Source of the DNA: a virus
Taxonomy: Duplodnaviria > Heunggongvirae > Uroviricota > Caudoviricetes
Length of the DNA: 64,000 nucleotides
IMG/VR virus record: IMGVR_UViG_2974665086_000001
Location: 54,700-118,699 of that record
Direction: 5' to 3' (one strand)
Shown here: in pieces, positions 1 to 64,000 of the stretch
Position numbering within the stretch: position 1 is the first letter of the stretch
Layout: each line of letters starts with the position of its first letter
Made by a program: the position numbers and the translations under genes
The notes under the pieces: model-generated
What the model saw: only the letters and a program-made list of their open reading frames with translations
What the model was told of the DNA's origin: nothing
The model's database searches: none

Positions 1-1
1 T

Positions 2-496
2 TACAACCCTAACAAGGCTAGATTCAGTCTCGTTAACATTACAAACAAAAACGTAATTGCTCACGGTGAAGATAAACTACCAGGTGGTGATGAATCAGTT
101 AACCACTCAATCGCGGTTTATGGTTATGTTCTGACAGAAGAAGACGAACAGACTATTACGCGAGAGAACCGAGATTCTATCAAGGATCGCGGGGAGGTGA
201 AGCTAGACCTGCAAGCCGATTGGATTAACACCAAGGAACAAGCAGATCAGCTAGCTAAGTGGGTAGTAAAGAACTTTGCAGAACCCAAGGACGTAGTAAC
301 AGTAGAAGTCTTTGGCGATGCTTCGTTCTCCATTGGAGATAAGCTTAACGTATTATATGAGAAGGCAGGGATTAACCCAGATTGGCTTTACATTGTTACT
401 AGATGTTCGTATAGCTACTCTGTTGATGGTTTGAAGACAGAACTTGAAATCAGAAGAGTACGCAACAATTACGTGCCTAGCGATGATGAAATGTAA
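2..496 (+). CDS. structural (tail-associated?) protein, 5' end truncated by the window edge
   Basis: Frame is open from nt 2 into listed ORF 197..496; sits directly upstream of the tail-fibre genes. Confidence 0.4.
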   Translation, partial: YNPNKARFSLVNITNKNVIAHGEDKLPGGDESVNHSIAVYGYVLTEEDEQTITRENRDSIKDRGEVKLDLQADWINTKEQADQLAKWVVKNFAEPKDVVTVEVFGDASFSIGDKLNVLYEKAGINPDWLYIVTRCSYSYSVDGLKTELEIRRVRNNYVPSDDEM

Positions 497-513
497 TATG
501 GTATGATTATTGG

Positions 514-849
514 ATGGGTAAAGAAAACAGTAAGTATTTCTTCCGACAGGATGAAATTGATACAGAAGTTGGATTAGTTGAAAATGTTCCACCTGATCTA
601 GAATGGGCAGTTAAGGCCAAAAAGGTAGTTGTACCTACTCTTAACACTGTTTATAGATTGGACGGCAGCGAGCCTAATTATGGGGATCAAGTTTTTGTTC
701 CTCAAGAGCCGAAGCCAGAGGTTCCGCGTGTACTTGGTATTAAAAGACAGCAAGTATATCAAGACCCACAGGGGACAAGTCTTGTCTCAGTTACATTCGA
801 TGTGTCGAACATCGATAACGTCGAATATGAGATAAGGATTACTCAATGA
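514..849 (+). CDS. hypothetical protein (tail region)
   Basis: 111-aa ORF, end overlaps start of next gene (ATGA). Confidence 0.4.
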   Translation: MGKENSKYFFRQDEIDTEVGLVENVPPDLEWAVKAKKVVVPTLNTVYRLDGSEPNYGDQVFVPQEPKPEVPRVLGIKRQQVYQDPQGTSLVSVTFDVSNIDNVEYEIRITQ

Positions 850-1649
850 TAACAACTAATGGTCAGAATCAATTACTGAATATTGTCGCGGGAAAATCCT
901 ACAAGTTTGCGGACTTGTTCGTGGTTGGTGCTAGTTCGGCAGTTTTGCCGGTATCAGCAACAGCCCTGGATTTTCCCTGGGCAACTACACCAGTCTTAGA
1001 CGCATTCGTAGATACACAGAATCAACAGGTTTTGTATCACGGAACCCTGCCAGCGAATATCGCCGGGGACATAAACGAGATTGGTCTAATTAGTCTTAAC
1101 TCAGAGTTCATCAGTACAGGATTACCAACAAGCCTTGTCTACTCATTCGAGTCAGGCGAGCAATGGTTCAGTGATGGTGAGTTCGAAGTAACCAATGAGT
1201 CAAGTATCGGAGCTAACAGCTACGTACTGAACAATGTGGTTGCAGATCAGTATCTAGCAAAGCTAGTGAGCGCAGTGAATATCAGTCGATACGATACAGT
1301 TAAGTTACGTATCAAGAGCACAGCAGTTACTCAGATCAAGCTTGTTATGAAGACTGATGAAGCAAATTACGCATGGAAAAATATTAATCTAACTAATGGT
1401 GCAAACGATATCAAGACTACAATGGATACGTTTACCAAGGTTGGCACTTTCGATGCGAAGAACATTCAGGAGATAAGAATCGTTATCAATACAGTTTCAA
1501 ACGCAACAAATTCAATTGACTTTGATGCCCTTACGTTAAGCAGTGATCTTAACGGAGGGTTAGTTGCACGTACCGTTTTGAGCGTTGCGAAGTTTAAGCG
1601 TCTCGGCGCTAGTATGGAAATAGAATTCGCGGTGGCGCTAAATGGCTGA
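846..1649 (+). CDS. hypothetical tail/fibre-associated protein
   Basis: 267-aa ORF, overlaps next gene by 8 nt, same strand as fibre gene. Confidence 0.45.
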   Translation: MITTNGQNQLLNIVAGKSYKFADLFVVGASSAVLPVSATALDFPWATTPVLDAFVDTQNQQVLYHGTLPANIAGDINEIGLISLNSEFISTGLPTSLVYSFESGEQWFSDGEFEVTNESSIGANSYVLNNVVADQYLAKLVSAVNISRYDTVKLRIKSTAVTQIKLVMKTDEANYAWKNINLTNGANDIKTTMDTFTKVGTFDAKNIQEIRIVINTVSNATNSIDFDALTLSSDLNGGLVARTVLSVAKFKRLGASMEIEFAVALNG

Positions 1650-4600
1650 GATTCAACTACAAGGATTGCAGCCAGGACAGCAGTGCTTCGTTCAGGTTAG
1701 AACAAAGGCCAAGGGCGATCCTAACAAGGTTTCCGAATGGAGTAGCGTATTCCGTTTCAATGTAACAAATGACTTGATTGCACCTAAGCCAGTAACAAAC
1801 TTGACACTGGTGTCAGAGGGCAGCGCGTTTATTGCTAAATGGAATGCACCAACTCAGAACGCGAACGGAACAAACTGTACTGACCTAGACGGTTACTACT
1901 TGGTGTTCAAGAACACAGATAACTTAAGCGAGGTTACCCGAGAGGTATACTCGTCTGCACGCAGCTTTACACTGGACTTTGAAACTAACAAAGAAATGTT
2001 CGGTACAGCGCGAGGTAACCTGACAGTAGAAGTAAAAGCAGTTGACCGAGTAGGTAACAGAAGTACAGCAACAACAGCTTCGGCAAGCAACCCACGACCA
2101 GCAGACGTAACAGGCTTGGTTGTAACTGCGGCTATCGAGGCAGTTGCTATGAGCTGGGACAAGAACACAACTGATATTGACTTGGTTGGTTATGAAGTTC
2201 ACTCGTCTACTTTGAGCGCTGGGTTTACTCCCGGTCCTTCAACTTTGCGTTGGTCTGGTACAGGCACAGGTTATACTCTGCCTACAAGTAACCCAGTTCC
2301 GCATCACGTTAAGGTTTTCGCGGTTGATATCTTCGGTCTGACTTCTCAGAACGCAGCGTACGGCGTAGCGACACCTAGAACAACTACAAGCACAGACGGC
2401 ACACCGCCAGGGGCACCGACAGCAGTTACAATTACTAGCGCAGCAGACGGTAAGAATGCAGCGATCAAATTGGGCTGGACTCCTCCGATTGATGCTGACT
2501 TAGATCACTACGATATTCGTTATTCACTTGACAACGTAGACTGGTCTTACTTAACTGTGCCAGCAGGAACTAATGAAGCACGCTTGCCTAGCTTGCTTGC
2601 CAATACACCTTATTATGTTGGAATCCGAGCAGTAGACTTTTCTGCGAACAGATCGGGGTGGACAAATGCTCCAACCTACCCATTTACGACTGTTCCTGAT
2701 ACAACTCCTATTCCTACACCAGCCGCTCCGGTTGCTATGTCAGGTGTATCTAAGGTTCTCGTTGCTCACACGCTAGAGGATTCAACTGGTACGTTTATGA
2801 CAGGTCTGGATCGTCTTGAAATTCACATGCAGAATGATGACAGTACGCCAGCACCAGGTCCGTTCTCACGTCTAGCTGAAATCACAGTAGTAGGCGCGAC
2901 GTTTGGTGTTTCTACTTTGGTCAGTCTTGTAACAGAGCCAGATACAGATTATTACTGGTACGTTGTTGCAGTCGGTGAAAACGGTATGAGGTCCGCAGCT
3001 TCGGCAATAACTCTGGCTACACCAGGGTTGATTGAGGGTGCTTATATTGCTGACGCTACTATTGACGATGCTAAGATCAATAACCTAAGCGCGAACAAGC
3101 TACAGGCAAACACAGCTTTCATCAACGATTTGTTTATTCGCAGCAAGCTAACTATTGACGACGTAACTGGTCAGATTGTGTCTAGCGATTACAATGCTGG
3201 AACGGTAACAGGTTGGAAGATTGACAAGAGCGGTATTATCGTGAATGACGGTAGTATCAAGGCTAAGGCTCTCGAGATTCAGTCAAGTCCTAATATCTGT
3301 CCTCCACAGTATTCAGGCTTCGAGTTCAATAAGCAGATGTACTCTGACAGTTCGGATAATGCAAATACGACGTACATAACAACCAGCAGCGCTTTAATGA
3401 AGCTGACTATGGGGCTGGATACTAAGTACGGCAATCAGGCTTTGCTTGTGACTGACTCAGGTACAGCAGCGAACAGCACTCTAGACCTTGCGCCTTCGGG
3501 CGGGTGGACTGTAGATGTTGACGCATTACAGACTTACATTATCAGTGCCTACATTAAGAATACTAGCGCTACAAGTCGTACTAATCGTTTGCAGGTAACT
3601 ACAAACGGTGGTCAGACTTTCCAGGCGACTGTAACAGGCACAAGCGGTAATGGTTATCAGCGTGTGTCAGTGGTTGCAGCTCTGAATAATACTTCGACTA
3701 AGCTAAAGGTTTCTATCGTCAAGGTAGATGCAGCAGCAACAGAATACTTGCTAGATGGTGTTCAGATTGAACGTAAGATTGGTGCATTAAACACACCAAG
3801 TAACTACAACCCTCCCGGTTTGACAAGTCTTAACGGTGAAGGTATTGTAACCGGATCAATCAGAAGCTCTGCGCCTGCAATTGGTATCCCAGGACAGCCA
3901 GCTTGGTCTCTGAACACTCAGGGAAACATGCAGGTGGGCGATGCTCTAGTTCGAGGTAACCTTGTCGTAGGTGCTGGTGCAGACACTACAAACAGTATGG
4001 TAAAGTCATCCAATTACAATGTTGGTTCAGCAGGTTGGATGATCAACGGTGCTGGTGACGTAGAGTTTAATTCAGGTATCTTCCGAGGTACTTTGGGTGC
4101 AGGCACAGTTACTACTAACAGCTTGGCAGCAGGTTTGGTTCTATCCGATAGAATCGTGGCCGGTGTAGCCAATGGTGCTCGTGTAGAAATGATGGGCGGT
4201 ACTGGTGCTAATGCCGGTCTCGTTGCTTACAGTGCTGCAACTACTAAGAGTATGCAGATTAATACTAGTGGTGTGTTTACTTCGTATAACACCGCTGGAC
4301 AAAGAACAATCGAAATGGATGCCGCTGGTAACTTTAGAACATACAACCCAGCGAGTCAGACTGCCGTGTTCACACTGTCCAACACTGGTTCTATTGCCAT
4401 TGCCAACAGTGGTGGTGATACCTTTACTGCTTCGGCAGCAGGTGACATTGTTGTTCGTGGTACTATTAAGACTGCTAACTCAGGTGCTCGTATTGAGATT
4501 CAGCCTGCCGTTGGTATTACTTTTTACGCAGCAACAACAAGCACTAGTCCTCGAAACTATACTAGATGGATTCACTCAACCTTTACCGACTTAGACAGCG

Positions 4601-5568
4601 TGTCAAAGGCTGGATTCACAATTAACTCACCTAGTATTCAGGCTTTGAGATTCTACAATGGCGACACTCGTCAGTTCTATAGTAGAATGACAATGGCTTC
4701 GAGTTCTACTGAAATGTGGGCTTTCCGCGTTTTGGAAGAATCGAACAACCGAGAACATTCTCGTATGATGATTCGTGCGAAGGATATCGAAATTGTCGGC
4801 GGTCCTACAACTAACGCTGAGTCAACTGACGCTGCATACGTACAAAACAACTGGGCACCTATGCTTTATATGCCTTGGGGTGGGCACGCAGGTGGCGGTA
4901 CACCAGGTAGACCGATTATTATGCTTTCTCACTTGAGAAACGATCCTGCCAGTGCGCCTTTGCACCGTTCAGGTTTTCAGGCATCGGTTGATCCTAATAT
5001 TACTGCTGTCATCTACTCAAACAACGGTTTGATTTTGCGTGACTTTACAAATAGTTATTACACAACATTCACCGCTGGTGATATCAATGGTGGTATTATT
5101 AAGTACAACCAGCTAGTGCAGAACACTTCTGGTGTGCAATTTAAGGAAAACTTTGAGAAGCTTCCAGAAATGGGATTGGACGTATTGAGAAATGCGCCTA
5201 TCTCTCGCTGGAACTACAAGGATAAGCCAGATGAAGCACGTATCGGTCCAATTGCGACCGACTTGCCAGACTGGTTAACTGTTGCTTCTACTCAGTTGCA
5301 TGAGGAAGAGGAAGACGCCGGGGACTACACAAAGACCAAGGTGCTAGCAACAAAGCAAGCAAACTCTAGTTATGAACTTACCTCCATTATCGGTGTAATG
5401 TGGCAAGCAATTAGAGAGCTAGACGAAGAGTTGGATGCTTACCGAACAGAACTCGGTCGTGAGCTACCTAAGAGACGACACACTCATAAGGCAGCAAAGG
5501 CTAAGGAGACTTGGGTTGAGAATATCGCAGAGCAGACAAACAAAATAGACACCGAAGAAAGTAAATGA
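1642..5568 (+). CDS. tail fibre/spike protein with FN3-like repeats and C-terminal intramolecular chaperone (peptidase S74-like)
   Basis: 1308 aa; repeated PxxPxxxT/FN3-like segments, Gly/Thr-rich beta-rich middle, C-terminal ...QFKENFEKLPEMGLDVLRNAPISRWNYKD... resembling autoproteolytic chaperone domain of tailspikes. Confidence 0.75.
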   Translation: MAEIQLQGLQPGQQCFVQVRTKAKGDPNKVSEWSSVFRFNVTNDLIAPKPVTNLTLVSEGSAFIAKWNAPTQNANGTNCTDLDGYYLVFKNTDNLSEVTREVYSSARSFTLDFETNKEMFGTARGNLTVEVKAVDRVGNRSTATTASASNPRPADVTGLVVTAAIEAVAMSWDKNTTDIDLVGYEVHSSTLSAGFTPGPSTLRWSGTGTGYTLPTSNPVPHHVKVFAVDIFGLTSQNAAYGVATPRTTTSTDGTPPGAPTAVTITSAADGKNAAIKLGWTPPIDADLDHYDIRYSLDNVDWSYLTVPAGTNEARLPSLLANTPYYVGIRAVDFSANRSGWTNAPTYPFTTVPDTTPIPTPAAPVAMSGVSKVLVAHTLEDSTGTFMTGLDRLEIHMQNDDSTPAPGPFSRLAEITVVGATFGVSTLVSLVTEPDTDYYWYVVAVGENGMRSAASAITLATPGLIEGAYIADATIDDAKINNLSANKLQANTAFINDLFIRSKLTIDDVTGQIVSSDYNAGTVTGWKIDKSGIIVNDGSIKAKALEIQSSPNICPPQYSGFEFNKQMYSDSSDNANTTYITTSSALMKLTMGLDTKYGNQALLVTDSGTAANSTLDLAPSGGWTVDVDALQTYIISAYIKNTSATSRTNRLQVTTNGGQTFQATVTGTSGNGYQRVSVVAALNNTSTKLKVSIVKVDAAATEYLLDGVQIERKIGALNTPSNYNPPGLTSLNGEGIVTGSIRSSAPAIGIPGQPAWSLNTQGNMQVGDALVRGNLVVGAGADTTNSMVKSSNYNVGSAGWMINGAGDVEFNSGIFRGTLGAGTVTTNSLAAGLVLSDRIVAGVANGARVEMMGGTGANAGLVAYSAATTKSMQINTSGVFTSYNTAGQRTIEMDAAGNFRTYNPASQTAVFTLSNTGSIAIANSGGDTFTASAAGDIVVRGTIKTANSGARIEIQPAVGITFYAATTSTSPRNYTRWIHSTFTDLDSVSKAGFTINSPSIQALRFYNGDTRQFYSRMTMASSSTEMWAFRVLEESNNREHSRMMIRAKDIEIVGGPTTNAESTDAAYVQNNWAPMLYMPWGGHAGGGTPGRPIIMLSHLRNDPASAPLHRSGFQASVDPNITAVIYSNNGLILRDFTNSYYTTFTAGDINGGIIKYNQLVQNTSGVQFKENFEKLPEMGLDVLRNAPISRWNYKDKPDEARIGPIATDLPDWLTVASTQLHEEEEDAGDYTKTKVLATKQANSSYELTSIIGVMWQAIRELDEELDAYRTELGRELPKRRHTHKAAKAKETWVENIAEQTNKIDTEESK

Positions 5569-5580
5569 TAGGATAAGTAT

Positions 5581-5748
5581 ATGGAAATTGACGCACAGAA
5601 AGTAATAGATAGACTCCGCAATAAGCTGTCCGAGAAGGACTGGGAGATTGTCTTACTAGAAACACAGATCGTAGACTTGCATGAAAAGTTAAATAAGCTC
5701 GAACCCAAGGACGGGCCGCAAGAGGGTGCAGAAATTGAAGTATCCTAA
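5581..5748 (+). CDS. small coiled-coil protein (not in ORF track, <60 aa)
   Basis: ATG 5581 preceded by AGGATAAGTAT; 55 codons to TAA at 5746. Confidence 0.25.
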   Translation: MEIDAQKVIDRLRNKLSEKDWEIVLLETQIVDLHEKLNKLEPKDGPQEGAEIEVS

Positions 5749-6088
5749 CGGCATCCTTGTAGAAAAGGGCGGTTGGGTGTATCGCGTTGCCAATGATACA
5801 CTGATCCCGCTCAGCAGTTGGCGTGCAGTCGAGTCCTGGCAGCAGCCTATTTTGGTGGGGGAAGAAGACTTGCTAGACGGTTATACTGTCTCTAGTGCCA
5901 AGCTTGGCTTTCGACCTGCATCAGTGGTAGAGTCCTTTACCACAGGTAAGAAATATTTTATCGAAGGAACGGTCAAGAGACTTATCTCGAATCCGGACTT
6001 TTGGGAACTTGGTTTCAACGAATGGGAAAACTTGATTTGCTCAGACGACGAAATTAATTTCCACGCAGACGGTGAACCACTTGTCTAG
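5726..6088 (+). CDS. hypothetical protein
   Basis: 120-aa ORF. Confidence 0.4.
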   Translation: MQKLKYPNGILVEKGGWVYRVANDTLIPLSSWRAVESWQQPILVGEEDLLDGYTVSSAKLGFRPASVVESFTTGKKYFIEGTVKRLISNPDFWELGFNEWENLICSDDEINFHADGEPLV

Positions 6089-6518
6089 TGCAAACTTTAA
6101 ACGAATTACCTTTGGCACTGGACCGCTTAGCGCAGAAAAGCTAAACGCCCTACAAGGCAACACTGAATATCTGTTTGATCGAATGCTACGTGGATACGTT
6201 GCAACAGACGGTTTGAACCGAGACACTAATATCCGAATTCAGGGTTTTATCTGTCAGGCAACAACCAGTTTGAATAATGTGTCTCGTTATAGTAACGTCT
6301 ACTGGCCTAAGCCTTTCGCTGCGGGTTGTAGACCGATTATGACCTATGGACATTTCTTCACAGAAGCGTTGATTCATAGCGTAGGGTTCAGACACATTGC
6401 TGGTGGAGTTTTCCCCGACAATGCTGGATTTAGAATTGAAGTGTTCGCACCTACTACAGAGTATGGTGACGAATGGCGCGGTACTCACTGGTACTCAGTT
6501 ATGGGTCTCGGTTGGTAA
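6072..6518 (+). CDS. hypothetical protein
   Basis: 148-aa ORF. Confidence 0.4.
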   Translation: MNHLSSANFKRITFGTGPLSAEKLNALQGNTEYLFDRMLRGYVATDGLNRDTNIRIQGFICQATTSLNNVSRYSNVYWPKPFAAGCRPIMTYGHFFTEALIHSVGFRHIAGGVFPDNAGFRIEVFAPTTEYGDEWRGTHWYSVMGLGW

Positions 6519-6535
6519 TTATTGAAAGAACATAG

Positions 6536-7345
6536 ATGACTAATGATTTAAAATGGATGCTTTCTAGTGATCAGCATATTCCTTACCACGATCCACGCAG
6601 GTTGGATTTATGGTTCCAGGTTATGCGTTGGTATCGCCCAGATGTAGTAGACTACTTGGGCGATACCTCAGATCAGGACTGTTTCAGTAAGTACAGTATA
6701 GGAACTTCAAATGAGTTTCTTAACCAAGTTGCTAAGCCAGTCAGTGAAAGCATCAAACCTTTTATCTTTGAGCAAGAGCGACCCGTTGGCGAGTTCTATG
6801 CACAAACCAGAAAGATGCGTCCAAAGGCAGATATCTTTGTCGCTCTAGGCAACCACGATGTACGTATTTTCGATTACGTAGACCGAAAATTGCCGGAAGA
6901 CAGAGAAGCGATGACCCCGGAAGCATTATGGGGACTGGACAAACTAGGGATAGGTTATATCCATTATGGCGATATGCCTAAACACCGATATGGTGACATT
7001 CACGTTCATCACGGCGTAGCAGTATCTCAGTATGCAGGCGAGTCAGTTCGCAAGGATATTGAGAATTTTGGCGTCTCGATTATTCGTGGGCACAGTCACC
7101 GAGCAGGCAGTTTCTTCAAGACATATGAATTAAGAAACAATGGTCAGGGTGAGACTTTGCGAGGCTGGGAAATTGGTCACATGACTGATACCAAGTCCAC
7201 CGGAATGTCATACACCAACGTACGAAACTGGCAAGCTGGTTTCATGGTTGGCGTAATCGAAGACGGAGTGTGGCCTCACTTACAGTTTATTCAAATTTCA
7301 GATGACTACACCTGTTACGTGCATGGGAAAAAGTTTAGTGCATGA
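6536..7345 (+). CDS. calcineurin-like metallophosphoesterase
   Basis: Motifs DQHIPYHD, LGDTSD, GNHDV, GHSH typical of metallophosphatase fold. Confidence 0.65.
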   Translation: MTNDLKWMLSSDQHIPYHDPRRLDLWFQVMRWYRPDVVDYLGDTSDQDCFSKYSIGTSNEFLNQVAKPVSESIKPFIFEQERPVGEFYAQTRKMRPKADIFVALGNHDVRIFDYVDRKLPEDREAMTPEALWGLDKLGIGYIHYGDMPKHRYGDIHVHHGVAVSQYAGESVRKDIENFGVSIIRGHSHRAGSFFKTYELRNNGQGETLRGWEIGHMTDTKSTGMSYTNVRNWQAGFMVGVIEDGVWPHLQFIQISDDYTCYVHGKKFSA

Positions 7346-8169
7346 TTCGAGACGATTGCGAGATATACGTAATCGGCAAGGGCTTCGTCAAGCCAGATGA
7401 GTTGACTTGCGGAAATCAAGTCCACACGCTTGACGGACTTGCGCCGACTGTGACGGAAGTGCAGAATGTGACTTCTGACTGGGTTACGGGTAGAATCAAT
7501 TCTATCGACTCGGGTGCACACAACGTGGACTTGACAGATGACGCAAGATCGCTATACTACTCTGACCGTCATGGATTAAAGTTTATCAGTTGGGGTGAGA
7601 TTTATAAGCACACTGCTGACAAGCGTTACATGCCGACCAAGTATCAACCTGTGTTAAGCTATCCTGACTTGCAGACACCGCCAGTGCACAAGGATAGTGA
7701 GTTAGAACAAATAGCTAGAATGATAGCAGTACATGAGTACGACCGAGAATTATTTCGGTCTATCGCGGATAGTGCAACCAGTTTGGATGCTCTGATGCTT
7801 ATTGATATGCTCGAATTCTGGTGCAGCGTGACTCCTGGCAAGGGATGGTTTGAGAGGGTTTCCGTCAAGTCACGCTCACACTTAATCAAGGATCGCTACT
7901 TTCTGGACGAACTTTGTAGACTTGCCGTATTGGCGGGGTATACAGCGGCAGTAACCGACTATATACCTTACCAATGGATGCTAAAGGTAAGCTATGAATC
8001 TATGCCCATTCCAGGGAGTAGACCCAAGAACCAGAAATATTATAAGATATTTCATACTGGATTGATGTATAATATAGATGCAGGCAATAAGCCGATATTA
8101 GGCCGAAGCAAAGGTAGGTGTTTTTATTTGCCTACCGCATCTATATTGAATCAGAAAGGGATGAAATGA
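7342..8169 (+). CDS. hypothetical protein
   Basis: 275-aa ORF, ATGA overlap with upstream gene. Confidence 0.45.
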   Translation: MIRDDCEIYVIGKGFVKPDELTCGNQVHTLDGLAPTVTEVQNVTSDWVTGRINSIDSGAHNVDLTDDARSLYYSDRHGLKFISWGEIYKHTADKRYMPTKYQPVLSYPDLQTPPVHKDSELEQIARMIAVHEYDRELFRSIADSATSLDALMLIDMLEFWCSVTPGKGWFERVSVKSRSHLIKDRYFLDELCRLAVLAGYTAAVTDYIPYQWMLKVSYESMPIPGSRPKNQKYYKIFHTGLMYNIDAGNKPILGRSKGRCFYLPTASILNQKGMK

Positions 8170-8424
8170 GTGGCATTTACAGTTAAGGGTAAGAGCTATA
8201 ATGTAGCCAATATCAGAAAGTCTATTGTAGCCTTTCTAGGTACTTTGATTACGTTTATTGGTTCGTTTGCACTATTGGTAAACGATGTACTACCAGCAGA
8301 ATGGGTCGCTGGTGTCGGTATCGCAGGCGCGGTACTTACTGGCGTGGTAGCATTCCTGATTAAGAATGCAGCACTTATCGATGGTATCGATGGTGTTGAT
8401 CCCGAAGACACACCGTTGTTTTAG
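8170..8424 (+). CDS. small membrane protein (2 TM segments)
   Basis: Hydrophobic stretches IVAFLGTLITFIGSFALLV and VAGVGIAGAVLTGVVAFLI; followed by rho-independent terminator. Confidence 0.45.
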   Translation: MAFTVKGKSYNVANIRKSIVAFLGTLITFIGSFALLVNDVLPAEWVAGVGIAGAVLTGVVAFLIKNAALIDGIDGVDPEDTPLF

Positions 8425-8448
8425 TTAACGACTTAGTGTATACTCAGA

Positions 8449-8476
8449 AACGCATCCCTTCGGGGGTGCGTTTTTG
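8449..8476 (+). terminator. rho-independent terminator
   Basis: ACGCATCCC-TTCG-GGGGTGCGT hairpin followed by TTTTT. Confidence 0.7.
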
Positions 8477-8490
8477 CTTAGGGAGAAACA

Positions 8491-8970
8491 ATGAATAACA
8501 TAATTCCAAACTACTTTTTTATAGACAACAAGCTGCACATGAAAATTAAAGTTGTGCGATCCGATGATGCAGTGGTAGCATTCTGCTACGAAGATGAATC
8601 ACGTCCTTGGTTAAATAGAACGATGGTTCGTAAGTATTATAAAAAAGCATATACACTTTCTCAGGCAGCAAGGCTTATGAATGTGAAACGAGCTACGCTT
8701 GATGAACTGATTAAGAAAAAGCTAGTACCAATGCCGAAGAAAAGCTATGATCTTGCCAATTATCAACCCTTGCGTAGTTATATTAGCGAGCAAGATATGT
8801 TAGACTATAGGCAAGCGGCATGGGATCAATTACCCAAAAACCGATTCGGTGAGCCGTACAGAGATACAATGCTCAGCGAAGTTGAGTTAATACATGCAAT
8901 GTCTAAGAATGACGATAGAGATTTCGTTATCGAAGGTGATGATGTAATAAAGATATTTAAGAGTAGTTGA
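8491..8970 (+). CDS. HTH DNA-binding protein (MerR/excisionase-like)
   Basis: YTLSQAARLMNVKRATLDELIKKKLVP helix-turn-helix-like segment. Confidence 0.45.
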   Translation: MNNIIPNYFFIDNKLHMKIKVVRSDDAVVAFCYEDESRPWLNRTMVRKYYKKAYTLSQAARLMNVKRATLDELIKKKLVPMPKKSYDLANYQPLRSYISEQDMLDYRQAAWDQLPKNRFGEPYRDTMLSEVELIHAMSKNDDRDFVIEGDDVIKIFKSS

Positions 8971-8974
8971 GGCT

Positions 8975-9292
8975 ATGCAGTATAAGAAATTTGATACCAG
9001 GATTAAGAATCAAGACGATATCGAGATTACCGATATCCTGGTTCATGCTGTCCAGATTCTAGATCACGCAGCAAATATCGCAATAGAGAAGCAAGACACA
9101 CGTGATCTAATTAAAATCTACGACAACATGTTAGCAGCGAGCGATAGGTTAACGTCTATCGCATTGCATTTTGCAGAACAGGAGGACGAAAATGAGCGAA
9201 CTACAGAATCAGAGTCAAACGACTTCGGATTCAAATACACTGAATCAGCTACCAAGGGTTTCCCTGACAGTGAAGAAGACGGTGGAGCATAA
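8975..9292 (+). CDS. hypothetical acidic protein
   Basis: 105-aa ORF. Confidence 0.35.
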   Translation: MQYKKFDTRIKNQDDIEITDILVHAVQILDHAANIAIEKQDTRDLIKIYDNMLAASDRLTSIALHFAEQEDENERTTESESNDFGFKYTESATKGFPDSEEDGGA

Positions 9293-9434
9293 GAATGGCT
9301 GGCTAAGTCTCGAAGTTGGATTGTCGGAAGACGTACAGCCTAATGGTAAGAAGTCAGAAAAGCTAAACGAATTAGCTATGCAGGCGAACGCTTGGCTTAC
9401 GACACAATTTAAAGAAGCCGGGGTTCTAGATTGA
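9192..9434 (+). CDS. hypothetical protein (start chosen at internal Met to limit overlap)
   Basis: ORF 9171..9434 overlaps previous gene; MSELQ start at 9192. Confidence 0.3.
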   Translation: MSELQNQSQTTSDSNTLNQLPRVSLTVKKTVEHKNGWLSLEVGLSEDVQPNGKKSEKLNELAMQANAWLTTQFKEAGVLD

Positions 9435-9745
9435 GCGTCAGTATGAAGCAAGTCAAAGTGGTAATGGATTACTTTCAAGAGATTCAACGAGAGTATAACT
9501 ACCGTGAGACTGGTAACTTGCTTATGTTGCAGTGGGATTTTCGCATGATTTGCGAACAGATTCCCAACGGTGAAGAGCTGAGATTGCTTATTCAATACTT
9601 CTGCTATTTGTCTGATGACAAGTCGATGGAATGCTTCAAATACGAATATGCGGATATGCGCGAAAGTATGCACCAGAAGATTCGTGAAATGAATGAGCTT
9701 GAGGCTTTGCAGAAAGAAACCGTGAAAGGTATGAAAAAGGTTTGA
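9431..9745 (+). CDS. hypothetical protein
   Basis: 104-aa ORF, ATGA overlap couplings on both sides. Confidence 0.4.
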   Translation: MSVSMKQVKVVMDYFQEIQREYNYRETGNLLMLQWDFRMICEQIPNGEELRLLIQYFCYLSDDKSMECFKYEYADMRESMHQKIREMNELEALQKETVKGMKKV

Positions 9746-11055
9746 ACCACGAGTCACGAGTGCTTAGTGCACTCTTAATTAATCAGGATATGGTGTCAGT
9801 AATGGCAGACAATCTGGGAAACTTGATTGTCACTCATGCCGATATCTGGCAGTTTATCTATAGATATTACCAAAAGAATAAGTCAGTACCTCCCGTATCG
9901 ATCGTTAAGGAAAAGTTCGAGGATTTCGAATTTAATCCTGACCTCGAAGGTGCTACCAAGCACTATGTTGAAACCTTGCGTGAAGCACGAGCTAAGGCCG
10001 ATCTAGAGCGCTTGGCGACGGGTGCCCTAAAGGCAATGGAATCGGGCGAGGCTTCTATGGAGCAGATTCTCTCCCATTTCAGTAAGCGCACAGCAGAGAT
10101 TCAACGTAATACAGGTACATCGCGTTCAGTTGATGTTAGAGATATTGACGACGCATCCGACCACTACGACGAAGTTCGTAAGCGAGCCGCAGAACACGGT
10201 GGTCGTCCTGGCATTATGACCGGGTTTGAATACATGGACGAATACTATCCAACAGGATTCGCACCAGGACACTTTATCGTGTTGCTTGGTTATTCTGGTC
10301 TGGGTAAGACTTGGTTCGGTATCAAGCTTATGATTAATGCTTGGTTGCAGGGCTATGCTCCGATGATTATCAATCTAGAAATGTCACCGGAAGAACTACG
10401 AGACCGTATTATCTTCCTTATTTCAGAGTACAGTATGGATGATCTTGTTAGAGCCGAAATTGATCCAGATGACTTTAAGCGCTGGGGACAAGAGTTTATG
10501 GACGGTAAAGCCGCTTTCCATCTTGTCGGCAACGAAGGCTTTGGTGACTTTACAACTGATATGGTTCAGAGTAAGATCGAGCAGTTCAAGCCTGATATTA
10601 TTCTAGCTGACTACTTGCAGTTGTTTAGTGACCGTGCACGAAGTCAGAATGAGATTACTAGGGCTAAGTCAACAGCACGTGAGTTTAAGCAACTTGCTAT
10701 GGCTACACAGATTCCAGTCGTTGTTATTACTGCCGTCACAGGTAAGGATAAGAAAGACCGCGTTAATGTGCCCGACGTATCTCAGGTGGCATGGTCGTCA
10801 GAGATTGAGTATGCAGCAAACCTAGCGTTCGCAGTGCATACAGATCGTGATGCAAATCAGAAGGCCAAGACTACACATATCGTTGGACGTAAGAATCGAC
10901 ACGGACCTTTGTTCGCGTTTCAGGTTAAAATGGACCTGGACGTAGGAACAATTATCCAGGTTGATCCTACCGAAGAAGACGGTACAAGTTGGAAGCAATC
11001 CGACGACTTTGAATTCCTTAAGGGCGCTAAGCTCGAAAAGGATGCTAATGCATGA
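9742..11055 (+). CDS. dnaB: DnaB-family replicative helicase
   Basis: N-terminal DnaB-like domain; Walker A GYSGLGKTWFG; RecA-fold motifs typical of DnaB. Confidence 0.8.
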   Translation: MNHESRVLSALLINQDMVSVMADNLGNLIVTHADIWQFIYRYYQKNKSVPPVSIVKEKFEDFEFNPDLEGATKHYVETLREARAKADLERLATGALKAMESGEASMEQILSHFSKRTAEIQRNTGTSRSVDVRDIDDASDHYDEVRKRAAEHGGRPGIMTGFEYMDEYYPTGFAPGHFIVLLGYSGLGKTWFGIKLMINAWLQGYAPMIINLEMSPEELRDRIIFLISEYSMDDLVRAEIDPDDFKRWGQEFMDGKAAFHLVGNEGFGDFTTDMVQSKIEQFKPDIILADYLQLFSDRARSQNEITRAKSTAREFKQLAMATQIPVVVITAVTGKDKKDRVNVPDVSQVAWSSEIEYAANLAFAVHTDRDANQKAKTTHIVGRKNRHGPLFAFQVKMDLDVGTIIQVDPTEEDGTSWKQSDDFEFLKGAKLEKDANA

Positions 11056-11329
11056 TAGAATCAGGCTATTCAGCGAAGAAGGCATAATCGCTGATGATAA
11101 ATACTTCTGGCGTCAGAAAGATAATTTTATCGGACTGCTAGAAGAGAAAATGCGCGCTAGCGGTTATGTCCCGCACCTAGACCTCAGTCCCGAATGGTCA
11201 ACAAGCCTTCGGGATGATGAGAGCTACGCCTTTAAGATTAGTTGGGGCGGCGTATTTGTAGGAAAGGAAATATCGTTATCAAAAGATCCAACAGCGTACT
11301 CGGATGGGAAACTGATTCGCATAAGATGA
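10961..11329 (+). CDS. hypothetical protein
   Basis: 122-aa ORF overlapping helicase end and primase start; may be part of primase N-terminus in another frame. Confidence 0.3.
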   Translation: MILPKKTVQVGSNPTTLNSLRALSSKRMLMHDRIRLFSEEGIIADDKYFWRQKDNFIGLLEEKMRASGYVPHLDLSPEWSTSLRDDESYAFKISWGGVFVGKEISLSKDPTAYSDGKLIRIR

Positions 11330-12267
11330 GTCAGGGTCAAGTTGCACGAATGTTAAACGAACTTGGTTTAACAGTGGAATTTGAAGATGATACTCACCTA
11401 ATGATCTTTTGTCCGTTTCACGACAACCGACACTCAGCAGCATGTTCGGTTGCCAAGAATACGGGATACTACTTTTGTCACGGTGCAAGTTGTGGTTCCC
11501 AAGGTCGTTTCGTACAATTAGTAAGACACGTGCGACCTTGGGACGCAATGCGCGCAATGAGATTTATTGAGAAGCATCAATCAGGCCAATTAAGCGTAGA
11601 GAAGATTCTCGAAGATATCTATGCTGACAAGGAAGAAATGCCGGAATTCCCCGAGCATATCTTAAAGGCCATGCAAGAGGCTTACTTGACAAAGCAAGCT
11701 CCACAAGACTATATTAGTGGACGCGGGATCAAACCTGGGACTGCAAGATACTTTGGGCTTGGTTACGATGCCTCACTCAATATGGTTGTAGTTCCCATGT
11801 ATGATACTGACAATAGAAACATTGGCGTTATCGGTAGAACGATTAGCGGTCCAAAGCGTTTCAAGAACTCGAAAAAGCTTCCGAGCAAAAAGAGTTTGTT
11901 TAACATTAACAATGCAAAACGAGCGGGTAGTGAAAGTCTGATACTGGTAGAGTCGAGTTTCGATGCTATTAGAATACATCAGTCAGGCTATCCAAACGTC
12001 TGCGCCACACTCGGTGGTACATTCTCTCCATTCCATTTGTCACAAGTCAATCGTCACTTTAACCGTTTGGTTCTAATGATCGATGTTGACGAACCTGGAA
12101 TGAAGTTTGCAGAAAGCATTGCACATAAAGTAAGAGAATCCGGCACATCGGTTTATCGGGGAAGATACTCAGAATCAGAACTGTTTCCCGAAGGTGCTAA
12201 AGATGCCTGTGATATGTCAGACGAAGATATAGCATGGTGCATTAGAAATGCTAGTATAATGATCTAG
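11242..12267 (+). CDS. DnaG-like DNA primase (zinc-binding domain + TOPRIM)
   Basis: CPFHDNRHSAACSV...YYFCHGASCG zinc-ribbon; TOPRIM-like LVESSFDAI...MIDVDEPG. Confidence 0.7.
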   Translation: MGRRICRKGNIVIKRSNSVLGWETDSHKMSQGQVARMLNELGLTVEFEDDTHLMIFCPFHDNRHSAACSVAKNTGYYFCHGASCGSQGRFVQLVRHVRPWDAMRAMRFIEKHQSGQLSVEKILEDIYADKEEMPEFPEHILKAMQEAYLTKQAPQDYISGRGIKPGTARYFGLGYDASLNMVVVPMYDTDNRNIGVIGRTISGPKRFKNSKKLPSKKSLFNINNAKRAGSESLILVESSFDAIRIHQSGYPNVCATLGGTFSPFHLSQVNRHFNRLVLMIDVDEPGMKFAESIAHKVRESGTSVYRGRYSESELFPEGAKDACDMSDEDIAWCIRNASIMI

Positions 12268-12334
12268 CTTATGATATACTTATATTAAGTCGCTGACAAA
12301 AGCGCGAAATATAATAGGAGAAAAAACAAACAAA

Positions 12335-13072
12335 ATGGCAATTTTTAGTAATTTAGCATCACTTAAGACTAAGCAGGAAGCATTCGATAAGCGTCAGGCT
12401 GATCGAGATTTACCAAAGGCTACATGGTTTACAATTCCAAAGGATGGAAGCGCACTTAAGATTCGTTTCTTGCAGGAATTGGACGATCAAGCTGAGAACT
12501 ATGATAAGAAGGCCGGTACCTTTCTAGGTGCAGTTGAGCACCAGGCACCAGGACCAAAGGGATTTTTGTCTAGAGCACTAGACACAACAGAAACCGATCC
12601 AGAAGGCAGAGACTTTGCAGTAGAAATGCTTGCGAAGACTGGCGATAACGATTGGCGTGCACGTGAAAACTTTTACATCAATGTTGCAGTAGAACGTGAT
12701 GGTAAGGTACAGCCCGAGATTATGTCTCGTAATCTTCACTCTACTTTCGTTAAGACACTTGTTCGTAAGTACGAGCGTAGCGGCGGCAAGGGTATTACAG
12801 GACGCACTTTCGAAATCTTTAAGCAAGGTTCAGGTCCACAGACACAGTGGATTCTAGAAGACTTGAATGAAGATTTGGATATTACAGGTGTTGAGCCTTG
12901 GGACTTGAATACATATGCGATTCGCGAGATTCCATATGACAAGCAAGAGGAATACTACTTGAAGAACTACGAACCTAAGAAGGAAGAGTCTGCCGGTGAA
13001 GGCACTCTAGCCGTTTCAGGTTCAAAGGGTTCTGAGGATAGCGGCTCTGGCTCTACAGAATTTAAGTGGTAA
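12335..13072 (+). CDS. single-stranded DNA-binding protein (T4 gp32-like)
   Basis: N-terminus ...KATWFTIPKDGSALKIRFLQ resembles gp32 N-terminal region; acidic Ser/Gly/Glu C-terminal tail; strong RBS AGGAGAAAAAACAAACAAAATG. Confidence 0.6.
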   Translation: MAIFSNLASLKTKQEAFDKRQADRDLPKATWFTIPKDGSALKIRFLQELDDQAENYDKKAGTFLGAVEHQAPGPKGFLSRALDTTETDPEGRDFAVEMLAKTGDNDWRARENFYINVAVERDGKVQPEIMSRNLHSTFVKTLVRKYERSGGKGITGRTFEIFKQGSGPQTQWILEDLNEDLDITGVEPWDLNTYAIREIPYDKQEEYYLKNYEPKKEESAGEGTLAVSGSKGSEDSGSGSTEFKW

Positions 13073-13096
13073 CACACTAAGCTAACTTAGCAAAAA

Positions 13097-13132
13097 GTTG
13101 ACAGGGGTCGGACTAATCATCCGGCCCCTGTT
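13097..13132 (+). terminator. stem-loop downstream of SSB gene
   Basis: ACAGGGGTCGGA...TCCGGCCCCTGT 12-bp hairpin. Confidence 0.5.
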
Positions 13133-13187
13133 TAAGTTATAAAACAAGTCTGTTCCCACAAGGGACGCGGCAGACAGAGAGATATAA

Positions 13188-14099
13188 ATGGAATACACAG
13201 AACTACATTTGCATACTCAGTATTCAATTCTAGATGGACTTTCTACTCCACGTGAATACTGTGAACGAGCCAAGGAACTTGGTATCGAAAATCTAGCTAT
13301 CACTGATCACAGTACAATGACTGGTCATATTGATATGCTAAAGGCTTGCATCGAGTTCAATATCAAAGCGATATTGGGTGTCGAAGCACACTACTCTGCA
13401 AGCACTGATGGTCGTTTCGACCGACGTTCAAAGGCAAAGCGTCAAGAGGGTGAAGATATGTATAATCACCTGATCTTGCTTGCCAAGAACGAAAATGGAC
13501 TTAAGAATCTGCACAAGATCGAAGAATCTGCCTGGACAGAGGGCTTCTACGGAAAGCCTCGCTGTGACTGGGAATTGCTGGATCAGTTTGGTGATGACCT
13601 TATTATCACCAGCGCGTGCGTGTCGGGGTTGATCGCGAGAAACCTAATCAACGACAGAGAAGACGAAGCACTCATGTGGTTGAATAAGTTTAAGGATCGC
13701 TTCGGTGAAGACTTTTACGTAGAGATTCAAGAGCACAACGAGCAGATCAGTAAGAACCTGAATCATCGTTTGCTTGATATCGCAGACAATAATAACGTCA
13801 AGACGATTATCACTAGTGACTGCCATTTTCACAGTCCAGAAGTACGTTGGATCGAAGAGGCTTTGCTTATTCTGAATACCAACCCAAAAAAGAATCCAGA
13901 TGCAGACCTAAGCAAGGCACGCAAAATGGACCTAATGGATCGTTTCAATTACCTGTACCCAGAACGTCAGATGACTTTCGAGCACATCGACGTTTACTTA
14001 CAGTCCGCAGAAACGTTGCACCAAAAGATGCAGAAGCAAGGTATTGATCGTACCGATATCTTCTCGAACACTATGGAGATTGCGAGCAAAATCGGATGA
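13188..14099 (+). CDS. dnaE: DNA polymerase III alpha (DnaE) N-terminal PHP domain, separate ORF
   Basis: LHLHTQYSILDGLSTP...ITDHSTMTGH PHP motifs; stop overlaps next ORF start (ATGA, different frame). Confidence 0.8.
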   Translation: MEYTELHLHTQYSILDGLSTPREYCERAKELGIENLAITDHSTMTGHIDMLKACIEFNIKAILGVEAHYSASTDGRFDRRSKAKRQEGEDMYNHLILLAKNENGLKNLHKIEESAWTEGFYGKPRCDWELLDQFGDDLIITSACVSGLIARNLINDREDEALMWLNKFKDRFGEDFYVEIQEHNEQISKNLNHRLLDIADNNNVKTIITSDCHFHSPEVRWIEEALLILNTNPKKNPDADLSKARKMDLMDRFNYLYPERQMTFEHIDVYLQSAETLHQKMQKQGIDRTDIFSNTMEIASKIG

Positions 14100-16966
14100 C
14101 AACTACAATTGTAAAGCAGGCTTATACACTCAAAGAGGGATTGGAAACTCTACCTAAGGGTAAGTTTGGCAAGACCAAAAAGACAGACGAAGAAATCAAT
14201 ATTGCAATCCGTCAACTGTGTGAAGCAGGATTGCGACGTATTGGTAAGTTCAACGACCAGGTTTATCAGGATCGTCTAGACGAAGAGCTTAAGGTTATCA
14301 TCGGTAAGAACTTTGCCGTGTACTTTATCATCCTGTGGGATATGATGAACTTCTGCCGTCACGAAGGTATTGCTACGGGCGCGGCGCGTGGTAGTGCTGG
14401 CGGTAGTCTAGTATCATACTTGCTGGAAATCACAGCTCTCGACCCCATTGAAGATGGTTTGCTATTCTGGCGCTTTCTTGATCCCAGTCGAGAAGAAGCA
14501 CCTGATATTGATATCGATATCGCTGATAAGGACCGCGCACGCGTTAAGCTTTACTTGGAAGAAGAATATGGTTCTGAGTTTGTTGCCTCGATCAGTACGT
14601 TTAACTACTACTCGTTCAAGTCTGCATTCAAGGGCGCTGCACGCGTTCTAGCTCTGCCTTATTCTGATGCCAATGACGCAGTTCGTAACGTAGAGACTTT
14701 TGAAGATGCAAAGCTAAGTCCCGCGTTTATTAAGGTAGTCAGGGAAGACCCAGCTATCTACAAGCTGACAAAGGCTCTGGAAGGCCGTATCAGTGGTGTA
14801 GGAATGCACGCCGCAGGTGTGGTGATCAGCAACGTTGCGCTGTCTGAAATCACAAGCCTAGAGTCTCGTGGCGCGGCGGGTGAAGAGTTCCGACAGAAGG
14901 TTGTCGGACTCGATAAGAAAATGGCAGAGCTGATCGGTCTAGTTAAGATCGACTTGCTAGGACTTAAAGCCCTATCTGTCATTGATGATGCTGAACAACT
15001 GATTAAGAAAAACCACGGACGTATCGTTAACTGGAAGAACCTGGAACGTAACGATAAGCTAGTGTTCGATATGCTCAGTCAGGGACATACTCTTGGTATC
15101 TTCCAGGCAGAGCAGAGTGCATCAACAAAGCTAATTAAAGATATGGGTATCCATAGCTTCACTGACCTGGTGGCTAGTAACGCACTGGTTCGTTCTGGTG
15201 CGTGGAATGCGTTCGGACCTGAGTTCGTTGCACGAAAGAAGGGTCACAAAAAGGCGAAGTCAATTCATCCTGATTGTGATTGGTTCTTGAAGGATACGCA
15301 GCAGCTAGCTTTGTACCAGGAACAGACAATGCTTATGTGTACTGAACTTGCTGGTATGTCGATGCAGGACGCTAACGCGGTGCGTAAGCTGACAGCCCGA
15401 AAAGAAGATAAGTCTACTCTGGCACCATACAAGGACAAGTTTATTGGTGGTGCATCACTTAAGATTAGTCTTAAGGAAGCAGAGAAGCTTTGGGAGAACA
15501 TCGAGATTACTTCTGAGTACCAGTTCAATAAGTGCTTGGTTGGCAATACAAAGGTTGAGGTTCGTTATCGTAATGAGTCCGAAGACTGGACTAATGCGTG
15601 CATGACAATGGAGCAACTCTATGTAATGTGGAACGAAGGTATTTTCCAGGTTCAGGTTCTCGGACCTGACAAGGTTAATGAGCGTGGTTGTGAAGATGAG
15701 CAATGGCACACTATTACTCACGTTACAGACCAGGGTGAAAAGCCTACGGTTCGTATCTGGGTTTCTAGTGGATCATATATTGATTCAACAAACGATCACC
15801 GCCACCGTTTGAGTCATAACTGGAAAGAAGCATATCGTATTCACCAGGGTGACCAGATATGGACTCGCGACGGTAAGCAGACAGTTGCAGGCCGTCGTCA
15901 GCTCGGGGTTCAGCAGGTGTATGATCTAGGTATTGAGACAGAGCATGAAGCATTTTATGCTAATAACTTTGTCACTCATAACAGTCACTCAGTAGGTTAC
16001 TCTCGTGTCAGTTATGCTATGGCTTGGTTGAAGTACCATTACCCAGCAGAGTTTATGGTAGCATTGCTTAACAACGAGAAGGATCAGGGTTCGGTATCAG
16101 ATTACTTGGCAGAATGCAAGCGACTTGGTATCAAGGTGGAGACACCTGACGTTAACTTGTCTGATATGCACTACAGTACGAAGAACAACAAAATTTATAT
16201 TGGGTTGTCTAGTATCAAGTATATCTCTGACAAGCTGGCAGAACGCATTATCAAGCAGCGTCCGTATAGCAGTTATGCGGATATGCGCGAGCGAATGATG
16301 GCTAAGGGTAGTGGATTAAGCAGTCGCGTTATTGCAAGTTTAAATGCGATTGGTGCTTCACGATTCGATGACCATCCGATTGACCCAGAAGAAATTAGAA
16401 ACAACATGTACGAATACTTAGGTATTCCTAGTTTCGATCAGGGTATGATTAACGCTGATATGCGTACGCGTATGATCCAACTGCCGGATTACGACGAGCG
16501 CGGTACACAGATGGTTGCTGCCATTGTAAAGGATATTGTATCTAAGAATGGTTGGACCCGTATTGAGATAATCGACGGTAATGGTTCTGCGTCATTTTTC
16601 GCAGAAGCAGATCATGGGTTGATTAAAGGCCATAAGTATATTATGCTTATTGCTAACAACAGTTTGATCGATGCAGTTGACCTTGCGAATTACAATAGTA
16701 ATCATCCGCTGGTTCGTTACTTGCGTGGACACAATGATACTGATTTCTGGTTGGTTGGTGCTAAGGCACGAGTCACAAAGAACAATAAGCATCTAGCCAC
16801 AATGGTATACAGTCAGATGGGTAGACTACGTAGCTGCATGGTATTCAGTACAAAGCTAGAATTAGCTCGAACTGTACCACGCGGAAGTAAGATTAGAATT
16901 GCTATCGGACAGATGAAAGATGGAACAGAATTTTTGGAGAATATTAAAGTAGATGAACGAGTTTGA
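14096..16966 (+). CDS. dnaE: DNA polymerase III alpha (DnaE) polymerase core, interrupted by a mini-intein
   Basis: HAAGVVIS, GLLK.D.LGL, and FNK/SHSVGYSRVSYAMAWLKYHYPAEF motifs of Pol III alpha; intein inserted inside the conserved FNK|SHS block. Confidence 0.85.
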   Translation: MTTTIVKQAYTLKEGLETLPKGKFGKTKKTDEEINIAIRQLCEAGLRRIGKFNDQVYQDRLDEELKVIIGKNFAVYFIILWDMMNFCRHEGIATGAARGSAGGSLVSYLLEITALDPIEDGLLFWRFLDPSREEAPDIDIDIADKDRARVKLYLEEEYGSEFVASISTFNYYSFKSAFKGAARVLALPYSDANDAVRNVETFEDAKLSPAFIKVVREDPAIYKLTKALEGRISGVGMHAAGVVISNVALSEITSLESRGAAGEEFRQKVVGLDKKMAELIGLVKIDLLGLKALSVIDDAEQLIKKNHGRIVNWKNLERNDKLVFDMLSQGHTLGIFQAEQSASTKLIKDMGIHSFTDLVASNALVRSGAWNAFGPEFVARKKGHKKAKSIHPDCDWFLKDTQQLALYQEQTMLMCTELAGMSMQDANAVRKLTARKEDKSTLAPYKDKFIGGASLKISLKEAEKLWENIEITSEYQFNKCLVGNTKVEVRYRNESEDWTNACMTMEQLYVMWNEGIFQVQVLGPDKVNERGCEDEQWHTITHVTDQGEKPTVRIWVSSGSYIDSTNDHRHRLSHNWKEAYRIHQGDQIWTRDGKQTVAGRRQLGVQQVYDLGIETEHEAFYANNFVTHNSHSVGYSRVSYAMAWLKYHYPAEFMVALLNNEKDQGSVSDYLAECKRLGIKVETPDVNLSDMHYSTKNNKIYIGLSSIKYISDKLAERIIKQRPYSSYADMRERMMAKGSGLSSRVIASLNAIGASRFDDHPIDPEEIRNNMYEYLGIPSFDQGMINADMRTRMIQLPDYDERGTQMVAAIVKDIVSKNGWTRIEIIDGNGSASFFAEADHGLIKGHKYIMLIANNSLIDAVDLANYNSNHPLVRYLRGHNDTDFWLVGAKARVTKNNKHLATMVYSQMGRLRSCMVFSTKLELARTVPRGSKIRIAIGQMKDGTEFLENIKVDERV
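15533..15982 (+). other. mini-intein (150 aa) within dnaE
   Basis: Begins with Cys (CLVGNTKVEV...), ends ...FYANNFVTHN followed by Ser; removal restores the conserved DnaE motif FNKSHS. Confidence 0.7.
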
Positions 16967-17219
16967 AGATGAGTCGTTGGTTCAGGAAACTGATCGCAAC
17001 GCAGCGTTACTAATGTGTGTAGCTATTTTGGCTTACCAGATTGAATTCGGTGAGCCTGTTAATGTCGATGCGAATATCGTAAACGACATTATCAAGAGCA
17101 GCCAGCACACAAATAAGTCAGTACCGAAGATTGAGTTCCTTGGTAATGGCGAAGGCCGCATGACTGTAAAGGTCAGTATGCACGAGCCAGAAGAGTTTGA
17201 TCTAGGTGATGCAGAATGA
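16953..17219 (+). CDS. hypothetical acidic protein
   Basis: 88-aa ORF. Confidence 0.35.
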   Translation: MNEFEDESLVQETDRNAALLMCVAILAYQIEFGEPVNVDANIVNDIIKSSQHTNKSVPKIEFLGNGEGRMTVKVSMHEPEEFDLGDAE

Positions 17220-17557
17220 GTGTAATGAGTTTGGATGAATACCAGCTTAAGGCATTGAAGACTGCAATCTATCCCGGTTCGGGAGAAGTTCTAGGTTTAG
17301 CTTATGTCGGGCTTGGTCTTGGCGAAGCTGGTGAGATTCAGGGTAAGATCAAAAAGATTTTGCGTGACGACAATGGCGTTATTTCTGACGAGAAGAAAGA
17401 GGCTATCGCTGCCGAAGCAGGAGACTTGCTTTGGTACATAGCTTTGCTCGCGAAAGAGCTAAACTATACGCTCGAAGAAATTGCTATTGTCAATCTAGTC
17501 AAGCTCGATAGCCGAAAAGAACGCGGTGTCTTGGGTGGCAGCGGTGATTATCGTTGA
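17216..17557 (+). CDS. mazG: MazG-like nucleoside triphosphate pyrophosphohydrolase
   Basis: LGEAGEIQGKIKK...EAGDLLWYIALLA EExxE/D MazG signature. Confidence 0.7.
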   Translation: MSVMSLDEYQLKALKTAIYPGSGEVLGLAYVGLGLGEAGEIQGKIKKILRDDNGVISDEKKEAIAAEAGDLLWYIALLAKELNYTLEEIAIVNLVKLDSRKERGVLGGSGDYR

Positions 17558-18660
17558 GTAATAAGGATGACTTTCTAGCAAGGCTAAACCCTAAACTGGC
17601 AAAAGCCATACAGACAGCCGAAGAAGTAGAAACGATTCGTTATCCACTTGCCAGCATTGGCCTCACTCATGCGCTCGGAGGCGGCATAGGTGCAGGCCGT
17701 GTTGGTACCATATTCGGTAACCAGTCAGCAGGTAAGTCGATGCTTACCTTGCAGTCTATCGGTGAGCTACAAAAGGCCGGGTTGGTATGTGCATTCGCAG
17801 ACGTTGAAGGTACATACGATAAAGAGTTCGGTGCTAAGCTAGGTATTAACAACAGTGAACTGTTTCTTACTCGCAGTAAGTCGTCAGGTCGATTGTCAGA
17901 TACGATTATCCCTTGGATCGAAGCAGAACTAGATTTACTTATCATTGATAGTATCTCTGATATTCTGCCAGAGAGCTTTGTGGATAAAGACGGTACGATT
18001 AAAGACGCGGATGATCGTAAGCAGATTGGTGCACAGGCTAAGGCCATTACCAATATGATTAACGCCATTCACTACTCGAATAAGAAAACCGCAGTATTGC
18101 TTTTGAGTCAAACCACAACTAAGATGGAAACTTGGGGAACTGTTCAGGTTCCGCACGGTGGAAACAAGGTTCTGTTCGGCTCAAGTCAGATCGTGAAGTT
18201 GCAGTCAAGTAACACATACGATAAGGCTAAAAAGCGATCGATCCCTCAGGGTAATAAGATGGTCGAACAATTAATTGGTCGTCCTGTAGAAGCTAAGGTT
18301 GAAAAGAACAAGCTGGGTAACCAGTCAACCACAGCGAAGTACAATATCTATTACGCTGGTGATCACATCGGTATCGACCAGGTAGACGAAATGCTTACTC
18401 TGGGCGTTCAGTTTGGTACAGTGAAGCAATCCGGAAGCTGGTTCAGTTATGGTGAGGACGTAAGTGCTCAGGGCCAGGATAAGTTAGCTGCCATTGTCCG
18501 TAAGGACCATGATCTTAGACTGCAAATTAAGTCTGATCTAGAGCAAGCTATGAACGAAAAGCCAGCAGAAGCAGAGGCAGAAGAAGAGACGGTGGACCTA
18601 ATGGAAATCACCATGTCTGACGAACCTTCGCTTAAGTTAGCAACTAAAAAAGAAATGTGA
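17554..18660 (+). CDS. RecA-family recombinase (UvsX/Sak4-like)
   Basis: Walker A GNQSAGKS, RecA-like core, acidic C-terminus. Confidence 0.65.
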   Translation: MSNKDDFLARLNPKLAKAIQTAEEVETIRYPLASIGLTHALGGGIGAGRVGTIFGNQSAGKSMLTLQSIGELQKAGLVCAFADVEGTYDKEFGAKLGINNSELFLTRSKSSGRLSDTIIPWIEAELDLLIIDSISDILPESFVDKDGTIKDADDRKQIGAQAKAITNMINAIHYSNKKTAVLLLSQTTTKMETWGTVQVPHGGNKVLFGSSQIVKLQSSNTYDKAKKRSIPQGNKMVEQLIGRPVEAKVEKNKLGNQSTTAKYNIYYAGDHIGIDQVDEMLTLGVQFGTVKQSGSWFSYGEDVSAQGQDKLAAIVRKDHDLRLQIKSDLEQAMNEKPAEAEAEEETVDLMEITMSDEPSLKLATKKEM

Positions 18661-18663
18661 TGT

Positions 18664-18987
18664 ATGCCTGATGATAAATCAGAGGCATATGAATTAAGTC
18701 GCTTAGGTGCCGTGCCCACTAAAAACAGTGGGCGCGGCGCTTTTAATAAGGGCGATGGAATTCTATATGACTCTAACGATGAAAAGATATTCACAGTAGA
18801 TGTGAAAGAGTATACAAACTCGTATGCTCTGTCTATCAAGAATATCGCTAAGGTGTCTACGGATGCCGTTAAGAATGGAACAGAGCCTTTACTGCATGTA
18901 GTCTTAGGCAGTGAAGAACCTAGACTAAGGTGGGTAGCAATACCCGAGAGTATGTTCCTTCTTTTGTGGGAAGCTTATAACAAATGA
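18664..18987 (+). CDS. hypothetical protein
   Basis: 107-aa ORF. Confidence 0.35.
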   Translation: MPDDKSEAYELSRLGAVPTKNSGRGAFNKGDGILYDSNDEKIFTVDVKEYTNSYALSIKNIAKVSTDAVKNGTEPLLHVVLGSEEPRLRWVAIPESMFLLLWEAYNK

Positions 18988-19313
18988 CAGAAGAGCAAGA
19001 CATACTACGTGACCTGAATTCGGTTGCAGAGTTTAATGATATCAGCAAGCTACTGAATGACCCGACGATCGATAAAGCATTAACGTACACGATTCAGTTG
19101 CTAGCAAAACCCGACGTTCCAGCCAAGGTGGCAGCACCTTTGATCGTTGAGCTAGAGGCAATGGCTTTCAAGTTCAAAATGCAGGGCAAGTCGTACATGA
19201 TTATCAATAAGTCACAACCGAAGGCAGCAGAGAAGAAAAACATCTATCTGTCTATGTCAGAAGGCTTGCAGAGACTAGCCGATAGCCTGAAATACTTAGT
19301 ACGTACTTTCTAG
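18984..19313 (+). CDS. hypothetical protein
   Basis: 109-aa ORF. Confidence 0.35.
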   Translation: MTEEQDILRDLNSVAEFNDISKLLNDPTIDKALTYTIQLLAKPDVPAKVAAPLIVELEAMAFKFKMQGKSYMIINKSQPKAAEKKNIYLSMSEGLQRLADSLKYLVRTF

Positions 19314-19320
19314 TTATACA

Positions 19321-19331
19321 ATTGTGATATA
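19321..19331 (+). promoter_or_regulatory. extended -10 promoter (TGaTATAAT)
   Basis: gtgatataatgg upstream of 19363 gene. Confidence 0.4.
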
Positions 19332-19362
19332 ATGGAAAGAAACAGAAAAGGAAGTATTTCAA

Positions 19363-20133
19363 TTGACAGAGTTAAATGATGTACTGTGGGTAAAAACTAC
19401 AGATGAAATTAAAGAGATAGTAGAAGGAATTAAAGGGTCTTTCGTAGAAAAAGAAACTACGGGATTTGTACAAAAGAAAAGCTTTAGCCCTAGCCGTTTG
19501 GCGTGGGGTTCAGGCGGGTGCCCGAGAAACTGGTATTTCCTGTTCAAGGGTGTAGAAGGAAAGCGTGTAGATAGTTCCGACTCGTTAGATACAATGAGAA
19601 ACGGTACTGACAGTCACGCTAGAATTCAAGCTAGATTGGTTGATGGTCCGCTTGACATTACGATTGAAGAGCAACTACAATACGACGATCCTCCGATCAA
19701 TAGTTATTGTGACGCGATTGTAGAACGTCCTGACGGTCGTCGCATTCCTGTTGAAATTAAGACAACTAAAGCGGAAGCGTTTGCGTTCAGACAAACCAGC
19801 TTGGCCCCAGCAGAATATCACGTGTTTCAGCTTCTAGTTTATATGAAGATTCTAAATACAGATTTAGGATTTATCATGTACGAAAACAAGAACGATTATC
19901 GTAAGCTTTTGATGCCTGTTCATATGGACGAGACTAACAAAAAGATTATCGATGATGCGTTCAACTGGATGCGTGAAACTCGTACAGCTTATCTTGACGG
20001 TAACGTTCCCGAGTATTTCGAGGGACGCAGAAAGAACAGCAAAATTTGCGGGCAGTGTGATCTAAAGACACTGTGTGATTCCGTTGGTCAGGGTACTGTT
20101 CCCATTCCCTTGCTTAAGGATTACAACAAGTGA
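19363..20133 (+). CDS. PD-(D/E)XK (RecB/Cas4-like) exonuclease with C-terminal Cys cluster
   Basis: D...EIK nuclease core, QxxxY motif, CGQCDLKTLCD cysteines. Confidence 0.55.
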   Translation: MTELNDVLWVKTTDEIKEIVEGIKGSFVEKETTGFVQKKSFSPSRLAWGSGGCPRNWYFLFKGVEGKRVDSSDSLDTMRNGTDSHARIQARLVDGPLDITIEEQLQYDDPPINSYCDAIVERPDGRRIPVEIKTTKAEAFAFRQTSLAPAEYHVFQLLVYMKILNTDLGFIMYENKNDYRKLLMPVHMDETNKKIIDDAFNWMRETRTAYLDGNVPEYFEGRRKNSKICGQCDLKTLCDSVGQGTVPIPLLKDYNK

Positions 20134-20672
20134 GGATAATGGGGATTGACTGTTCAACTAACAGTCTAGCTTGGGGCTTGATAGAAGACGGTGTGTTAGT
20201 CAACTATGGCGAATACTTTTTCGCAGGCTCAGATGTTTACAAACGTATGGTAGACGCACGTCGCAAGACGGAAGCACTCGCCGCTGACGGTCTGTTCGAT
20301 GTTGATTTCGTCGTATTCGAACAGGCCGTCATGGTCAAGTCTGTTGCTGTCGCTATTAAAATGGCGTCAGTATTCGGTGTTGTGATGAGTATTATTCTCG
20401 AACGCGGTGGCAAGGTTGTAGAAGTACAGCCGATGGTTTGGCAAGAGCATATCGGCAATCCAGTTTTGCGCGGTAAGGCTAGAACCCAGATTCTGTCAAG
20501 TCACCCCGAGCTTAAGACTAAATCACAAAGCGATACGTTCATTCGCAACTATCGCAAAAAGTTAACTGCTGACTGGGTAGAAACTGCATACGAAGTTGTT
20601 GCAGCAAACGATAACGTCAGTGACGCAATTGCTATTGCAAGTTTTGGATGGGATAGATTAAAACGTGCCTAA
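20130..20672 (+). CDS. RuvC-like Holliday junction resolvase
   Basis: MRIMGIDCSTNSLAWG N-terminus and acidic catalytic residues spaced as in RuvC. Confidence 0.7.
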   Translation: MRIMGIDCSTNSLAWGLIEDGVLVNYGEYFFAGSDVYKRMVDARRKTEALAADGLFDVDFVVFEQAVMVKSVAVAIKMASVFGVVMSIILERGGKVVEVQPMVWQEHIGNPVLRGKARTQILSSHPELKTKSQSDTFIRNYRKKLTADWVETAYEVVAANDNVSDAIAIASFGWDRLKRA

Positions 20673-20895
20673 GGTATATGATAGTAAAGCTTGGCTACAA
20701 CTTGAGTTTGTGACAAGACGTAAAACAGTTGAGCAGATTGCCAAGGAACAAGGAGTCGCGAAAAACACTATTCGCGAGAGACTAAAGAAATTTGGACTAA
20801 TTAGATGATGATTCATATTAGAGGAATTGATAATGAACTTCCTCAGACCCTTTTAGTTGGATGCGAGTTTAAGAATTTAAACGAAGCTCTAGCGT

Positions 20896-21465
20896 TTGCT
20901 GGTCGTCTTCAAAACATGCTTGGTGATGAGTGGGAGGCTCCAAGTGAGTAACATTTACTTTACTGGTGCAGGTGGTACCGGCAAGACAACTTTGCGTGAC
21001 TTGCTGGCACCTAAGCTCGGTCTTAAGACTGTAGAATCTGTCAGTCGCAGCAGCCCGTTTACGCCGGGTACAGCGGAGCACCAGGATTATGTTTCTGGAC
21101 GTATCTATGACGACGCGGTAGAGAAAGACGGTTATCTGTTAGACCGTACTCCATTTGACGTAGTGGCATACGACTATGCTTATGACGTTGGTAATAAGGC
21201 ACGTGACAGATGGTTAGCCAACTTTTTCGTAACTAAAAAGCGACCACTGATATTCTACTTTCCTATCTATTGGCAGGCAGAAGAAGATGGTTTCCGTCCA
21301 ACCGATCAAAAGCTTTTAGACGCGGTGGACGAGACTATTAAAATACAGTTGGACTTTTTTAGATTGGACTATTATACTGTACCTAATGAAACTCCCGAGC
21401 GCAGGCTAGAACTTGCTCTAGAGTTTCTAGAAAAGAGGAAGCAGAATGCCCGTATACTCATATAA
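20896..21465 (+). CDS. P-loop NTPase (putative nucleotide/nucleoside kinase)
   Basis: Walker A FTGAGGTGKTT at N-terminus. Confidence 0.5.
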   Translation: MLVVFKTCLVMSGRLQVSNIYFTGAGGTGKTTLRDLLAPKLGLKTVESVSRSSPFTPGTAEHQDYVSGRIYDDAVEKDGYLLDRTPFDVVAYDYAYDVGNKARDRWLANFFVTKKRPLIFYFPIYWQAEEDGFRPTDQKLLDAVDETIKIQLDFFRLDYYTVPNETPERRLELALEFLEKRKQNARILI

Positions 21466-21561
21466 AACTGAGTCCGGTGAAATCGTTGAGCGTATTGTAC
21501 CTATTGCAGAACGAGACAACCAACCCAATCTAGAAAGATTGATTGAATTTAATGGATCAGT

Positions 21562-21888
21562 TTGGGCACCAACCTCGGGAGGTATGCGCTAATGGTGCGT
21601 CAGAAGAAAGCCGTAAAAGACGTATTAGGACCATACTGGTACAATCCTAATATTAGGTTGGTGTATGAACTACCGTTTAAAAAAGATGTAATCGTTCCTG
21701 GAACTTTACTTAAGCTTACAGGCAGCGACAGGTCAATATATCGTTTTGTGTGTCTCGTAGTCAATAGCGAGACTGGCAAAGAATGGATAGATGTATTTGA
21801 TACTAACTTAGGAGGTAAGCGCAGCTTTTATGTTGACCGTATCAAAGCTATTCACATAGCTAAGAAAAGTCGCGCTAAGAAAGTATGA
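21562..21888 (+). CDS. hypothetical protein
   Basis: 108-aa basic ORF. Confidence 0.35.
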   Translation: MGTNLGRYALMVRQKKAVKDVLGPYWYNPNIRLVYELPFKKDVIVPGTLLKLTGSDRSIYRFVCLVVNSETGKEWIDVFDTNLGGKRSFYVDRIKAIHIAKKSRAKKV

Positions 21889-22406
21889 GCGAGATTGAAC
21901 CCGCTCTAGATGCTGAAACAGATCGTAATATGATGATCGTCCGTTTGACTTCGGAGGGCCGCAATGCAGCCTATATCCAGAGTCAAACGGGTGCACCTAG
22001 AGCAGTACAGAGAGACGTTATCGAGAAGTTTAAACACTACGCTCGAAACGATTTATATACACAGCAGAGAAGTCGAGAAATTGTCGGCTTCTCAGATCAG
22101 CATTTCGGAAGCATTATAGAACAACTGTATGAAGTTGTCAGTGAAGCTGATATGAATAGCGACTACAAAAACAAGGCAAACACACTTAAGATGATTGCCG
22201 AGATTGAAGCTAAGCGTATCGACTTCCTGCAAAAGGCAGGTGTTCTTTCAGCTCAGAATATTGGTGATGAAGTAGCACAAGCAGCAATAGTCAAGGAACA
22301 AATTATCGGAATCCTTAAAGAGACTATTACTAAGTTCCCCCAAACTAGATCGTTTATTGAGGCACAGCTACTAGAACTAAATAACAGTGGTGCGGCTAAT
22401 GGCTGA
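21885..22406 (+). CDS. candidate terminase small subunit
   Basis: 173-aa ORF immediately upstream of, and overlapping, terminase large subunit; position only. Confidence 0.35.
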   Translation: MSEIEPALDAETDRNMMIVRLTSEGRNAAYIQSQTGAPRAVQRDVIEKFKHYARNDLYTQQRSREIVGFSDQHFGSIIEQLYEVVSEADMNSDYKNKANTLKMIAEIEAKRIDFLQKAGVLSAQNIGDEVAQAAIVKEQIIGILKETITKFPQTRSFIEAQLLELNNSGAANG

Positions 22407-24171
22407 CTTTACTGATTTCCTCGATGCGTTATCCGATGACGTGTTCGAGGAAATGCCCGTAGACTTGAATACATTTTTGTATGACAAGAACTTTATGCGC
22501 TTGCCACCCCTCAGCTTGATTCAGGAAGAGGTTATCGAGCGCGGTAGTCAAATCTATAAAGAAGAAACTCTGATTAAACTTTATGGACCCGAAAAGGGAA
22601 GGGATATCTGGGAAAAGAAAACAACTGTAAATATGCTACTGATGCTAGGTAAGGGTTCCGGTAAGGACTTCGTATCTCGTATTACTTGTGCATATTCCGT
22701 ATATAAACTATTGTGTTTACGTGATCCAGCAGCTTACTTCGGTAAGCCTAGTGGTGACGCGATTGATATTGTCAACATGGCTATCAACGCTCGTCAGGCT
22801 ATTAACGTATTCTTCAATGGTTTACTGAAAGATATTAAGAACTGTGCTTGGTTCGCGGGTAAGTTTAGTGCGCGTGCCAATGATATTAAGTTCGACAAGG
22901 AAATCACTGTTCACTCACTGCACTCTAGTTATGAAGCAGCCGAAGGTTTGAACATTATGATTGCCGTACTTGACGAAATCGACGGTTTCGAGACAGAAGG
23001 CCAAGCAGATAAGATTTATGACGCTCTGTACGGTACTGTAAGCTCTCGTTACCCAGACGTAGGCAAGGTTATTTGTCTGTCATTCCCCCGTACAAAAGAC
23101 GGGTTTATGATGCGTACCTATAACGATGCGGTGATCGACAAGACTGTAGAGCAGTTTAGTCACACATTTAAATTAAATGAAGATTTACCTGACGGTATTG
23201 TAGAAAATGAATTCACTGTTACTTGGACTGAGGATAGTAATCTAGGTTACAAGTACAGCAACTTCTTTGCTTTGAAGGCTCCGACATTTAGAGTTAACCC
23301 AACTCGTCATATCGAAGACTACAAAATGCCTTTCTACAAGGACTTCCAAAAGGATACGCAGGATACGCTTATGCGTGTGTGTGCTAATCCACCGGACCAC
23401 GACAGTACAAGCTTCTTTAAGAACCACGCAAAGCTAGAAAAGTTATTTGCGGGTCCGAACGGGTGGCACAAGGATGAATTACAACTTAACTCAGACTTCG
23501 GTAATGAATACTATATTCACGTTGACCTTTCAAAGGTCTCTGACCGATGTGTAGTAGCAATGGGACACGTTTCGGCGTGGCAAGCAATGGACTTGGGAGC
23601 ACAACAGACTACTCCCCGCCCATTTATAACTATTGACTTATTCAGAGTTTGGGAACCAACTAGATCAGACCCAGTAGACCACGGACAGGTAAGAGACTTT
23701 ATTGTAAGTTTGTCACACGTGTTCAATGTGAAGAAAGTCACATTCGACCAGTGGGGTAGCTTCGATATGATTGAATACCTAAACAACGTTGGTGTAATTG
23801 CAGAAAAGAACAGCTTGGCTCGTGAAGAGTATCAAGAATTCTTAACTGTAGTTGGTGAGGAACGTCTCGACGCACCGTACGACGAACGCTTGCTCCGTGA
23901 GCTTAAGCACCTTATAATTACGCCTACGGGAAAAGTTGACCACCCCAAGGGTGCAGACCAGTACAACGATATTTCAGAAGCCGTATGTGGCGTTATCAAC
24001 AACTGTATTGAGAACGCTCGCGAATCGGCAGACCTGCAAATCGTGGACCTGACCAGCCTAAGACGCGATAACTTGCGCGACGAAGCACAAGTTGATAGTG
24101 TGTTTTCAGTGGCAAACAGAGAAATGCCAGATGATATTCGTAAGTTCTTAGATGGATTAGGTGGTGTATGA
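22387..24171 (+). CDS. terL: terminase large subunit
   Basis: Walker A-like LGKGSGKDF, ATPase then RNaseH-like nuclease domain, 594 aa. Confidence 0.75.
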   Translation: MVRLMADFTDFLDALSDDVFEEMPVDLNTFLYDKNFMRLPPLSLIQEEVIERGSQIYKEETLIKLYGPEKGRDIWEKKTTVNMLLMLGKGSGKDFVSRITCAYSVYKLLCLRDPAAYFGKPSGDAIDIVNMAINARQAINVFFNGLLKDIKNCAWFAGKFSARANDIKFDKEITVHSLHSSYEAAEGLNIMIAVLDEIDGFETEGQADKIYDALYGTVSSRYPDVGKVICLSFPRTKDGFMMRTYNDAVIDKTVEQFSHTFKLNEDLPDGIVENEFTVTWTEDSNLGYKYSNFFALKAPTFRVNPTRHIEDYKMPFYKDFQKDTQDTLMRVCANPPDHDSTSFFKNHAKLEKLFAGPNGWHKDELQLNSDFGNEYYIHVDLSKVSDRCVVAMGHVSAWQAMDLGAQQTTPRPFITIDLFRVWEPTRSDPVDHGQVRDFIVSLSHVFNVKKVTFDQWGSFDMIEYLNNVGVIAEKNSLAREEYQEFLTVVGEERLDAPYDERLLRELKHLIITPTGKVDHPKGADQYNDISEAVCGVINNCIENARESADLQIVDLTSLRRDNLRDEAQVDSVFSVANREMPDDIRKFLDGLGGV

Positions 24172-24674
24172 TAGTTGAAGAACAAAAGTTAAGGCAAGCT
24201 CAAATTGTCGAACTTTTGATTAAGCGCGATGGAGATTTTTGTCAGTTCTATGACTGCCCTGGTGACAGGTATAAGTTTACTGACGACAACTTCCGTACTA
24301 TCGACCACGTTCTACCCCGAAGCAAGGGTGGAACTGATACAATGGACAACTATGTGTTGATGCACTTCAAGTGCAACAATAAAAAGTCTGACCGTTTGTA
24401 CCTGGAAGATGGTACACTGGAACCGTTGCCTTACAGGGAACCAAAGAATAAGGTTGTCAAGCGTGCTCCTATGAGCTGCTGCAACGAAGGTAGAAATTTG
24501 TCGCGAGACGAAATCTGCGAAACTTGTGGTATGCTTCCACAACCTTATTCTTTTCCCAAGTGGGCGCAGCGGGACTCGAAAGACTGTGATCATAGTATGT
24601 ATCACTGCAAGTGGTGTATCATCGGTATCTACGAGAGAACACCTGTAAGCCGCAATCTATTTGGATTGAATTGA
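24168..24674 (+). CDS. HNH endonuclease
   Basis: HVLPRSKGGTDTMDNYVLMHFKCNNKKSD HNH motif plus Cys clusters; typical HNH partner of terminase. Confidence 0.7.
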   Translation: MIVEEQKLRQAQIVELLIKRDGDFCQFYDCPGDRYKFTDDNFRTIDHVLPRSKGGTDTMDNYVLMHFKCNNKKSDRLYLEDGTLEPLPYREPKNKVVKRAPMSCCNEGRNLSRDEICETCGMLPQPYSFPKWAQRDSKDCDHSMYHCKWCIIGIYERTPVSRNLFGLN

Positions 24675-24681
24675 TAGGACT

Positions 24682-25155
24682 ATGACAGATAACGAAATTA
24701 ACGAAGAGGAAATGTCTGCTCTGATTGCAGATGCACAGGAGTCCGAACAGGATATCCGTGCGTTGCATATGACAGATTTTATCAACAAGTGGCAGCAAGT
24801 TAGATTGGATAATATTCCTGTCCAGTTCTTGAATTTCCGTTTGATCAACAGGTTCGTGTATGATCGTAATCCTGACGCCCTCGGGCACTGGGATGCAGTC
24901 AAGCCCGCAAGCCCTGATGCGATCAAGCAGATTCTTGGTTTTGAGTTGGGCGCAGCCTTTATTGACTGGCTCACGATGACTAGAACTGCATACGTGTTGC
25001 AGCAAATGAGCACGAACATGAAGTTTAACTTTATCGAAATGGGTATGGACAACGAAGGTAACGTTTGTTACAGTGTTGTTGAGTCAAATCCTAAGCTAAC
25101 TGATGAACTTCGCAGTCATGTGGAGAGAGTTATTGCAGCAAATTCAAGGGTTTGA
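24682..25155 (+). CDS. hypothetical protein
   Basis: 157-aa ORF. Confidence 0.4.
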   Translation: MTDNEINEEEMSALIADAQESEQDIRALHMTDFINKWQQVRLDNIPVQFLNFRLINRFVYDRNPDALGHWDAVKPASPDAIKQILGFELGAAFIDWLTMTRTAYVLQQMSTNMKFNFIEMGMDNEGNVCYSVVESNPKLTDELRSHVERVIAANSRV

Positions 25156-25357
25156 CGATCTAGATTTGAGCGACTATGCTCAAGATGTTGCCGATTTTAT
25201 GGCAAGTTATGCTAACCTGTGTCAGGCTTACGGCGGGGAAGAAGAAGTCCGTCGTATACAACAGGAAATAAAGTTTCAGGCGAGCCGGGGTGCAGACTTA
25301 GTTGTTGCCATTGCGGAAAGCTTTGAACATTTTAAACGAAAGTATGGTATTGAATGA
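25103..25357 (+). CDS. hypothetical protein
   Basis: 84-aa ORF. Confidence 0.3.
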   Translation: MNFAVMWRELLQQIQGFDDLDLSDYAQDVADFMASYANLCQAYGGEEEVRRIQQEIKFQASRGADLVVAIAESFEHFKRKYGIE

Positions 25358-25510
25358 GTGGATTTGACGAAGGGTTAGAATCCATCGAGGTTGGCAGTTT
25401 GACAATCGGCCTTGGTGTGTTAGGATTAGTCGCAGACGGTGCAGCCGCAATTGCAGAAACAGCAACGGCAGGAATGCTTAAGATTGCTAATCGCTTGCAG
25501 AACATCGTAG

Positions 25511-25798
25511 GTGTTGACAATGACTGACGTTAACGTTACGCTTGAACCTGACGACGAACTTCCAGATGAAGCAGAAGTTATGCTAATTCTTGGCAAGGAA
25601 GAAGTTATTGTCCTACGTGAACTTCTTTTTGTAACTCAGTTGAGTACAAAGGGAAAGGGTGCTATTGTTGCAGCAATTGCAAAGGCACTCGATGATCTAG
25701 GGTTCGACCCGGAGCTAGATGAAGATTGGCTAACAAATCTGTGTACTGGTAAGATTATCACACAGAAGTCAGTTGACACCGGCATCTATTGGGTGTAA
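25511..25798 (+). CDS. hypothetical acidic protein
   Basis: 95-aa ORF. Confidence 0.4.
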   Translation: MLTMTDVNVTLEPDDELPDEAEVMLILGKEEVIVLRELLFVTQLSTKGKGAIVAAIAKALDDLGFDPELDEDWLTNLCTGKIITQKSVDTGIYWV

Positions 25799-25805
25799 AA
25801 TAAAT

Positions 25806-25843
25806 AGTACCCGAGCGTACTTCTCACGACTACGCTCGGTACT
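25806..25843 (+). terminator. stem-loop terminator
   Basis: CCGAGCGTA...TACGCTCGG 9-bp hairpin directly after the gene stop. Confidence 0.55.
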
Positions 25844-25846
25844 TAT

Positions 25847-25932
25847 ATCAGAGTCACAATGATGGTTAATTGTAGCTAGACTTTCAATCTAGTGTCCGTA
25901 AGGACTCGCGGGTTCAATTCCCGTCTCTGATA
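25847..25932 (+). tRNA. tRNA with long variable arm; anticodon loop CTTTCAA (UUC?) - identity uncertain
   Basis: Acceptor ATCAGAG/CTCTGAT, D-arm ACAAT..ATTGT, T-arm GCGGGTTCAATTCCCGT. Confidence 0.5.
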
Positions 25933-25989
25933 CGTTAAAGGATGAGTAGCGCTTAAATCATCCAAAAACCATCTAGGTTGCAAACTAGA

Positions 25990-26068
25990 TGAACAAAGGT
26001 ATTCAAATAGTGTTTAATGGCAACACACCCTGGTAATGGGAGTTCTGGGTTCGATTCCCAGTTTGTTT
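25990..26068 (+). tRNA. tRNA-like element (clean T-arm, noncanonical body)
   Basis: CTGGGTTCGATTCCCAG T-arm, acceptor GAACAAA/TTTGTTT; D/anticodon arms do not fold canonically. Confidence 0.3.
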
Positions 26069-26080
26069 ATTCTTTGTTAT

Positions 26081-26153
26081 GGGGTAGATTGTATAATGGC
26101 ATACTGCCAGCCTTCCAAGCTGGATTTAGCGGGTTCGATCCCCGTCTGCCTCA
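26081..26153 (+). tRNA. tRNA-Gly (UCC)
   Basis: Acceptor GGGGTAG/CTGCCTC, anticodon arm CCAGC-CTTCCAA-GCTGG, T-arm GCGGGTTCGATCCCCGT. Confidence 0.75.
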
Positions 26154-26159
26154 CGTTAT

Positions 26160-26258
26160 GAACCGGAGTTAGTTGTTTATCTGTTGCCAAAGTAGTATCG
26201 GTGAACCAACTATTCACCAGCCCGAGAAATCGGGTTTAACAATTAGCACAACAAGTTC
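26160..26258 (+). ncRNA. Y RNA-like element a (family of 12)
   Basis: 5' GAACCGG-N9-GTTTATC; 3' partner CAAGTTC; position 3 A pairs with T. Confidence 0.55.
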
Positions 26259-26267
26259 ATATCCAAT

Positions 26268-26338
26268 GTGACGTTGGTATAATGGTATTACATTTGCTTG
26301 CCAAGCAAATAACGCGGGTTCGATTCCCGTACGTCGCT
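26268..26338 (+). tRNA. tRNA-Gly (GCC)
   Basis: Acceptor GTGACGT/ACGTCGC, anticodon arm TTTGC-TTGCCAA-GCAAA, T-loop TTCGATT. Confidence 0.6.
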
Positions 26339-26345
26339 CTCGTTG

Positions 26346-26453
26346 AGCCGATTAGATATCGGTTATCATACTGGTTCGAATCCGGTCTTGTCTCTTTCGA
26401 GGGCACGATCAAGCACAATTTGGGTGCTATAATCCGATTCTTACACCATGCTC
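26346..26453 (+). ncRNA. Y RNA-like element b, contains internal T-arm (ACTGGTTCGAATCCGGT)
   Basis: 5' GAGCCGA-TTAGATATC-GGTTATC; 3' CATGCTC (G:C covariation). Confidence 0.6.
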
Positions 26454-26470
26454 AACTATAATTTAATGCT

Positions 26471-26647
26471 GAACCGATTGGTAGTTGGTTACCACGATAA
26501 AGCTGGACGAAAGAGCCAGCATACAAGTGTGGTCAATAAAAGGCTTAACACTTATGGTTTTACCCCGTTAGACGCTTTACCTTTTTGGCATCCGCAGGTA
26601 AAGTGAACGCTAGGATACGCCACTTCCAACAATCAGATAACATGTTC
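26471..26647 (+). ncRNA. Y RNA-like element c (long, ~177 nt)
   Basis: 5' GAACCGA-TTGGTAGTT-GGTTACC; 3' AACATGTTC; -10-like CTATAAT 9 nt upstream. Confidence 0.55.
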
Positions 26648-26739
26648 AGTTAAAGTTTCTAGGCCAGCGAATTTACAAAGGAGTCCCCGAGGGGAAAGTT
26701 TCAGCTTGTGCCTAGAAGGCCAGGGTTCGCCCTGGTTCT

Positions 26740-26811
26740 ATCCCGTTCGTATAGCGGTCAATACACTAGATTCTCAATCTAGCAACAGGGGTTCAACTCC
26801 CCTACGGGATA
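26740..26811 (+). tRNA. tRNA-Glu (CUC)
   Basis: Acceptor ATCCCGT/ACGGGAT perfect, D-arm GTAT..ATAC, anticodon arm CTAGA-TTCTCAA-TCTAG, T-arm AGGGGTTCAACTCCCCT. Confidence 0.7.
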
Positions 26812-26950
26812 CTCATGGCACCGAAGTTAATTTGGTAAAAACACCGAATGGTAGACGTATCGTTAACTGTAGTAGTGACGACTCGATCAGTTTGGCCGGT
26901 AGGCCCGGAGATTGGTGGTTCGATTCCGCCCGGAGCAATCTAACTTAAGG
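26812..26950 (+). ncRNA. structured RNA region with degenerate Y-like 5' motifs and a terminal T-arm; not a canonical tRNA
   Basis: CACCGAAGTTAATTTGGTAAAAAC and ACACCGAATGGTAGACGTATCGTTAAC resemble the family 5' arm; GGTGGTTCGATTCCGCC T-arm at the 3' end. Confidence 0.3.
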
Positions 26951-27419
26951 AATATATTATGAACTGGATTGACAACTTCAATCAAGACTTGTTAGAGTTT
27001 TTGCGTGAAGATGATGTAATTCCTAAAGGGTATTCGATCCATGAAATTCAGACCAGAGAGAGCACTAAAAAGTGTGGCGAAGGAACCTGCGACCTTACTT
27101 ACTTTCCATTGACCATATGGGTAATAAACACGTGGAAAACAAATTGTAAGATAATCGAGTCGGAGTACGACTTTGCAGAATTTATGCAATGGGTTGCCAA
27201 CAAACAAAGATCGATTAAGGATTCTAAGTGAAATCTCTTATGAGCGCAGCAGTTCTGATAATCGCAGCAATAGGAGTTATTTCTCTTATTTACACGACTG
27301 CAATGTTCGGAATCGAAACAACGTTTAAGTGCGGTGCACTAGAGTCCGTGCCGGTTGCAGAAAAAGAATGCTGGCAGCCTTTTACAGGTAATGTTAAGCT
27401 AGACTAATCAGGAGATATA

Positions 27420-27665
27420 ATGGCAATTCAGTTCAAGAGACTGGGCAAGGTTCGTCCCAGTGCAGGGAGTCACTTCCCTTATACACAAACTAATGTGCAC
27501 TATTTCATCATCGAAAACGGTGTACCTGCTCCGATCTTTGTTGATCGACAGTTCGTTAAAGATATCAAGTCCAGTGACCCGGATATTTATGCAGTTTGGC
27601 CGGGTAAGTACACCAGTAATATGTTTGCCATTGACAAGCTAGAGCTTGCTAAAGCCTTTATCTAG
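27420..27665 (+). CDS. hypothetical protein
   Basis: 81-aa ORF with RBS GGAGATATAATG. Confidence 0.35.
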   Translation: MAIQFKRLGKVRPSAGSHFPYTQTNVHYFIIENGVPAPIFVDRQFVKDIKSSDPDIYAVWPGKYTSNMFAIDKLELAKAFI

Positions 27666-27674
27666 GAGTACAGT

Positions 27675-28127
27675 ATGAAGTACGCAATCGCAATCGGAGA
27701 TTACTCCGATGACGGGCATGGCAAATGTGATCGCTATGTGGTAGAGTCAGACAAAGACTTCGATTTAAAAGATATCGCAAAAGCCTACCAGCAGTCTCGT
27801 AAAGAGCTGGGTAAAGGTATTGAAGATATCGCTACGTCTTATGAGTCATGGCCTCTGGAATCAGATGCACAGGTTTTTGTTGATGCAGGTTTGCAATGGC
27901 CTAAGGACTGGTTTGATCCCGATGAGGACGATCCAGAAGACTTGGCAGAAGTGCTTGCAGAAAACTGGGACGAAGATGTTTGGGTTTATGTATTCGAGTT
28001 CATGGTAAAGCGTCATCTGCCTGAATTTAACTTAAAGATTGTTAAAAGTGATCTGCCCGTTTTGTTCGGGGATTGGGGAGCAGTAGCCACCAAGGGTCAA
28101 ATTGGCTACGGAACGTTTAGCATGTGA
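27675..28127 (+). CDS. hypothetical acidic protein
   Basis: 150-aa ORF. Confidence 0.4.
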   Translation: MKYAIAIGDYSDDGHGKCDRYVVESDKDFDLKDIAKAYQQSRKELGKGIEDIATSYESWPLESDAQVFVDAGLQWPKDWFDPDEDDPEDLAEVLAENWDEDVWVYVFEFMVKRHLPEFNLKIVKSDLPVLFGDWGAVATKGQIGYGTFSM

Positions 28128-28330
28128 TGATTTGGCTAGCTAATGCTATTATGATATTCTGTGTAGCAACTATGGCCGGGATGATAATTTTTGTGATAGC
28201 GACGATTGTCGGGCAAGTTCTCAAATGGGCTTGCACTTTCCTGCTAGACCTAGTAGAGTTCATCTCAGCGCAGATCAGAGACTACCGATCAGCTCGCAGA
28301 CACAAGCGCTTGACAGACAACAAGCACTAA
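28124..28330 (+). CDS. small membrane protein
   Basis: 68 aa, single long hydrophobic segment. Confidence 0.35.
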   Translation: MMIWLANAIMIFCVATMAGMIIFVIATIVGQVLKWACTFLLDLVEFISAQIRDYRSARRHKRLTDNKH

Positions 28331-28384
28331 GATAGACTGAATTACGAAACACAGTGAATGAAATTGTTGCCTAACAAAGGAATT

Positions 28385-28413
28385 TGACAATGCTCTGAAC
28401 ATAGTGTAGAGTA
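28385..28413 (+). promoter_or_regulatory. sigma70-like promoter TTGACA-N17-TAGAGT driving the ncRNA/tRNA array
   Basis: TTGACA at 28385-28390, 17-nt spacer, TAGAGT 28408-28413; predicted start about 3 nt before element f. Confidence 0.45.
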
Positions 28414-28423
28414 GAACAAGTAC

Positions 28424-28502
28424 GAAACGGATAGCACGTCGGTTATCAACCAATTTGAATTAGTTATGGCCTATGGCCTCTCCGACAGCTAATAACATTT
28501 TC
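28424..28502 (+). ncRNA. Y RNA-like element f (variant GAAACGG)
   Basis: 5' GAAACGG-ATAGCACGT-CGGTTATC; 3' CATTTTC - double compensatory change (C4>A with G>T) preserves pairing. Confidence 0.55.
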
Positions 28503-28512
28503 GTACTACCAA

Positions 28513-28585
28513 TGGTCACTAGCTTAACTGGCAAAGCTACACCCTGTTAAGGTGTCCGATGTAGGTTCGAATCCTACGTGATCAG
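28513..28585 (+). tRNA. tRNA-Asn (GUU)
   Basis: Acceptor TGGTCAC/GTGATCA, D-arm GCTT..AAGC, anticodon arm ACACC-CTGTTAA-GGTGT, T-arm GTAGGTTCGAATCCTAC. Confidence 0.75.
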
Positions 28586-28591
28586 CTTTAA

Positions 28592-28720
28592 GAACCGAAT
28601 GTAGAGTCGTTTATCCTTCTGCAAAAAGGCTAGACTGGGTTCGAATCCCGGTGCCCCTGCCAACTTAGGGGTATAGTGTAATGGTAGCACAGTAAAAACG
28701 CGATTCTCGGCAACATGTTC
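28592..28720 (+). ncRNA. Y RNA-like element d with internal permuted tRNA-like module
   Basis: 5' GAACCGA-ATGTAGAGTC-GTTTATC; 3' AACATGTTC; internal CTGGGTTCGAATCCCGG T-arm, TGCCCCT-gccaactt-AGGGGTA closed acceptor-like stem, then TAGTGTAATGGTAGCAC D-arm. Confidence 0.6.
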
Positions 28721-28749
28721 TTATCAACTTCAATCAGAATGGAAGCAAA

Positions 28750-28905
28750 ATGCCAGAAGAAACAGTAACGATTAGCAAGCAGCAGTATGATAGTCTTGTT
28801 GAGGACAGTGAATTTCTCCAAAGATTGCAAGACGGCGGGGTAGACAATTGGCCTGGATACAGCGATTGTTACACGCAAGAAAAATTCGAAGCAGCCTTCG
28901 GATAA
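28750..28905 (+). CDS. small protein (51 aa) embedded in the ncRNA array; not in ORF track
   Basis: ATG 28750 preceded by GGAAGCAAA; MPEETVTISKQQYDSLVEDSEFLQRLQDGGVDNWPGYSDCYTQEKFEAAFG. Confidence 0.3.
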   Translation: MPEETVTISKQQYDSLVEDSEFLQRLQDGGVDNWPGYSDCYTQEKFEAAFG

Positions 28906-28917
28906 CATAAACTTTCT

Positions 28918-29009
28918 GAACCGGCAAGGTATTGGTTATCTAACAATGAATAAAACAAATCGGGGCAACGGTAACACCGGCCCTATATCCGATCCTTAAA
29001 CACATGTTC
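28918..29009 (+). ncRNA. Y RNA-like element e1
   Basis: 5' GAACCGG-CAAGGTATT-GGTTATC; 3' CACATGTTC. Confidence 0.55.
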
Positions 29010-29034
29010 AGAACAACAATTTAAAAAGCTTTTT

Positions 29035-29150
29035 GAGCCGACTGGTAATTGGTTATCTTACAATTAATTTGATAATAAACCCGCGTGAGTTCGATTCTCA
29101 CTTGGTCACATGGCTGAGGGGACCAAATCTCCGATTCCAACAACATGCTC
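29035..29150 (+). ncRNA. Y RNA-like element e2 with internal T-arm plus closed acceptor-like hairpin
   Basis: 5' GAGCCGA-CTGGTAATT-GGTTATC (compare hY4 GGUCCGAUGGUAGUGGGUUAUC); GTGAGTTCGATTCTCAC then TTGGTC..GACCAA hairpin; 3' AACATGCTC. Confidence 0.6.
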
Positions 29151-29172
29151 AAAATTTAACTTAATATCTTAA

Positions 29173-29237
29173 GAGCCGGATGACAACGGTTAACCAACAC
29201 TCATATTGTTCCTACACCCGTTGTCAGTTACATGCTC
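29173..29237 (+). ncRNA. Y RNA-like element e3 (short, 65 nt)
   Basis: 5' GAGCCGG; 8-bp upper stem GACAACGG/CCGTTGTC; 3' CATGCTC; TAATAT -10-like 6 nt upstream. Confidence 0.6.
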
Positions 29238-29255
29238 TCAAGATCAAAGACTTAT

Positions 29256-29347
29256 GAACCGGAGAACTTCGTTTATCTTGTCAATTCGAGACGGTAGGGT
29301 TCGATTCCCTCCGTATGGGCTGGTGCCTATCGAAGTTCATAACACGT
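29256..29347 (+). ncRNA. Y RNA-like element e4 with internal T-arm
   Basis: 5' GAACCGG; 8-bp upper stem GAACTTCG/CGAAGTTC; AGGGTTCGATTCCCT; 3' CACGTTC. Confidence 0.6.
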
Positions 29348-29354
29348 TCATACT

Positions 29355-29425
29355 ATGTGGCACACCGTAGGCTGTGGGAGCGTGACTGTAAATCACTACT
29401 CTGAGAGTTCGAATCTCTCGTGCCA
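29355..29425 (+). tRNA. tRNA, anticodon GUA (Tyr?) with short variable arm - identity uncertain
   Basis: Acceptor GTGGCAC/GTGCCAC perfect, anticodon arm CGTGA-CTGTAAA-TCACT, T-arm GAGAGTTCGAATCTCTC; D-arm irregular. Confidence 0.45.
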
Positions 29426-29431
29426 CACCAA

Positions 29432-29490
29432 GCGAGCCGGATTGTGACGTTTATCTTATGGCATAAACACGTTACAAGCGAACATGCTTG
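29432..29490 (+). ncRNA. Y RNA-like element e5 (short)
   Basis: 5' GAGCCGG-ATTGTGAC-GTTTATC directly after the tRNA 3' end; 3' AACATGCTT. Confidence 0.5.
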
Positions 29491-29497
29491 CTATAAT
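29488..29497 (+). promoter_or_regulatory. extended -10 (TGcTATAAT) placing a start at the 5' G of element e6
   Basis: ttgctataat at 29488-29497; GAACCGC begins 29503. Confidence 0.45.
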
Positions 29498-29502
29498 TTT
29501 AC

Positions 29503-29633
29503 GAACCGCAGTAAATCGTTAATCAAAATCAGCTCAGATGTGGGTTCGAGTCCCACCCGTTAGGTTAAAAAACTTATCGGTAGCCCAACTGGCAGAGGCA
29601 GCCGACCCTTCTACGATTTATGACAACATGTTC
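29503..29633 (+). ncRNA. Y RNA-like element e6 with internal T-arm
   Basis: 5' GAACCGC-AGTAAATC-GTTAATC; upper stem CAGTAAATCG/CGATTTA; GTGGGTTCGAGTCCCAC; 3' AACATGTTC. Confidence 0.6.
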
Positions 29634-29647
29634 GTAATCAATACCCT

Positions 29648-29718
29648 AGTACCAGGCTAACAAACATAGGCGGCGGTCATAGTTTTCAGGTTCGAATCCT
29701 GATAGGGTAGCTTTTCTG
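29648..29718 (+). tRNA. tRNA-like element (acceptor and T-arm present, no foldable anticodon arm)
   Basis: TACCCTA/TAGGGTA acceptor and TCAGGTTCGAATCCTGA T-arm; body does not give canonical D/anticodon arms. Confidence 0.35.
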
Positions 29719-29842
29719 AGCCGACTATGTATCGGTTATCGCATTCGGAGCCGGAAGAGAAGGTTCGATTCCTTCACCCCCGACCATAGGGGGTTAGTGT
29801 ACTGGATAGCACTCTGTAAATCCCGATCATGCCAACATGCTC
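29718..29842 (+). ncRNA. Y RNA-like element g, directly upstream of rsr, with permuted tRNA-like module (paralog of d)
   Basis: 5' GAGCCGA-CTATGTATC-GGTTATC; GAAGGTTCGATTCCTTC T-arm, ACCCCC-gaccat-AGGGGGT closed stem, TAGTGTACTGGATAGCAC D-arm; 3' AACATGCTC. Confidence 0.65.
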
Positions 29843-29899
29843 AGAAACCAAACATATTCAACCAAAAGGGTTGAACCGAGAAGATAAAGAGGATGAAGA

Positions 29900-31504
29900 A
29901 TGTCAGCACTAGGTAATGTTAAGTTGAAGGAACCAAAGTCTACTCCGCAGACTGAAAAGGCGGTAAAGGGTCAGAAGCGTAACAACGCTGGTGGCTTTAG
30001 CTTTAAGATCGATGACAAGGATCGTTTTCGACGTTTCCTGACAATCGGTTCTGATGGTGGAACTTACTACGTGGGTGAGCAGAAGCTTACGGAAGAGCAC
30101 GTTAAGTTTGTTCAGAAGATCATCAAGCGTGATGGTTTGACAGCAGTCGAAGAGATTGTTAATGTCAGCTCTAACGCACTGGCACCGAAGAATACACAGG
30201 CTTTGTTCGCATTGGCTGTAGCATTCACTTCGGAAGACCTTAAGGTAAAGGCCGCTGCCAAGGCAGCATTGCCCAAGGTTGCTCGTACTTCTACTCATCT
30301 TTTTGAGTTCGCACAGTTCATCGAGAATATCGCTGGCTGGGGACGCGCTAAGACTAGTGCGGTTGCGAGCTGGTACGAAGACAAGACTCCTGATAGCCTT
30401 GCTTACCAGGCAGTTAAGTACCGTCAGCGTAATGGTTGGACTCACCGAGACCTGTTCCGTTTGTCTCATCCTCAGAAGGTTGACAGCGGACTTGCAGAGT
30501 GGATTCTGCGCGGGAACAACGAAAACGTTCCTGAAATTATCTCCATTTTCGAAGAGTTGCAGGCAGCTACCACAGAGGCCAAGGCACTTAAGATTATGAA
30601 GCGTAATGCAGATGCAAACATTGCATGGGAATTCTTGCCAACTGAGCTTCACAACTCGGCAAAGATTTGGTCTGAACTGTTCTACCGTGGAATGGGTCAC
30701 ACAGCTCTGCTACGTAACACAAGTCGTATGCACAAGCTTGGTCTGTTTAACGATATGAAGTTCGCAGCAGATTACGCAGCAGCTCTCGCAGACGAAAACC
30801 TTATTCGTAAGGGTCGTATGCATCCGATTCAGTACCTTAATGCTTACGCAGCATACAACGGTGATCCTGACGGACAGGCAAGTTACTGGGGTGGCGATTG
30901 CCATAAGGGTGTTGACGGTGCTAATAACAAGATCGTCGCAGCACTGGAAGCGGGATACAATTCTGCTTTCCAGAACGTTGAGCCTGCCAACAAGCGTACT
31001 TTGATGGGACTGGACGTGTCCGGTTCAATGTCTCAGGCCGCTTCTGGGCTTAAGCTCAGTTGTGCAACTTTGGGCGCAGCATTCAGTCAGACTTTGGTTA
31101 AGCGTGAACCTTACGCGGTTATCAAGGGCTTCACGAATGAGTTTAAGGACTTGGGAATCAGTGATTCCGATAACCTTAAGACTGTAATGTCCAAGGTGAC
31201 AAGGCAGAACTTCGGTCGTACCGATTGTTCACTGCCTATGGTTTGGGCACTGGAAAAGAAGGTAGAAGTTGATACCTTCGTGGTGTTCACGGACAACGAG
31301 ACATACGCGGGACGCCAGCACCCTCACCAGGCGCTAGAGCGTTACCGTCAGCAGATGGGCATTCCTGCACGCTTGGTTGTGGTTGCGGCTACAGCAACGC
31401 GTTTCTCGATTGCCGATCCTACGGACGCTGGTAGCCTGGACGTGTCGGGGTTCGATGCGAGCACGCTAAAGACTATCGCAGACTTTAGTGCAGGTCGTAT
31501 CTAG
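29900..31504 (+). CDS. rsr: Ro60/Rsr ortholog (TROVE domain + vWA domain)
   Basis: RFRRFLTIGSDGGTYYVGEQKL and ALFALAVA align with human Ro60 [22 protein letters not shown] / MLFALAIC; C-terminal MIDAS motif MGLDVSGSMS; 534 aa. Confidence 0.9.
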   Translation: MSALGNVKLKEPKSTPQTEKAVKGQKRNNAGGFSFKIDDKDRFRRFLTIGSDGGTYYVGEQKLTEEHVKFVQKIIKRDGLTAVEEIVNVSSNALAPKNTQALFALAVAFTSEDLKVKAAAKAALPKVARTSTHLFEFAQFIENIAGWGRAKTSAVASWYEDKTPDSLAYQAVKYRQRNGWTHRDLFRLSHPQKVDSGLAEWILRGNNENVPEIISIFEELQAATTEAKALKIMKRNADANIAWEFLPTELHNSAKIWSELFYRGMGHTALLRNTSRMHKLGLFNDMKFAADYAAALADENLIRKGRMHPIQYLNAYAAYNGDPDGQASYWGGDCHKGVDGANNKIVAALEAGYNSAFQNVEPANKRTLMGLDVSGSMSQAASGLKLSCATLGAAFSQTLVKREPYAVIKGFTNEFKDLGISDSDNLKTVMSKVTRQNFGRTDCSLPMVWALEKKVEVDTFVVFTDNETYAGRQHPHQALERYRQQMGIPARLVVVAATATRFSIADPTDAGSLDVSGFDASTLKTIADFSAGRI

Positions 31505-31508
31505 TTAG

Positions 31509-31543
31509 TTGTCGGGGAGTAGTGATAAATTACTCCCCGACTT
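31509..31543 (+). terminator. stem-loop terminator after rsr
   Basis: GTCGGGGAGTA...TACTCCCCGAC 11-bp hairpin. Confidence 0.6.
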
Positions 31544-31576
31544 CTCTTCCCTAACCCATCTATCAGAAAGTAAAAT

Positions 31577-32431
31577 ATGTTTTTGTTTATCACCGCGATT
31601 ATTTTGTTTATCGCAGCGGGTATTGCTTATCCTTTGTTCAAGAATGATAGTATTCTTCCCGCAGTTGGACTTGCGCTGGTTGGCTTGATTGCGCTAGTGT
31701 TTGCTTCAACTACAATCGTGTCAACAAAGAACGTCGGTGTGGTAACTACGTTTGGTCGTCCTACGGATAGCTTGTCGAATGGCTTGCATGTCAAGGCACC
31801 TTGGTCTAAGGTTACAGAGCTTGACGGCGCGGTTCAGATTAATCACGAAACTTCGGACGTTCGTCTCGGCAATAACAGCATGGCCGGGGTAGAGAATTCG
31901 ATTCAGTGGCGTATTACTCCTGACAAGGCCGATCAGCTTTTCTTGGATTACCGAAGCTTTGACTCCATTAAGGATAACCTGGTTTCTCGTCAGATCACTG
32001 CAAGTTTGAATGAAGTCTTTGCTAGCTACAACCCACTTGAAGCTGTAGCAATTGCTAAGCCGGGTGAAGCAGCAGTACCGGCCCAGCCGGGTATTGATCT
32101 GAATAAGCTTTCTAAGCTTGTTGAGGAAGACTTGCGTGAGCGAGTTAATGGTAAGGTTGAAATCATCAGCGTTATCATTCCCTTGGTTCGTTTCGATGAC
32201 CAGACACAGCAAAAGCTTGACGCTTTCCAGCAGGAAATCGGTAACACTCGTATCGCACAGCAGAAGGAACTTACTGCTGGTGCAGAAGCAGAAGCTAACA
32301 AGGCTTTGTCGGCATCTGTTAATAACGATCCGAACGTTCTCGTTTCGAAGTGCTTGGATATCGTCAAGTCAAACAACCACTCTCCGCTCGGTTGCTGGCC
32401 GGGTACCAATACAGTTATCCCAGCCAAGTGA
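31577..32431 (+). CDS. SPFH/band-7 (prohibitin/HflK-like) membrane protein
   Basis: N-terminal TM helix then SPFH-like core (VGVVTTFGRPTD...LHVKAPW...) and coiled-coil C-terminus. Confidence 0.6.
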   Translation: MFLFITAIILFIAAGIAYPLFKNDSILPAVGLALVGLIALVFASTTIVSTKNVGVVTTFGRPTDSLSNGLHVKAPWSKVTELDGAVQINHETSDVRLGNNSMAGVENSIQWRITPDKADQLFLDYRSFDSIKDNLVSRQITASLNEVFASYNPLEAVAIAKPGEAAVPAQPGIDLNKLSKLVEEDLRERVNGKVEIISVIIPLVRFDDQTQQKLDAFQQEIGNTRIAQQKELTAGAEAEANKALSASVNNDPNVLVSKCLDIVKSNNHSPLGCWPGTNTVIPAK

Positions 32432-32697
32432 GTCTCACAGCGATCTGTTTTCTACTCGCTCTAGTTCTAGGTGGACTGGCAGTAGGATCGTTTATCTTCG
32501 GGACCGTTAAAGATAATGTGTTCTTTATTATCTCTGGCGCAGTTCTCGTGGGAATGGTAGTTGCAGCATCCATTGCGGGTGCGGTAAGCTACAACGACAA
32601 TATTCGAGAATCACAGAACAGTTGCCTTGCTAACAGTGGGGTTATCTATTCAAACAAATGTGTTGATCGAGTGCCGCTAGAAATTCAAAAGCTCTAG
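32350..32697 (+). CDS. small membrane protein (true start probably downstream of 32431)
   Basis: Two hydrophobic helices; N-terminal part overlaps previous gene. Confidence 0.3.
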   Translation: MLGYRQVKQPLSARLLAGYQYSYPSQVSLTAICFLLALVLGGLAVGSFIFGTVKDNVFFIISGAVLVGMVVAASIAGAVSYNDNIRESQNSCLANSGVIYSNKCVDRVPLEIQKL

Positions 32698-32821
32698 TCG
32701 GTTGACAAACTCACTGCCAAGTGTTATGCTTTATGAATCAGTAAAGCACCGGTAGCGTCACCTTGCGTGAAGCGCGCCAATTCAGGTTTGTTAGTTTTCC
32801 TTGTCCCAAAAACTAACACAT

Positions 32822-32892
32822 GGGCTTATAGTTAAATGGTATAACCGCATACTCTTAATATGCAGTTCAGGGTTCAATTCCCTGTGGGCCTA
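32822..32892 (+). tRNA. tRNA-Lys (CUU)
   Basis: Acceptor GGGCTTA/TGGGCCT, anticodon arm GCATA-CTCTTAA-TATGC, T-arm CAGGGTTCAATTCCCTG. Confidence 0.6.
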
Positions 32893-33004
32893 CCGGCGTA
32901 GTTCTAGAAATAGAATCGAAAGCAAAATAAAGTGTCTTGGGATATCGTACGTATGCCTGGGATAACTATTGCGCGCAGCAGTGGTAAAAGCTCACGCCGA
33001 ACAT

Positions 33005-33078
33005 GCCTCTTTAGCTCAGTTGGTTAGAGCAATCGCCTCTTAAGCGATGGGTCGTCAGTTCGAATCTGACAAGGGGTA
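33005..33078 (+). tRNA. tRNA with anticodon loop CTCTTAA (second Lys-CUU-type)
   Basis: GCCTCTT-TA-GCTCAGTTGGTTAGAGC D-arm, anticodon arm ATCGC-CTCTTAA-GCGAT, T-arm GTCAGTTCGAATCTGAC. Confidence 0.55.
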
Positions 33079-33090
33079 CGCTTTAACTAA

Positions 33091-33162
33091 GCCCCGGTAG
33101 TTATAATGTAAAACCGCAGACTTTTAATCTGTCAGTTCTCGGTTCAAGTCCGAGTCGGGGTA
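33091..33162 (+). tRNA. tRNA-Lys (UUU)
   Basis: Acceptor GCCCCGG/TCGGGGT, anticodon arm GCAGA-CTTTTAA-TCTGT, T-arm CTCGGTTCAAGTCCGAG. Confidence 0.6.
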
Positions 33163-33362
33163 CGCAGAAGTTGTAGCTTAAGCCAAGCGAGTATTCTGGC
33201 GAAAGCGTCCGAGGACGGCAATCCTCCGATAGCGAGTAGTCTTAAAAAAGCAAGGAATATGTATGTTTGCCGACAGACATTAAAGCCCTGGGACTTAAAC
33301 CAGGAGATTTAGGTATCGAATCCTAACGCTTCGCATCACTTACAAAAATTAAATGAACTCTT

Positions 33363-33376
33363 TCCTGTATGCTATA
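33363..33376 (+). promoter_or_regulatory. extended -10 promoter TGCTATAAT within conserved ~40-nt upstream element
   Basis: aaatgaactctttcctgtaTGCTATAATtgaatag; near-identical element at 36631-36670. Confidence 0.5.
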
Positions 33377-33412
33377 ATTGAATAGTGTCGTACAGACACA
33401 GGAAGGAGAATC

Positions 33413-33934
33413 ATGGAATTACTTTTGATAGCAACGATTCAAATTCTATCACTTGTACTCCTTTCGAAAATTCAAAAGAAAAACAAAGGAGAAATTATGA
33501 GTTTACTAGATGACAGCTTGGCAGAACTACGTCGTGAAATCGATGCATTGCCTGGTCGTATTAACGACAAGATCGGTGCATTGACAGACGCGCTAGAACA
33601 GCTTAAGGTTCTTACAGACGAATACGCCGACTACCGCAAGGCAGAAGACGCAGAGGACGTAGAACAGAATGCAGCATTGGACGCCGTTCGAGCACAGCTA
33701 GAAGAACAGCTTACAATTGCTACACAGGCAGCAGCCGACATTTCAGCAGAAGCTAAGCGTTTGTCAGGTGTTGCAGCGGAAGAACCAGAGGTTGAACAGC
33801 CCGAGGAACCTGAAACACCAGAAGAGCCAGCTTTGCCGGAAACAGCAGGTGGCTTGCCAGTAATCGCAGATTCGCACCCTAACCCTAGTGTGCCGGATTC
33901 CGAAGTTACTGACGACGCGGCAGCAACAGAATAA
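33413..33934 (+). CDS. acidic coiled-coil protein
   Basis: 173 aa, Glu/Ala/Pro-rich. Confidence 0.4.
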   Translation: MELLLIATIQILSLVLLSKIQKKNKGEIMSLLDDSLAELRREIDALPGRINDKIGALTDALEQLKVLTDEYADYRKAEDAEDVEQNAALDAVRAQLEEQLTIATQAAADISAEAKRLSGVAAEEPEVEQPEEPETPEEPALPETAGGLPVIADSHPNPSVPDSEVTDDAAATE

Positions 33935-33945
33935 TTAAATAAACT

Positions 33946-33978
33946 CTTCCCTGGTACTATTGCCGGGGAAGAGTTCTT
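33946..33978 (+). terminator. stem-loop terminator
   Basis: AACTCTTCCC...GGGGAAGAGTT 10-bp hairpin. Confidence 0.6.
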
Positions 33979-33980
33979 AA

Positions 33981-34053
33981 ACCGTCATAGTTTAAAGGAT
34001 AAAACAACTCTCTCCTAAAGAGTAGATTTCGAGTTCGAACCTCGATGATGGTA
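33981..34053 (+). tRNA. tRNA-Arg (CCU)
   Basis: Acceptor ACCGTCA/TGATGGT, D-arm GTTT..AAAC, anticodon arm ACTCT-CTCCTAA-AGAGT, T-arm TCGAGTTCGAACCTCGA. Confidence 0.7.
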
Positions 34054-34087
34054 CAATTTCTTTGATCAAACTACCTAAGGATTTCTC

Positions 34088-34549
34088 ATGTATAACAAGC
34101 TTGCAGACGTAATCGCTTTAGCTGAGTTTGCACACCGCAATCAGGTTGACAAGGCCGGTATGCCGTATATCGAGCATCCACGTCGTGTAATGCAATCCGT
34201 GCAGAACCAAGGTGCTTTGCCCTATATTCAAATGGCAGCTATACTGCATGACGTAATCGAAGATACACCTTTCACAGCAGAAATGTTGATTGAACTTGGT
34301 GTACCGGCACCAGCAGTAGAAATTGTCGTATTGCTCACCAGAACTAAGACAGTCGCCCCACGAGATTACTATCTTGCAATTCGTGAGAATCCGGCGGCAA
34401 GGATGGTGAAGCTTGCAGATATCGATGACAATACTCAGGGTTGGCGTTTAAGTTATCTCCCATTGGAGACGCAACAGCGACTTGATAAAAAGTATTACAA
34501 CGCCAAGCTTGTTCTTAACTATGCCGATAATCTAGGATTGGAAAAATGA
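34088..34549 (+). CDS. SpoT/RelA-type HD-domain (p)ppGpp hydrolase (small alarmone hydrolase)
   Basis: HRNQVDKAGMPYIEHPRRV...AAILHDVIEDT matches the HD hydrolase motif of SpoT/Mesh1. Confidence 0.7.
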   Translation: MYNKLADVIALAEFAHRNQVDKAGMPYIEHPRRVMQSVQNQGALPYIQMAAILHDVIEDTPFTAEMLIELGVPAPAVEIVVLLTRTKTVAPRDYYLAIRENPAARMVKLADIDDNTQGWRLSYLPLETQQRLDKKYYNAKLVLNYADNLGLEK

Positions 34550-35565
34550 GCGAAGGCGAAAATCTCACAGCACAGGTCTTTCACGATGCAAAGAACAAGC
34601 TAGAAAATCCTGTTACTGGTGGAAAAATAATCGCGTCCAATAAGAACGGCATTACGCTTGATGCTACCGGACCCCTTATCAACTTTCAAACAAACGATCC
34701 GTTCTCAGGTTACAAAGCTACGTTTGTGTCCGAAGCATCACAAAAAGCTATGTACTTTATCAATGAACCGCAGCCAGAAAAGTCGCCCGAGCGATTTAAG
34801 ACGAATGCTATTCAGAATATTACTGCTGGTATTAATCAGGAGTGGAAGAATCTGTCGTCATCGCCGGGCAAGACAACTACACTGCGATACTTGATGAATG
34901 AGCTTCGGATCGATGTTGATTTCGGACCCTATACACCTAACATAGGTATTTCCGTTAAGATTAATATCGAAGCACGCGGAGCAAAGTTCTACCACTTGGA
35001 CCCGCTCACTCCTTGGCACGATCTGCTAAACATCGAACGTTGGCTCAAGGAAGAGCTTGCAGACGGATATGATGTTGTTTGCAACACACCGCAGACGTTC
35101 GTACGCATCACCAGCCCGTCACGTCAAGTAGAACTATCCGTCCCTGGCGGTTTTAAATCGGTCAAGTACGATGATCTGTACTACTACATGCTGGAATATT
35201 TTCCAGAGGCAGAACGTGACAAGCTAGCACGTCGATGGGGTCAGGTCTTTGTGCGTAAGATGTTCTACGATGAAGCAAGAGCTGATAGTCTGTCGGGTCT
35301 GGCAAACGAGTTGCCTGGAGTCAAGCAGAGAGTTAAGCATCCTATCAGCGGTGCTTATGATACCCTGATGCAGGTTGTTATAAGCTTGAATGACACTGCT
35401 AAGTGGACCCGAGAGCAGATTGCCGATTGGATTGAAACATTAGACGATGTTCCTGTATTTACCGTAAAGGTGGAAGAAAAAGTTGAGTATTCGGTCGTGG
35501 GCAAGATTACCCACGTGGTTACGATCAAACGAGTTCGTCAGGGCGAGGCTGACTTCGAACTCTGA
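34546..35565 (+). CDS. hypothetical protein
   Basis: 339-aa ORF. Confidence 0.45.
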   Translation: MSEGENLTAQVFHDAKNKLENPVTGGKIIASNKNGITLDATGPLINFQTNDPFSGYKATFVSEASQKAMYFINEPQPEKSPERFKTNAIQNITAGINQEWKNLSSSPGKTTTLRYLMNELRIDVDFGPYTPNIGISVKINIEARGAKFYHLDPLTPWHDLLNIERWLKEELADGYDVVCNTPQTFVRITSPSRQVELSVPGGFKSVKYDDLYYYMLEYFPEAERDKLARRWGQVFVRKMFYDEARADSLSGLANELPGVKQRVKHPISGAYDTLMQVVISLNDTAKWTREQIADWIETLDDVPVFTVKVEEKVEYSVVGKITHVVTIKRVRQGEADFEL

Positions 35566-35911
35566 GCAATACAAAAAAGAGAACGACGGTCCAGCAACAC
35601 GCTGTCATCCGTTCGATGCTAATCTAATTAGCTCTCGGTGTGACGAAAACACGCACAAACTTTTGCTTGACTTAGACTGCGAGCATCTGTATATTAAGAG
35701 TACCACCGAAGGTCACGGACACTTGATGTTCAATATTGATCTAGAACAAAAAGATATGCTTGAAGTTCTTGAAGTATTGTCTCGGCACGGTGTTATTCAA
35801 CATGGCTTCTATCAAGCTACTAAAGATCGCGGGTTTGCCTCACTGAGAATGCCCGGACAGACCAAAGGTAGCGTCGATGATAGATGGTTTTACGATGAAT
35901 TTAATTTCTAG
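35483..35911 (+). CDS. hypothetical protein (start probably internal)
   Basis: 142-aa ORF overlapping upstream gene by 83 nt. Confidence 0.3.
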   Translation: MSIRSWARLPTWLRSNEFVRARLTSNSEQYKKENDGPATRCHPFDANLISSRCDENTHKLLLDLDCEHLYIKSTTEGHGHLMFNIDLEQKDMLEVLEVLSRHGVIQHGFYQATKDRGFASLRMPGQTKGSVDDRWFYDEFNF

Positions 35912-35925
35912 GGAAGAAGGAAAAA

Positions 35926-36138
35926 ATGTCAACAGCAACAAAGATTGATGAAAAGGCCGACGAACTTAAGAAGGTTCTTGGCGAAATCGAGCTTAACGTG
36001 CTAGGAAACTACACGCTGGCCGATGCTATCCGCGAAGGCGGTTTGGTCACAGTCCAGGCGCATGACTGGGGTAATGGCGAGAGTGCCTGTGCCTTGTCGG
36101 CGGCAGTGATCGCAGCTCGTTCACGCGGGTTTATGTGA
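35926..36138 (+). CDS. hypothetical protein
   Basis: 70-aa ORF with RBS GGAAGAAGGAAAAAATG. Confidence 0.35.
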   Translation: MSTATKIDEKADELKKVLGEIELNVLGNYTLADAIREGGLVTVQAHDWGNGESACALSAAVIAARSRGFM

Positions 36139-36326
36139 CAACTGGCGCTAAATGCGCCTGGTGTGGATTAACACACAATTATGAGCAAAGTTGGGTCGTA
36201 GATAGACATAAGTCTAATTTTCTTTACGACCCAACTTTGCTCAAGTGGTCAAAAGATAGTTATCCAACAGAGCGCTTATACTTCTGCAAACATGCTTGCC
36301 GTAACCAATTTCTATATGGAATGTGA
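36135..36326 (+). CDS. small Cys-containing protein
   Basis: 63 aa, CAWCG...CKHAC. Confidence 0.35.
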   Translation: MTTGAKCAWCGLTHNYEQSWVVDRHKSNFLYDPTLLKWSKDSYPTERLYFCKHACRNQFLYGM

Positions 36327-36332
36327 ATCTAA

Positions 36333-36629
36333 ATGATCTTTAGCGATACGACTGACCCCGAGGTCATTAACGATCCGACAATAACCTTTAACCTGCCAGA
36401 CGATGTTTGGTATGTTGTAGTCGAACAACCAGGTTACGCCCCTACTTTTTACAGGCGAGCACCAGCTAAGACGAAGCTGTATCGTATTAGCAAGAGTGCT
36501 AACGCTCAGGTGTTCAAGCTTACTTCACACGGATTTAAGATTATCTTTGATGCCAATTCACCTGCCGGTATCGAATGGCGTAATAATCGACTAGGGACTA
36601 AAGACCTAATTAGACTGATTAGTTGGTAA
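36333..36629 (+). CDS. hypothetical protein
   Basis: 98-aa ORF. Confidence 0.4.
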   Translation: MIFSDTTDPEVINDPTITFNLPDDVWYVVVEQPGYAPTFYRRAPAKTKLYRISKSANAQVFKLTSHGFKIIFDANSPAGIEWRNNRLGTKDLIRLISW

Positions 36630-36648
36630 AATCTTAAATAAACTCTTT

Positions 36649-36662
36649 TGATTTGCTATAAT
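36649..36662 (+). promoter_or_regulatory. extended -10 promoter TGCTATAAT (second copy of the conserved upstream element)
   Basis: aaataaactcttttgatttGCTATAATtgactag. Confidence 0.5.
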
Positions 36663-36718
36663 TGACTAGTGAGAAAATTTATAATCTCATAGCAATATAG
36701 CACTAAGAAAGGTTTATT

Positions 36719-38245
36719 TTGACAATCGCAACATTTTTATGGGTTCCTGGAACCGGAGAATCTTACAAGGACGATGTAAGAACAGATATTCTCGAAGTTG
36801 GTTCAGTTGAAAACACAGGTTATGCTATCGCAGCAGAATTCGGTGCTACAATTGCTAACGTTTGGGTGGGATATGACTCTACTATTGGTCCCGCTGGCGG
36901 CGGTATCGGTGGACAGGATCACTTTACCAGTCGTGAAATTGGTAGAACAGCTTTGCTTGCCAAGGCTCGTGCTACAGAAGGTCCACTTATTTTCGGCGGG
37001 TACAGCCAGGGTGCAGGTATCGTCTGGGAAGTAATGCAGGAAATCTATGCAGGCAAGCACCCTGACCTATGGCCTAGAATGCTTTGTTCTGTGCTAGTAG
37101 CTAACCCATTCCGTGTTGCTGATCAGTCTGAAAATTCAATTACTTTTGTTCTTGATGGTACAGACACAGAGGCATTTTCTGGCTGGGGTGTAGCTAATGT
37201 TACAGGTACAGGTATTACACCTAGAATTCCTGAATTCAACTTGGTGAACGCTAAGGATATGATTTGCAATGCAGCACCAGATTCATTCTTGCGTGATATT
37301 GCAGACCTTATTGAATACATGGAGTTCAACGAAGACTCACTTAACTGGGGTCTAAAGACATACGAAAACGTAGCTAATGTTAACTGGGTAGCAGCAGCAG
37401 CGGGTTGGTTGGATATCCCTAACCAGATTCGACGCGTGCAGAATACTCTACGAGAGGTTGCAGGTTACATAAGCAAGAAGTCTAACAAGCACACAAGTTA
37501 CGATAATCGTAAGAACAACTTCCCAATTACTCAGATGGATGGGTCTACTGGTTCTATGTGCCAGTATCTAGGTCGTTATCTCGTAGCTCTAGCACCTTGG
37601 TTAATCACTAAGGCAGAAGAACGTGGACCAGTGCCACCAGTGGTAGCTTATGAAGACTTCCGTATTGACGGTGCAGGTTGGACCGGGTTCACAGGTAATC
37701 TAGGCAAGGCTAGAGTTAATACAGGCCGAGCAGGACAAAGTGCCTCGGGCGTTAATGAAGTAGTTAATATCCAGGGTGTGCATAATGCAACAGCACCATC
37801 AGATGATTACGCCATTGATGTATTACTTGCAGACGTATTGCAGGGTCAACTTGACAAGGGAGCTAACGGAGCGGCAGACTATTTCCGTATCCGTAATACA
37901 GCTACCTTTGGTGTAGGCACAGCGGTAGAGTTTAGACTACGTGCGTCAGGTGCAGTAGCAATTAGCTCTGTTTCTGGTGGTACAGTAACTCAGAAGGCAA
38001 CCGGAACAGGTAGCTTTACCTTCGCTCATATGTTAAGATTCCAAGCCAAGGGAAATGTGTACTCAATCATCAACTTGACTACAGGAACAACAATCTTGAC
38101 TTGGACTGATGCAGCAGGTATTATCAATACCGGTCCAAACAACCGCAGAGCTACAGCGGGGCAGACAAGTAATCATCCGTTTGCACAACCGCAGTGGAGT
38201 GGCTATGCTTTTGACAGCTTTGCAATTACTGATTTATCAGTATGA
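36719..38245 (+). CDS. cutinase-like serine esterase (GYSQG) with large C-terminal domain; LysB-like candidate
   Basis: GGYSQGAGIVWE nucleophile elbow as in cutinase/mycobacteriophage LysB; 508 aa. Confidence 0.55.
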   Translation: MTIATFLWVPGTGESYKDDVRTDILEVGSVENTGYAIAAEFGATIANVWVGYDSTIGPAGGGIGGQDHFTSREIGRTALLAKARATEGPLIFGGYSQGAGIVWEVMQEIYAGKHPDLWPRMLCSVLVANPFRVADQSENSITFVLDGTDTEAFSGWGVANVTGTGITPRIPEFNLVNAKDMICNAAPDSFLRDIADLIEYMEFNEDSLNWGLKTYENVANVNWVAAAAGWLDIPNQIRRVQNTLREVAGYISKKSNKHTSYDNRKNNFPITQMDGSTGSMCQYLGRYLVALAPWLITKAEERGPVPPVVAYEDFRIDGAGWTGFTGNLGKARVNTGRAGQSASGVNEVVNIQGVHNATAPSDDYAIDVLLADVLQGQLDKGANGAADYFRIRNTATFGVGTAVEFRLRASGAVAISSVSGGTVTQKATGTGSFTFAHMLRFQAKGNVYSIINLTTGTTILTWTDAAGIINTGPNNRRATAGQTSNHPFAQPQWSGYAFDSFAITDLSV

Positions 38246-38306
38246 GTTGACAAACGTAATCATATTCGATATGATTACTAGATAGTGAAACTGCGTTTCA
38301 TATAGG

Positions 38307-38329
38307 TCTGGCAGAACCTTAATCTGCCA
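38307..38329 (+). terminator. stem-loop (TGGCAGA...TCTGCCA)
   Basis: 7-bp hairpin after gene. Confidence 0.4.
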
Positions 38330-38334
38330 ATTAA

Positions 38335-38405
38335 TTCCTGATAGTGTAATGGCATCACAATTGACTCTGGCTCAATTAATCTTGGTTCGAATCCAGGTCG
38401 GGAAG
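38335..38405 (+). tRNA. tRNA-Gln (CUG)
   Basis: Acceptor TTCCTGA/TCGGGAA, anticodon arm ATTGA-CTCTGGC-TCAAT, T-arm CTTGGTTCGAATCCAGG. Confidence 0.55.
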
Positions 38406-38548
38406 CATAGCGGAAAACAGGATTTTCCGAGCAGTGAGACAATGACGTAGAAACTGATGCATAAAGACTATGTTAGGCTCACCAGTCCGAAAGGGCGAAT
38501 AAATGCCGGTTGCTCTAGGTCGTTTTCTGACTTAGGGCGCTGGTTATC

Positions 38549-38621
38549 CCTGTCGTAGTGTATGTGGTTAACATATCAGCTTGTGATACTGATGAATCGG
38601 GTTCGAATCCCGGCGACTGGA
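38549..38621 (+). tRNA. tRNA-His (GUG) candidate
   Basis: Anticodon loop TTGTGAT, T-arm TCGGGTTCGAATCCCGG, acceptor CCTGTCG/CGACTGG with one mismatch. Confidence 0.4.
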
Positions 38622-38692
38622 CAAACGACTTGGCCCTCCGAAACGACAGCCGAGCGGGTTATAAGTGTAGCTGCGGCAGCTTATAGCTATCT

Positions 38693-38780
38693 GGAAGATT
38701 GGCTGAGAGGTCTAAGGCACAGCACTGCTAATGCTGCGTGGGCATATGCTCCACCAAGGGTTCGAATCCCTTATCTTCCG
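38693..38780 (+). tRNA. tRNA-Ser (GCU)
   Basis: Acceptor GGAAGAT/ATCTTCC perfect, anticodon arm CAGCA-CTGCTAA-TGCTG, long variable arm, T-arm AAGGGTTCGAATCCCTT. Confidence 0.75.
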
Positions 38781-38806
38781 CTTCAAAAATAGATTAAGGA
38801 TTCATA

Positions 38807-39046
38807 ATGGATAAGTTTATGACCTATCAGGTTAGCCGTAGGCGACCAATTACGTTCGTAGACACCTTGCATAAGGTTCTAAAGATCAATAGTGAATGGC
38901 CCCGGCAGAATAACACAGCCGCGACTATGACTCTGTGGAAACTCAATGGTAAAGATTACATTTACATGTGTGAAGTAATGCTTAAAGAAGTTCCAGAAGA
39001 CAAGTACGAACTAGATGATTTTGTAAATAAACTACTCGAAGGCTAA
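38807..39046 (+). CDS. hypothetical protein
   Basis: 79-aa ORF with RBS AAGGATTCATAATG. Confidence 0.4.
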   Translation: MDKFMTYQVSRRRPITFVDTLHKVLKINSEWPRQNNTAATMTLWKLNGKDYIYMCEVMLKEVPEDKYELDDFVNKLLEG

Positions 39047-39047
39047 A

Positions 39048-40982
39048 ATGCTCGTAAACACAAAAGATATTAGAACCGAGGGCAGTCTCGGCGGTGAAGA
39101 AACAATTCAAATGAGCTTGGACGCTAACAGTCTAGTTCATATTATGTCTGTTCTTGCAGACTTGTATTCCGATCCAGCGGCAGCAGTTATTCGAGAGTAC
39201 ACAACTAACGCTCTCGATAGTCATATCGCAGCAGGACAAACACGTCCGGTTGAACTGAGTACACCTAGCCGATTGTCACCTTACTTTATCGTACAAGATT
39301 ATGGTCTTGGTATGTCAGTAGATGACGTTCGTGATGTTTATTCTAAGTTCGGTGCAAGTACCAAGCGTTTTACTAATGAGCAAGCAGGTATGCTTGGTCT
39401 CGGTTCAAAATCCGCCCTGACATACTGTGAGCAATTTACAGTTCGCGCAGTCAAGGACAAGTACCTAAGTATTATTTCGGTAAGCCGTAGCGCGAATGGT
39501 GCAGGCAGTATCGAGATTGTGGATACACGTCTGACGGACGAACCGAACGGGGTACAGATCAAGATTCCCGTTAATCGTGATCACGCTACGTTCTCAAGTA
39601 AGATTTATCAGTTCGCCCATTATGTCACAGACCCATTGCTAGTAGATGGTGTAAAAGTCACTACACCTAATGCAATTAAGCTAAGTGACACAATAACGCT
39701 GCATCCGACTGTGAACCGATATGACCGCGAGCGTGACCGTATCGTCATGGGCAACGTCAGCTATCCGGTAGAGGGCGCTCCGCTGTCGCAGGGTCGCTAC
39801 AAGGTGCTTTACAAAGTACCGATGGGTTCGGTAGACTTCACTCCAAGCCGCGAAGAGCTGCTGTATTCGGAAATTACCAAAGCAACGGTAAAGAAGATGA
39901 AGGAGCAGTTCGATAAAGATTTCTCAGCGTGGGTTCAAAGTTCGATTGATAATTGCAAGACTTATGCAGAAGCATGGTCAAAGCAGAATGAGATTAATCG
40001 ACAGTACAACACTCGGGTAAAGCTCAAGTGGCAGAACAAGGACTTGCCTGATTTCTATCTTGATGTAAAGTATTGCTACTTTGCTTCGGATGGTAAAGAT
40101 GTAGATTTCTCTACAACAAGTCGTAGCTTGACTTCGGTCGAGTCAACTGGTTTGATTATTACTAATTGGCATAACTCTCGCTTTGCACGTGTGCAGGCAG
40201 AGAAGATCAACAAGTATCTTGCTGAAAAGAAACTTGATTTCAAGAAGGCTATTCTTACTGACAAGGTTCAGTTTGAAGAATTGTTTACAGGTTGGACAAT
40301 TGTTGACTGGAATGATATCAAGAAGGTTAAGTCTGCTGCACGTGTACCACGAGTCGGTAAGCCTGTAAAGCGCTGGGAATCGTACGGAAATAGTGCGCTG
40401 GTAGAGGTTGACACGAGTAAAGATATTTACTACGCTAGTCGAACATGGCTTAACGGTCTCGGCGGTGAGTCAATTGCAGTAAGTAAGACTTCTGATTTTT
40501 ACTATGTGACTGACAAAGAAACCGCACGTTTTAAGAAAGATTATCCAAAGGCAGTTCATATGAGCGAGTTTGCTCGTAAGGCTGTCAAGGATTATATAGC
40601 AAGTTTGACCGCAGATGATTACGACTGGTTTAAGCACAGTATTCGTTTCAGTAATTCATCAGCAGTTGATATTGACAATGTTCTAGACCCAGACCTTAAA
40701 AAGGTTTTGACATATGCCAAGCAACGTAGTGAACAAACGGGTAGATATACAGCTTATCATAAGGCAAATCAAGCTCATCGCAAGCTAAGCTATGCTGATC
40801 GTAATTCAGCAGAGTTTAAATTGCCTGAATTCGAGCAGACTACTGGCTCTCGTATTCTTGATAAGTATCCGTTGCTTTCTAAGCCAAGTTTCTATAGTTC
40901 TGAAATGAAAAGCAATAAGCTACAAGAGCATATGACTGCTTATGTCAATATGATCTACAAGCGCGACAACAACATAATTTAA
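39048..40982 (+). CDS. rIIA: rIIA-like protein (GHKL ATPase N-terminal domain)
   Basis: IREYTTNALDSH, DYGLGMS, GMLGLGSKSALTY, VPMGSVDFTPSREEL align with T4 rIIA. Confidence 0.85.
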   Translation: MLVNTKDIRTEGSLGGEETIQMSLDANSLVHIMSVLADLYSDPAAAVIREYTTNALDSHIAAGQTRPVELSTPSRLSPYFIVQDYGLGMSVDDVRDVYSKFGASTKRFTNEQAGMLGLGSKSALTYCEQFTVRAVKDKYLSIISVSRSANGAGSIEIVDTRLTDEPNGVQIKIPVNRDHATFSSKIYQFAHYVTDPLLVDGVKVTTPNAIKLSDTITLHPTVNRYDRERDRIVMGNVSYPVEGAPLSQGRYKVLYKVPMGSVDFTPSREELLYSEITKATVKKMKEQFDKDFSAWVQSSIDNCKTYAEAWSKQNEINRQYNTRVKLKWQNKDLPDFYLDVKYCYFASDGKDVDFSTTSRSLTSVESTGLIITNWHNSRFARVQAEKINKYLAEKKLDFKKAILTDKVQFEELFTGWTIVDWNDIKKVKSAARVPRVGKPVKRWESYGNSALVEVDTSKDIYYASRTWLNGLGGESIAVSKTSDFYYVTDKETARFKKDYPKAVHMSEFARKAVKDYIASLTADDYDWFKHSIRFSNSSAVDIDNVLDPDLKKVLTYAKQRSEQTGRYTAYHKANQAHRKLSYADRNSAEFKLPEFEQTTGSRILDKYPLLSKPSFYSSEMKSNKLQEHMTAYVNMIYKRDNNII

Positions 40983-40991
40983 GGGAGAAAC

Positions 40992-41906
40992 ATGGCACGA
41001 TATAATAGTGTAGTAAACGGTTCGTTCGAATCGGTAACGGCGTATCTCGATGGTGAATTGCTTACTGTCGATAATGGTCATCCAAGGTTCGAGGAAATCG
41101 TTCGTCGTTTGAAGGCCGACGAAGTAGATGGACTGGCTCGTTTGTTCGATCCAGCGGCGGCTATTAGTAGCCACCTGGAAAAGCTTTCAACTCAGGTCTC
41201 AATTCGTGGCGGTAAGGTATTCTACGAAGGCGAGCCTGTTAATTCAACGTTGGCCGATCATATTGTTCGTACATATGAGCAGGGTGACGACGGGTACGAA
41301 GCATTTGCTTTGTTCCTAGAGAAGCTTTATCAGAATCCAAATGAAGATAGCCGTAACATGCTATTTGATTGGCTCAGCACTGGTGACTTCACTATCAACG
41401 AAGACGGTGACTTTATCGGATACAAGGGCGTTCGCAGCACTCGCGAAGATGGTCTGTATGAGTCTATCCATTCGGGTAATGGTATTGTCGATGGTACCGA
41501 GTACACTAATTCTCGTCTGCCTAACTATGCAGGTGCCGTAGTAGAAATGGCTCGTTCGGAAGTTACATTTGATCCGAACAACGGTTGTGCCTATGGTCTG
41601 CATGTTGGTACATGGGATTATGCGTCAGGATTTGCGAACATTGTACTTGAAGTCACTGTTAATCCGCGTGACGTTGTATCTGTACCCGCGTATGAGCATG
41701 AAAAGCTGCGTACGTGTCGTTACAAGGTTGTCGATGTAGTTAACAGCAAGTATGCAACTGCATACAAGCTTAGTGACGATATTGACGAAGACGAAGTTGA
41801 CAATGACTTCGAGGTGGACTACTCTGAACAAGAAGTCGCACCAGCCGTTGTAACAGGCGGCGGTCCTAAGCGTGATGCACGTGGACGGTTCGTAAAGAAG
41901 GTTTGA
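40992..41906 (+). CDS. rIIB: rIIB-like protein
   Basis: VSIRGGKVFYEGE..., FTINEDGDFIGYKGVRS, CAYGLHVG...VNPRDVVSVP...KLRTCRYKVVDVV align with T4 rIIB; immediately follows rIIA. Confidence 0.8.
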   Translation: MARYNSVVNGSFESVTAYLDGELLTVDNGHPRFEEIVRRLKADEVDGLARLFDPAAAISSHLEKLSTQVSIRGGKVFYEGEPVNSTLADHIVRTYEQGDDGYEAFALFLEKLYQNPNEDSRNMLFDWLSTGDFTINEDGDFIGYKGVRSTREDGLYESIHSGNGIVDGTEYTNSRLPNYAGAVVEMARSEVTFDPNNGCAYGLHVGTWDYASGFANIVLEVTVNPRDVVSVPAYEHEKLRTCRYKVVDVVNSKYATAYKLSDDIDEDEVDNDFEVDYSEQEVAPAVVTGGGPKRDARGRFVKKV

Positions 41907-41930
41907 CAACCTAGATAGACTGTAGTACAA

Positions 41931-41968
41931 TTAGTATCTAGCTTAGCTAATCGGTTAAGCTAGATACT
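41931..41968 (+). terminator. long inverted repeat (12 bp) after rIIB
   Basis: GTATCTAGCTTA...TAAGCTAGATAC. Confidence 0.5.
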
Positions 41969-41972
41969 ATAA

Positions 41973-42043
41973 TCCCGGATCGCTTAGTGGTAAAGCCTGT
42001 ATCTTGTAAATACATGCCCGGTGTTCGATTCACCGTCTGGGAA
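41973..42043 (+). tRNA. tRNA-Thr (UGU)
   Basis: Acceptor TCCCGGA/TCTGGGA, anticodon arm TGTAT-CTTGTAA-ATACA, T-arm CGGTGTTCGATTCACCG. Confidence 0.7.
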
Positions 42044-42059
42044 CGTTTTAATTTAATAT

Positions 42060-42139
42060 GCTGGAATTGCATAGAGGCCGAATGCACCGTTCTTGTAAAA
42101 CGGAATACCACACCGCAGGTTCGAATCCTGTTTCCAGCT
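42060..42139 (+). tRNA. tRNA with UGU-type anticodon loop and enlarged D-loop/variable region (identity uncertain)
   Basis: Acceptor GCTGGAA/TTCCAGC perfect, anticodon arm CCGTT-CTTGTAA-AACGG, T-arm GCAGGTTCGAATCCTGT. Confidence 0.5.
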
Positions 42140-42155
42140 CGTAACAACTAAATAA

Positions 42156-42226
42156 TTTCCCGTAGTGTAATGGCAGCACGAGATACTTTGGATATCTTTG
42201 ACTAGGTTCGAGTCCTGGCGGGAAAG
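42156..42226 (+). tRNA. tRNA-Gln (UUG)
   Basis: Acceptor TTTCCCG/CGGGAAA perfect, anticodon arm AGATA-CTTTGGA-TATCT, T-arm CTAGGTTCGAGTCCTGG. Confidence 0.7.
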
Positions 42227-42262
42227 CTTAATTGATGTTTCTACTCCGATCATCAATTATAT

Positions 42263-42334
42263 ATCTCGCAAGTGTAATGGTTGCACGGTGGTCTCCAAAG
42301 CCATAAAGACAGGGTTCGATTCCTTGGCGGGGTG
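42263..42334 (+). tRNA. tRNA-Trp (CCA)
   Basis: Acceptor ATCTCGC/GCGGGGT (G:U pairs), anticodon loop CTCCAAA, T-arm CAGGGTTCGATTCCTTG. Confidence 0.6.
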
Positions 42335-42353
42335 CTTACAGAAAAGAGTTTAG

Positions 42354-42680
42354 ATGGCATATGTAGAAACAACAGAAGAGCGTATTACCAGACTCAGAAG
42401 AATCCTGATTACACACTCTTGTTTGTATTATGTTTTCGATATGCCGATCTGGACGGATAAAGAGTTTGATTCTTTTGCTTACGAACTGGTAGAATTACAA
42501 AAGAAGTATCCAAAGATCAGTAAGTCAATTGCATATGAACAAGAAGCATATAAAGATTTTGACGGATCGACCGGATTTGATTTACCGATATGGACCGCAG
42601 AGGCACGTGGTAAAGCAGAGTATATCTACAAGCTCCATTGCGAATTACATCCAGAAAAGAATCTCAGAAAATGGCAGTAA
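42354..42680 (+). CDS. hypothetical protein
   Basis: 108-aa ORF. Confidence 0.45.
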   Translation: MAYVETTEERITRLRRILITHSCLYYVFDMPIWTDKEFDSFAYELVELQKKYPKISKSIAYEQEAYKDFDGSTGFDLPIWTAEARGKAEYIYKLHCELHPEKNLRKWQ

Positions 42681-42734
42681 GATAACTTAATAACACTTGC
42701 GTTCTAAGCCCGGTTTAGCTAGGCTTAGACACAT

Positions 42735-42802
42735 GCCAGCAGCAGGCTTGCCGAGCGAATCTCATAAGTTCGTTGGATGGGGTTCGAGTCCCTTTGCTGG
42801 TA
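42735..42802 (+). tRNA. tRNA with CAU anticodon (Met or Ile2), short D region
   Basis: Acceptor GCCAGCA/TGCTGGT, anticodon arm CGAAT-CTCATAA-GTTCG, T-loop TTCGAGT. Confidence 0.4.
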
Positions 42803-42826
42803 CTCCCGACAAACAAAGGAACGAAA

Positions 42827-43129
42827 ATGGATATTCCCGAGAAGTTGAACGACGCAGCATTGAAGGCAGTCGCAGAGTGCGGTGATCAAGAGGGTGTCTG
42901 GCATCCCGGCTACGTAGGTAAGTTCTACGGTGGCAAGGCCGCAGCACTTACAGATGCAAACACTTTTGCTCAGGCTGGGATCAGTGCACGAACCTTGCAT
43001 GATATGTTTTCCAACAAGCAAGCGATCAGTGAAGCTCACAAGCAGCAAGGCAACCTGGACACGGAATATACCGATGGTTATTCGGCGGGTGCTCTGGAAG
43101 TCAGTAAGTTGCTTGCCGGATCAGCTTAA
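42827..43129 (+). CDS. hypothetical protein (start moved to internal Met to clear the tRNA)
   Basis: ORF 42773..43129 overlaps tRNA; MDIPEKL start at 42827 has RBS AAGGAACGAAAATG. Confidence 0.35.
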   Translation: MDIPEKLNDAALKAVAECGDQEGVWHPGYVGKFYGGKAAALTDANTFAQAGISARTLHDMFSNKQAISEAHKQQGNLDTEYTDGYSAGALEVSKLLAGSA

Positions 43130-43247
43130 CACAGACTAGCGACTCCGAATCGCTTCGTACGTGCAGTTAATGTGACTGCAAAGAGCGTAGACATACGCAT
43201 TCGGAACAGGTACGCATATGAACAACACCTTTGTTCGCGTACCGCGT

Positions 43248-43318
43248 TGGTGATTGACCGAGTGGTTAGGTAGTGGATTGCAAATCCATGTAGGCCGGTT
43301 CGATTCCGGTATCACCTT
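43248..43318 (+). tRNA. tRNA-Cys (GCA)
   Basis: Anticodon arm TGGAT-TGCAAAT-ATCCA, T-arm GCCGGTTCGATTCCGGT, acceptor TGGTGAT/ATCACCT. Confidence 0.6.
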
Positions 43319-43378
43319 CTAAGAGAACTTTGCCGATTGGCGAAGTATTAAAGTTATCCAATTATAGAAAGAGAAAAT

Positions 43379-43990
43379 ATGACAAACCCAGATTTGACTT
43401 TGGTCGGTATTGTTGTCGATCGTTCAGGTAGTATGTCGGATATCAAGAAGGATATGGAAGGCGGCATCGCCAGTATCCTAGAGCAGCAAAAGACCCTTCC
43501 GGGCGATACAATTGTTACTCTCGCTGAGTTTGACAACCACTACAATCTTGTATACGGTATTACTCCGTTGGCCGAGATTAAGCCGTACAGCTTGGAACCT
43601 CGCGGAGTAACGGCACTGAACGACGCTACGGCCAAGTTTATTATCGAAACCGGCGAAGCTCTCGATAAGTTGCCAGAATCGGAGCGACCTGGTACAGTAA
43701 TTATTCAGATCATCACAGATGGTATGGAGAATGCGTCTCGGGAATGGGAAACTTCTGCGGTTAAGAATTTGATCGCCAAGCAGAAGGAAAAGTACGGTTG
43801 GGAATTTATCTTTATGGGTTCCGACCTGACTACTGAAAAGTCTGCTAGGGGATATGGAATTGGTGCTGAGCGCACGATTCGATATGCCAAGGAAGCTGTA
43901 GATTGTGGTGCGAATACGTCGTTCGGTATGACACGTAATATTCGTGCAGCAGGATACAGTATCGACCCACCAACACCAGCATCAGTTTAA
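43379..43990 (+). CDS. standalone vWA-domain protein
   Basis: MIDAS motif VVDRSGSMSD at N-terminus, 203 aa. Confidence 0.6.
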   Translation: MTNPDLTLVGIVVDRSGSMSDIKKDMEGGIASILEQQKTLPGDTIVTLAEFDNHYNLVYGITPLAEIKPYSLEPRGVTALNDATAKFIIETGEALDKLPESERPGTVIIQIITDGMENASREWETSAVKNLIAKQKEKYGWEFIFMGSDLTTEKSARGYGIGAERTIRYAKEAVDCGANTSFGMTRNIRAAGYSIDPPTPASV

Positions 43991-44322
43991 CTTAGGAGTC
44001 GGGTATGTGGCGTATCTTTTCATACAAATTAGGTTGTCCACATACCCGCATCCGGGGCATCTACGGTGACGAAATTATTTTCGGAACACCTTGCTTTGCA
44101 CGCTTGCAGTGTGTAGACTGTAGAAAGTACCTGGAAGGCCCGGTATCGTTGGCTAACTACTAGGAGTTGAAATGGAAAAGATGCAAATGGAAAGCGCATT
44201 GGTCAAAATCGTTGGTGATTGCAGCCACGGTGATGTACTCAAGTCGTTTAACGGTCGCAGAATTTGTTTTGACTGCGGAAAGTTAGTTGACACACTAGAG
44301 AAACTCTAGTACAATAAGTAAT

Positions 44323-44394
44323 GCCCCTATCGTATACGGGTTAATATAGTTCTCTGATAAGGAACAGCAGATGGTTCGACTCCATCTAGGGGTA
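44323..44394 (+). tRNA. tRNA-Ile (GAU)
   Basis: Acceptor GCCCCTA/TAGGGGT, anticodon arm GTTCT-CTGATAA-GGAAC, T-arm CAGATGGTTCGACTCCATC. Confidence 0.6.
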
Positions 44395-44416
44395 CGCATA
44401 TAATTTAATATACACT

Positions 44417-44506
44417 GGAAGGTCAATCCGAAAGACGGCGACGGAGATTGTCTTGAAAACAATTGAGCTGTGAAAAGCCTTAGGGGTTCGACCCCCCTAC
44501 CTTCCG
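44417..44506 (+). tRNA. tRNA-Ser (UGA)
   Basis: Acceptor GGAAGGT/ACCTTCC perfect, anticodon arm ATTGT-CTTGAAA-ACAAT, long variable arm, T-arm AGGGGTTCGACCCCCCT. Confidence 0.7.
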
Positions 44507-44632
44507 CTTTAAGTGTATCTGTTGTAGAAACAAATCCTTTTCCTGGTTTAAAAAGGGTGGAATGCAGCAGATGGTTGCCTTAGCGGGCAAACCTTTCTCA
44601 AGAGGATCAGGTTGAGAGAAAGCATTTATTAT

Positions 44633-44704
44633 GCCCTTGAAGACGAATGGATAGTCAACGCTTTTACACGGCGTGCAAAGCAGGTTCGATTCCTGTCAGG
44701 GGTA
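44633..44704 (+). tRNA. tRNA-Val (UAC)
   Basis: Acceptor GCCCTTG/CAGGGGT, D-arm GAC..GTC, anticodon arm ACGCT-TTTACAC-GGCGT, T-arm GCAGGTTCGATTCCTGT. Confidence 0.55.
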
Positions 44705-44926
44705 CTCGCGGGTTATCGTTATGTGGTAAACGAGTAGTCTCATAAGCTAAGATAGCGGATTCGAACGCCGTCCCCGCTCCCACTTCAATTAAGGAATGTA
44801 TGGCCGAACATGCTGTAGCAAGTTGGCGTCCTCATCGGATTGATCATCAAACAACTGTGTACTTCTGCACTTGCGGATATAGAACCACTGTCAGACAATG
44901 GATCGAAGAACATGTGAAGGAAAACA

Positions 44927-45133
44927 ATGGGTAGTTACGATAAGAGCAATGCTGATGTTCAGGTTAACATTAAAGCGTGTCATGCAAATGCCAAGATCGA
45001 TATCGACAAGCAGAGTTTTCTAGAGCTTATTACCCAGGCCATAAAAGCCGGGGTTGGCGATAGTGGGGCTAGTGTTAAGGTAGAGATTAACATCGAAGCT
45101 GTGCATGACTACAGTTCAGTAAATATCTTTTAA
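44927..45133 (+). CDS. hypothetical protein
   Basis: 68-aa ORF. Confidence 0.3.
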   Translation: MGSYDKSNADVQVNIKACHANAKIDIDKQSFLELITQAIKAGVGDSGASVKVEINIEAVHDYSSVNIF

Positions 45134-45134
45134 C

Positions 45135-45416
45135 ATGGTAGGCAAAGGCGGGTGTGTCAAACGACAACCTAAGTCACGTCCACCATCAAGTTATCTGAAC
45201 AAGCCCATACCAATGCCTGACTGGAAGAACTGTCCCTATGACACACCATTCGGTGTAATGATTCGAGGGAACGGGCCAACTACATACACACATAAAAACA
45301 ATGCAACGTTGGTAGTAACATATTCCAACGGCGTGACACAGAAATTTAGATTTACGTCTAGCAGAGACAAAGTAATTGTTTACGCAAGACACACGGCAAC
45401 AATAGTAGAGGATTGA
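45135..45416 (+). CDS. hypothetical protein
   Basis: 93-aa ORF. Confidence 0.35.
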   Translation: MVGKGGCVKRQPKSRPPSSYLNKPIPMPDWKNCPYDTPFGVMIRGNGPTTYTHKNNATLVVTYSNGVTQKFRFTSSRDKVIVYARHTATIVED

Positions 45417-45417
45417 A

Positions 45418-45618
45418 ATGCAGTTTAAGATTACGTACGTACGTCCAGGGCAGCGACGTTTCAGCTCGGGTTGGACGAAGGCAGAGTCAGCCGGGTACAG
45501 GGAGACACTTCTCTATACCTACGAAGACAAGGGTTTCAAGTCTACTAAGCTTGAAGAAAATAAGATTATTCTCAGCCATTCGGACCTTGGTGTTCGAGTT
45601 ATCGAATTTAAGGATTAA
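45418..45618 (+). CDS. hypothetical protein
   Basis: 66-aa ORF; preferred over overlapping 45413..45670 on composition. Confidence 0.3.
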   Translation: MQFKITYVRPGQRRFSSGWTKAESAGYRETLLYTYEDKGFKSTKLEENKIILSHSDLGVRVIEFKD

Positions 45619-45620
45619 TA

Positions 45621-45893
45621 ATGTCAGTAGATGGTGCACTGAATACTGCACGTCAGTTGCAGAAGCTTGAAGAGCACACTTTGGTTAAGTCCATTGACGG
45701 TGGTCAGATTCACAAAAAGCGTGGTAATCATTTCGTCGGTGCCAATGAACGCGGTAGTACCGCTGGCGGTGAGATTATCAGTCTGCTAGATTTGCGTTTG
45801 CCAGTAAGAGTTGTTGAGCCTGACTATAAGCTCGATGAGGTTCCGAAGAAGGCTTTGGAAGCTGAATTGCAGCGTAGGAAATATGCCTGGTAA
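45621..45893 (+). CDS. hypothetical protein
   Basis: 90-aa ORF. Confidence 0.35.
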   Translation: MSVDGALNTARQLQKLEEHTLVKSIDGGQIHKKRGNHFVGANERGSTAGGEIISLLDLRLPVRVVEPDYKLDEVPKKALEAELQRRKYAW

Positions 45894-46067
45894 TGGATGA
45901 CATTAAGCGTGTTGTCTCGCAGAGTATCGATGAAATTAATGAAGCATTTCAAGACGAGTTTGGCCGAGGCCCAACTAAGATCGAAGTGTTGTCACTGATC
46001 AGAGTAGAATTAATTTCTCGATATAGTTGACAATAGTTAAACGGATATGCTATTATAGATATCCTAT

Positions 46068-46140
46068 GGGGTTGTAGCTCAATTGGTAGAGCGTCTGTTT
46101 TGCAAGCAGAAGGTCGAGGGTTCGATTCCCTTCTTCTCCA
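46068..46140 (+). tRNA. tRNA-Ala (UGC)
   Basis: GGGGTTG-TA-GCTCAATTGGTAGAGC, G3:U70, anticodon arm TCTGT-TTTGCAA-GCAGA, T-arm GAGGGTTCGATTCCCTT; two U:U mismatches in acceptor. Confidence 0.6.
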
Positions 46141-46195
46141 CTCTAACTCCTAGTTGGAAAGGTTTTACGGTTCTCCTTTAAATAAGAATCGGCAT

Positions 46196-46270
46196 GTTGG
46201 TGCAGAACAGTCAGGAGTGTTCGCTACCCTGTCACGGTAGAGATCGCGGGTTCAAATCCCGTCACCAGCG
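46196..46270 (+). tRNA. tRNA-Asp (GUC)
   Basis: Acceptor GTTGGTG/CACCAGC perfect, anticodon arm CTACC-CTGTCAC-GGTAG, T-arm GCGGGTTCAAATCCCGT. Confidence 0.7.
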
Positions 46271-46286
46271 CGCTATAATTAAATAC

Positions 46287-46358
46287 CGGGTGCGAGGAAG
46301 ATGGTAATCCACTTGTTTTGGGAACAAGATAAACCGAGTTCGATTCTCGGGCATCCGA
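46287..46358 (+). tRNA. tRNA-Pro (UGG)
   Basis: Acceptor CGGGTGC/GCATCCG, anticodon arm CTTGT-TTTGGGA-ACAAG, T-arm CCGAGTTCGATTCTCGG. Confidence 0.7.
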
Positions 46359-46438
46359 CTTAAGTATATGTGATTCAGTGCACTGATAGCATATAGTTCA
46401 GTGCCGTTGTTGGAGGCGCTTAAAGTATTCAACAATAT

Positions 46439-46510
46439 GTCCCTTTAGCTCAATTGGAAGAGCACTAGATTGAAGTCCTAGCGGTCTCGGTTCGATCCCG
46501 AGGGGGGACA
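46439..46510 (+). tRNA. tRNA-Phe (GAA)
   Basis: GTCCCTT-TA-GCTCAATTGGAAGAGC, anticodon arm CTAGA-TTGAAGT-CCTAG, T-arm CTCGGTTCGATCCCGAG. Confidence 0.75.
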
Positions 46511-46536
46511 CTTTTTATGTCAAAAATAGGAGCATA

Positions 46537-46719
46537 ATGCCGGTATTTAAAGTAGTAATTGAAGGCAGTGGTTGGGAAGAGTATAATGTAGAAGCTCCCG
46601 ACATAGACACAGCCGCTGAACTGGTCGAAAAGGGTCAAGTAAAACCCGACTCGGTTGTAATCTCTTTGATTGAAAGTGTTCACATCAATGGAACACGATA
46701 CGGTGACGGATATGCCTAA
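46537..46719 (+). CDS. hypothetical protein
   Basis: 60-aa ORF with RBS AGGAGCATAATG. Confidence 0.3.
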   Translation: MPVFKVVIEGSGWEEYNVEAPDIDTAAELVEKGQVKPDSVVISLIESVHINGTRYGDGYA

Positions 46720-46879
46720 ATATATCGTAACTGAGCATGGTTGGGGTACTCGAATGTACCGGGTCGATGCAGACGATGAGCAATCAGCAAAAGATATCGT
46801 TGCAGACGGCGCAGAAGAAATATGGTTCGATGATTTTGACGTAGAACGAGTGGAAGTAGTATTACGCGATGAAGGTTAA
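46670..46879 (+). CDS. hypothetical acidic protein
   Basis: 69-aa ORF. Confidence 0.3.
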   Translation: MKVFTSMEHDTVTDMPKYIVTEHGWGTRMYRVDADDEQSAKDIVADGAEEIWFDDFDVERVEVVLRDEG

Positions 46880-47087
46880 AGAACTGCAAGAACTGCTTGC
46901 AGAACAAGACCCCGATACAATCATTTATGTTAGCTCCGATGAAGAGGGCAACGACTACAACGAGCTAGAAGGTTGGGGCGAAGCCTTTAGAGTCAAAAAG
47001 TTCGGTGATATTATTGATGTTGATGACATTAAAGAATATGGCTACGAACCGGATGAAACAGAAAGAATTATGATTCTGTATCCATAG
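46869..47087 (+). CDS. hypothetical acidic protein
   Basis: 72-aa ORF. Confidence 0.3.
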   Translation: MKVKELQELLAEQDPDTIIYVSSDEEGNDYNELEGWGEAFRVKKFGDIIDVDDIKEYGYEPDETERIMILYP

Positions 47088-47101
47088 AAAGTTGGATTAA
47101 G

Positions 47102-47395
47102 ATGGTAAGCAGAGATAAGCAAAAGAAGCATCACTATGAGGGTGTGAAGGCTGGCTGGCACTACAGCGGGGTTCAGCGTAGAGACTTCCGCAACAGCCAC
47201 GACGGACCCGAAGAGACAGGCCCACCGAGGGGCAAGAAACCCAGTAAGAGCAAATACTGTAAGCGAAACGACTACAAGCAACACGAGTATGTTTTCCATT
47301 ACTACAGGTGGCATACACCGATCTATTCGTGCGTGCACTGTGGCCGTCAGCAGTGGCGCTTCGCAGAACGAATCCCGTACTCATGGGAAGCTTGA
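47102..47395 (+). CDS. small basic Cys/His-containing protein
   Basis: 97 aa, Lys/Arg-rich, CVHCGRQQW. Confidence 0.3.
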   Translation: MVSRDKQKKHHYEGVKAGWHYSGVQRRDFRNSHDGPEETGPPRGKKPSKSKYCKRNDYKQHEYVFHYYRWHTPIYSCVHCGRQQWRFAERIPYSWEA

Positions 47396-47439
47396 CTTGA
47401 CACAAGTTGTAGGTATGATAGGATCATACCTACAACCGA

Positions 47440-47766
47440 TTGAGGGAGAACACAATGGCTCGCAAGATGGACTCACACGCTGATCTGATCGCACAGCTTG
47501 AAGCCAAGCAACGTGAAATCAAGAAGCACACGGCAGAAGCAAATGCAATCATCAATCCTTTGAAGAAGGAAGAAGAAGTATTGCAGGCTCGCTTGTTGAA
47601 GTCGATGAACGGTAGCTTGATCGGCACTGTTAAAGATAAGCCAAGGATTGAGGTTTACAACAGTGCACGTGAGACAGCTACACGTGAGCGCGTTTTGCTG
47701 TACGCTCCCGAGAAGGTAGACTTGATCTGCACCAAGGGGTACAAGCCGAAGATCAAGATCGTTTAA
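47440..47766 (+). CDS. hypothetical protein
   Basis: 108-aa ORF. Confidence 0.35.
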   Translation: MRENTMARKMDSHADLIAQLEAKQREIKKHTAEANAIINPLKKEEEVLQARLLKSMNGSLIGTVKDKPRIEVYNSARETATRERVLLYAPEKVDLICTKGYKPKIKIV

Positions 47767-47786
47767 ACTACTAGCAGGAGAGTCAA

Positions 47787-48152
47787 TTGCCGAACGCAGT
47801 ATTAGCCCGACAGATTTACGATCAGATCACTGAGTTTCCCGAGTCGCATAACCAGTTGCTTTGGGGTAAGAAGACTGAGTGTGGTACAGTTTGCTGTGTC
47901 GCTGGTCACGCGGGTTTGATCACAGGTGAAGCCTACTTTGACGGGTGGGGTAATATTGTTGCCAAGCACTTTATGACAATTAATGGCATGGCACAAGTCT
48001 TGCTAGACATTGATGATCGTCTTGCAACTTTCTTGTTCTATGTTACTGACAACGAAGGTGCCGTCAGTGTTATGAGACAACTGGCAGACGATGAACCAGT
48101 TGATCTTGATCGTGAAGCAGACTTGTTTGAAGAACGGTTGTTAAACAGCTAA
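47787..48152 (+). CDS. hypothetical protein
   Basis: 121-aa ORF. Confidence 0.4.
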   Translation: MPNAVLARQIYDQITEFPESHNQLLWGKKTECGTVCCVAGHAGLITGEAYFDGWGNIVAKHFMTINGMAQVLLDIDDRLATFLFYVTDNEGAVSVMRQLADDEPVDLDREADLFEERLLNS

Positions 48153-48209
48153 AAGTCTGCTACAATTTAATGACTAACGGGTTGGAGTTATCCGTAACTT
48201 CCAACTTTT

Positions 48210-48278
48210 GCCCTGTCTGGCGGACCCAGGCATGACTCTTCTAAGGTCGTTGAACCAGTTCGACTCTGGTACGGGGTG
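48210..48278 (+). tRNA. tRNA-Arg (UCU) candidate, short
   Basis: Acceptor GCCCTGT/ACGGGGT, anticodon arm TGACT-CTTCTAA-GGTCG, T-arm ACCAGTTCGACTCTGGT; D-arm irregular. Confidence 0.4.
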
Positions 48279-48400
48279 CTCTAAATTAGACTAAAGTGTT
48301 ATCCCGAGCTTTAGTAATCAATGGCCTATGGTTTTCTGAGGACTACGCCAGGTAAGCAATTCGTCAATGCTTACTATCGGAATTAATCTAGGTGCGCCCC

Positions 48401-48434
48401 TGTAGTAGAGAACAGGGGCGCACCAACTTAAGTT
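48401..48434 (+). terminator. strong 13-bp hairpin
   Basis: GGTGCGCCCCTGT...ACAGGGGCGCACC. Confidence 0.55.
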
Positions 48435-48504
48435 CCTATAGCCCAATGGCAGAGGCAGCAGACTTAAAATCTGTCAAGTGTCGGTTCGAGTCCGACTAGG
48501 AATA
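48432..48504 (+). tRNA. type-I tRNA with anticodon UAA (Leu-UUA reader?) - unusual
   Basis: Acceptor GTTCCTA/TAGGAAT perfect, anticodon arm GCAGA-CTTAAAA-TCTGT, short variable arm, T-arm GTCGGTTCGAGTCCGAC. Confidence 0.5.
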
Positions 48505-48526
48505 CGTGTTAAATAAAAAGCTTTAA

Positions 48527-48612
48527 GGCATCTTGGCGGAATGGCAGACGCGCTGGTTTCAAAAACCAGTCTGAGTGATCAGGTGAGGGTTCGAGTCCCT
48601 CAGGTGCTACCA
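48527..48612 (+). tRNA. tRNA-Leu (CAA), CCA encoded
   Basis: Acceptor GGCATCT/AGGTGCT, anticodon arm CTGGT-TTCAAAA-ACCAG, long variable arm, T-arm GAGGGTTCGAGTCCCTC, then ACCA. Confidence 0.75.
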
Positions 48613-48632
48613 CACGACTAAAGGAATATGAT

Positions 48633-48908
48633 ATGAAAAAGCTCGGATCGATCCTGTTGATTGTTCTGCCCATTGTTGCTATGATCCTTCTAGCGGGCAT
48701 CAGTACAGTACAGGCCAAGGAAGAATATGATTCAGATTTGTATGAGGCTCGTAAGCCCTTCTCGGATGGTATAGTATTGCAATGTGCTGGACGTAAAGAT
48801 TTCATCGATTGCAACTGGGATCGATACAACGCAGAACTCAATAAGAAAATTGCAGACCAAGCAGCAGCCAACGCAGAAGCCGAAAAGCTTTTGCTTGATC
48901 GTAAGTAG
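48633..48908 (+). CDS. secreted/lipoprotein-like small protein
   Basis: N-terminal signal-like MKKLGSILLIVLPIVAMILLAGISTVQA. Confidence 0.4.
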   Translation: MKKLGSILLIVLPIVAMILLAGISTVQAKEEYDSDLYEARKPFSDGIVLQCAGRKDFIDCNWDRYNAELNKKIADQAAANAEAEKLLLDRK

Positions 48909-49015
48909 GATATAATGACTATCGCACAAGCTTTACTAGTATTGATCTTCGGAGTTGCCTGTCTGACATATTCTATCGTCGGTTTGATCCGACTGGAAAG
49001 GCAGCAAAAGTAGTC

Positions 49016-49282
49016 ATGTTAGCAATTATCGGATTTTTTGTTATTATTATCGGCTTTATCATGGCTATCATTGGACTGAATACCAGAAATGGCGCACTTG
49101 CATTTATTGGAGTGCTGATTGCTTTCATGGGTCCACTGTTTATTGTTCAGTCTGGGGTTGACAATGACCGGCAAAAGCAATTAGACTGTGAACAACGCGG
49201 TGGGGCTATGATTCAAGACGGTCCTAGTTCAAACGCTTGTTACAAAATCATCAATGATAAGATGATTAAGATCGATCTGTGA
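49016..49282 (+). CDS. small membrane protein (2 TM)
   Basis: Hydrophobic N-terminal 50 aa. Confidence 0.4.
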   Translation: MLAIIGFFVIIIGFIMAIIGLNTRNGALAFIGVLIAFMGPLFIVQSGVDNDRQKQLDCEQRGGAMIQDGPSSNACYKIINDKMIKIDL

Positions 49283-49484
49283 TAAAATAGAGGCAGGAGG
49301 TAGAATGTTGTATACTCTTGCAGTTATTTTACTAGTGATCGTGTTGCTTGTAGTGCTTCTATAAGCTATAATTAAATACTAAGTGTCAGTAGGCAAACTG
49401 AAAGCCGTCCACCAAAGCGGGATAGTAGGGAATAAGTAAAAAGAATACCTACTATGCTAGAATCGAATCTAGCCTGACATATCT

Positions 49485-49567
49485 GCTCTCGTGGCGAAAC
49501 TGGCAGACGCGCTGGATTTAGGTTCCAGTCCTTCGGGGTGAGGGTTCGACTCCCTTCGAGAGTACCA
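49485..49567 (+). tRNA. tRNA-Leu (UAG), CCA encoded
   Basis: Acceptor GCTCTCG/CGAGAGT, anticodon arm CTGGA-TTTAGGT-TCCAG, variable hairpin CCTTCGGGG, T-arm GAGGGTTCGACTCCCTT, then ACCA. Confidence 0.75.
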
Positions 49568-49589
49568 TCGCAAACGTTACTTGCGACTG

Positions 49590-49672
49590 CATGAAGTTAC
49601 CGGATTTACCAATCGGTTTCGAATTGTCATAACATGCTATGAAAGTTAGTTGGTACCTAACAGTAACGGTAA
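49590..49672 (+). ncRNA. degenerate member of the Y-like family (outside the main array)
   Basis: TTACCGGATTTACCAATCGGTTTCG then ...TCATAACATGCTATG; weaker match to consensus. Confidence 0.3.
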
Positions 49673-49751
49673 GCGGTAGTATTCCCCCAGGCTACGAACC
49701 TGTCGTCAAAAGGATAATTGGAGTATGGAGGTTCGAGTCCTCTCTATCGCA
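49673..49751 (+). tRNA. atypical tRNA-like gene (ACG anticodon arm, no D-arm, long variable region)
   Basis: Acceptor GCGGTAG/CTATCGC perfect, CCAGG-CTACGAA-CCTGT arm, T-arm GGAGGTTCGAGTCCTCT; only 5 nt between acceptor and anticodon stem. Confidence 0.35.
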
Positions 49752-50023
49752 CGCTAAAAGAAGGAGCACAATTGAGCAAGCAGTTAGTAGCTTATACAAA
49801 CCTGGTGTCATGCAACCCATGCAAGGTAGTTCATCCTAAGTTGGAGGAACTGGTTGCAGAAGGTTATGACATTACGTTTAAGCATTTGCAAGACCAGCGC
49901 AATGCATTCATTGACGCAGACGTTCGATCAACACCAACGTTTATTATTTACGAAGATGGTGTAGAGATTGATCGCATGTACGGTCCACACACCAAACAGG
50001 AACTCATAGAAGTTCTAACGTAA
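49718..50023 (+). CDS. thioredoxin/glutaredoxin-like protein (CxxC); real start may be downstream
   Basis: CNPC motif, thioredoxin-fold-like pattern; annotated ATG overlaps the preceding tRNA-like gene. Confidence 0.5.
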   Translation: MEYGGSSPLYRTLKEGAQLSKQLVAYTNLVSCNPCKVVHPKLEELVAEGYDITFKHLQDQRNAFIDADVRSTPTFIIYEDGVEIDRMYGPHTKQELIEVLT

Positions 50024-50038
50024 AAGGAAAATCAAATA

Positions 50039-50539
50039 ATGTTGTTACTGAGAACCATCAGCGGCAGCAGGTTGTATGGTCTAAGCCATGCGAAATCGGA
50101 TTATGATTACTGGGAAGTTTATTCAAATAAGCTTCCCAGTCCTGCAAAATACATAAAGCAGACAATTTCGGGGGATTTAGACTTAACACAGTCTAACTTG
50201 TCTACCTTTATGAGAAACGCAAATAAGTGTACTCCCCAAGCGTTAGAGTGCATGTTCTCAGAACAAGCAGAAGTTGATGAGATATCAGAGCTACGCCGCA
50301 ACTATCGCCTAGACACTGCCAAGTTTTATCACGTGTATTTGAGTCTAATTCATATGAACTCTGACACAAGTAAAAAGAATGCAGCAAGGCATAGTCTGCG
50401 GCTAGCTTTGAATCTAAAGCAAGGCATGAAATATGCTAGATTCTGCCCAACTCTGACCGACAAACAAATCGAACGTATAGTTAATAGTTCTGAGCAAGAG
50501 CTATTCGAATGGCGAGACAAGGTAATTAACAACCTATGA
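50039..50539 (+). CDS. minimal nucleotidyltransferase (Pol-beta superfamily)
   Basis: GSRLYG...SDYDY = [GS]x9-13DxD NTase signature near N-terminus, 166 aa. Confidence 0.55.
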   Translation: MLLLRTISGSRLYGLSHAKSDYDYWEVYSNKLPSPAKYIKQTISGDLDLTQSNLSTFMRNANKCTPQALECMFSEQAEVDEISELRRNYRLDTAKFYHVYLSLIHMNSDTSKKNAARHSLRLALNLKQGMKYARFCPTLTDKQIERIVNSSEQELFEWRDKVINNL

Positions 50540-50814
50540 AAAACTCAATTACACCAGTGCTCAAGCCGGGAGTTAAGGCATACCAGTTCGACGGTCTGAA
50601 TGCCGACTGGTTCAAGAAAACCGTAGAAGCTCTCGGAGAAACCTACGTAGATATTTGGCCGGGTGACGGTTCATACATAGAACCCAGCGTTACCGTTTAC
50701 TGCCATTACCAGCAAGAATCTTTGTATGCAAATGATTGGTTGTTCATCAACGATAAAAAGCAGATTCAGGTAATTTATGGCACCGACTACGATGATTGGT
50801 ATAAATCAACATGA
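50536..50814 (+). CDS. hypothetical protein
   Basis: 92-aa ORF, translationally coupled on both sides. Confidence 0.35.
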   Translation: MKNSITPVLKPGVKAYQFDGLNADWFKKTVEALGETYVDIWPGDGSYIEPSVTVYCHYQQESLYANDWLFINDKKQIQVIYGTDYDDWYKST

Positions 50815-51554
50815 TCGATGACTTTAACTTTAAGCAGATCGCCTTTTGTGGCGACTGGCACGCGAATCGTCAGTTCGCATTGGATATGATCGACAGTTTC
50901 AATCGCTACGGCATTAAGGCTATCGTTCAGCTCGGAGACTTCGGGTACAAGTACAAGTCGAACTACCTGAACGATATGCAGGAAAAGCTCGAGAAGTACG
51001 ATATGTTTTTGTTCTTTGTTGATGGAAATCACGAAGAGTTTCCTAAGCTCTACAGTTATCCCATTATCGACGGGGTAAGGATGGTGCGTGATCGCATCGT
51101 TCATTTGCCACGTGGCCTTAGGTGGACCTGGAACGGATACAAGTTTCTCGCTCTCGGCGGTGCTCCCAGCATCGACAAGGATTACCGCGTCGTAGGCAAG
51201 AGCTGGTGGATCGAAGAGCAGATCAGCTTTAACGAAGCCGATAGGGCTATGCAGGGCGGCACGGTTGATGTTATGCTTACGCACGATTGTCCAACAGGTG
51301 TGGACATTCCTGGTATCACAAAGACAGCCGCACATGGTTGGCCGGAACATGCTCTAAAGGTTTCGGAAGCTCACCGTGATCTAGTGCGTATGGTCGTAGA
51401 TGAAGTTAAGCCAAAAAAGCTTCTTCACGGCCACTATCACCGACGCTATGATGGTTTGCTGGTTGGCGAGGATTATAAAACAGAGATTGTCGGTCTCGAT
51501 GCAGATATTGGTCGTTGGATCGATAACTTTATAGTCTGGAATCCCGACGAGTGA
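50811..51554 (+). CDS. Ser/Thr-type metallophosphatase
   Basis: GDWHAN, GDFGY, DGNHEEF, GHYH motifs. Confidence 0.7.
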   Translation: MIDDFNFKQIAFCGDWHANRQFALDMIDSFNRYGIKAIVQLGDFGYKYKSNYLNDMQEKLEKYDMFLFFVDGNHEEFPKLYSYPIIDGVRMVRDRIVHLPRGLRWTWNGYKFLALGGAPSIDKDYRVVGKSWWIEEQISFNEADRAMQGGTVDVMLTHDCPTGVDIPGITKTAAHGWPEHALKVSEAHRDLVRMVVDEVKPKKLLHGHYHRRYDGLLVGEDYKTEIVGLDADIGRWIDNFIVWNPDE

Positions 51555-51868
51555 GTCACGGACATAGATCACCACGTACGCCGACTTACCATAGTTGGAA
51601 TGCAATGAAGCAGCGATGCAGCAATCCAAGTCGCTATGACTACAAATACTATGGTAAGCTCGGTGTCACGTACGCAAAGGAATGGAAGTCTTTCGAACAA
51701 TTCTTAAATGATATGGGACAAAGGCCCTTGGGTACGAGTTTAGATAGAATTAATCCCTTCGGTAATTACGAACCAGGCAATTGCCGTTGGGCTAATAAGC
51801 AAGTGCAGTCTCAAAATCAGAGACGGTATTATGCAGGTAGACAAGAACAAGATTGGTATGACGAATAA
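51551..51868 (+). CDS. HNH endonuclease (HNH_3-like)
   Basis: LDRINPFGNYEPGNCRWANKQVQSQN. Confidence 0.5.
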   Translation: MSHGHRSPRTPTYHSWNAMKQRCSNPSRYDYKYYGKLGVTYAKEWKSFEQFLNDMGQRPLGTSLDRINPFGNYEPGNCRWANKQVQSQNQRRYYAGRQEQDWYDE

Positions 51869-52050
51869 TGGTTAATGAAGAAAAGAATCTGTTGAATACG
51901 CCGTACGGGCGAGCTATCCTGGTTGGTTTGCAGAAAAAGCTAATGTATTATGGCACTGTTCCAGCAGCAACAATTGCCAAGCGCCGTGCAGCAAATAAGG
52001 TTGCACGTAATCAGCGTAAGGTGAATCGCCAGAACGGCAGTGGTAGATGA
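51868..52050 (+). CDS. hypothetical basic protein
   Basis: 60-aa ORF. Confidence 0.3.
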   Translation: MVNEEKNLLNTPYGRAILVGLQKKLMYYGTVPAATIAKRRAANKVARNQRKVNRQNGSGR

Positions 52051-52301
52051 TCGAGAACCTGATTGAATCAGCGGACGAACGTCTTGAAGCTCTCGATGAA
52101 GAGATAATTGAATTAATCATCGAGAGAATGAATGCAGAATCGGCTCTAGAAGCACAATTACTTATCACGAATTCTATGGCAGATTTGAATAGTGCTGATC
52201 GTGAAAAGACTGTGGTTCAGAGATACACCGAAGCATTCGGAAATGACGACGGACCTCGGATTGCAGCAGGCGTTCTCGGTGGTTTACTGTATACTAGTTA
52301 A
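52047..52301 (+). CDS. hypothetical acidic protein
   Basis: 84-aa ORF. Confidence 0.3.
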   Translation: MIENLIESADERLEALDEEIIELIIERMNAESALEAQLLITNSMADLNSADREKTVVQRYTEAFGNDDGPRIAAGVLGGLLYTS

Positions 52302-52336
52302 ATAGGTTGGGTGCCTACCTTAAAGGCACCACTTAA

Positions 52337-52410
52337 GCCCCGGTAGCATAAACGGTAAATGCACCTATCTTATAAGTAGGCGATAGTCGGATCGTTACCG
52401 ACGCGGGGTA
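52337..52410 (+). tRNA. tRNA with UAU anticodon (Ile-AUA reader?), unusual T-loop ATCGTTA
   Basis: GCCCCGG-TA-GCATAAACGGTAAATGC, anticodon arm CCTAT-CTTATAA-GTAGG, T-stem GTCGG/CCGAC, acceptor 3' GCGGGGT. Confidence 0.5.
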
Positions 52411-52411
52411 C

Positions 52412-52660
52412 ATGACAATACTAGCTTGGATCGGTTTATATTTTGTCGGCTTTTTGCTAACCTGGTTTCTATCGGTACGATTAAGTAATCCGCATCCCGG
52501 TACAGAAGGCTGGACTATGTTGGAAAAGCTTCTTCCGTCTGTGATTTGGCCGGGGTACTTATTCAGCCTGTTGTGCATTGCCCTCATTGAGATTTTCCCA
52601 TATATATTCTTTCCCGACCGCGCTATTAAGAAAGGGATTGCAAAATGGAAGAGCAAGTAG
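52412..52660 (+). CDS. small membrane protein
   Basis: 82 aa, two hydrophobic helices. Confidence 0.35.
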   Translation: MTILAWIGLYFVGFLLTWFLSVRLSNPHPGTEGWTMLEKLLPSVIWPGYLFSLLCIALIEIFPYIFFPDRAIKKGIAKWKSK

Positions 52661-52896
52661 AAGTTCTCGTCACGTTTAAGTTTAACAAGATCGTAGACGA
52701 AGACAAAGACTTGGGCGTGCACAGCAGATATGTGCATTACGAATTCGATCATGCACGGTTAGAAGATCAGGGCGAGCTTACCGAGTCTGAACTAGATCAG
52801 ATAGCTGACTCGCTTGCACAGGTAGATAAAAATCAGATTGCACTTTCTCGTATGGTAGAAGTGTTCAGCCACGGAATTATGAAGGTAAACGAATGA
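52645..52896 (+). CDS. hypothetical acidic protein
   Basis: 83-aa ORF. Confidence 0.35.
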   Translation: MEEQVEVLVTFKFNKIVDEDKDLGVHSRYVHYEFDHARLEDQGELTESELDQIADSLAQVDKNQIALSRMVEVFSHGIMKVNE

Positions 52897-53486
52897 CCAG
52901 TCTTATTTATTATTCAAGCCCAGGACGTTACTATCATACGTTCACACATATTGGATACATGCTTGATAACTTGCGACAGTATTACGAGTTTGATCTAGAT
53001 AGCTTTGAGCTTGATGTAATGCGATGGGCAATTACTTATCACGACGTTGTGTATGATGCCACCGCACAGGATAATGAATTCCAGTCTGCGCTTGCTTTGG
53101 GCAAAGACTTGACGAAGTTGGAAATCTTTAATCGTCAAACTATTGGACGTGAAGCACAGCGATTGATTATGCTCACGCAGCATCACCGACCATCAAGCAC
53201 AGATAAGCTTGGACAGATCATTTGTGATCTGGATTTGGCGGGGTTGGCAAGCGATCAGTACAAGCATAATAGCCTTTTGATCAAGGCAGAGTATCAGTGG
53301 GCAGCAAAGCGTAATCCTCCCTACACCGACGATCTTTTTGATAAGGCATGGGCTGTAGGTAGAAAGAAGTTCCTGTCCGAATATCTGAACAGGAACAACT
53401 TGTTTTCTACTGAGGTTGGTAAGACATGGGAAGAGCTAGCTAAGATTAATATGGAAGCCGAACTTAAACATATTAATTCGCTTTAA
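52893..53486 (+). CDS. HD-domain phosphohydrolase
   Basis: HTFTH...ITYHDVVYD (H...HD) metal-binding pattern. Confidence 0.5.
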   Translation: MTSLIYYSSPGRYYHTFTHIGYMLDNLRQYYEFDLDSFELDVMRWAITYHDVVYDATAQDNEFQSALALGKDLTKLEIFNRQTIGREAQRLIMLTQHHRPSSTDKLGQIICDLDLAGLASDQYKHNSLLIKAEYQWAAKRNPPYTDDLFDKAWAVGRKKFLSEYLNRNNLFSTEVGKTWEELAKINMEAELKHINSL

Positions 53487-54220
53487 GCCATATAGCCGTT
53501 TTCCATAAAGTACCAACGGTTAACACGGCTACCCCAACCACGAGTACCCACGGCGTTTCGGTCCGAACAGATAGCGAAACCTACATAGACAGAACCGTCT
53601 AGAGGCATAGCTCCGTTCGGGTCGATTCGCGTGGAGTTCAAAACTCCGTTCCTATAGATTGCCCAACTGTTACCAGTTACACGAACCTCCCATTGTGTAT
53701 TTACAGGGCTAGTACCACTAGTTAAAGTAGCACTGGTCTGAGTACCAGAAGCATTGGTTGATCTGAAATAGCTAGTACCCGACGTGCAGTCTAAATATGT
53801 TGCACGTACGGTTGGAGGCTGGTTCGCAGATTGTGCAGTCATTTTACGACCAACATATAGTCTAGTTTCTAGTCCAGAGTTAACGGCATCACCAATCTGG
53901 AATCCGATTGTAAACTTATTGGTTCTCAATGGTCCAACATTGCTGTATAGATAACCGTAGTTTCTTACGTTATTTGTGTTAATGTCGCCAGCTACAACCT
54001 GATTGAGAGCTTGGAAGCATGTTGTTCCACGACTGCCGAACTTGTCGAAGTATGTGTCAAGTCCAGCACCGGATGAAGGTCCGCCGTCATTAAATTCATC
54101 AATGACTGTTGCGTCTACCCAACGCTGCCAAGCTAACTGTGTACCACGCATAACTTTTTGAACGGGAATGTTGCCGATACGTACGTCAGATATAGGGTTT
54201 CCTCCAATATAAATGCTCAT
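53483..54220 (-). CDS. tail fibre-associated protein (inverted cassette)
   Basis: 245 aa, Gly/Thr/Ser/Asn-rich beta-type composition, minus strand. Confidence 0.45.
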   Translation of the reverse strand: MSIYIGGNPISDVRIGNIPVQKVMRGTQLAWQRWVDATVIDEFNDGGPSSGAGLDTYFDKFGSRGTTCFQALNQVVAGDINTNNVRNYGYLYSNVGPLRTNKFTIGFQIGDAVNSGLETRLYVGRKMTAQSANQPPTVRATYLDCTSGTSYFRSTNASGTQTSATLTSGTSPVNTQWEVRVTGNSWAIYRNGVLNSTRIDPNGAMPLDGSVYVGFAICSDRNAVGTRGWGSRVNRWYFMENGYMA

Positions 54221-54810
54221 ACGATCACATACACCGTTTCGATATCCCAGCTACCTAAAGCGGTATATTCGGCTTGATTGCCAATCCACAAAGTTAAGTG
54301 ACGTCCAGGTGGGTTCATCACTGCACGGTTGTCTACATAAGTTTGAGCATCGGCGTACTTGCTGTCTGCATATAACTTAATTGCTACTTGGTTTGATGCG
54401 GTAGGCATAGGCGCAACAGGGCTACTGCTAAATGTCTTAATGCCTGCAATAGTTTCATTACCTGTGCTTTGTACCGAGCTGTCAGCCTTAGCTAATGTGG
54501 CTTCAAAGGGAGCTTCTACACCTTCTCGCTTGATTTCCCACTCACCATCGGCGGGGGAGTTGAATAATTGATTACCCCACTCACTAAATGCCTTCACCAA
54601 GTAAGACACATACATAGTATGAGGAGCGTCGGCAGTGCCACCGATCAAACCATATGAATAGAATGGATCGTCCAATGCGATGTTACTGTATCCAGGTAGC
54701 TTAATGATACCCTTCACTGCATCAGTAGCATCAGCTACTATAATATCCTTTTTCTTTGCTACTGAGTCGGGGGCTGTAGGTTCAGGTCCGACATATCTTA
54801 AGTTTCCCAT
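54217..54810 (-). CDS. tail fibre-associated protein
   Basis: 197 aa, coupled (ATGA) to downstream minus-strand gene. Confidence 0.45.
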   Translation of the reverse strand: MGNLRYVGPEPTAPDSVAKKKDIIVADATDAVKGIIKLPGYSNIALDDPFYSYGLIGGTADAPHTMYVSYLVKAFSEWGNQLFNSPADGEWEIKREGVEAPFEATLAKADSSVQSTGNETIAGIKTFSSSPVAPMPTASNQVAIKLYADSKYADAQTYVDNRAVMNPPGRHLTLWIGNQAEYTALGSWDIETVYVIV

Positions 54811-54874
54811 TTACCAATTCTATCACAAAACCCCCAACATAAATTAATATGTCAGGGGTTTTGATCAAATTTGA

Positions 54875-55987
54875 TTATCCAATTACGATAACACGGTACT
54901 GATTAGATGTAGGAACTACACCGAATGTAAGATCAACTGTGTTCACACCAGTAACAGATACACCGGTTAGAACAATATCACCTGAACTTGCTTCCTTAAC
55001 AGAAACCGAAACGTCTGTTGTATTCAAGTTGTGAGTAACTGTTACAGTAGTACCACTGGTACCAACAGTTCCAACATACTTACGAGCTACAACAGTAAAG
55101 TCAACACGAGTTGACGAACCGTCTGCGATAATACCTGCACCAGGCTGCACAGCAACAGTTCCAGCACTAGGGCTAGTTAGACCGTTACCAGCAACAGTAA
55201 ATCCACTTGAACTACCTGCAATAACGCGTGCCCAAGTCTGGTTAGTTGTTCCGATTACGATTGCAGCATCAGAAGTAATACCCCAAAGAGTATCGCCTTC
55301 GGTGCTACCTTCGCGAACAGCAATAAGTGTACCGGGAGCCAGTTCACCGTCTTGGTCTGCATCAGTTGTGCGAGTCCAAGCACCAGCAGCAACTAGGTAA
55401 ATACCGTTTGTTGAAGCAGTTGTTTGACCCGTTACTAGAACACGATCACCAACAGATAGTGCAATACCATCTACAGTTTGTGTAGCAGATAGAGTAATGT
55501 TAGACTTAGCTACTGCGCGAGCAGCAAGCTTAATCGAAACACCAGCAGCACCAGCGTTAGCAATTGCAGCAACAGCGTCTAGCTGAGACTTGCTAACAGC
55601 ATCGTTAGGAGCTGTACCGTTACCAATGTTAATCAACTTTTGTGAGTTAAGATTAACGCTTGCAGTTGGAATAGCGAACTGATCTAGACGACTCGATCTT
55701 GCTTGAGTATCGAAGTCAGTAATTGTACTCGCTGTCTGAGTACCTGTGTGGTTAGAACGGTTTAAGTAAAACGCAGCAGCCTGACCGTTTAGAGCGTCAG
55801 AGTCTGTAGCCTTAAGTGTCCAACCCGAACCGTTGCATACGTAAAAGCGCTTGTCAGTGCTATTGTATACTTCACGGCCTTCTTGAGCCGCTGTAGGAGT
55901 AGGTAAGCTAGTTACAACTTCTACCTTGCGGTTTCTAATTTCATAACCACCCGCGTCAACGTGGGTAGCGTACTTAATTAATGGCAA
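54875..55987 (-). CDS. tail fibre protein
   Basis: 370 aa, very Thr/Gly/Ala/Val-rich, as in fibre shafts. Confidence 0.5.
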   Translation of the reverse strand: MPLIKYATHVDAGGYEIRNRKVEVVTSLPTPTAAQEGREVYNSTDKRFYVCNGSGWTLKATDSDALNGQAAAFYLNRSNHTGTQTASTITDFDTQARSSRLDQFAIPTASVNLNSQKLINIGNGTAPNDAVSKSQLDAVAAIANAGAAGVSIKLAARAVAKSNITLSATQTVDGIALSVGDRVLVTGQTTASTNGIYLVAAGAWTRTTDADQDGELAPGTLIAVREGSTEGDTLWGITSDAAIVIGTTNQTWARVIAGSSSGFTVAGNGLTSPSAGTVAVQPGAGIIADGSSTRVDFTVVARKYVGTVGTSGTTVTVTHNLNTTDVSVSVKEASSGDIVLTGVSVTGVNTVDLTFGVVPTSNQYRVIVIG

Positions 55988-56040
55988 ATGTTTTCAATCC
56001 TTTCGTTTAATTTAAAAAATGTAAGCCTTATAGTATTATA

Positions 56041-56770
56041 TCATGCTATAATAGCTCGGCCGCTGGTATTAGAACCAAAAGCACCAACGTAAACTTTAAT
56101 TGTATTTAGGTCAATCTCTTCCCAAGGACACAATTGTAAATCCCCGTATTCTTCACTACCAGGAGTGCCTAAGTTAACTCGTACGGAGCTAATAACTCGA
56201 TTAAGATTGTGTTGAACAGTCCAGATTTCCGAGGGGTTCATTTGAGTATGCACGTAGTTATACTTAATAGTAACTCCACCAGCATCAATGATAGGAATCT
56301 CGATAGTATCTGTTCCCCCGTCTGAGTAGTAAACAGTTAAGATATTGCCAACTGCTTCCATTGACTCAATACCACGACCAGGATCACCCTTAGTAATGAT
56401 TACTCCACCTGATTCAGGCAGTGGCAGCAAGTCATCAATATCAATTATGTCTGGCATATCGGACGTAATTGATAGATTTACTTCTAGGTTTGTCCAACTG
56501 GGCTTGACATTGTACGTCCAGGCTGTAGGATTGATCCCAGGTTGATCGGTGACGATCAGATCAGCGGTGAACGTGCCGTCTTGCATCTGCACGATGCGAG
56601 GCCATGTATGCTCATCAAGATTAATTAACTCACCCTCGAACAAGATATCTTTGACGGAAGGACGAATTCTTATTTGACCTTCGGTAGGGCGTGACCTTTG
56701 CTCACCAGTGGCAACGTCAATATACACGTCACGAAACCTTCCAGTGATGGTTTTGTATTGTAAACTCATA
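56041..56770 (-). CDS. tail fibre-associated protein (start revised to Met at 56770)
   Basis: Listed ORF extends to 56835, overlapping the divergent + gene; the internal Met has upstream TATAAT...TTATAAT on the minus strand. Confidence 0.4.
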
Positions 56771-56804
56771 TAAGAATTATAACACGAAAGAGAGATTATA
56801 TCAT

Positions 56805-57113
56805 ATGTTTCTATACGAAGAAAAGACCTCGACAACTCATACTATTAAAGAGGACGAAGACGGCGACGTAACCGAGACTCGTTTGGAAACATGGGCAGAA
56901 ATCTGGGCACATATCAAGCCAGGTCAGACACCTGATATCAAGGCAGACCTTACCAGTTGGCTTCAGATTGGCACTCGTTGGGGTAACTATGTTACTTTCA
57001 GTCTCTCGCTAGATGAAATGAAGAAACTGTCCGAAACGTTCGCTCAGTTTTATGCCACGATGGTCGAAGAAAACTTTAAGCTCGAACAGGAAAGAAAGAA
57101 GCACGAAAAATGA
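56805..57113 (+). CDS. hypothetical acidic protein
   Basis: 102-aa ORF. Confidence 0.35.
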   Translation: MFLYEEKTSTTHTIKEDEDGDVTETRLETWAEIWAHIKPGQTPDIKADLTSWLQIGTRWGNYVTFSLSLDEMKKLSETFAQFYATMVEENFKLEQERKKHEK

Positions 57114-57781
57114 AATGGTTTTACAAGAATAAAGAAATCACCAGCCAGGCAGCAAAGTACATGGAAGATACTGGGCAGGCTAAGGTAAATGAGGCGCATT
57201 CGGGTGCAACTCCCGAGCATCTGGGCGGTGGTGATTCAGCGTGGGGTGTAATGGTTCCCGGTCCCGGTAACGTTTGGATTGAAAATCAACTGAACTCTAA
57301 GGTTCGTCTGTTCGATCCGACACTGGGAGATATTCAGCTCTACGACGGACATAAGCCTGGTCGTCTGAGCGCAGTTATTGTTGATCTGGACGGAACAGTT
57401 GCAGATCACAGTCAGAGACAGTGGAATGATTACTCAGATGTAATCAATGATAAGCCGATCCACAATGTAGTTAGTGCCGTTCGTAATGAAGACGAAATGG
57501 GCCATGAAGTAATCTTTATGTCCGGTCGTGAAGATGTATGTTACATTGACACGAAGCTGTGGATCGCACGAACGTTTGGCTGGCCTGCTGATTCTGTTAA
57601 CCTGTTCATGCGTGTAGCAAAGGACTACCGACCTGACTTTATTGTTAAGGAAGAACTGTTCCAGAAGCACGTACACGGCAAGTACAACGTACTGCGCTGC
57701 TACGACGATAGGGACCAGGTTGTAGCCCTGTGGCGTTACAAGGGTCTGACTTGCTTCCAGACGGCCTACGGAGCGTTCTAG
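57110..57781 (+). CDS. HAD-family phosphatase (polynucleotide 3'-phosphatase/nucleotidase-like)
   Basis: VIVDLDGTVADHS (DxDGT) and FMSGRED motifs. Confidence 0.6.
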   Translation: MKWFYKNKEITSQAAKYMEDTGQAKVNEAHSGATPEHLGGGDSAWGVMVPGPGNVWIENQLNSKVRLFDPTLGDIQLYDGHKPGRLSAVIVDLDGTVADHSQRQWNDYSDVINDKPIHNVVSAVRNEDEMGHEVIFMSGREDVCYIDTKLWIARTFGWPADSVNLFMRVAKDYRPDFIVKEELFQKHVHGKYNVLRCYDDRDQVVALWRYKGLTCFQTAYGAF

Positions 57782-58087
57782 ATGCTGGCATACTTCGGTG
57801 TGCTCGCGGTGCTGCTGCTGGCGGTTCTGGTCTGTATGATCGTAGCCGCCAGCAAGTACGGCAGTGGAGATAACTTAGGTTCAGGTTTCTGGCTAGTCTT
57901 ATCCATTGCAGGCATGGGAATACTTATCTGGTTCGCTATTGACGCGGGCGATTATGACAAGACCTCGCAAGAGTGCAGGTCACAGGGCTACACTTGGGTT
58001 CAAGAACATGGGTGCTATGACCTACGTCACATTCCTCAAAAAAACTTGGATAAAGTGTTGACACCGGAGCAAAACCAAGTAAAGTAG
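57782..58087 (+). CDS. membrane protein
   Basis: 101 aa, two TM helices at N-terminus. Confidence 0.4.
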   Translation: MLAYFGVLAVLLLAVLVCMIVAASKYGSGDNLGSGFWLVLSIAGMGILIWFAIDAGDYDKTSQECRSQGYTWVQEHGCYDLRHIPQKNLDKVLTPEQNQVK

Positions 58088-58149
58088 TTATCAGAACAGA
58101 GACGGACACACCGACTCACTGAAAAACTACTAGCACAGGAGCTAACATC

Positions 58150-59196
58150 ATGGTTGCAAACATTGAAGTCGTAGGCGACAAGGCAGCATTCGCATCCCAC
58201 CGAGTTCCCGCATGGCACGGACTTGGAACTGTTTTCACGGACGTCAAGACTCCGATGGAAATGCTCAAGGAAGCAAACATGACGGGCTGGAACATTCGTT
58301 CGATCCCGTTGGATACTATGTTGCCTCCCGGAGTTTCAAGCGACTTGAAGAAGTCGGTTATCATCCGTGACAATCCTTTTTTCAGTCAGGATTTGGCCGA
58401 CGATGCAAAGAAGAACGGTTTCGAGTACAACCAGGAGCCTTATAATGCTCTCGGTGTAACTGGTGAAGATTACTACATCAACCAGAACGAAGAACTTGCC
58501 GAGTTCGGTAGTTTCTTGCTCGAAGGTGCTCGCGGTGAAACTGCCGGATCGATCGACGGAGGTAAAACCGTCTTTATGTCTCTGGCACTCGAGACCAAGG
58601 TAACTATTGACGAGCAGGGTGCAAACGACGTAGTGAATCAGTACCTTATGATTAGCACGTCGCACAACGGAACCAGTGCTCTGATCGCGGGTGTTACTCC
58701 CGTCCGCGTAGTTTGCCAGAACACGTTGAATATCGCTTTGAAGAACATGCCCAACAAGATCAAGATTCGCCACACAAAGTCTATGCAGGAACGTATGGAC
58801 TTGGCGAAAAAGACTTTGAAGTTGAGCACGAACTACATCGAAGCGTTTCGTGAGAATGCCACGGAGCTTTACCAGCAGTCGGTCACCGATGATAAGTTCC
58901 TGGAAATCATCAAGGCCGCATACCCCGAACCGAACACAAACCAGGCAGCAACAACGCGTTGGGAGAATAAGCGTGACGCGCTGATGGATATCTGGAATGG
59001 TCCGACCGAAACCAATATCAAGGGAACCGGTTGGGGTGCACTGAATGCTCTGACCGAGGATCAGCAGTGGAACCGCATTATTTACAGCGGCAACCTGGAA
59101 CGATTCTTGGTCGCAGGTTCCGGACTTGACGAAACCGTCAACAAGGAACGTGATCGCCTGGCCGGGGTGGTCAATAAGGTTCTGGCAAACGTCTAG
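58150..59196 (+). CDS. DUF932-family phage/plasmid protein
   Basis: LMISTSHNGTSALIAGVTPVRVVCQNT core typical of DUF932. Confidence 0.5.
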   Translation: MVANIEVVGDKAAFASHRVPAWHGLGTVFTDVKTPMEMLKEANMTGWNIRSIPLDTMLPPGVSSDLKKSVIIRDNPFFSQDLADDAKKNGFEYNQEPYNALGVTGEDYYINQNEELAEFGSFLLEGARGETAGSIDGGKTVFMSLALETKVTIDEQGANDVVNQYLMISTSHNGTSALIAGVTPVRVVCQNTLNIALKNMPNKIKIRHTKSMQERMDLAKKTLKLSTNYIEAFRENATELYQQSVTDDKFLEIIKAAYPEPNTNQAATTRWENKRDALMDIWNGPTETNIKGTGWGALNALTEDQQWNRIIYSGNLERFLVAGSGLDETVNKERDRLAGVVNKVLANV

Positions 59197-59249
59197 AATC
59201 ACTGTCCTGGGTAAGACTAAAACTGCCCACTTATTACTCAAAGGAAGAA

Positions 59250-59480
59250 ATGAAAACGCTAGAAAAGCAAAATGAGTTTTGGCAGTATGCCATGCTGTGC
59301 GTTGCTATTTGTTATCTTATCCCATTGACTATCTGGCTTATGGGCGGGGCAGGTATTGGATGGATTGCCTACCTTACTGTCACGATGGTTGCCGTTCCTG
59401 TATTTATTAAATCCCAAATAATCTACGAAGCATACGTAGAAGAATTGACTGAGCGTGCAAGAAAGAAAGATATCGTATAA
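59250..59480 (+). CDS. small membrane protein
   Basis: 76 aa, two hydrophobic helices. Confidence 0.35.
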   Translation: MKTLEKQNEFWQYAMLCVAICYLIPLTIWLMGGAGIGWIAYLTVTMVAVPVFIKSQIIYEAYVEELTERARKKDIV

Positions 59481-59645
59481 ACTCTGGGCGCAAGACCCTA
59501 AGGTAGACGGCATTAGTCTTACCGAGTGGCATTGGTACGTAATGATGAACGATATGATTATGGACCAAGGTGTAGAGTTTAAAAAGCGCAAGGCAGTAAA
59601 ACGAATCAAACATTCGATTACTTTAGTCCTGAAAGCGACTCTCTA

Positions 59646-59657
59646 ACATGCTATAAT
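59646..59657 (+). promoter_or_regulatory. extended -10 promoter TGCTATAAT only ~8 nt upstream of the ATG (possible leaderless mRNA)
   Basis: aacaTGCTATAATggaaagATGG. Confidence 0.35.
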
Positions 59658-59663
59658 GGAAAG

Positions 59664-60104
59664 ATGGTAGAAACTAAAGTTATACGTATTATTGTTTATC
59701 TGATCGGACTGTATACTTTTCTGTCAGGTTTGCAGTTGATTATGACCGGGTTAGTGATTGAGGGAGCATTCAACCCTTGGATTCTTACTGCCGTGTCAGG
59801 AAATTACACAGTTGCCTATGCTTTAGTATTTGCATCAGCAGGTGTCGGTGCAGTAACCTTGCTCGCAGCATGGTTTAATAAGCGAAGATTTTTGCAAGCA
59901 GCACTGAGCAGCACTGCCGCGTATCAGATTCTTTTGTTTATTCTTAATGTTCTAGAATATGGTGGCCGAGGTACACCGGCGATCCCCGCTTTAATCCTGG
60001 GTTGTATCGCAGCGTTGCTTTGCGGCTACTACAGCATAAGACCGGAAGCCCTTGGGGACTTTGGAGAAGGAGAGTTAATAAATGACGACACAGACATTGG
60101 ATAA
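59664..60104 (+). CDS. membrane protein (4 TM)
   Basis: 146 aa, hydrophobic. Confidence 0.4.
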   Translation: MVETKVIRIIVYLIGLYTFLSGLQLIMTGLVIEGAFNPWILTAVSGNYTVAYALVFASAGVGAVTLLAAWFNKRRFLQAALSSTAAYQILLFILNVLEYGGRGTPAIPALILGCIAALLCGYYSIRPEALGDFGEGELINDDTDIG

Positions 60105-60348
60105 GGTTGATTCCGTCGAAACAGAAAAGACGGAGTTCAAATTCAACAAGCTACATCGTTGTGATGCTTGTGGAGCACAGGCTTATGTTCGTGTAGAGAA
60201 GGACAATAAAGATTTGATCTTTTGCGTTCATCACTCACGTGAGTTTGAGGCTACGTTTATTACTGGCGGCTGGACGATTGATGATCAGTCCAGTATTCTA
60301 GAAGAGGAAGTACGCAAGTACAATACTGTTTCAGATGACAACTTCTAA
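60082..60348 (+). CDS. small Cys/His zinc-ribbon-like protein
   Basis: CDACGAQAY...FCVHH. Confidence 0.35.
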   Translation: MTTQTLDKVDSVETEKTEFKFNKLHRCDACGAQAYVRVEKDNKDLIFCVHHSREFEATFITGGWTIDDQSSILEEEVRKYNTVSDDNF

Positions 60349-60386
60349 ACATTGATTTAATTCGTTTGTAGCAGTATACTTGCTGC

Positions 60387-60839
60387 ATGAGCAAATTAAG
60401 AATAGAAGCTAGTCACGAACACCTAATTGCGGTGCTTGGACCAAGGTACAAGGGCAATTACAGTTTAGTCCTGCCGGGAGTTATCAAGTCAATTGATACT
60501 GTAGAATCTGACGCAACAGAAACTAAAAGCGGATTCGTACTAGTACATGACGGGGTGACTTCCGGCATTACTGGTGAGGTAATGGAAGCTGTCAACAAGA
60601 CACAACCTGGATTAAGAAATCGCGGGCGTATGTTAAGTATGCGCAAGCTAGCACTGGATATAGAATTGCATGGTAAAGACTCCCATTTTCGTTGGGTTGA
60701 CGACGTGCTAACTTATAAGCCTGATTTGTTCTTGCTATTTGACAATGGGGAGTGGGAGCCAGTACGATATGCTGTACGCAAGGCAGCACAGCTAGACATT
60801 CCAATAAAACTAATCAAGATTCGTAAGGAACAACTTTGA
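60387..60839 (+). CDS. hypothetical protein
   Basis: 150-aa ORF. Confidence 0.4.
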   Translation: MSKLRIEASHEHLIAVLGPRYKGNYSLVLPGVIKSIDTVESDATETKSGFVLVHDGVTSGITGEVMEAVNKTQPGLRNRGRMLSMRKLALDIELHGKDSHFRWVDDVLTYKPDLFLLFDNGEWEPVRYAVRKAAQLDIPIKLIKIRKEQL

Positions 60840-61288
60840 TCACCGATGAAGAGTTTGATGCTTTTCTGCACGACGAAAATACAGATATCTTTATTGCATA
60901 TGACTGGGATATCTATGTAAAGAAAACCCTGTTGGGCTATGCCAAGGCTAAGAGCTTTCGAGGCGTTCTCGAGCCTGGCGAGCTTCCCGCACAGACGCAG
61001 ATCAAGCAGGCAGTACGTAAGGCTAAGGCGAAGTGGTGGCACCGTTCACCTGTGCGCTACGGACAGACCTTCGTGTTGCAGCCTGTAGGAAAGAAATACG
61101 CAGCCCTAGCAGCATGGGGTGCGCCGTGTGGCAATTTGCGTGGACATAACTTTACCGAGGATGATATTAATTTTATTCTCAGTCAGGATAACGTTACCGC
61201 AGTCGTGTTTGATCAATTCGGAGTAGGGACTTATTTTGAAGCAGAACCAGAAGATGTGCAAGCGTTGCAAGCGGGGGACAGTGAATGA
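60836..61288 (+). CDS. hypothetical protein
   Basis: 150-aa ORF. Confidence 0.4.
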   Translation: MITDEEFDAFLHDENTDIFIAYDWDIYVKKTLLGYAKAKSFRGVLEPGELPAQTQIKQAVRKAKAKWWHRSPVRYGQTFVLQPVGKKYAALAAWGAPCGNLRGHNFTEDDINFILSQDNVTAVVFDQFGVGTYFEAEPEDVQALQAGDSE

Positions 61289-61488
61289 CTATAGCTACCG
61301 CTCCGCAGGCGAACTCATCTGCGCCGACTGCCGGGTTGCAGAAATTTATGCCGAACGAACAATACTACAGCCGAGTTAGCACCCTGTTGTATTATCTAGA
61401 ATCATATGTACCGGAAGTTCACGAGTCTATTTTAAGTGAACTAAGTCAGCTCAAGGCTGAGACAGATATAAGATATCTAGCTCTATGA
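61285..61488 (+). CDS. hypothetical protein
   Basis: 67-aa ORF. Confidence 0.3.
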   Translation: MTIATAPQANSSAPTAGLQKFMPNEQYYSRVSTLLYYLESYVPEVHESILSELSQLKAETDIRYLAL

Positions 61489-61856
61489 AATACTGGATTG
61501 AAGTTAACAGCAAGAAACATGGCCTAATTAGTCGCTACATGATTCCTCGCTGGTTAGTCTCAGACTATGTAGATCATGGCAGCGTAATCTACTACCCAGG
61601 CGGGTATGTGGAGTGTATGTACCAAGAATACTGCGATTTATGCTTACGTATGAAGTCGGAGACAACCAAGCAGAGACTTACGGCGTGCCAGGACACAAAG
61701 ATTAATCATAATGCTGGCTATCCATTGAAAGTCTGTCTTGACTGTTACTACTACATCGAGTATGATAATGGTAATCATTCGCTACCGAAGACGTTTATGA
61801 AGCAATTTGAATCGGGATTTGTACCACATGAATTGGACAAATACCGCTACTTATGA
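61485..61856 (+). CDS. Cys-rich hypothetical protein
   Basis: 123 aa with several CxxC-like pairs. Confidence 0.4.
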   Translation: MKYWIEVNSKKHGLISRYMIPRWLVSDYVDHGSVIYYPGGYVECMYQEYCDLCLRMKSETTKQRLTACQDTKINHNAGYPLKVCLDCYYYIEYDNGNHSLPKTFMKQFESGFVPHELDKYRYL

Positions 61857-61920
61857 TATTATAAAGCTTAGAGTCTTAATTGACTTTGCGCAAAGTAATA
61901 AGATTAAGGAGGAAATTTAA

Positions 61921-62139
61921 ATGGCTTTTGAAGCAGAAACACCAGCATCACGTTTTGATCGTGATTACCTGCACATGGGTAAGAAGACAGTTCCCGAACC
62001 AGGTAAGGATGACGACCGTAAGAATCGTCAGTTGGATCAGCAGTCAACCGAGCGTCAGGCACGTTTGTATGTAAACGCGGCAACCGGAGAATCAGCTACC
62101 GGCAAGTCCGATCCAGCAGTAGATGCACTTTTTGACTAA
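61921..62139 (+). CDS. hypothetical protein
   Basis: 72-aa ORF, RBS AAGGAGGAAATTTAAATG. Confidence 0.4.
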   Translation: MAFEAETPASRFDRDYLHMGKKTVPEPGKDDDRKNRQLDQQSTERQARLYVNAATGESATGKSDPAVDALFD

Positions 62140-62375
62140 GTAATTTAGAATACAGCGGCTTTTGACAATATGTCAGGGTCGCTGTATTCTTATCTTTGAA
62201 AGGATTACGTTGAGCAATAGCAGCCAAGGTAATATAGTTAAACAATTAGTAAGAATGCAAGACACGATGGAAAAGATATTGGATGAACTAATTCTTATCA
62301 ATCGTGGAAAACCGCGTGAGGATATCGTTAGCATAGATAACCGATCGCACAAATCCGGTAATAAAAATTACAACA

Positions 62376-62624
62376 ATGATTCAACAAGAAAGTAAAATAA
62401 TGATTCTAACCTTTGATAATGCGGATCGTAAGATCGACCAGCTTAACAAGCAGGGCCACGATGTGTTTTGGGACGGATGGACTGTTGTCAGTTTCCGTCC
62501 GAGCGAAAAGGCTCAGTATAGTGCCAAGTATGGAGTGGTTCGCAAGGGACAGTTCGGTTATCTTAAGCGCTTCGAGGTAGATCAGGATGGGCTATGGCGA
62601 CTATATGGATTCGACAAGAAATAA
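62376..62624 (+). CDS. hypothetical protein
   Basis: 82-aa ORF. Confidence 0.35.
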   Translation: MIQQESKIMILTFDNADRKIDQLNKQGHDVFWDGWTVVSFRPSEKAQYSAKYGVVRKGQFGYLKRFEVDQDGLWRLYGFDKK

Positions 62625-62632
62625 ACAAATGA

Positions 62633-62950
62633 GTGGTGTGCTTGCCGGATAATTGGATTAACAAAGCTGACTGTCGTGACAAACCTGTAGAGTGGTTCTT
62701 TGAATCCTACGAACAAGACGTAACAGTAGCTTTAGACGTTGATGATCTTTGCAAGCATTGCCCAGTAAAAAGGGAATGTTTTTATAATGCTGTGGATACA
62801 GACAGTATATCTACTACTGGCGTACGAGCCGGTTTATATTTTGTACTTGGCAAACCAAGTAAGGCTAAAAATGGTCACAAAACTCCCGAAGAGTACGCAA
62901 GATTAGTTAAGCAGTATGAAGCAGTGAAGGAAGAAATTAGTGATAGGTGA
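62633..62950 (+). CDS. WhiB-like (Wbl) Fe-S transcription factor
   Basis: Four Cys in WhiB spacing: C(13)...LCKHCPVKREC, then GVRAG turn. Confidence 0.55.
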   Translation: MVCLPDNWINKADCRDKPVEWFFESYEQDVTVALDVDDLCKHCPVKRECFYNAVDTDSISTTGVRAGLYFVLGKPSKAKNGHKTPEEYARLVKQYEAVKEEISDR

Positions 62951-63206
62951 TACCACCTATAACATTATTCGTCAGGCCCTCGAATCGGTGCAATCGCCGG
63001 TTCGGGGCATGGCAATTGATATTATAGATTACGACGGTGCAATGTATGTGTATTGCATCTACCAAGATAACTTATCCGATAAATCAGATGCGGATCAGCA
63101 GCGGTTTGCCGAATGGTTGATCGAGCGTGCAGAGATAGCAACTAAGCTATCTGGTGTAACAGTCAGCATCGAGAAGCGAGAAAGCATGGAAGCACCTAAT
63201 GAATAA
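62940..63206 (+). CDS. hypothetical protein
   Basis: 88-aa ORF. Confidence 0.35.
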   Translation: MIGDTTYNIIRQALESVQSPVRGMAIDIIDYDGAMYVYCIYQDNLSDKSDADQQRFAEWLIERAEIATKLSGVTVSIEKRESMEAPNE

Positions 63207-63369
63207 GTTCGTAGTGTTCTACAAGGAAGAGGGCGTTATTGCCATTGGAACTGAAAGAGCATATGGTATGGACGTTCGATATTTTATGGAAGGTATTGAA
63301 TATTCTGCAACCTGTGAGCCTGAGGAGTATATCGTCATGCACGAACTTAATGATGAGTCTAGTTACTAA
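63199..63369 (+). CDS. small protein (56 aa; not in ORF track)
   Basis: ATG at 63199 overlapping previous stop (AATGAATAA). Confidence 0.25.
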   Translation: MNKFVVFYKEEGVIAIGTERAYGMDVRYFMEGIEYSATCEPEEYIVMHELNDESSY

Positions 63370-63404
63370 CTCGTTACATAAAGGTTAATTGATTTTTCTC
63401 TAAA

Positions 63405-63416
63405 TATGTCCGATAT
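63405..63416 (+). promoter_or_regulatory. extended -10 promoter TGaTATAAT
   Basis: gatatgaTATAATtgacttATG. Confidence 0.4.
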
Positions 63417-63430
63417 GATATAATTGACTT

Positions 63431-63805
63431 ATGTCGGATACTGTAGTAGTTGCTGTAATTGGTGTAGTTAGCACTATTGCAGCAGGTGGTTTGCTTGAAA
63501 TAGTTAAGAAAAGCCTTTCCAAAGCCAAAGATAAAACGGACGCGGACTCGGGCTTACGAAGTGAACTCCGACAAGATTTAGAAACAAAGCGCGACGAACT
63601 TTTAGCTTTAAAGAAAGAGCTAAAGGAACTCGAAATAGAGTCCGATAAGTGGCGTCAAGACTACTGGACATTATATGCCTTGTTCTTCCAACTTAAGTTA
63701 ATTGCAACAAAGCTTACTCAGAACGACCCTGAACTCAAACAACAAATTGAAAACATTCTAGCTCCACATGAGCGAATGCAACGAGAGGTTGAGTCTAATG
63801 AGTAA
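63431..63805 (+). CDS. coiled-coil protein with N-terminal TM helix
   Basis: 124 aa. Confidence 0.4.
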   Translation: MSDTVVVAVIGVVSTIAAGGLLEIVKKSLSKAKDKTDADSGLRSELRQDLETKRDELLALKKELKELEIESDKWRQDYWTLYALFFQLKLIATKLTQNDPELKQQIENILAPHERMQREVESNE

Positions 63806-63941
63806 TGATGAGCGTGTTGGCTTGCTGAAATGGAGAGAGAGACGTAAAGCTGAATCATCAGCCCGTAAACCTCGAAATAAAGCAAAGTATAGTCGTGAGG
63901 ACTATCGAAAGGAGAGCCAACGTGAACTCAAACACAGATAG
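63798..63941 (+). CDS. small basic protein (47 aa; not in ORF track)
   Basis: ATGA overlap with previous gene, Lys/Arg-rich. Confidence 0.25.
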   Translation: MSNDERVGLLKWRERRKAESSARKPRNKAKYSREDYRKESQRELKHR

Positions 63942-64000
63942 AGTTATAAACGGAGTGCGTGTCGGTCTAAATGTACTGTTATACGCACTTCGTTTTTCTC

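What the first reader, a model, noticed from the sequence alone, without database searches (positions are those of the whole stretch)
26160..29842. Array of at least 12 paralogous Y-RNA-like small RNAs interleaved with tRNAs, next to a Ro60 ortholog
Twelve elements (about 60-180 nt each) share a 5' motif GARCCGR-N8-10-YGKTTATC and a 3' motif AACAYGYTC. Position 3 of the 5' motif covaries perfectly with the 3' motif (A with T in 7 copies, G with C in 5). Element f carries a double compensatory change (gaaAcgg / catTttc). Several copies add a 7-8-bp upper stem (GACAACGG/CCGTTGTC; GAACTTCG/CGAAGTTC). This gives a conserved terminal helix with a bulged C, then an upper helix, then a variable internal module, which is the Y RNA architecture. 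The 5' arm is close to the vertebrate Y RNA 5' end (hY4 GGUCCGAUGGUAGUGGGUUAUC versus here GAGCCGACUGGUAAUUGGUUAUC). The array ends 58 nt upstream of a clear Ro60/Rsr gene. Bacterial and phage Rsr genes are usually accompanied by one or two Y RNAs. A 12-copy family co-organised with tRNAs would be unusual. It suggests a phage RNA-processing or decoy system built on Ro60.
Basis: partly seen in the sequence, partly recalled or inferred. Interest (0 to 1): 0.92.

Follow-up and report, generated by a model that had tools for sequence, protein, structure and literature searches.

The report
Twelve Y RNA genes beside phage Ro60
Rhodococcus phage Trina carries twelve small-RNA genes of the known bacterial Y RNA type, threaded between tRNA genes just upstream of its Ro60 gene; this is the largest such array among 161 Ro60 loci examined, but arrays of 3-7 turn out to be normal, so it is an extreme case of a known system and not a new one.

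Summary
The window is Rhodococcus phage Trina. Twelve + strand elements (62-183 nt, 26157-29847) share four parts: a 7-bp closing stem, an internal loop (5' CGR, 3' ACAY), a 5-9-bp upper helix, and GUU(U)AYC. Five of the seven closing pairs show compensatory changes; 98.8% of cells pair, and no shuffle or slid register reaches this. Six copies carry a T arm. Copies e, k and l (and probably b) have the circularly permuted tRNA layout that defines YrlA. The next gene is a full-length Ro60/Rsr, followed by a terminator.

A covariance model built only from elements next to rsr in 57 other phage and bacterial loci matches 11 of the 12 end to end (29-81 bits). They are therefore YrlA/YrlB-type Y RNAs.

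The premise "usually one or two" is wrong. The same model finds about 2.8 copies per rsr locus, and up to 7, in both phages and bacteria. Trina's 11-12 is the maximum seen but lies on a continuum. Direct abutment to tRNAs is largely phage-specific (37 of 140 elements against 4 of 129).

Rsr binding, expression and function are untested. The most likely role is a panel of Rsr adaptors or gates, released by tRNA-processing enzymes.

The parts
26157..26261 (+). Y RNA a (105 nt). It has no T arm; its module holds two hairpins. It lies 2 nt after tRNA-Gly(tcc) and 6 nt before tRNA-Gly(gcc).
   Evidence: Motif plus pairing scan; 7-bp closing stem and 8-bp upper helix; model R1 33.0 bits, E 6e-06, end to end.
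26342..26456 (+). Y RNA b (115 nt). It has a T arm at 26370-26386, a long acceptor-like hairpin and a D-like hairpin at 26413-26427. It lies 2 nt after tRNA-Gly(gcc).
   Evidence: R1 49.5 bits, E 6e-10; T loop GTTCGAATC; coordinates.
26468..26650 (+). Y RNA c (183 nt, the longest). It has a large module without a T arm. The annotated 52-aa CDS SEA_TRINA_126 overlaps it.
   Evidence: Found by motif plus pairing only. R1 does not span it (7.7 bits). The CDS has no Pfam match.
28419..28507 (+). Y RNA d (89 nt). It carries the compensatory change GAAA/UUUC in a 9-bp closing stem. It starts 7 nt after a promoter-like site and ends 5 nt before tRNA-Asn.
   Evidence: R1 29.9 bits, E 3e-05.
28589..28723 (+). 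Y RNA e (135 nt), YrlA type. Its parts are: V hairpin 28615-28629; T arm 28635-28651; acceptor 3' strand with G and CCA 28652-28662; acceptor 5' strand 28667-28673 (7 bp); D arm 28676-28690. It lies 2 nt after tRNA-Asn.
   Evidence: R1 75.2 bits, E 4e-16; ARAGORN calls a tRNA on the circular permutation; coordinates; Rfam YrlA partial match 17.4 bits.
28750..28905 (+). A 51-aa protein gene inside the array: a T7 gp5.9-like RecBCD inhibitor. It is not an RNA element but lies in the same apparent transcription unit.
   Evidence: Pfam PF25708, E 3.4e-18.
28914..29013 (+). Y RNA f (100 nt). It has no T arm. Its upper helix is 5+4 bp with a bulged U.
   Evidence: R1 33.1 bits, E 5.5e-06.
29031..29154 (+). 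Y RNA g (124 nt). It has a T arm at 29085-29101 and an acceptor-like hairpin at 29102-29126, but no D arm.
   Evidence: R1 42.7 bits, E 3e-08.
29172..29238 (+). Y RNA h (67 nt). It is minimal: a 9-bp upper helix closed by a 27-nt loop. The stem is extendable to 29167-29243.
   Evidence: R1 29.1 bits, E 3e-06 with filters off.
29253..29352 (+). Y RNA i (100 nt). It has a T arm at 29296-29310 and one further hairpin, but no D arm. It ends 4 nt before tRNA-Tyr.
   Evidence: R1 46.5 bits, E 3e-09.
29431..29492 (+). Y RNA j (62 nt, the shortest). It consists of the Rsr-binding module and a short loop. It starts directly after tRNA-Tyr, which has an encoded CCA. Its closing stem contains a G-U pair.
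   Evidence: R1 32.0 bits, E 7e-07 with filters off.
29499..29637 (+). Y RNA k (139 nt), YrlA type. It has a T arm at 29540-29556, an acceptor-like hairpin at 29557-29580 and a D arm at 29583-29599. Its 5' loop reads CGC rather than CGR.
   Evidence: R1 71.5 bits, E 3e-15; Rfam YrlA full-length match at 23.7 bits, E 0.084, below the gathering score of 69.
29713..29847 (+). Y RNA l (135 nt), YrlA type. Its parts are: T arm 29759-29775; ACCCCCG-A-CCA 29776-29786; acceptor 5' strand 29788-29794; D arm 29797-29812. It ends 53-58 nt before the rsr start codon.
   Evidence: R1 80.8 bits, E 2e-17.
29900..31504 (+). rsr: a Ro60 ortholog of 534 aa.
   Evidence: Pfam TROVE (1e-38) and vWA_Ro60 (2e-59); full-length match to D. 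radiodurans Rsr 2NVO (2e-98) and X. laevis Ro60 1YVP (3e-88); annotated as Ro-like RNA binding protein.
31511..31541 (+). Terminator-like 13-bp hairpin with a T-rich tail, closing the unit after rsr.
28384..28412 (+). Promoter-like site TTGACA-N17-TAGAGT just before element d. A second site lies at 28310-28338, and another at 25773-25801 ahead of the first tRNA.
   Evidence: These are consensus matches only, and the total count is not above shuffles.
26081..26154 (+). tRNA-Gly(tcc), one of the interleaved tRNAs. The others are 26268-26339 Gly(gcc), 26740-26812 Glu(ctc), 28513-28586 Asn(gtt) and 29357-29430 Tyr(gta), plus a degenerate tRNA-like element at 29642-29710.

Best explanation
The twelve elements are paralogous genes for bacterial-type Y RNAs: YrlA-like when they carry a permuted tRNA-like domain, YrlB-like when they do not. 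They partner the phage's own Ro60/Rsr protein.

Shown by sequence:
- Each RNA closes on itself with a 7-9-bp stem.
- A conserved asymmetric loop follows (5' C-G-R opposite 3' A-C-A-Y). In it the first C can bulge and the G can pair with the Y, as in the Ro-binding helix of animal Y RNAs.
- Next come a 5-9-bp helix and GUU(U)AYC.
- Each copy then has a variable module.

Inferred:
- The elements are made as parts of two long transcripts that also contain tRNAs, a small anti-RecBCD gene and rsr. The first transcript holds a-c. The second holds d-l plus rsr and runs from promoter-like sites near 28310-28412 to the terminator at 31511.
- Eight of the twelve lie within 0-6 nt of a tRNA or tRNA-like element. 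RNase P and the tRNA 3'-end enzymes would therefore cut most Y RNA ends for free (tRNA punctuation).
- The shared module docks on the outer surface of the Rsr ring. The variable module then either gates the ring or tethers Rsr to another factor. The precedent is PNPase in D. radiodurans, Salmonella and Thermus phage phiLo.
- Twelve different modules would give the phage a panel of adaptors. Six are built on tRNA mimicry.
- Copies e and l have an acceptor stem (7 bp in e; 6 contiguous pairs in l) followed by an encoded CCA. Like M. smegmatis YrlA, they are predicted to be cut by RNase P into two-piece RNAs with a tRNA-like CCA end.
For: - Twelve copies on one strand, with compensatory changes in 5 of 7 closing pairs and copy-specific upper helices.
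- Seven G-U pairs in the helices would be A-C mismatches on the other strand, so the structure is read from the + strand RNA.
- Covariance model R1 was trained on 57 elements next to rsr from other phages and bacteria, with no Trina sequence. It matches 9 copies with default filters and 11 with filters off, all end to end, at E 2e-17 to 3e-05. Everything else it finds in the 64 kb is a partial hit on tRNA T arms.
- R1 gives 224 + 224 hits in 160 rsr loci, every one on the rsr strand.
- T loops are present in b, e, g, i, k and l. ARAGORN calls tRNAs on circular permutations of e, g, k and l, with the Y stem in place of the anticodon arm.
- The layout matches the published YrlA description: GNCGAA-like motif, YUAY, then V, T, AS and D.
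- M. smegmatis YrlA, which has a 7-bp acceptor stem, is cleaved by RNase P and ends in CCA.
- The adjacent gene is a full-length Ro60/Rsr, followed by a terminator.
- Thermus phage Ro60 binds two phage Y-like RNAs and host PNPase.
Against: - No expression or binding data exist for Trina; no paper on this phage was found.
- The Rfam YrlA model stays far below its gathering score (best 23.7 against 69 bits). The mycobacteriophage Alice element, from a phage group in which YrlA was published, also stays below it (37 bits).
- Copy c is not spanned by R1.
- The D and T stems of e and l differ from the near-invariant YrlA consensus.
- The promoter matches are not more numerous than in shuffles.
- The partner of the variable modules is unknown. 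PNPase tethering is extrapolated from three other systems.
- Trina's annotated genes in this window include no PNPase or RtcB.
Confidence: 0.8

Rival explanations
1. The identity is the same (Y RNAs) but the job differs. The tRNA-like copies act mainly as decoys or competitive inhibitors of host tRNA-targeting defence nucleases or other tRNA-binding proteins. Rsr serves to stabilise them or to clear cleaved tRNA fragments. They would not act as tethers to an exonuclease.
For: - The elements sit in a 27-tRNA phage region, and six mimic tRNA while lacking an anticodon loop.
- Hughes et al. 2020 suggested that the YrlA tRNA-like domain, which is not cut by the anticodon nuclease, could be a competitive inhibitor of it.
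- An anti-RecBCD gene lies inside the array.
- Abutment to tRNAs is largely phage-specific (37/140 against 4/129), as is an encoded CCA (7/63 against 2/71).
Against: - Half of the copies have no tRNA-like part.
- Bacteria that are not under phage-type selection carry similar arrays of 3-7.
- No tRNA-targeting defence is known for this host.
- Nothing here tests nuclease inhibition.
Confidence: 0.2
2. The shared stem-loop module is a processing or stability cassette. It would be a recognition site for a host or phage endoribonuclease that punctuates the polycistronic tRNA transcript. It would have nothing to do with Rsr, and the adjacency would be coincidental.
For: Eight of the twelve abut tRNAs by 0-6 nt. 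Long stems with internal loops can be RNase III or RNase E targets (general knowledge).
Against: - The same module is found next to rsr, always on the rsr strand, in 160 other loci. These include phage arrays with no tRNA (L151, L178) and bacterial loci with no tRNAs nearby.
- None occurs in the other tRNA clusters of the Trina window.
- The 5' motif matches the published Rsr-contact motif.
Confidence: 0.05
3. The tRNA-like copies (b, e, g, k, l) are circularly permuted tRNA genes. After end-joining and processing they would yield decoding tRNAs, as in the red alga Cyanidioschyzon merolae.
For: ARAGORN calls tRNAs on the permuted sequences. Copy e has a 7-bp acceptor stem and l has 6 contiguous pairs; both have a discriminator base and an encoded CCA.
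Against: - The anticodon arm is replaced by a roughly 20-bp Y stem, and there is no 7-nt anticodon loop.
- The same closing module is shared with six copies that have no tRNA features.
- No RtcB-type ligase is annotated in this window of Trina.
- The architecture is exactly that of YrlA, whose crystal structure shows a tRNA mimic and not a tRNA.
Confidence: 0.03

Closest known systems
YrlA and YrlB, the bacterial Y RNAs encoded next to rsr (Chen et al. 2013, 2014; Rfam RF02553), including mycobacteriophage YrlA
   Same: - They lie on the same strand as rsr and within 4 kb of it.
- They have a GNCGAA-like motif at the 5' end of a closing stem, and YUAY after the helix.
- YrlA has the permuted tRNA-like domain in the order V, T arm, acceptor-like stem-loop, D arm.
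- A shorter partner lacks the full domain.
- They are processed from one precursor.
- Mycobacteriophage Alice has the same module (GGCCGA...CGGTTAYC...CCATG) in three copies.
   Different: - There are twelve copies rather than the 1-2 described.
- The 3' strand of the Rsr-binding helix is also conserved (ACAY plus complement), whereas Chen et al. saw only the 5' strand in Salmonella and M. smegmatis.
- The D and T stems of e and l depart from the near-invariant YrlA consensus.
- The Rfam gathering score is not reached.
- The elements are tightly interleaved with real tRNAs.
M. smegmatis YrlA (cleaved by RNase P, ends in CCA)
   Same: Copy e has a 7-bp acceptor-like stem and l has 6 contiguous pairs, the feature that makes M. 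smegmatis YrlA an RNase P substrate. In both the 3' strand is followed by a discriminator base and CCA.
   Different: In Trina the CCA is encoded. In M. smegmatis the terminal CA is added after cleavage. Cleavage is not shown for Trina.
Thermus phage phiLo Ro60 with Yrl1 and Yrl2 (NAR 2025)
   Same: A phage-encoded Ro60 has Y-like RNAs directly upstream. Those RNAs have a conserved CGAA-type motif in a stem-bulge-stem, and they bind the phage Ro60 and host PNPase.
   Different: There are two RNAs rather than twelve, and neither tRNA interleaving nor tRNA-like modules are reported. The phage lineage is unrelated.
Metazoan Y RNAs (hY1, hY3, hY4, hY5)
   Same: - The 5' arm is alike: CCGA, an 8-nt helix strand, then GUUAUC. 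hY4 reads GGUCCGAUGGUAGUGGGUUAUC and Trina g reads GAGCCGACUGGUAAUUGGUUAUC.
- The closing helix has a possible bulged C followed by G-U.
- The design is modular, and the genes form a small paralogous cluster.
   Different: The Rfam Y_RNA model gives no match at E<=10. Animal Y RNAs have no tRNA-like domain. Whether the GUUAUC identity reflects homology or convergence is open.
D. radiodurans Yrn1, Yrn2 and further small RNAs near rsr
   Same: Several small RNAs are encoded beside rsr. Both strands of the Ro-binding helix are retained, and a T arm is present.
   Different: The order of the T-like and D-like arms is opposite to that in YrlA and Trina. They belong to a separate lineage according to Chen et al..

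Membership tests
Y RNA (functional definition) | Bound by Ro60/Rsr in vivo | not testable with these tools
   This needs immunoprecipitation or gel shift with the product of 29900-31504.
YrlA/YrlB-type bacterial Y RNA | Encoded within about 4 kb of rsr on the same strand | tested here: met
   All twelve are on the + strand, 53-3743 nt upstream of the rsr start at 29900.
YrlA/YrlB-type bacterial Y RNA | GNCGAA(N0-1)G-like motif at the 5' end, in a closing stem | tested here: met
   The form is G-A-R-C-C-G-R in 10 of 12 copies. Copy d has GAAACGG and copy k has CGC. The fit to GNCGAA is approximate: the CG and the following purine are kept, but the second A often is not. Rsr-adjacent elements of other phages and bacteria read GGGCCGR or GGGTCGR.
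YrlA/YrlB-type bacterial Y RNA | Significant match to a covariance model of family members from other genomes | tested here: met
   Model R1 (57 non-Trina sequences) matches 11 of 12 end to end, at 29.1-80.8 bits. Copy c is not matched.
YrlA (Rfam RF02553) | Score at or above the Rfam gathering threshold (69 bits) | tested here: not met
   The best is 23.7 bits (k), then 17.4 bits (e). The mycobacteriophage Alice element and the Streptomyces phage elements also fail (37.4, 39.6 and 31.2 bits). The threshold therefore excludes phage members in general.
YrlA | Permuted tRNA-like domain in the order YUAY, V hairpin, T arm, acceptor-like stem-loop, D arm | tested here: met
   Fully met in e, k and l and probably in b. 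Partly met in g and i (T arm without D arm). Absent in a, c, d, f, h and j, which are therefore YrlB-like at most.
YrlA | Near-invariant T-stem and D-stem sequences; tRNA-type modifications by TruB and DusA | tested here: inconclusive
   The T loop is kept in six copies. Copy k is close to the consensus D arm (GUAGCCCAACUGGCAGAGGC). Copies e and l have a different D stem (GUGU/GCAC). Modifications cannot be tested.
Metazoan Y RNA (Rfam RF00019) | Match to the Y_RNA covariance model | tested here: not met
   There is no Y_RNA hit at E<=10 in 25700-30000. Only the 5' arm is similar.
Ro60/Rsr protein | TROVE ring domain plus C-terminal vWA domain, full length | tested here: met
   Pfam TROVE and vWA_Ro60; residues 11-533 align to 2NVO and 17-531 to 1YVP.
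Permuted tRNA gene (C. merolae type) | A complete cloverleaf, including an anticodon stem with a 7-nt loop, after permutation | tested here: not met
   The anticodon arm is replaced by the long Y stem. ARAGORN accepts the permuted forms only by calling a 49-61-nt "intron".

The most novel reading that the evidence does not exclude
Large tRNA-carrying phages have expanded and diversified the Ro60 adaptor set into a panel, up to twelve in Trina, whose members are excised by tRNA-processing enzymes. The tRNA-mimic members would act during infection as decoys for, or recruiters against, host tRNA-targeting or RNA-decay defences. Some of them are cut by RNase P and end in CCA. This would make Ro60 with its Y RNAs a phage counter-defence or RNA-takeover module. 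The junction in copy e reads T arm, acceptor 3' strand, G, CCA, 4-nt spacer, acceptor 5' strand, D arm. On this reading it is a living example of the proposed origin of YrlA from tandem tRNA genes.
Probability: 0.15. Interest if true: 0.8.

Novelty: new variant of a known kind. Interest (0 to 1): 0.5.

Why it matters
What bacterial and phage Y RNAs do, and why they mimic tRNA, is still open. Trina offers twelve natural variants of one Rsr-binding scaffold in a cultivable phage-host pair. Some have full tRNA-like modules, some partial ones and some none. This makes the adaptor model testable: one can ask which module binds which partner.

The survey done here also corrects the picture of the family. 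Y RNA genes are usually multi-copy, at about 3 per rsr locus and up to 7-12. In phages they are often packed against tRNAs, and many are currently mis-annotated as small ORFs or pseudo-tRNAs.

Tried and rejected
- Rfam at gathering thresholds finds only tRNAs. At E<=10 it gives only two weak YrlA hits and no Y_RNA hit.
- A first, purely structural scanner was too noisy and missed copies with interrupted helices. I replaced it with a motif-plus-pairing scanner and then with an independent covariance model.
- Searching IMG/VR with the single Trina Rsr protein found no relatives. An 8-protein alignment was needed.
- The exact-pattern scan GAGCCGA-N8-CGGTTATC in IMG/VR returned 107 stretches. That is about what I estimated chance would give for 15 fixed bases, but a few were true arrays (L037, L078, L086, L106, L111).
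- I looked for a donor tRNA for the tRNA-like modules among Trina's own tRNAs. There was no convincing match; the best was the 5' half of k against tRNA-Leu(taa), scoring 20 of 35.
- The annotated 209-nt pseudo-tRNA SEA_TRINA_136 is rejected as an artefact. It joins the D-arm half of k to the T-arm half of l, whose acceptor strands do not pair.
- Two reviews on bacterial Y RNAs (PMC10870794, PMC6047535) are not held, and the supplements of Chen 2014 are not held. I could not check what maximum copy number has been reported before.

Full report
**What the window is.** The region is 100% identical to Rhodococcus phage Trina (MF668286 / NC_042040, 139 kb; window position = record position - 54699). 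ARAGORN and Rfam find 27 tRNA genes in the window, all on the + strand. The ORF at 29900-31504 has TROVE and Ro60-type vWA domains. It aligns over its full length with D. radiodurans Rsr (2NVO, E 2e-98) and X. laevis Ro60 (1YVP, E 3e-88).

**Check of the observation.** A regular-expression scan recovers twelve 5' motifs, all on the + strand between 26160 and 29740. The strict form occurs 11 times against 1.2 expected in shuffles, and not at all in the other 60 kb. Each has the 3' motif at its far end.

I anchored only on the CG of the 5' motif and the CAY of the 3' motif. On that basis the nine flanking bases on each side pair in 94 of 108 cells. The pairing includes three positions outside the motifs, which were not used for detection. 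Permuting partners among the copies never reaches this (0 of 20000).

The pair-counting tool gives the following for a 7-bp stem:
- 98.8% of cells are paired.
- Five pairs have changes on both sides.
- The covariation score is 0.70, against 0.20 in shuffles (0 of 500).
- Slid registers pair only 26-39%.

Each copy also has its own 5-9-bp upper helix ending at G|UU(U)AYC. The mean is 6.6 bp with its own partner and 4.0 bp with foreign partners (0 of 20000). The seven G-U pairs in these helices would be A-C mismatches on the opposite strand, so the structure belongs to the + strand RNA.

**Anatomy.** From the outside inward, each element has four parts:
- A closing stem of 7-9 bp.
- An asymmetric loop, 5' C-G-R opposite 3' (A)ACAY. 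In it the C can bulge and the G can pair with the Y in 11 of 12 copies.
- The upper helix, either continuous (a, e, h, i, j, k) or 5+3-5 bp with a bulge or a 1x1 mismatch (b, c, d, f, g, l).
- GUU(U)AYC, followed by a variable module of about 15-130 nt.

Six modules contain a canonical T loop (b, e, g, i, k, l). In e, k and l (and probably b) the order is V hairpin, T arm, acceptor-like hairpin, D arm. That is a tRNA circularly permuted at the anticodon arm, with the Y stem in place of that arm. On head-to-tail dimers of e, g, k and l, ARAGORN calls tRNAs if it may treat the Y stem as an intron.

Copy e has a perfect 7-bp acceptor stem whose 3' strand is followed by G-CCA. Copy l has ACCCCCG-A-CCA.

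**Comparison with what is published.** Chen et al. 2014 define YrlA by these features:
- a GNCGAA(N0-1)G motif near the 5' end;
- a conserved YUAY that begins the V loop;
- T and D stem-loops with an acceptor-like stem-loop between them;
- a position within 4 kb of rsr on the same strand.

They found 355 such RNAs in 254 bacteria and 22 phages. M. smegmatis YrlA has a 7-bp acceptor stem. It is cut by RNase P and carries CCA, and its partner YrlB is processed from the same precursor. The YrlA crystal structure confirms the permuted-tRNA fold, and a dimeric-tRNA origin has been proposed. Trina's elements fit this description.

The Rfam YrlA model gives only 23.7 bits (k) and 17.4 bits (e), against a gathering score of 69. 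The element of mycobacteriophage Alice (from a phage group in which YrlA was published) and those of Streptomyces phages also score only 31-40 bits. That threshold is therefore not informative for phages.

**Independent membership test.** I collected rsr loci with 10-kb flanks from IMG/VR (80 loci) and from GTDB genomes (80 loci). From them I took 57 non-redundant elements with T and D arms (28 phage, 29 bacterial, none from Trina). I aligned them and built covariance model R1.

On the 64-kb window R1 matches nine Trina elements end to end:

| copy | bits |
|---|---|
| l | 80.8 |
| e | 75.2 |
| k | 71.5 |
| b | 49.5 |
| i | 46.5 |
| g | 42.7 |
| f | 33.1 |
| a | 33.0 |
| d | 29.9 |

With filters off it also matches j (32.0) and h (29.1). 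Every other hit is a partial match to tRNA T arms. Only the 183-nt copy c is not spanned; it is supported by the motif, both helices and its position.

**How unusual is twelve?** R1 finds 224 hits in the 80 phage loci and 224 in the 80 bacterial loci, all on the rsr strand.
- Phage contigs commonly have 4-7 full-length copies. Examples are L151 with seven tandem copies and no tRNA, and L122, L124, L126, L133 and L160 with six.
- Streptomyces BE-cluster phages have about five.
- Actinobacteria typically have three or four.
- Two Chloroflexi MAGs have seven.
- The simpler motif-plus-pairing scanner gives the same ranking: bacteria 0-4, phage contigs 0-8, Trina 12. It gives 140 + 129 hits on the rsr strand against 20 + 12 on the other strand.

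Multi-copy arrays are therefore the rule, and Trina is the largest of 161 loci but on a continuum. One caveat is that the flanks were limited to 10 kb and the scanners are imperfect. I found no paper that describes large arrays. Two relevant reviews and the supplementary tables of Chen et al. were not available.

**Relation to tRNAs.** In Trina, eight of the twelve elements lie 0-6 nt from a tRNA or tRNA-like element. In phage loci 37 of 140 elements lie within 20 nt of a same-strand tRNA, and in bacterial loci 4 of 129 do. Gordonia phage Sixama alternates tRNA, Y, tRNA, Y, tRNA, Y with 2-6-nt spacers.

The elements are not mere tRNA leaders or trailers. Copies f-g-h-i, b-c and j-k follow each other directly, and arrays without tRNAs exist. 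The simplest reading is that tRNA-processing enzymes define most of the Y RNA ends.

**Transcription signals.**
- TTGACA-N17-TAGAGT lies at 28384-28412, just before d.
- A second TTGACA site lies at 28310.
- Another lies at 25773, before the first tRNA.
- A 13-bp hairpin terminator follows rsr at 31511-31541.

These are consensus matches only. Inside the second unit there is also a real protein gene, a T7 gp5.9-like RecBCD inhibitor at 28750-28905.

**Mechanism.** What is shown is the conserved fold, the family membership and the linkage to rsr. The following is inferred from the family:
- The shared module binds the Rsr ring.
- The variable module gates the ring or tethers it to a partner. 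The precedent is PNPase in D. radiodurans, Salmonella and Thermus phage phiLo.
- Twelve modules would then form a panel of adaptors.

One alternative role for the tRNA mimics is competitive inhibition of tRNA-targeting nucleases. It has been suggested for Salmonella YrlA, and it fits a phage that carries its own tRNA set and an anti-RecBCD gene in the same unit. Nothing here tests it.

**Verdict.** The Y RNA interpretation is supported, more precisely as the YrlA/YrlB type. The claim of exceptional copy number is true only in degree. This is a new organisational variant of a known system: the largest array seen, punctuated by tRNAs, with diversified modules. It is of moderate interest.

Noticed in passing
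window 28750-28905 (+): A 51-aa ORF inside the Y RNA array is a T7 gp5.9-like RecBCD inhibitor (Pfam PF25708, E 3e-18). GenBank calls it hypothetical, while RefSeq lists a host RecBCD nuclease inhibitor among the features of this region. An anti-defence gene is thus apparently co-transcribed with the tRNAs, Y RNAs and rsr.
   Followed up: partly
window 26448-26606 (+): The annotated CDS SEA_TRINA_126 (52 aa, hypothetical) lies almost wholly inside Y RNA c and has no Pfam match. It is probably a spurious ORF call. In mycobacteriophage Alice (L004), the CDSs gp218 and gp219 (5601-5940) are likewise overlapped by Y-like elements at 5568-5921.
   Followed up: partly
window 29578-29786 (+): The annotated 209-nt pseudo "tRNA-OTHER" (SEA_TRINA_136) joins the acceptor 5' strand and D arm of Y RNA k to the T arm and acceptor 3' strand of Y RNA l. 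These strands do not pair with each other, so this is an annotation artefact caused by the permuted tRNA-like domains.
   Followed up: yes
window 29642-29710 (+): A degenerate tRNA-like element lies between k and l. It has a 7-bp acceptor stem (UACCCUA/UAGGGUA) and a normal T arm, but no recognisable D or anticodon arm. ARAGORN does not call it, and Rfam's tRNA model does not call it at E<=10. Its fold is no better than shuffles (z -0.7).
   Followed up: partly
window 26813-26940 (+) and 26657-26737 (+): There are two unannotated stretches after Y RNA c and tRNA-Glu. The first is a 128-nt region ending in a T arm (GGUGGUUCGAUUCCGCC) with a weak acceptor-like closing stem. The second is a long hairpin followed by a GC-rich hairpin (z -2.3). 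No family matches either. They may be further small RNAs or degenerate tRNAs.
   Followed up: partly
window 28635-28690 (+): The centre of Y RNA e reads: T arm, acceptor 3' strand, discriminator G, CCA, 4-nt spacer, complementary acceptor 5' strand, U8-A9, D arm. That is exactly the junction expected between two tandem copies of one tRNA gene. It fits the published idea that YrlA arose from dimeric tRNA transcripts. Here the acceptor-like stem would come from true acceptor strands and not from the spacer.
   Followed up: partly
window 29813-29821 versus 29388-29396: Y RNA l contains CUGUAAAUC just after its D arm. This is identical to the anticodon-loop region of the neighbouring tRNA-Tyr(gta). 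By my estimate a 9-nt match has a chance probability of a few percent, so it may mean nothing.
   Followed up: no
L234, L273, L256 (Chloroflexi MAG contigs); L151, L178 (IMG/VR): Y RNA arrays of 6-7 copies occur beside rsr in Anaerolineae and Aggregatilineales genomes, and in phage contigs without any tRNAs. In several bacterial loci the copies lie downstream of rsr. Multi-copy Y RNA arrays seem to be general and under-annotated.
   Followed up: partly
IMG/VR and GTDB rsr loci: An encoded CCA at the tRNA-equivalent positions 74-76 of the acceptor-like stem is found in 7 of 63 phage elements, 2 of 71 bacterial elements and 2 of 5 Trina elements that have a T arm. About 1 in 64 is expected by chance. 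About 44% of the elements have a contiguous 7-bp acceptor stem, so RNase P cleavage of Y RNAs may be commoner than the single M. smegmatis case suggests.
   Followed up: partly
window 31577-32431 (+): The gene directly downstream of rsr, after the terminator, encodes a Band 7/SPFH membrane protein (Pfam E 5e-19). In Streptomyces phages Francob and TunaTartare a hypothetical protein of similar size follows rsr. I did not check whether this pairing is conserved.
   Followed up: no
window 25773, 26969, 28310, 28384, 32702 (+): Five promoter-like sites share an exact TTGACA -35 box with 17-18-nt spacing. Most lie ahead of tRNA/Y RNA blocks. This may be a phage promoter class read by the host sigma-70-type holoenzyme.
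   Followed up: no

What the first reader, a model, noticed from the sequence alone, without database searches (positions are those of the whole stretch)
28592..29842. Duplicated internal tRNA-mimic module with permuted topology inside two Y-like RNAs
Elements d (28592-28720) and g (29718-29842) each contain the same ordered module: a T-arm, then a 7-nt acceptor 3' strand, a 4-6-nt loop, a 7-nt acceptor 5' strand, then TA and a D-arm (GTGTA.TGG.TAGCAC). The terminal Y helix sits where the anticodon stem would be. This is what a tRNA-like domain has to look like if it is internal to a Y RNA. It matches the tRNA-mimic domain reported for bacterial YrlA-type Y RNAs. The two modules are paralogous (AGGGGTATAGTGTAATGGTAGCAC versus AGGGGGTTAGTGTACTGGATAGCAC). 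Each is followed by CAACATGYTC and then a protein-coding gene (a 51-aa ORF and rsr). Elements b, e2, e4 and e6 carry partial versions with a T-arm, with or without a closed stem.
Basis: partly seen in the sequence, partly recalled or inferred. Interest (0 to 1): 0.8.

Follow-up and report, generated by a model that had tools for sequence, protein, structure and literature searches.

The report
Phage Y RNAs with tRNA-like domains
The two elements are unannotated YrlA-type Y RNAs of Rhodococcus phage Trina, small RNAs predicted to partner the phage's Ro60 protein and carrying an internal tRNA look-alike: a known RNA class, here in an unusually large array and with a built-in tRNA-style CCA end.

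Summary
The window is Rhodococcus phage Trina. Both elements exist as described (28589-28723 and 29715-29845). Each has a 7-bp terminal stem, a second helix, a small hairpin, a T-arm, a closed 7-nt/7-nt acceptor-like stem, UA and a D-arm.

A covariance model built only from related metagenomic phages hits them at 114 and 79 bits. It also hits the published mycobacteriophage ET08 YrlA and RNAs upstream of rsr in most of 80 bacterial loci. Across 20 homologues, 96.6% of pair cells are paired and 33 of 36 pairs show double-sided changes.

The permuted topology is the published definition of that class.

Corrections:
- A third element (29500-29636) also has a complete module.
- The two are old paralogues with orthologues in other phages, not a private duplication.
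- They belong to at least 11 Y-like RNAs, nine of them in one tRNA-punctuated apparent operon ending in rsr.

New point: both modules encode N-CCA directly after the acceptor 3' strand. This holds for 8 of 23 stems in phage loci, all eight in the Trina-related contigs, and 0 of 45 bacterial YrlAs. It suggests RNase P processing to a free CCA end.

Verdict: new members of a known kind.

The parts
28589..28723 (+). P1 is 28589-28595 with 28717-28723. P2 is 28603-28609 with 28701-28707. The variable hairpin is 28615-28629. The tRNA-like module is 28635-28690.
   Evidence: R1 114.3 bits, E 6e-28. Parse. MFE fold. Covariation of all helices.
28635..28690 (+). Y1 tRNA-like module: T-arm 28635-28651, acceptor 3' strand 28652-28658, G73-CCA 28659-28662, linker ACUU 28663-28666, acceptor 5' strand 28667-28673, U8A9 28674-28675, D-arm 28676-28690.
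   Evidence: The same acceptor stem and the GCCA are present in the Y1 orthologues at L006 3804-3937 and L011 4525-4656.
29715..29845 (+). P1 is 29715-29721 with 29839-29845.
   Evidence: R1 78.9 bits, E 1.8e-18. A 99% identical copy lies in an independent metagenomic contig, L005 259-389.
29759..29812 (+). Y8 tRNA-like module: T-arm 29759-29775, acceptor 3' strand 29776-29782, A73-CCA 29783-29786, linker U 29787, acceptor 5' strand 29788-29794, UA 29795-29796, D-arm 29797-29812.
   Evidence: 6 of 7 acceptor pairs, with an A1xG72 mismatch.
29500..29636 (+). T-arm 29540-29556, extended closed stem 29557-29580 (one UxU mismatch, no CCA), UA 29581-29582, D-arm 29583-29599 with 3 bp.
   Evidence: Rfam YrlA 23.7 bits full length. 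R1 36.1 bits. R2 39.9 bits. Parse.
28421..28505 (+). Y0: short Y-like RNA without a T-arm, first element after the promoter-like site.
   Evidence: R2 43.3 bits, E 9e-10.
28915..29012 (+). Y2: Y-like RNA with the shell and hairpins, no T-arm.
   Evidence: R2 41.6 bits. Perfect 7-bp terminal stem.
29032..29153 (+).
   Evidence: R1 40.1 bits. R2 45.1 bits.
29170..29240 (+). Y4: minimal Y-like RNA (P1, P2 and a loop), YrlB-like.
   Evidence: R2 62.6 bits. The shell covaries in 14 of 16 pairs.
29253..29352 (+).
   Evidence: R1 37.1 bits.
29431..29492 (+). Y6: minimal Y-like RNA that starts directly after the CCA of the tRNA-Tyr-like gene.
   Evidence: R2 50.4 bits. Spacing.
26157..26456 (+). Two further Y-like RNAs outside the finding (26157-26261 and 26342-26456), each starting 2 nt after a tRNA-Gly.
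   Evidence: R2 40.6 and 33.3 bits. R1 30.2 bits for the second. Spacing.
29900..31504 (+). rsr: Ro60 orthologue, the predicted protein partner of all these RNAs.
   Evidence: Pfam vWA_Ro60 1.7e-59 and TROVE 1.3e-38. Annotated in GenBank as Ro RNA binding protein.
28513..28586 (+). tRNA-Asn(GUU) between Y0 and Y1. Y1 starts 2 nt after it.
29357..29430 (+). tRNA-Tyr(GUA)-like gene with an aberrant D-arm and an encoded CCA, between Y5 and Y6.
   Evidence: Rfam tRNA 29.1 bits, at threshold. Not called by ARAGORN. Annotated in GenBank.
29642..29709 (+). Degenerate tRNA-like remnant (acceptor stem and T-arm only) between Y7 and Y8.
   Evidence: Fold (z -0.8, weak). GenBank's pseudo 'tRNA-OTHER' at 29578-29786 overlaps it.
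28750..28905 (+). 51-aa ORF inside the Y RNA array: T7 gp5.9-like RecBCD inhibitor.
   Evidence: Pfam PF25708, 3.4e-18. GenBank product name.
28384..28412 (+). Promoter-like site (TTGACA-17-TAGAGT), 8 nt upstream of Y0. This is a consensus match only.
31511..31541 (+). Intrinsic-terminator-like hairpin (13 bp) 6 nt after the rsr stop codon. This is a consensus match only.

Best explanation
Y1 (28589-28723) and Y8 (29715-29845) are YrlA-class Y RNAs of Rhodococcus phage Trina.

Anatomy, shown here. Each RNA has two modules. The first is a shell: a 7-bp terminal stem, an asymmetric internal loop (5' CCGR, 3' AACAUG) and a second helix. All 11 Y-like RNAs in the window share this shell. The second is a tRNA-like module: variable hairpin, T-arm, closed acceptor-like stem, UA and D-arm. 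The shell sits where the anticodon arm of a tRNA would be.

Mechanism, inferred:
- The shell is the docking site for the phage Ro60/Rsr protein encoded at the end of the same apparent operon.
- The tRNA-like module folds into an L-shape with a D-loop/T-loop elbow. It acts as the effector and stabilising end of the RNP, tethering Rsr to a tRNA-binding or RNA-decay partner, as YrlA and Yrn1 do with PNPase in bacteria.
- The RNAs are made as one polycistronic transcript from about 28412 to the terminator at 31541. They are released by tRNA-processing enzymes acting on the interspersed tRNA and tRNA-like genes.
- Y1 and Y8 have a 12-bp acceptor/T stack followed by an encoded N-CCA and a 1-4 nt linker. 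I infer that RNase P cuts 5' of acceptor position +1 and that exonucleases trim back to CCA. The product would be a two-piece Y RNA with a free tRNA-like 3' end. This processing was shown experimentally for Mycobacterium smegmatis YrlA, where the CA is added after transcription.
For: Identity and context: the window matches Trina NC_042040.1 at 100%. The Rsr protein has TROVE and vWA_Ro60 domains. All Y-like elements are on the rsr strand and occur only in two clusters within 64 kb.

Structure: an alignment of 20 homologues from 12 loci shows 96.6% of pair cells paired, against 68.9% in shuffles and 37-46% in slid controls. 33 of 36 pairs have double-sided changes, including 7 of 7 acceptor-like pairs, 4 of 5 T-stem pairs and 3 of 4 D-stem pairs. 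RNAalifold on the same alignment independently predicts P1, P2, the T-arm, the acceptor-like stem and the D-arm.

tRNA elbow nucleotides present in both modules: U8, A14, GG in the D-loop, A21, G53:C61 and a UUCGAWU T-loop.

Homology to YrlA: R1 hits the published ET08 YrlA at 55.7 bits and gives 95 matches in 80 bacterial rsr loci. Rfam YrlA gives significant sub-threshold hits to orthologous elements, for example L006 4760-4877 at 41 bits, E 9e-6.

Shell: P1 and P2 covary in 14 of 16 pairs among 13 short paralogues and orthologues.

Processing:
- Five Y RNAs start 0-5 nt after a tRNA or tRNA-like 3' end.
- A promoter-like site and a terminator-like hairpin bracket the array.
- N-CCA follows the 7-nt acceptor 3' strand in 8 of 23 distinct stems in phage loci, all eight in the Trina-related contigs (binomial against 1/64, 1.4e-9). 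The comparison figures are 4 of 60 ordinary tRNA genes in the same contigs and 0 of 45 bacterial YrlA stems (Fisher 6.6e-5).
- The nucleotide at -1 is U in 6 of 9 N-CCA loops.

Precedent: M. smegmatis YrlA has a 7-bp stem, is cleaved by RNase P in vivo and in vitro, gains a CCA end, and both halves co-precipitate with Rsr (PMC4201824).
Against: - No expression, Rsr-binding, modification or cleavage data exist for Trina. Every functional step is inferred.
- The strict published Rsr motif GNCGAAN0-1G is not matched exactly by any Trina element. Each is one mismatch away, for example ACCGAAUG and GCCGACUG.
- The Levitt 15:48 pair is non-canonical in Y1 (A/A) and Y8 (C/A).
- Rfam's YrlA model scores Y1 at only 17.4 bits and reports no YrlA match to Y8, against a threshold of 69.
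- Y8 has an A1xG72 mismatch and only a 5-nt loop, which may be a poor RNase P substrate.
- Single-sequence folding z-scores are modest.
- The promoter and terminator are consensus matches only. The promoter scan is not enriched over shuffles (13 found, 10.2 expected).
- The biological role of Rsr and Y RNA in any phage is unknown.
Confidence: 0.85

Rival explanations
1. The elements are mainly cis-acting processing signals. On this view the tRNA-like folds recruit RNase P or RNase Z to cut the long transcript and define the ends of the gp5.9-like and rsr mRNAs. They would not be stable trans-acting Rsr partners.
For: Both N-CCA modules directly precede the only two protein genes in the array. 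Y1 ends 26 nt before the 51-aa ORF and Y8 ends 54 nt before rsr. The array is punctuated by tRNA and tRNA-like genes. tRNA-like 3'-end processing signals are known for mammalian lncRNAs (cited in 10.1101/312249).
Against: The Y1 orthologue in L006 (3804-3937) has no called gene in the roughly 150 nt before the next Y-like element, so the link to a downstream ORF is not conserved. The conserved, covarying shell shared by 11 elements has no role in a pure processing signal, but it is what a common protein ligand predicts. In M. smegmatis both halves of the cleaved YrlA remain Rsr-bound. The two readings do not exclude each other.
Confidence: 0.08
2. The elements are decayed or rearranged tRNA gene fragments, for example the 3' half of one tRNA fused to the 5' half of the next. 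They would be left over from recombination in a tRNA-rich phage region and have no function of their own.
For: The window holds 27 tRNA genes. BLAST of Y1 finds the junction of adjacent tRNA-Gln and tRNA-Trp genes in Escherichia phage 4MG, covering a T-arm, a spacer and the next D-arm. This shows how such a permuted arrangement could arise. GenBank annotates part of the region as a pseudo 'tRNA-OTHER'.
Against: Every helix, including the acceptor-like stem that would join two different tRNAs, is kept by compensatory changes across phages. An example is UGCCCCU/AGGGGUA against UGCAGAC/GUCUGUA against CCCCGCA/UGCGGGG. The modules are always enclosed in the same covarying Y shell next to rsr. The same architecture is found in most of 80 bacterial rsr loci. 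Origin from tRNA genes is plausible. Present-day decay is not.
Confidence: 0.03
3. The elements are functional circularly permuted tRNA genes or the tRNA-like domain of a two-piece (permuted) tmRNA.
For: The gene order T-arm, acceptor 3' strand, N-CCA, short spacer, acceptor 5' strand is the order found in permuted tmRNA genes. Rfam gives weak matches of this segment to tmRNA models: cyano_tmRNA 13.2 bits, tmRNA_permuted 12.9 bits and beta_tmRNA 8.8 bits.
Against: These scores are far below threshold (47-84 bits) with E-values of 0.7-7. ARAGORN, which searches for permuted tmRNA, reports none in the window. There is no anticodon stem-loop: helix P2 and the terminal stem occupy that position. 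No tag reading frame or pseudoknots are evident. Bacteria lack the splicing and circularisation route used for permuted tRNAs in algae.
Confidence: 0.02

Closest known systems
Mycobacterium smegmatis YrlA (Chen et al. 2014, PMC4201824)
   Same: It is an actinobacterial-type YrlA encoded upstream of rsr on the same strand. It has a T-arm, a 7-bp acceptor-like stem, UA and a D-arm. The 7-bp stem makes it an RNase P substrate, its 5' half ends in CCA, and it is co-transcribed with a second Y RNA.
   Different: In M. smegmatis the CA is added after transcription. Trina Y1 and Y8 encode N-CCA in the loop. M. smegmatis has two known Y RNAs, whereas Trina has at least 11. Cleavage of the Trina RNAs has not been tested.
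Salmonella Typhimurium YrlA (crystal structure 6CU1; Wang et al., bioRxiv 10.1101/312249; Rfam RF02553)
   Same: The order of elements is the same: AC 5' strand, variable loop with conserved UA, T stem-loop, closed acceptor stem, UA, D stem-loop, AC 3' strand. The elbow nucleotides are the same. The Ro60-binding stem extends from the anticodon-stem position.
   Different: The Salmonella acceptor stem is 6 bp, closed, without CCA, and is not cleaved by RNase P. Sequence similarity is low: the Rfam model scores Y1 at 17.4 bits and reports no YrlA match to Y8. Salmonella YrlA lies in an RtcR-regulated rsr-yrlBA-rtcBA operon, and I found no RNA ligase gene near Trina rsr in a limited search.
Mycobacteriophage ET08 YrlA (Chen et al. 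2014, Fig. 1D)
   Same: It is a phage-encoded YrlA just upstream of a phage Ro60 gene. The Y1-derived model hits it full length at 55.7 bits, E 1.6e-13. It is flanked by two short Y-like RNAs.
   Different: ET08 has 3 Y-like RNAs against at least 11 in Trina. Its acceptor-like stem closes an 18-nt loop. The Rsr proteins are only 41% identical.
Deinococcus radiodurans Yrn1/Yrn2 and the RYPER complex
   Same: [quoted passage not shown] The Y RNA tethers Rsr to PNPase.
   Different: Yrn1 has a different orientation of its T- and D-like arms and is regarded as an independent lineage. A link between Trina Rsr and PNPase is only an analogy.
Thermus phage phiLo Ro60 with Yrl1/Yrl2 (PMC12135203)
   Same: It is a phage Ro60 with Y RNA-like genes directly upstream. 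Binding to the phage Ro60 and to host PNPase was shown in vitro.
   Different: Only two Yrl RNAs were described, as stem-bulge-stem RNAs with a CGAA motif. The passages I read do not report a tRNA-like module.
Two-piece (circularly permuted) tmRNA genes
   Same: They share the gene order T-arm, acceptor 3' strand, CCA, intervening segment, acceptor 5' strand. Processing yields two base-paired pieces with a free CCA end.
   Different: tmRNA has a tag reading frame, pseudoknots and G3:U70 alanine identity. None of these is present here.

Membership tests
YrlA-class Y RNA (Chen 2014; Wang 2018; Rfam RF02553) | Encoded within about 4 kb of an Ro60/Rsr (TROVE) gene on the same strand | tested here: met
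   Y8 ends 54 nt and Y1 about 1.2 kb upstream of rsr (29900-31504, TROVE + vWA_Ro60), all on the + strand.
YrlA-class Y RNA (Chen 2014; Wang 2018; Rfam RF02553) | Long stem formed by pairing of the 5' and 3' ends | tested here: met
   There is a 7-bp P1 and a 7-9-bp P2. All 7 P1 pairs and 8 of 9 P2 pairs show double-sided changes in 20 homologues. 14 of 16 pairs do so in 13 short paralogues.
YrlA-class Y RNA (Chen 2014; Wang 2018; Rfam RF02553) | GNCGAAN0-1G motif near the 5' end (proposed Rsr contact) | tested here: inconclusive
   No Trina element matches the motif exactly. Y1 has ACCGAAUG and Y8 has GCCGACUG, one mismatch each. Orthologues such as L011 4525 (GCCGAAG) match.
YrlA-class Y RNA (Chen 2014; Wang 2018; Rfam RF02553) | Order: AC 5' strand, variable loop starting at YUAY, T stem-loop, closed acceptor-like stem-loop, UA, D stem-loop, AC 3' strand | tested here: met
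   This is the order in Y1, Y7 and Y8. YUAY (UUAU) lies 7-9 nt into the scanned stretch that begins at element position 15 in Y1 and Y8. Published order read.
YrlA-class Y RNA (Chen 2014; Wang 2018; Rfam RF02553) | tRNA elbow nucleotides: T-loop UUCRANY with G53:C61, D-loop A14 and G18G19, U8 | tested here: met
   Y1 and Y8 have UUCGAAU and UUCGAUU, a G-C closing pair, A14, GG, A21 and U8A9. The G53:C61 pair and the first five T-loop positions (UUCGA) are invariant in all 20 aligned homologues.
YrlA-class Y RNA (Chen 2014; Wang 2018; Rfam RF02553) | Levitt pair 15:48 (G:C or A:U) | tested here: not met
   Y1 has A15/A48 and Y8 has C15/A48. Y7 has A15:U48. By my reading of the alignment printed, most homologues have a pyrimidine before the T stem.
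YrlA-class Y RNA (Chen 2014; Wang 2018; Rfam RF02553) | Score at or above Rfam's gathering threshold (69 bits) | tested here: not met
   Y7 scores 23.7, Y1 scores 17.4 and Y8 has no YrlA match. The threshold is uninformative here. The published ET08 YrlA scores only 37.4, and none of 19 bacterial rsr loci (mostly actinobacterial) reaches it.
YrlA-class Y RNA (Chen 2014; Wang 2018; Rfam RF02553) | Detectable homology to an accepted YrlA | tested here: met
   Model R1, built from Y1 orthologues, hits ET08 YrlA at 55.7 bits, E 1.6e-13. It gives 95 matches in 80 bacterial rsr loci at 33-72 bits.
YrlA-class Y RNA (Chen 2014; Wang 2018; Rfam RF02553) | Bound by Rsr in vivo; T-loop and D-loop modified by TruB and DusA | not testable with these tools
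   This needs co-immunoprecipitation and modification mapping in infected Rhodococcus.
RNase P-processed YrlA subclass (M. smegmatis type) | Seven-base-pair acceptor-like stem stacked on a 5-bp T stem | tested here: met
   Y1 has 7/7 pairs. Y8 has 6/7, with the mismatch at 1:72.
RNase P-processed YrlA subclass (M. smegmatis type) | Cleavage at +1 and a CCA 3' end on the 5' half | not testable with these tools
   Only the encoded N-CCA is seen. Cleavage itself is inferred.
Functional tRNA, including permuted tRNA genes | Anticodon stem-loop with a 7-nt loop | tested here: not met
   ARAGORN and Rfam call no tRNA over Y1 or Y8. Helix P2 and the terminal stem occupy that position.
Two-piece (permuted) tmRNA | Tag reading frame, pseudoknots and a model score above threshold | tested here: not met
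   ARAGORN finds no tmRNA. RF04321 scores 12.9 bits against a threshold of 47, E 7.

The most novel reading that the evidence does not exclude
A subclass of phage YrlA RNAs has a 7-nt acceptor 3' strand followed by a genome-encoded N-CCA and a 1-5-nt linker. Trina Y1 and Y8 belong to it. It was seen only in the Trina-related phage contigs (8 of 23 phage-locus stems overall) and in none of 45 bacterial YrlA stems. On this reading RNase P matures these RNAs into two-piece Y RNAs with a genuine free tRNA-like CCA end. That end would then be used functionally. It might be aminoacylated, bound by EF-Tu or the CCA-adding enzyme, or serve as a decoy or sensor for host factors that attack tRNA 3' ends. 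This would couple the phage Ro60 RNP to the tRNA machinery during infection.
Probability: 0.25. Interest if true: 0.65.

Novelty: new member of a known kind. Interest (0 to 1): 0.4.

Why it matters
- The Trina record annotates none of these RNAs. One of them is partly covered by a spurious pseudo-tRNA annotation.
- Recognising at least 11 Y RNAs next to one Ro60 gene gives a compact natural library of Y RNA effector modules on a common Ro60-binding shell. The modules range from a full tRNA mimic, through a T-arm alone, to a plain hairpin. Related phage contigs carry 6-10 each. The most I found for described species in the papers I could read is 2 (3 in my own scan of phage ET08).
- The function of bacterial and phage Y RNA tRNA-like domains is an open question. 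The encoded CCA variant makes one idea directly testable: that the domain is processed and used like a tRNA acceptor end.
- The core finding does not change the current picture. It confirms the published YrlA architecture in one more phage lineage.

Tried and rejected
- Rfam at the gathering threshold finds only tRNAs in the window. In E-value mode YrlA is sub-threshold. I therefore calibrated the threshold and found it too strict even for the published ET08 YrlA and for bacterial rsr loci that are mostly actinobacterial.
- An IMG/VR scan with the single Rsr protein found no relatives. Close relatives came only from the large protein database and its Logan/ENA contigs.
- MAFFT alignments of full Y RNAs misplaced the acceptor loop and the D-arm. 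I seeded a covariance model from two cleanly aligned orthologues with a hand-written structure and let Infernal realign the rest.
- Searching the shell model with filters off truncated the long elements and was less useful than the default search.
- A possible 12th Y-like element at 26468-26650 has matching termini by regular expression only. Neither model reports it, so I do not count it.
- Pfam on neighbouring large ORFs gave no RNA ligase, CCA-adding enzyme or PNPase.
- The two Wolin-lab reviews (PMC10870794, PMC6047535) and the supplements of Chen 2014 are not held. I could not check how many Y RNAs per phage were listed there.
- No paper mentions phage Trina.
- I considered serine or other aminoacylation identity for Y1 (G73, G2:C71, hairpin at the variable-arm position). 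I left this as untested speculation.

Full report
**Source and context**

The window matches Rhodococcus phage Trina (NC_042040.1, 139,262 bp) at 100% identity. Window position equals record position minus 54,699. The window carries 27 tRNA genes by ARAGORN.

The ORF at 29900-31504 is a Ro60/Rsr orthologue (Pfam vWA_Ro60 1.7e-59, TROVE 1.3e-38). The 51-aa ORF at 28750-28905 is a T7 gp5.9-like RecBCD inhibitor (PF25708, 3.4e-18).

The GenBank record annotates no Y RNA. It has a pseudo 'tRNA-OTHER' at window 29578-29786 that runs from the D-arm of one Y RNA to the T-arm of the next.

**Checking the observation**

Eight elements between 28589 and 29845 share three motifs: GARCCG at the 5' end, GKUWAUC 16-17 nt later, and AACAYGYUC at the 3' end. 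Their outer 7 nt are perfectly complementary yet differ between copies, for example UAAGAAC/GUUCUUA, UCUGAGC/GCUCAGA and UACGAAC/GUUCGUA.

- Y1: T-arm CUGGG-UUCGAAU-CCCGG, acceptor 3' strand UGCCCCU, loop GCCAACUU, acceptor 5' strand AGGGGUA (7/7 pairs), UA, D-arm GUGU-AAUGGUA-GCAC.
- Y8: T-arm GAAGG-UUCGAUU-CCUUC, ACCCCCG, loop ACCAU, AGGGGGU (6/7 pairs, A1xG72), UA, D-arm GUGU-ACUGGAUA-GCAC.

MFE folding of each element alone gives the same three hairpins inside the terminal stem, with modest z-scores of -2.1 and -1.7.

It is the best Rfam YrlA match in the window (23.7 bits, full length).

**Relatives**

Annotated phages have only distant Rsr homologues: Streptomyces phages at about 50% identity and mycobacteriophages at about 41%. 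Closer relatives (56-97% Rsr identity) exist only as metagenomic contigs. I fetched ten of these.

All of them carry several Y-like elements upstream of rsr, roughly 6-10 per locus.

Y1 has clear orthologues:
- L006 3804-3937 and L011 4525-4656 have the same acceptor stem and the same GCCA.
- L009 3709-3836 has a fully compensated stem (UGCAGAC/GUCUGUA).
- L010 4833-4962 has another (CCCCGCA/UGCGGGG).

**Covariation**

I built a covariance model (R1) from the two cleanly aligned Y1 orthologues of L006 and L011, with a hand-written structure of six helices: P1, P2, variable hairpin, T, acceptor-like and D. No Trina sequence went into it.

It scores Trina Y1 at 114.3 bits (E 6e-28) and Y8 at 78.9 bits (E 1.8e-18). 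It also finds Y3, Y5, Y7 and an element at 26342-26456.

Results on the 20 best hits from 12 loci:
- 96.6% of pair cells are standard pairs, against 68.9% in shuffles and 37-46% when partners are slid by 1-3 columns.
- 33 of 36 pairs show changes on both sides.
- This includes all 7 acceptor-like pairs, 4 of 5 T-stem pairs and 3 of 4 D-stem pairs.

That alignment was fitted to the model, so it leans toward the given structure. As a check, RNAalifold run on the same alignment predicts P1, P2, T, the acceptor-like stem and D on its own, with 29 of 32 pairs compensated.

**What it is**

The order of parts is the published YrlA architecture. The crystal-structure paper lists AC (5'), variable loop with a conserved UA, T stem-loop, acceptor stem-loop, UA, D stem-loop and AC (3'). 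[quoted passage not shown]

Homology is direct:
- R1 hits the published mycobacteriophage ET08 YrlA full length at 55.7 bits, E 1.6e-13.
- R1 gives 95 matches in 80 bacterial rsr loci, mostly Actinomycetota, and most of them lie just upstream of rsr.

Rfam's YrlA model is below its 69-bit threshold for the Trina elements. It is also below threshold for ET08 (37.4 bits) and for all 19 bacterial loci tested. It gives significant sub-threshold hits to orthologous phage elements (41 bits, E 9e-6). That threshold therefore does not decide membership here.

Two features deviate from the published description:
- The strict GNCGAAN0-1G motif is one mismatch away in every Trina element.
- The 15:48 Levitt pair is non-canonical in Y1 and Y8.

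**The wider family in the window**

A second model (R2) describes only the shell, P1 plus P2. I built it from 13 short elements, in which 14 of 16 pairs are compensated. In the 64-kb window it finds Y0 (28421-28505), Y2, Y3, Y4, Y6, Y7, Y1 and two elements at 26157-26261 and 26342-26456 (plus a weak partial match over Y8). Nothing else in the window reaches E <= 1, and nothing on the minus strand does.

Together with R1 this gives 11 Y-like RNAs. Nine of them are packed between 28421 and 29845 with gaps of 0-26 nt.

Their inner modules differ:
- Full tRNA mimic: Y1, Y7, Y8.
- T-arm plus hairpin: Y3, Y5 and the element at 26342.
- Hairpins only: Y0, Y2, Y4, Y6 and the element at 26157.

Y1 and Y8 are 61% identical overall. 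Y1 is closer to its orthologues (82% to L006). Y8's variable hairpin is closest to the rsr-proximal element of L006 (75%), while its D-arm is closest to the Y1 type. They are old paralogues, possibly with some module exchange, and not a recent duplication.

**Expression logic (inferred)**

A promoter-like site (TTGACA-17-TAGAGT, 28384-28412) lies 8 nt before Y0. A 13-bp terminator-like hairpin (31511-31541) lies 6 nt after rsr. Both are consensus matches only.

Three tRNA or tRNA-like genes punctuate the array: tRNA-Asn, a tRNA-Tyr-like gene with encoded CCA, and a degenerate acceptor/T-arm remnant. Five Y RNAs begin 0-5 nt after a tRNA or tRNA-like 3' end. This resembles D. radiodurans, where Yrn2, tRNA-Asp and Yrn1 come from one precursor.

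**An unexpected feature**

In both Y1 and Y8, the 7-nt acceptor 3' strand is followed directly by N-CCA (G-CCA-ACUU and A-CCA-U).

I scanned all fetched phage loci for permuted modules: T-arm, 7-nt strand, loop, complementary 7-nt strand, U-R, D-arm. The counts are:
- 8 of 23 distinct acceptor stems have N-CCA at exactly this position (binomial against 1/64, 1.4e-9). All eight are in Trina or the Trina-related metagenomic contigs. None of the four stems from the Streptomyces-phage loci has it.
- 4 of 60 ordinary tRNA genes in the same contigs do (Fisher 0.003).
- 0 of 45 distinct stems in bacterial YrlAs do. Those mostly close with UUCG-type or other short loops, or extend further (Fisher 6.6e-5).
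- The nucleotide before acceptor position +1 is U in 6 of 9 such loops.

The only experimentally studied YrlA with a 7-bp stem is that of M. smegmatis. It is cleaved by RNase P in vivo and in vitro. Its 5' half is trimmed and receives CA to give a CCA end, and both halves co-precipitate with Rsr.

I therefore infer that Y1 and Y8 are matured into two-piece Y RNAs with a free CCA end that is encoded rather than added. This step is not shown.

**Rivals**

- A purely cis-acting processing role is possible for part of the function. It does not explain the shared covarying shell, and the Y1 orthologue in L006 is not followed by an ORF.
- Decayed tRNA fragments are excluded by covariation.
- A permuted tRNA or two-piece tmRNA is excluded by the absence of an anticodon arm or tag frame, by ARAGORN, and by Rfam scores of 9-13 bits against thresholds of 47-84.
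- A BLAST match of Y1 to the junction of adjacent tRNA genes in phage 4MG illustrates a plausible evolutionary origin from tandem tRNA genes.

**Verdict**

The elements are new, unannotated members of the YrlA class of Y RNAs, and the permuted topology is the class's known hallmark.

Two things go beyond the literature I could read: the size of the array (at least 11 in Trina, 6-10 in related phage contigs) and the encoded N-CCA subclass. Function in phage infection remains unknown. By analogy with bacterial Ro60-Y RNA-PNPase complexes and the Thermus phage phiLo work, the likeliest role is to adapt the phage Ro60 protein to host RNA-processing or tRNA-binding partners.

Noticed in passing
window 26157-26261 and 26342-26456: Two more Y-like RNAs lie 2 kb upstream of the array. 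Each starts 2 nt after a tRNA-Gly gene. The second has a T-arm-like hairpin (CUGGUUCGAAUCCGG). R2 scores them at 40.6 and 33.3 bits.
   Followed up: partly
window 26468-26650: A possible 12th Y-like element (183 nt) has matching termini (GCUGAAC...GUUCAGU) and a GGUUACC motif. It overlaps the annotated 52-aa hypothetical ORF at 26448-26606. Neither covariance model reports it.
   Followed up: partly
window 28750-28905: A T7 gp5.9-like RecBCD inhibitor gene (51 aa) is embedded in the middle of the Y RNA array. A gp5.9 homologue also lies near rsr in the related contig L014 (8822-9100).
   Followed up: no
window 29357-29430: A tRNA-Tyr(GUA)-like gene has an aberrant D-arm, no long variable arm and an encoded CCA. 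It scores exactly at the Rfam tRNA threshold (29.1 bits) and ARAGORN does not call it. Y6 starts at the next base.
   Followed up: partly
window 29578-29786 and 29642-29709: GenBank's pseudo 'tRNA-OTHER' appears to be an artefact that joins the D-arm of Y7 to the T-arm of Y8. Between them lies a degenerate tRNA-like remnant with only an acceptor stem and a T-arm.
   Followed up: partly
L005 67-183 compared with window 29500-29636: In a metagenomic phage whose Rsr is 97% identical and whose Y8 copy is 99% identical, the Y7 counterpart has a quite different inner module: a 4-bp stem with a UUCG loop and a different T stem and D-arm. This suggests fast turnover or exchange of effector modules.
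   Followed up: partly
L010 8553-8730, L007 7142-7323, L003 1617-1774: manA RNA motif (RF01745) matches lie next to tRNA genes in related phage contigs: 64.2 bits (above threshold), 53.2 bits and 45.6 bits. There is none in the Trina window.
   Followed up: no
Citrobacter phages (e.g. Moogle KM236239.1 64095-64147); Microbacterium phage Magritte OR553905.1 75763-75861: Y8 has a 76% match over 95 nt in an unannotated region of phage Magritte, probably another Y RNA. Weak matches (E 7e-4) of its T-arm and closed stem occur in Citrobacter phages that were not among the Rsr hits.
   Followed up: no
window 26969-26998, 28310-28338, 28384-28412: A promoter-like motif recurs as TTGACA-17/18-TAGAGT or TAGACT. 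It may be a phage promoter family. These are consensus matches only.
   Followed up: no
L047 682-1260; L043, L045, L055: Some bacterial rsr loci carry 3-4 tandem YrlA-like copies by the R1 model, so multi-copy arrays are not limited to phages. L016, L072 and L076, labelled as bacterial MAG contigs, hold dense tRNA arrays next to rsr and may be phage or prophage DNA.
   Followed up: no
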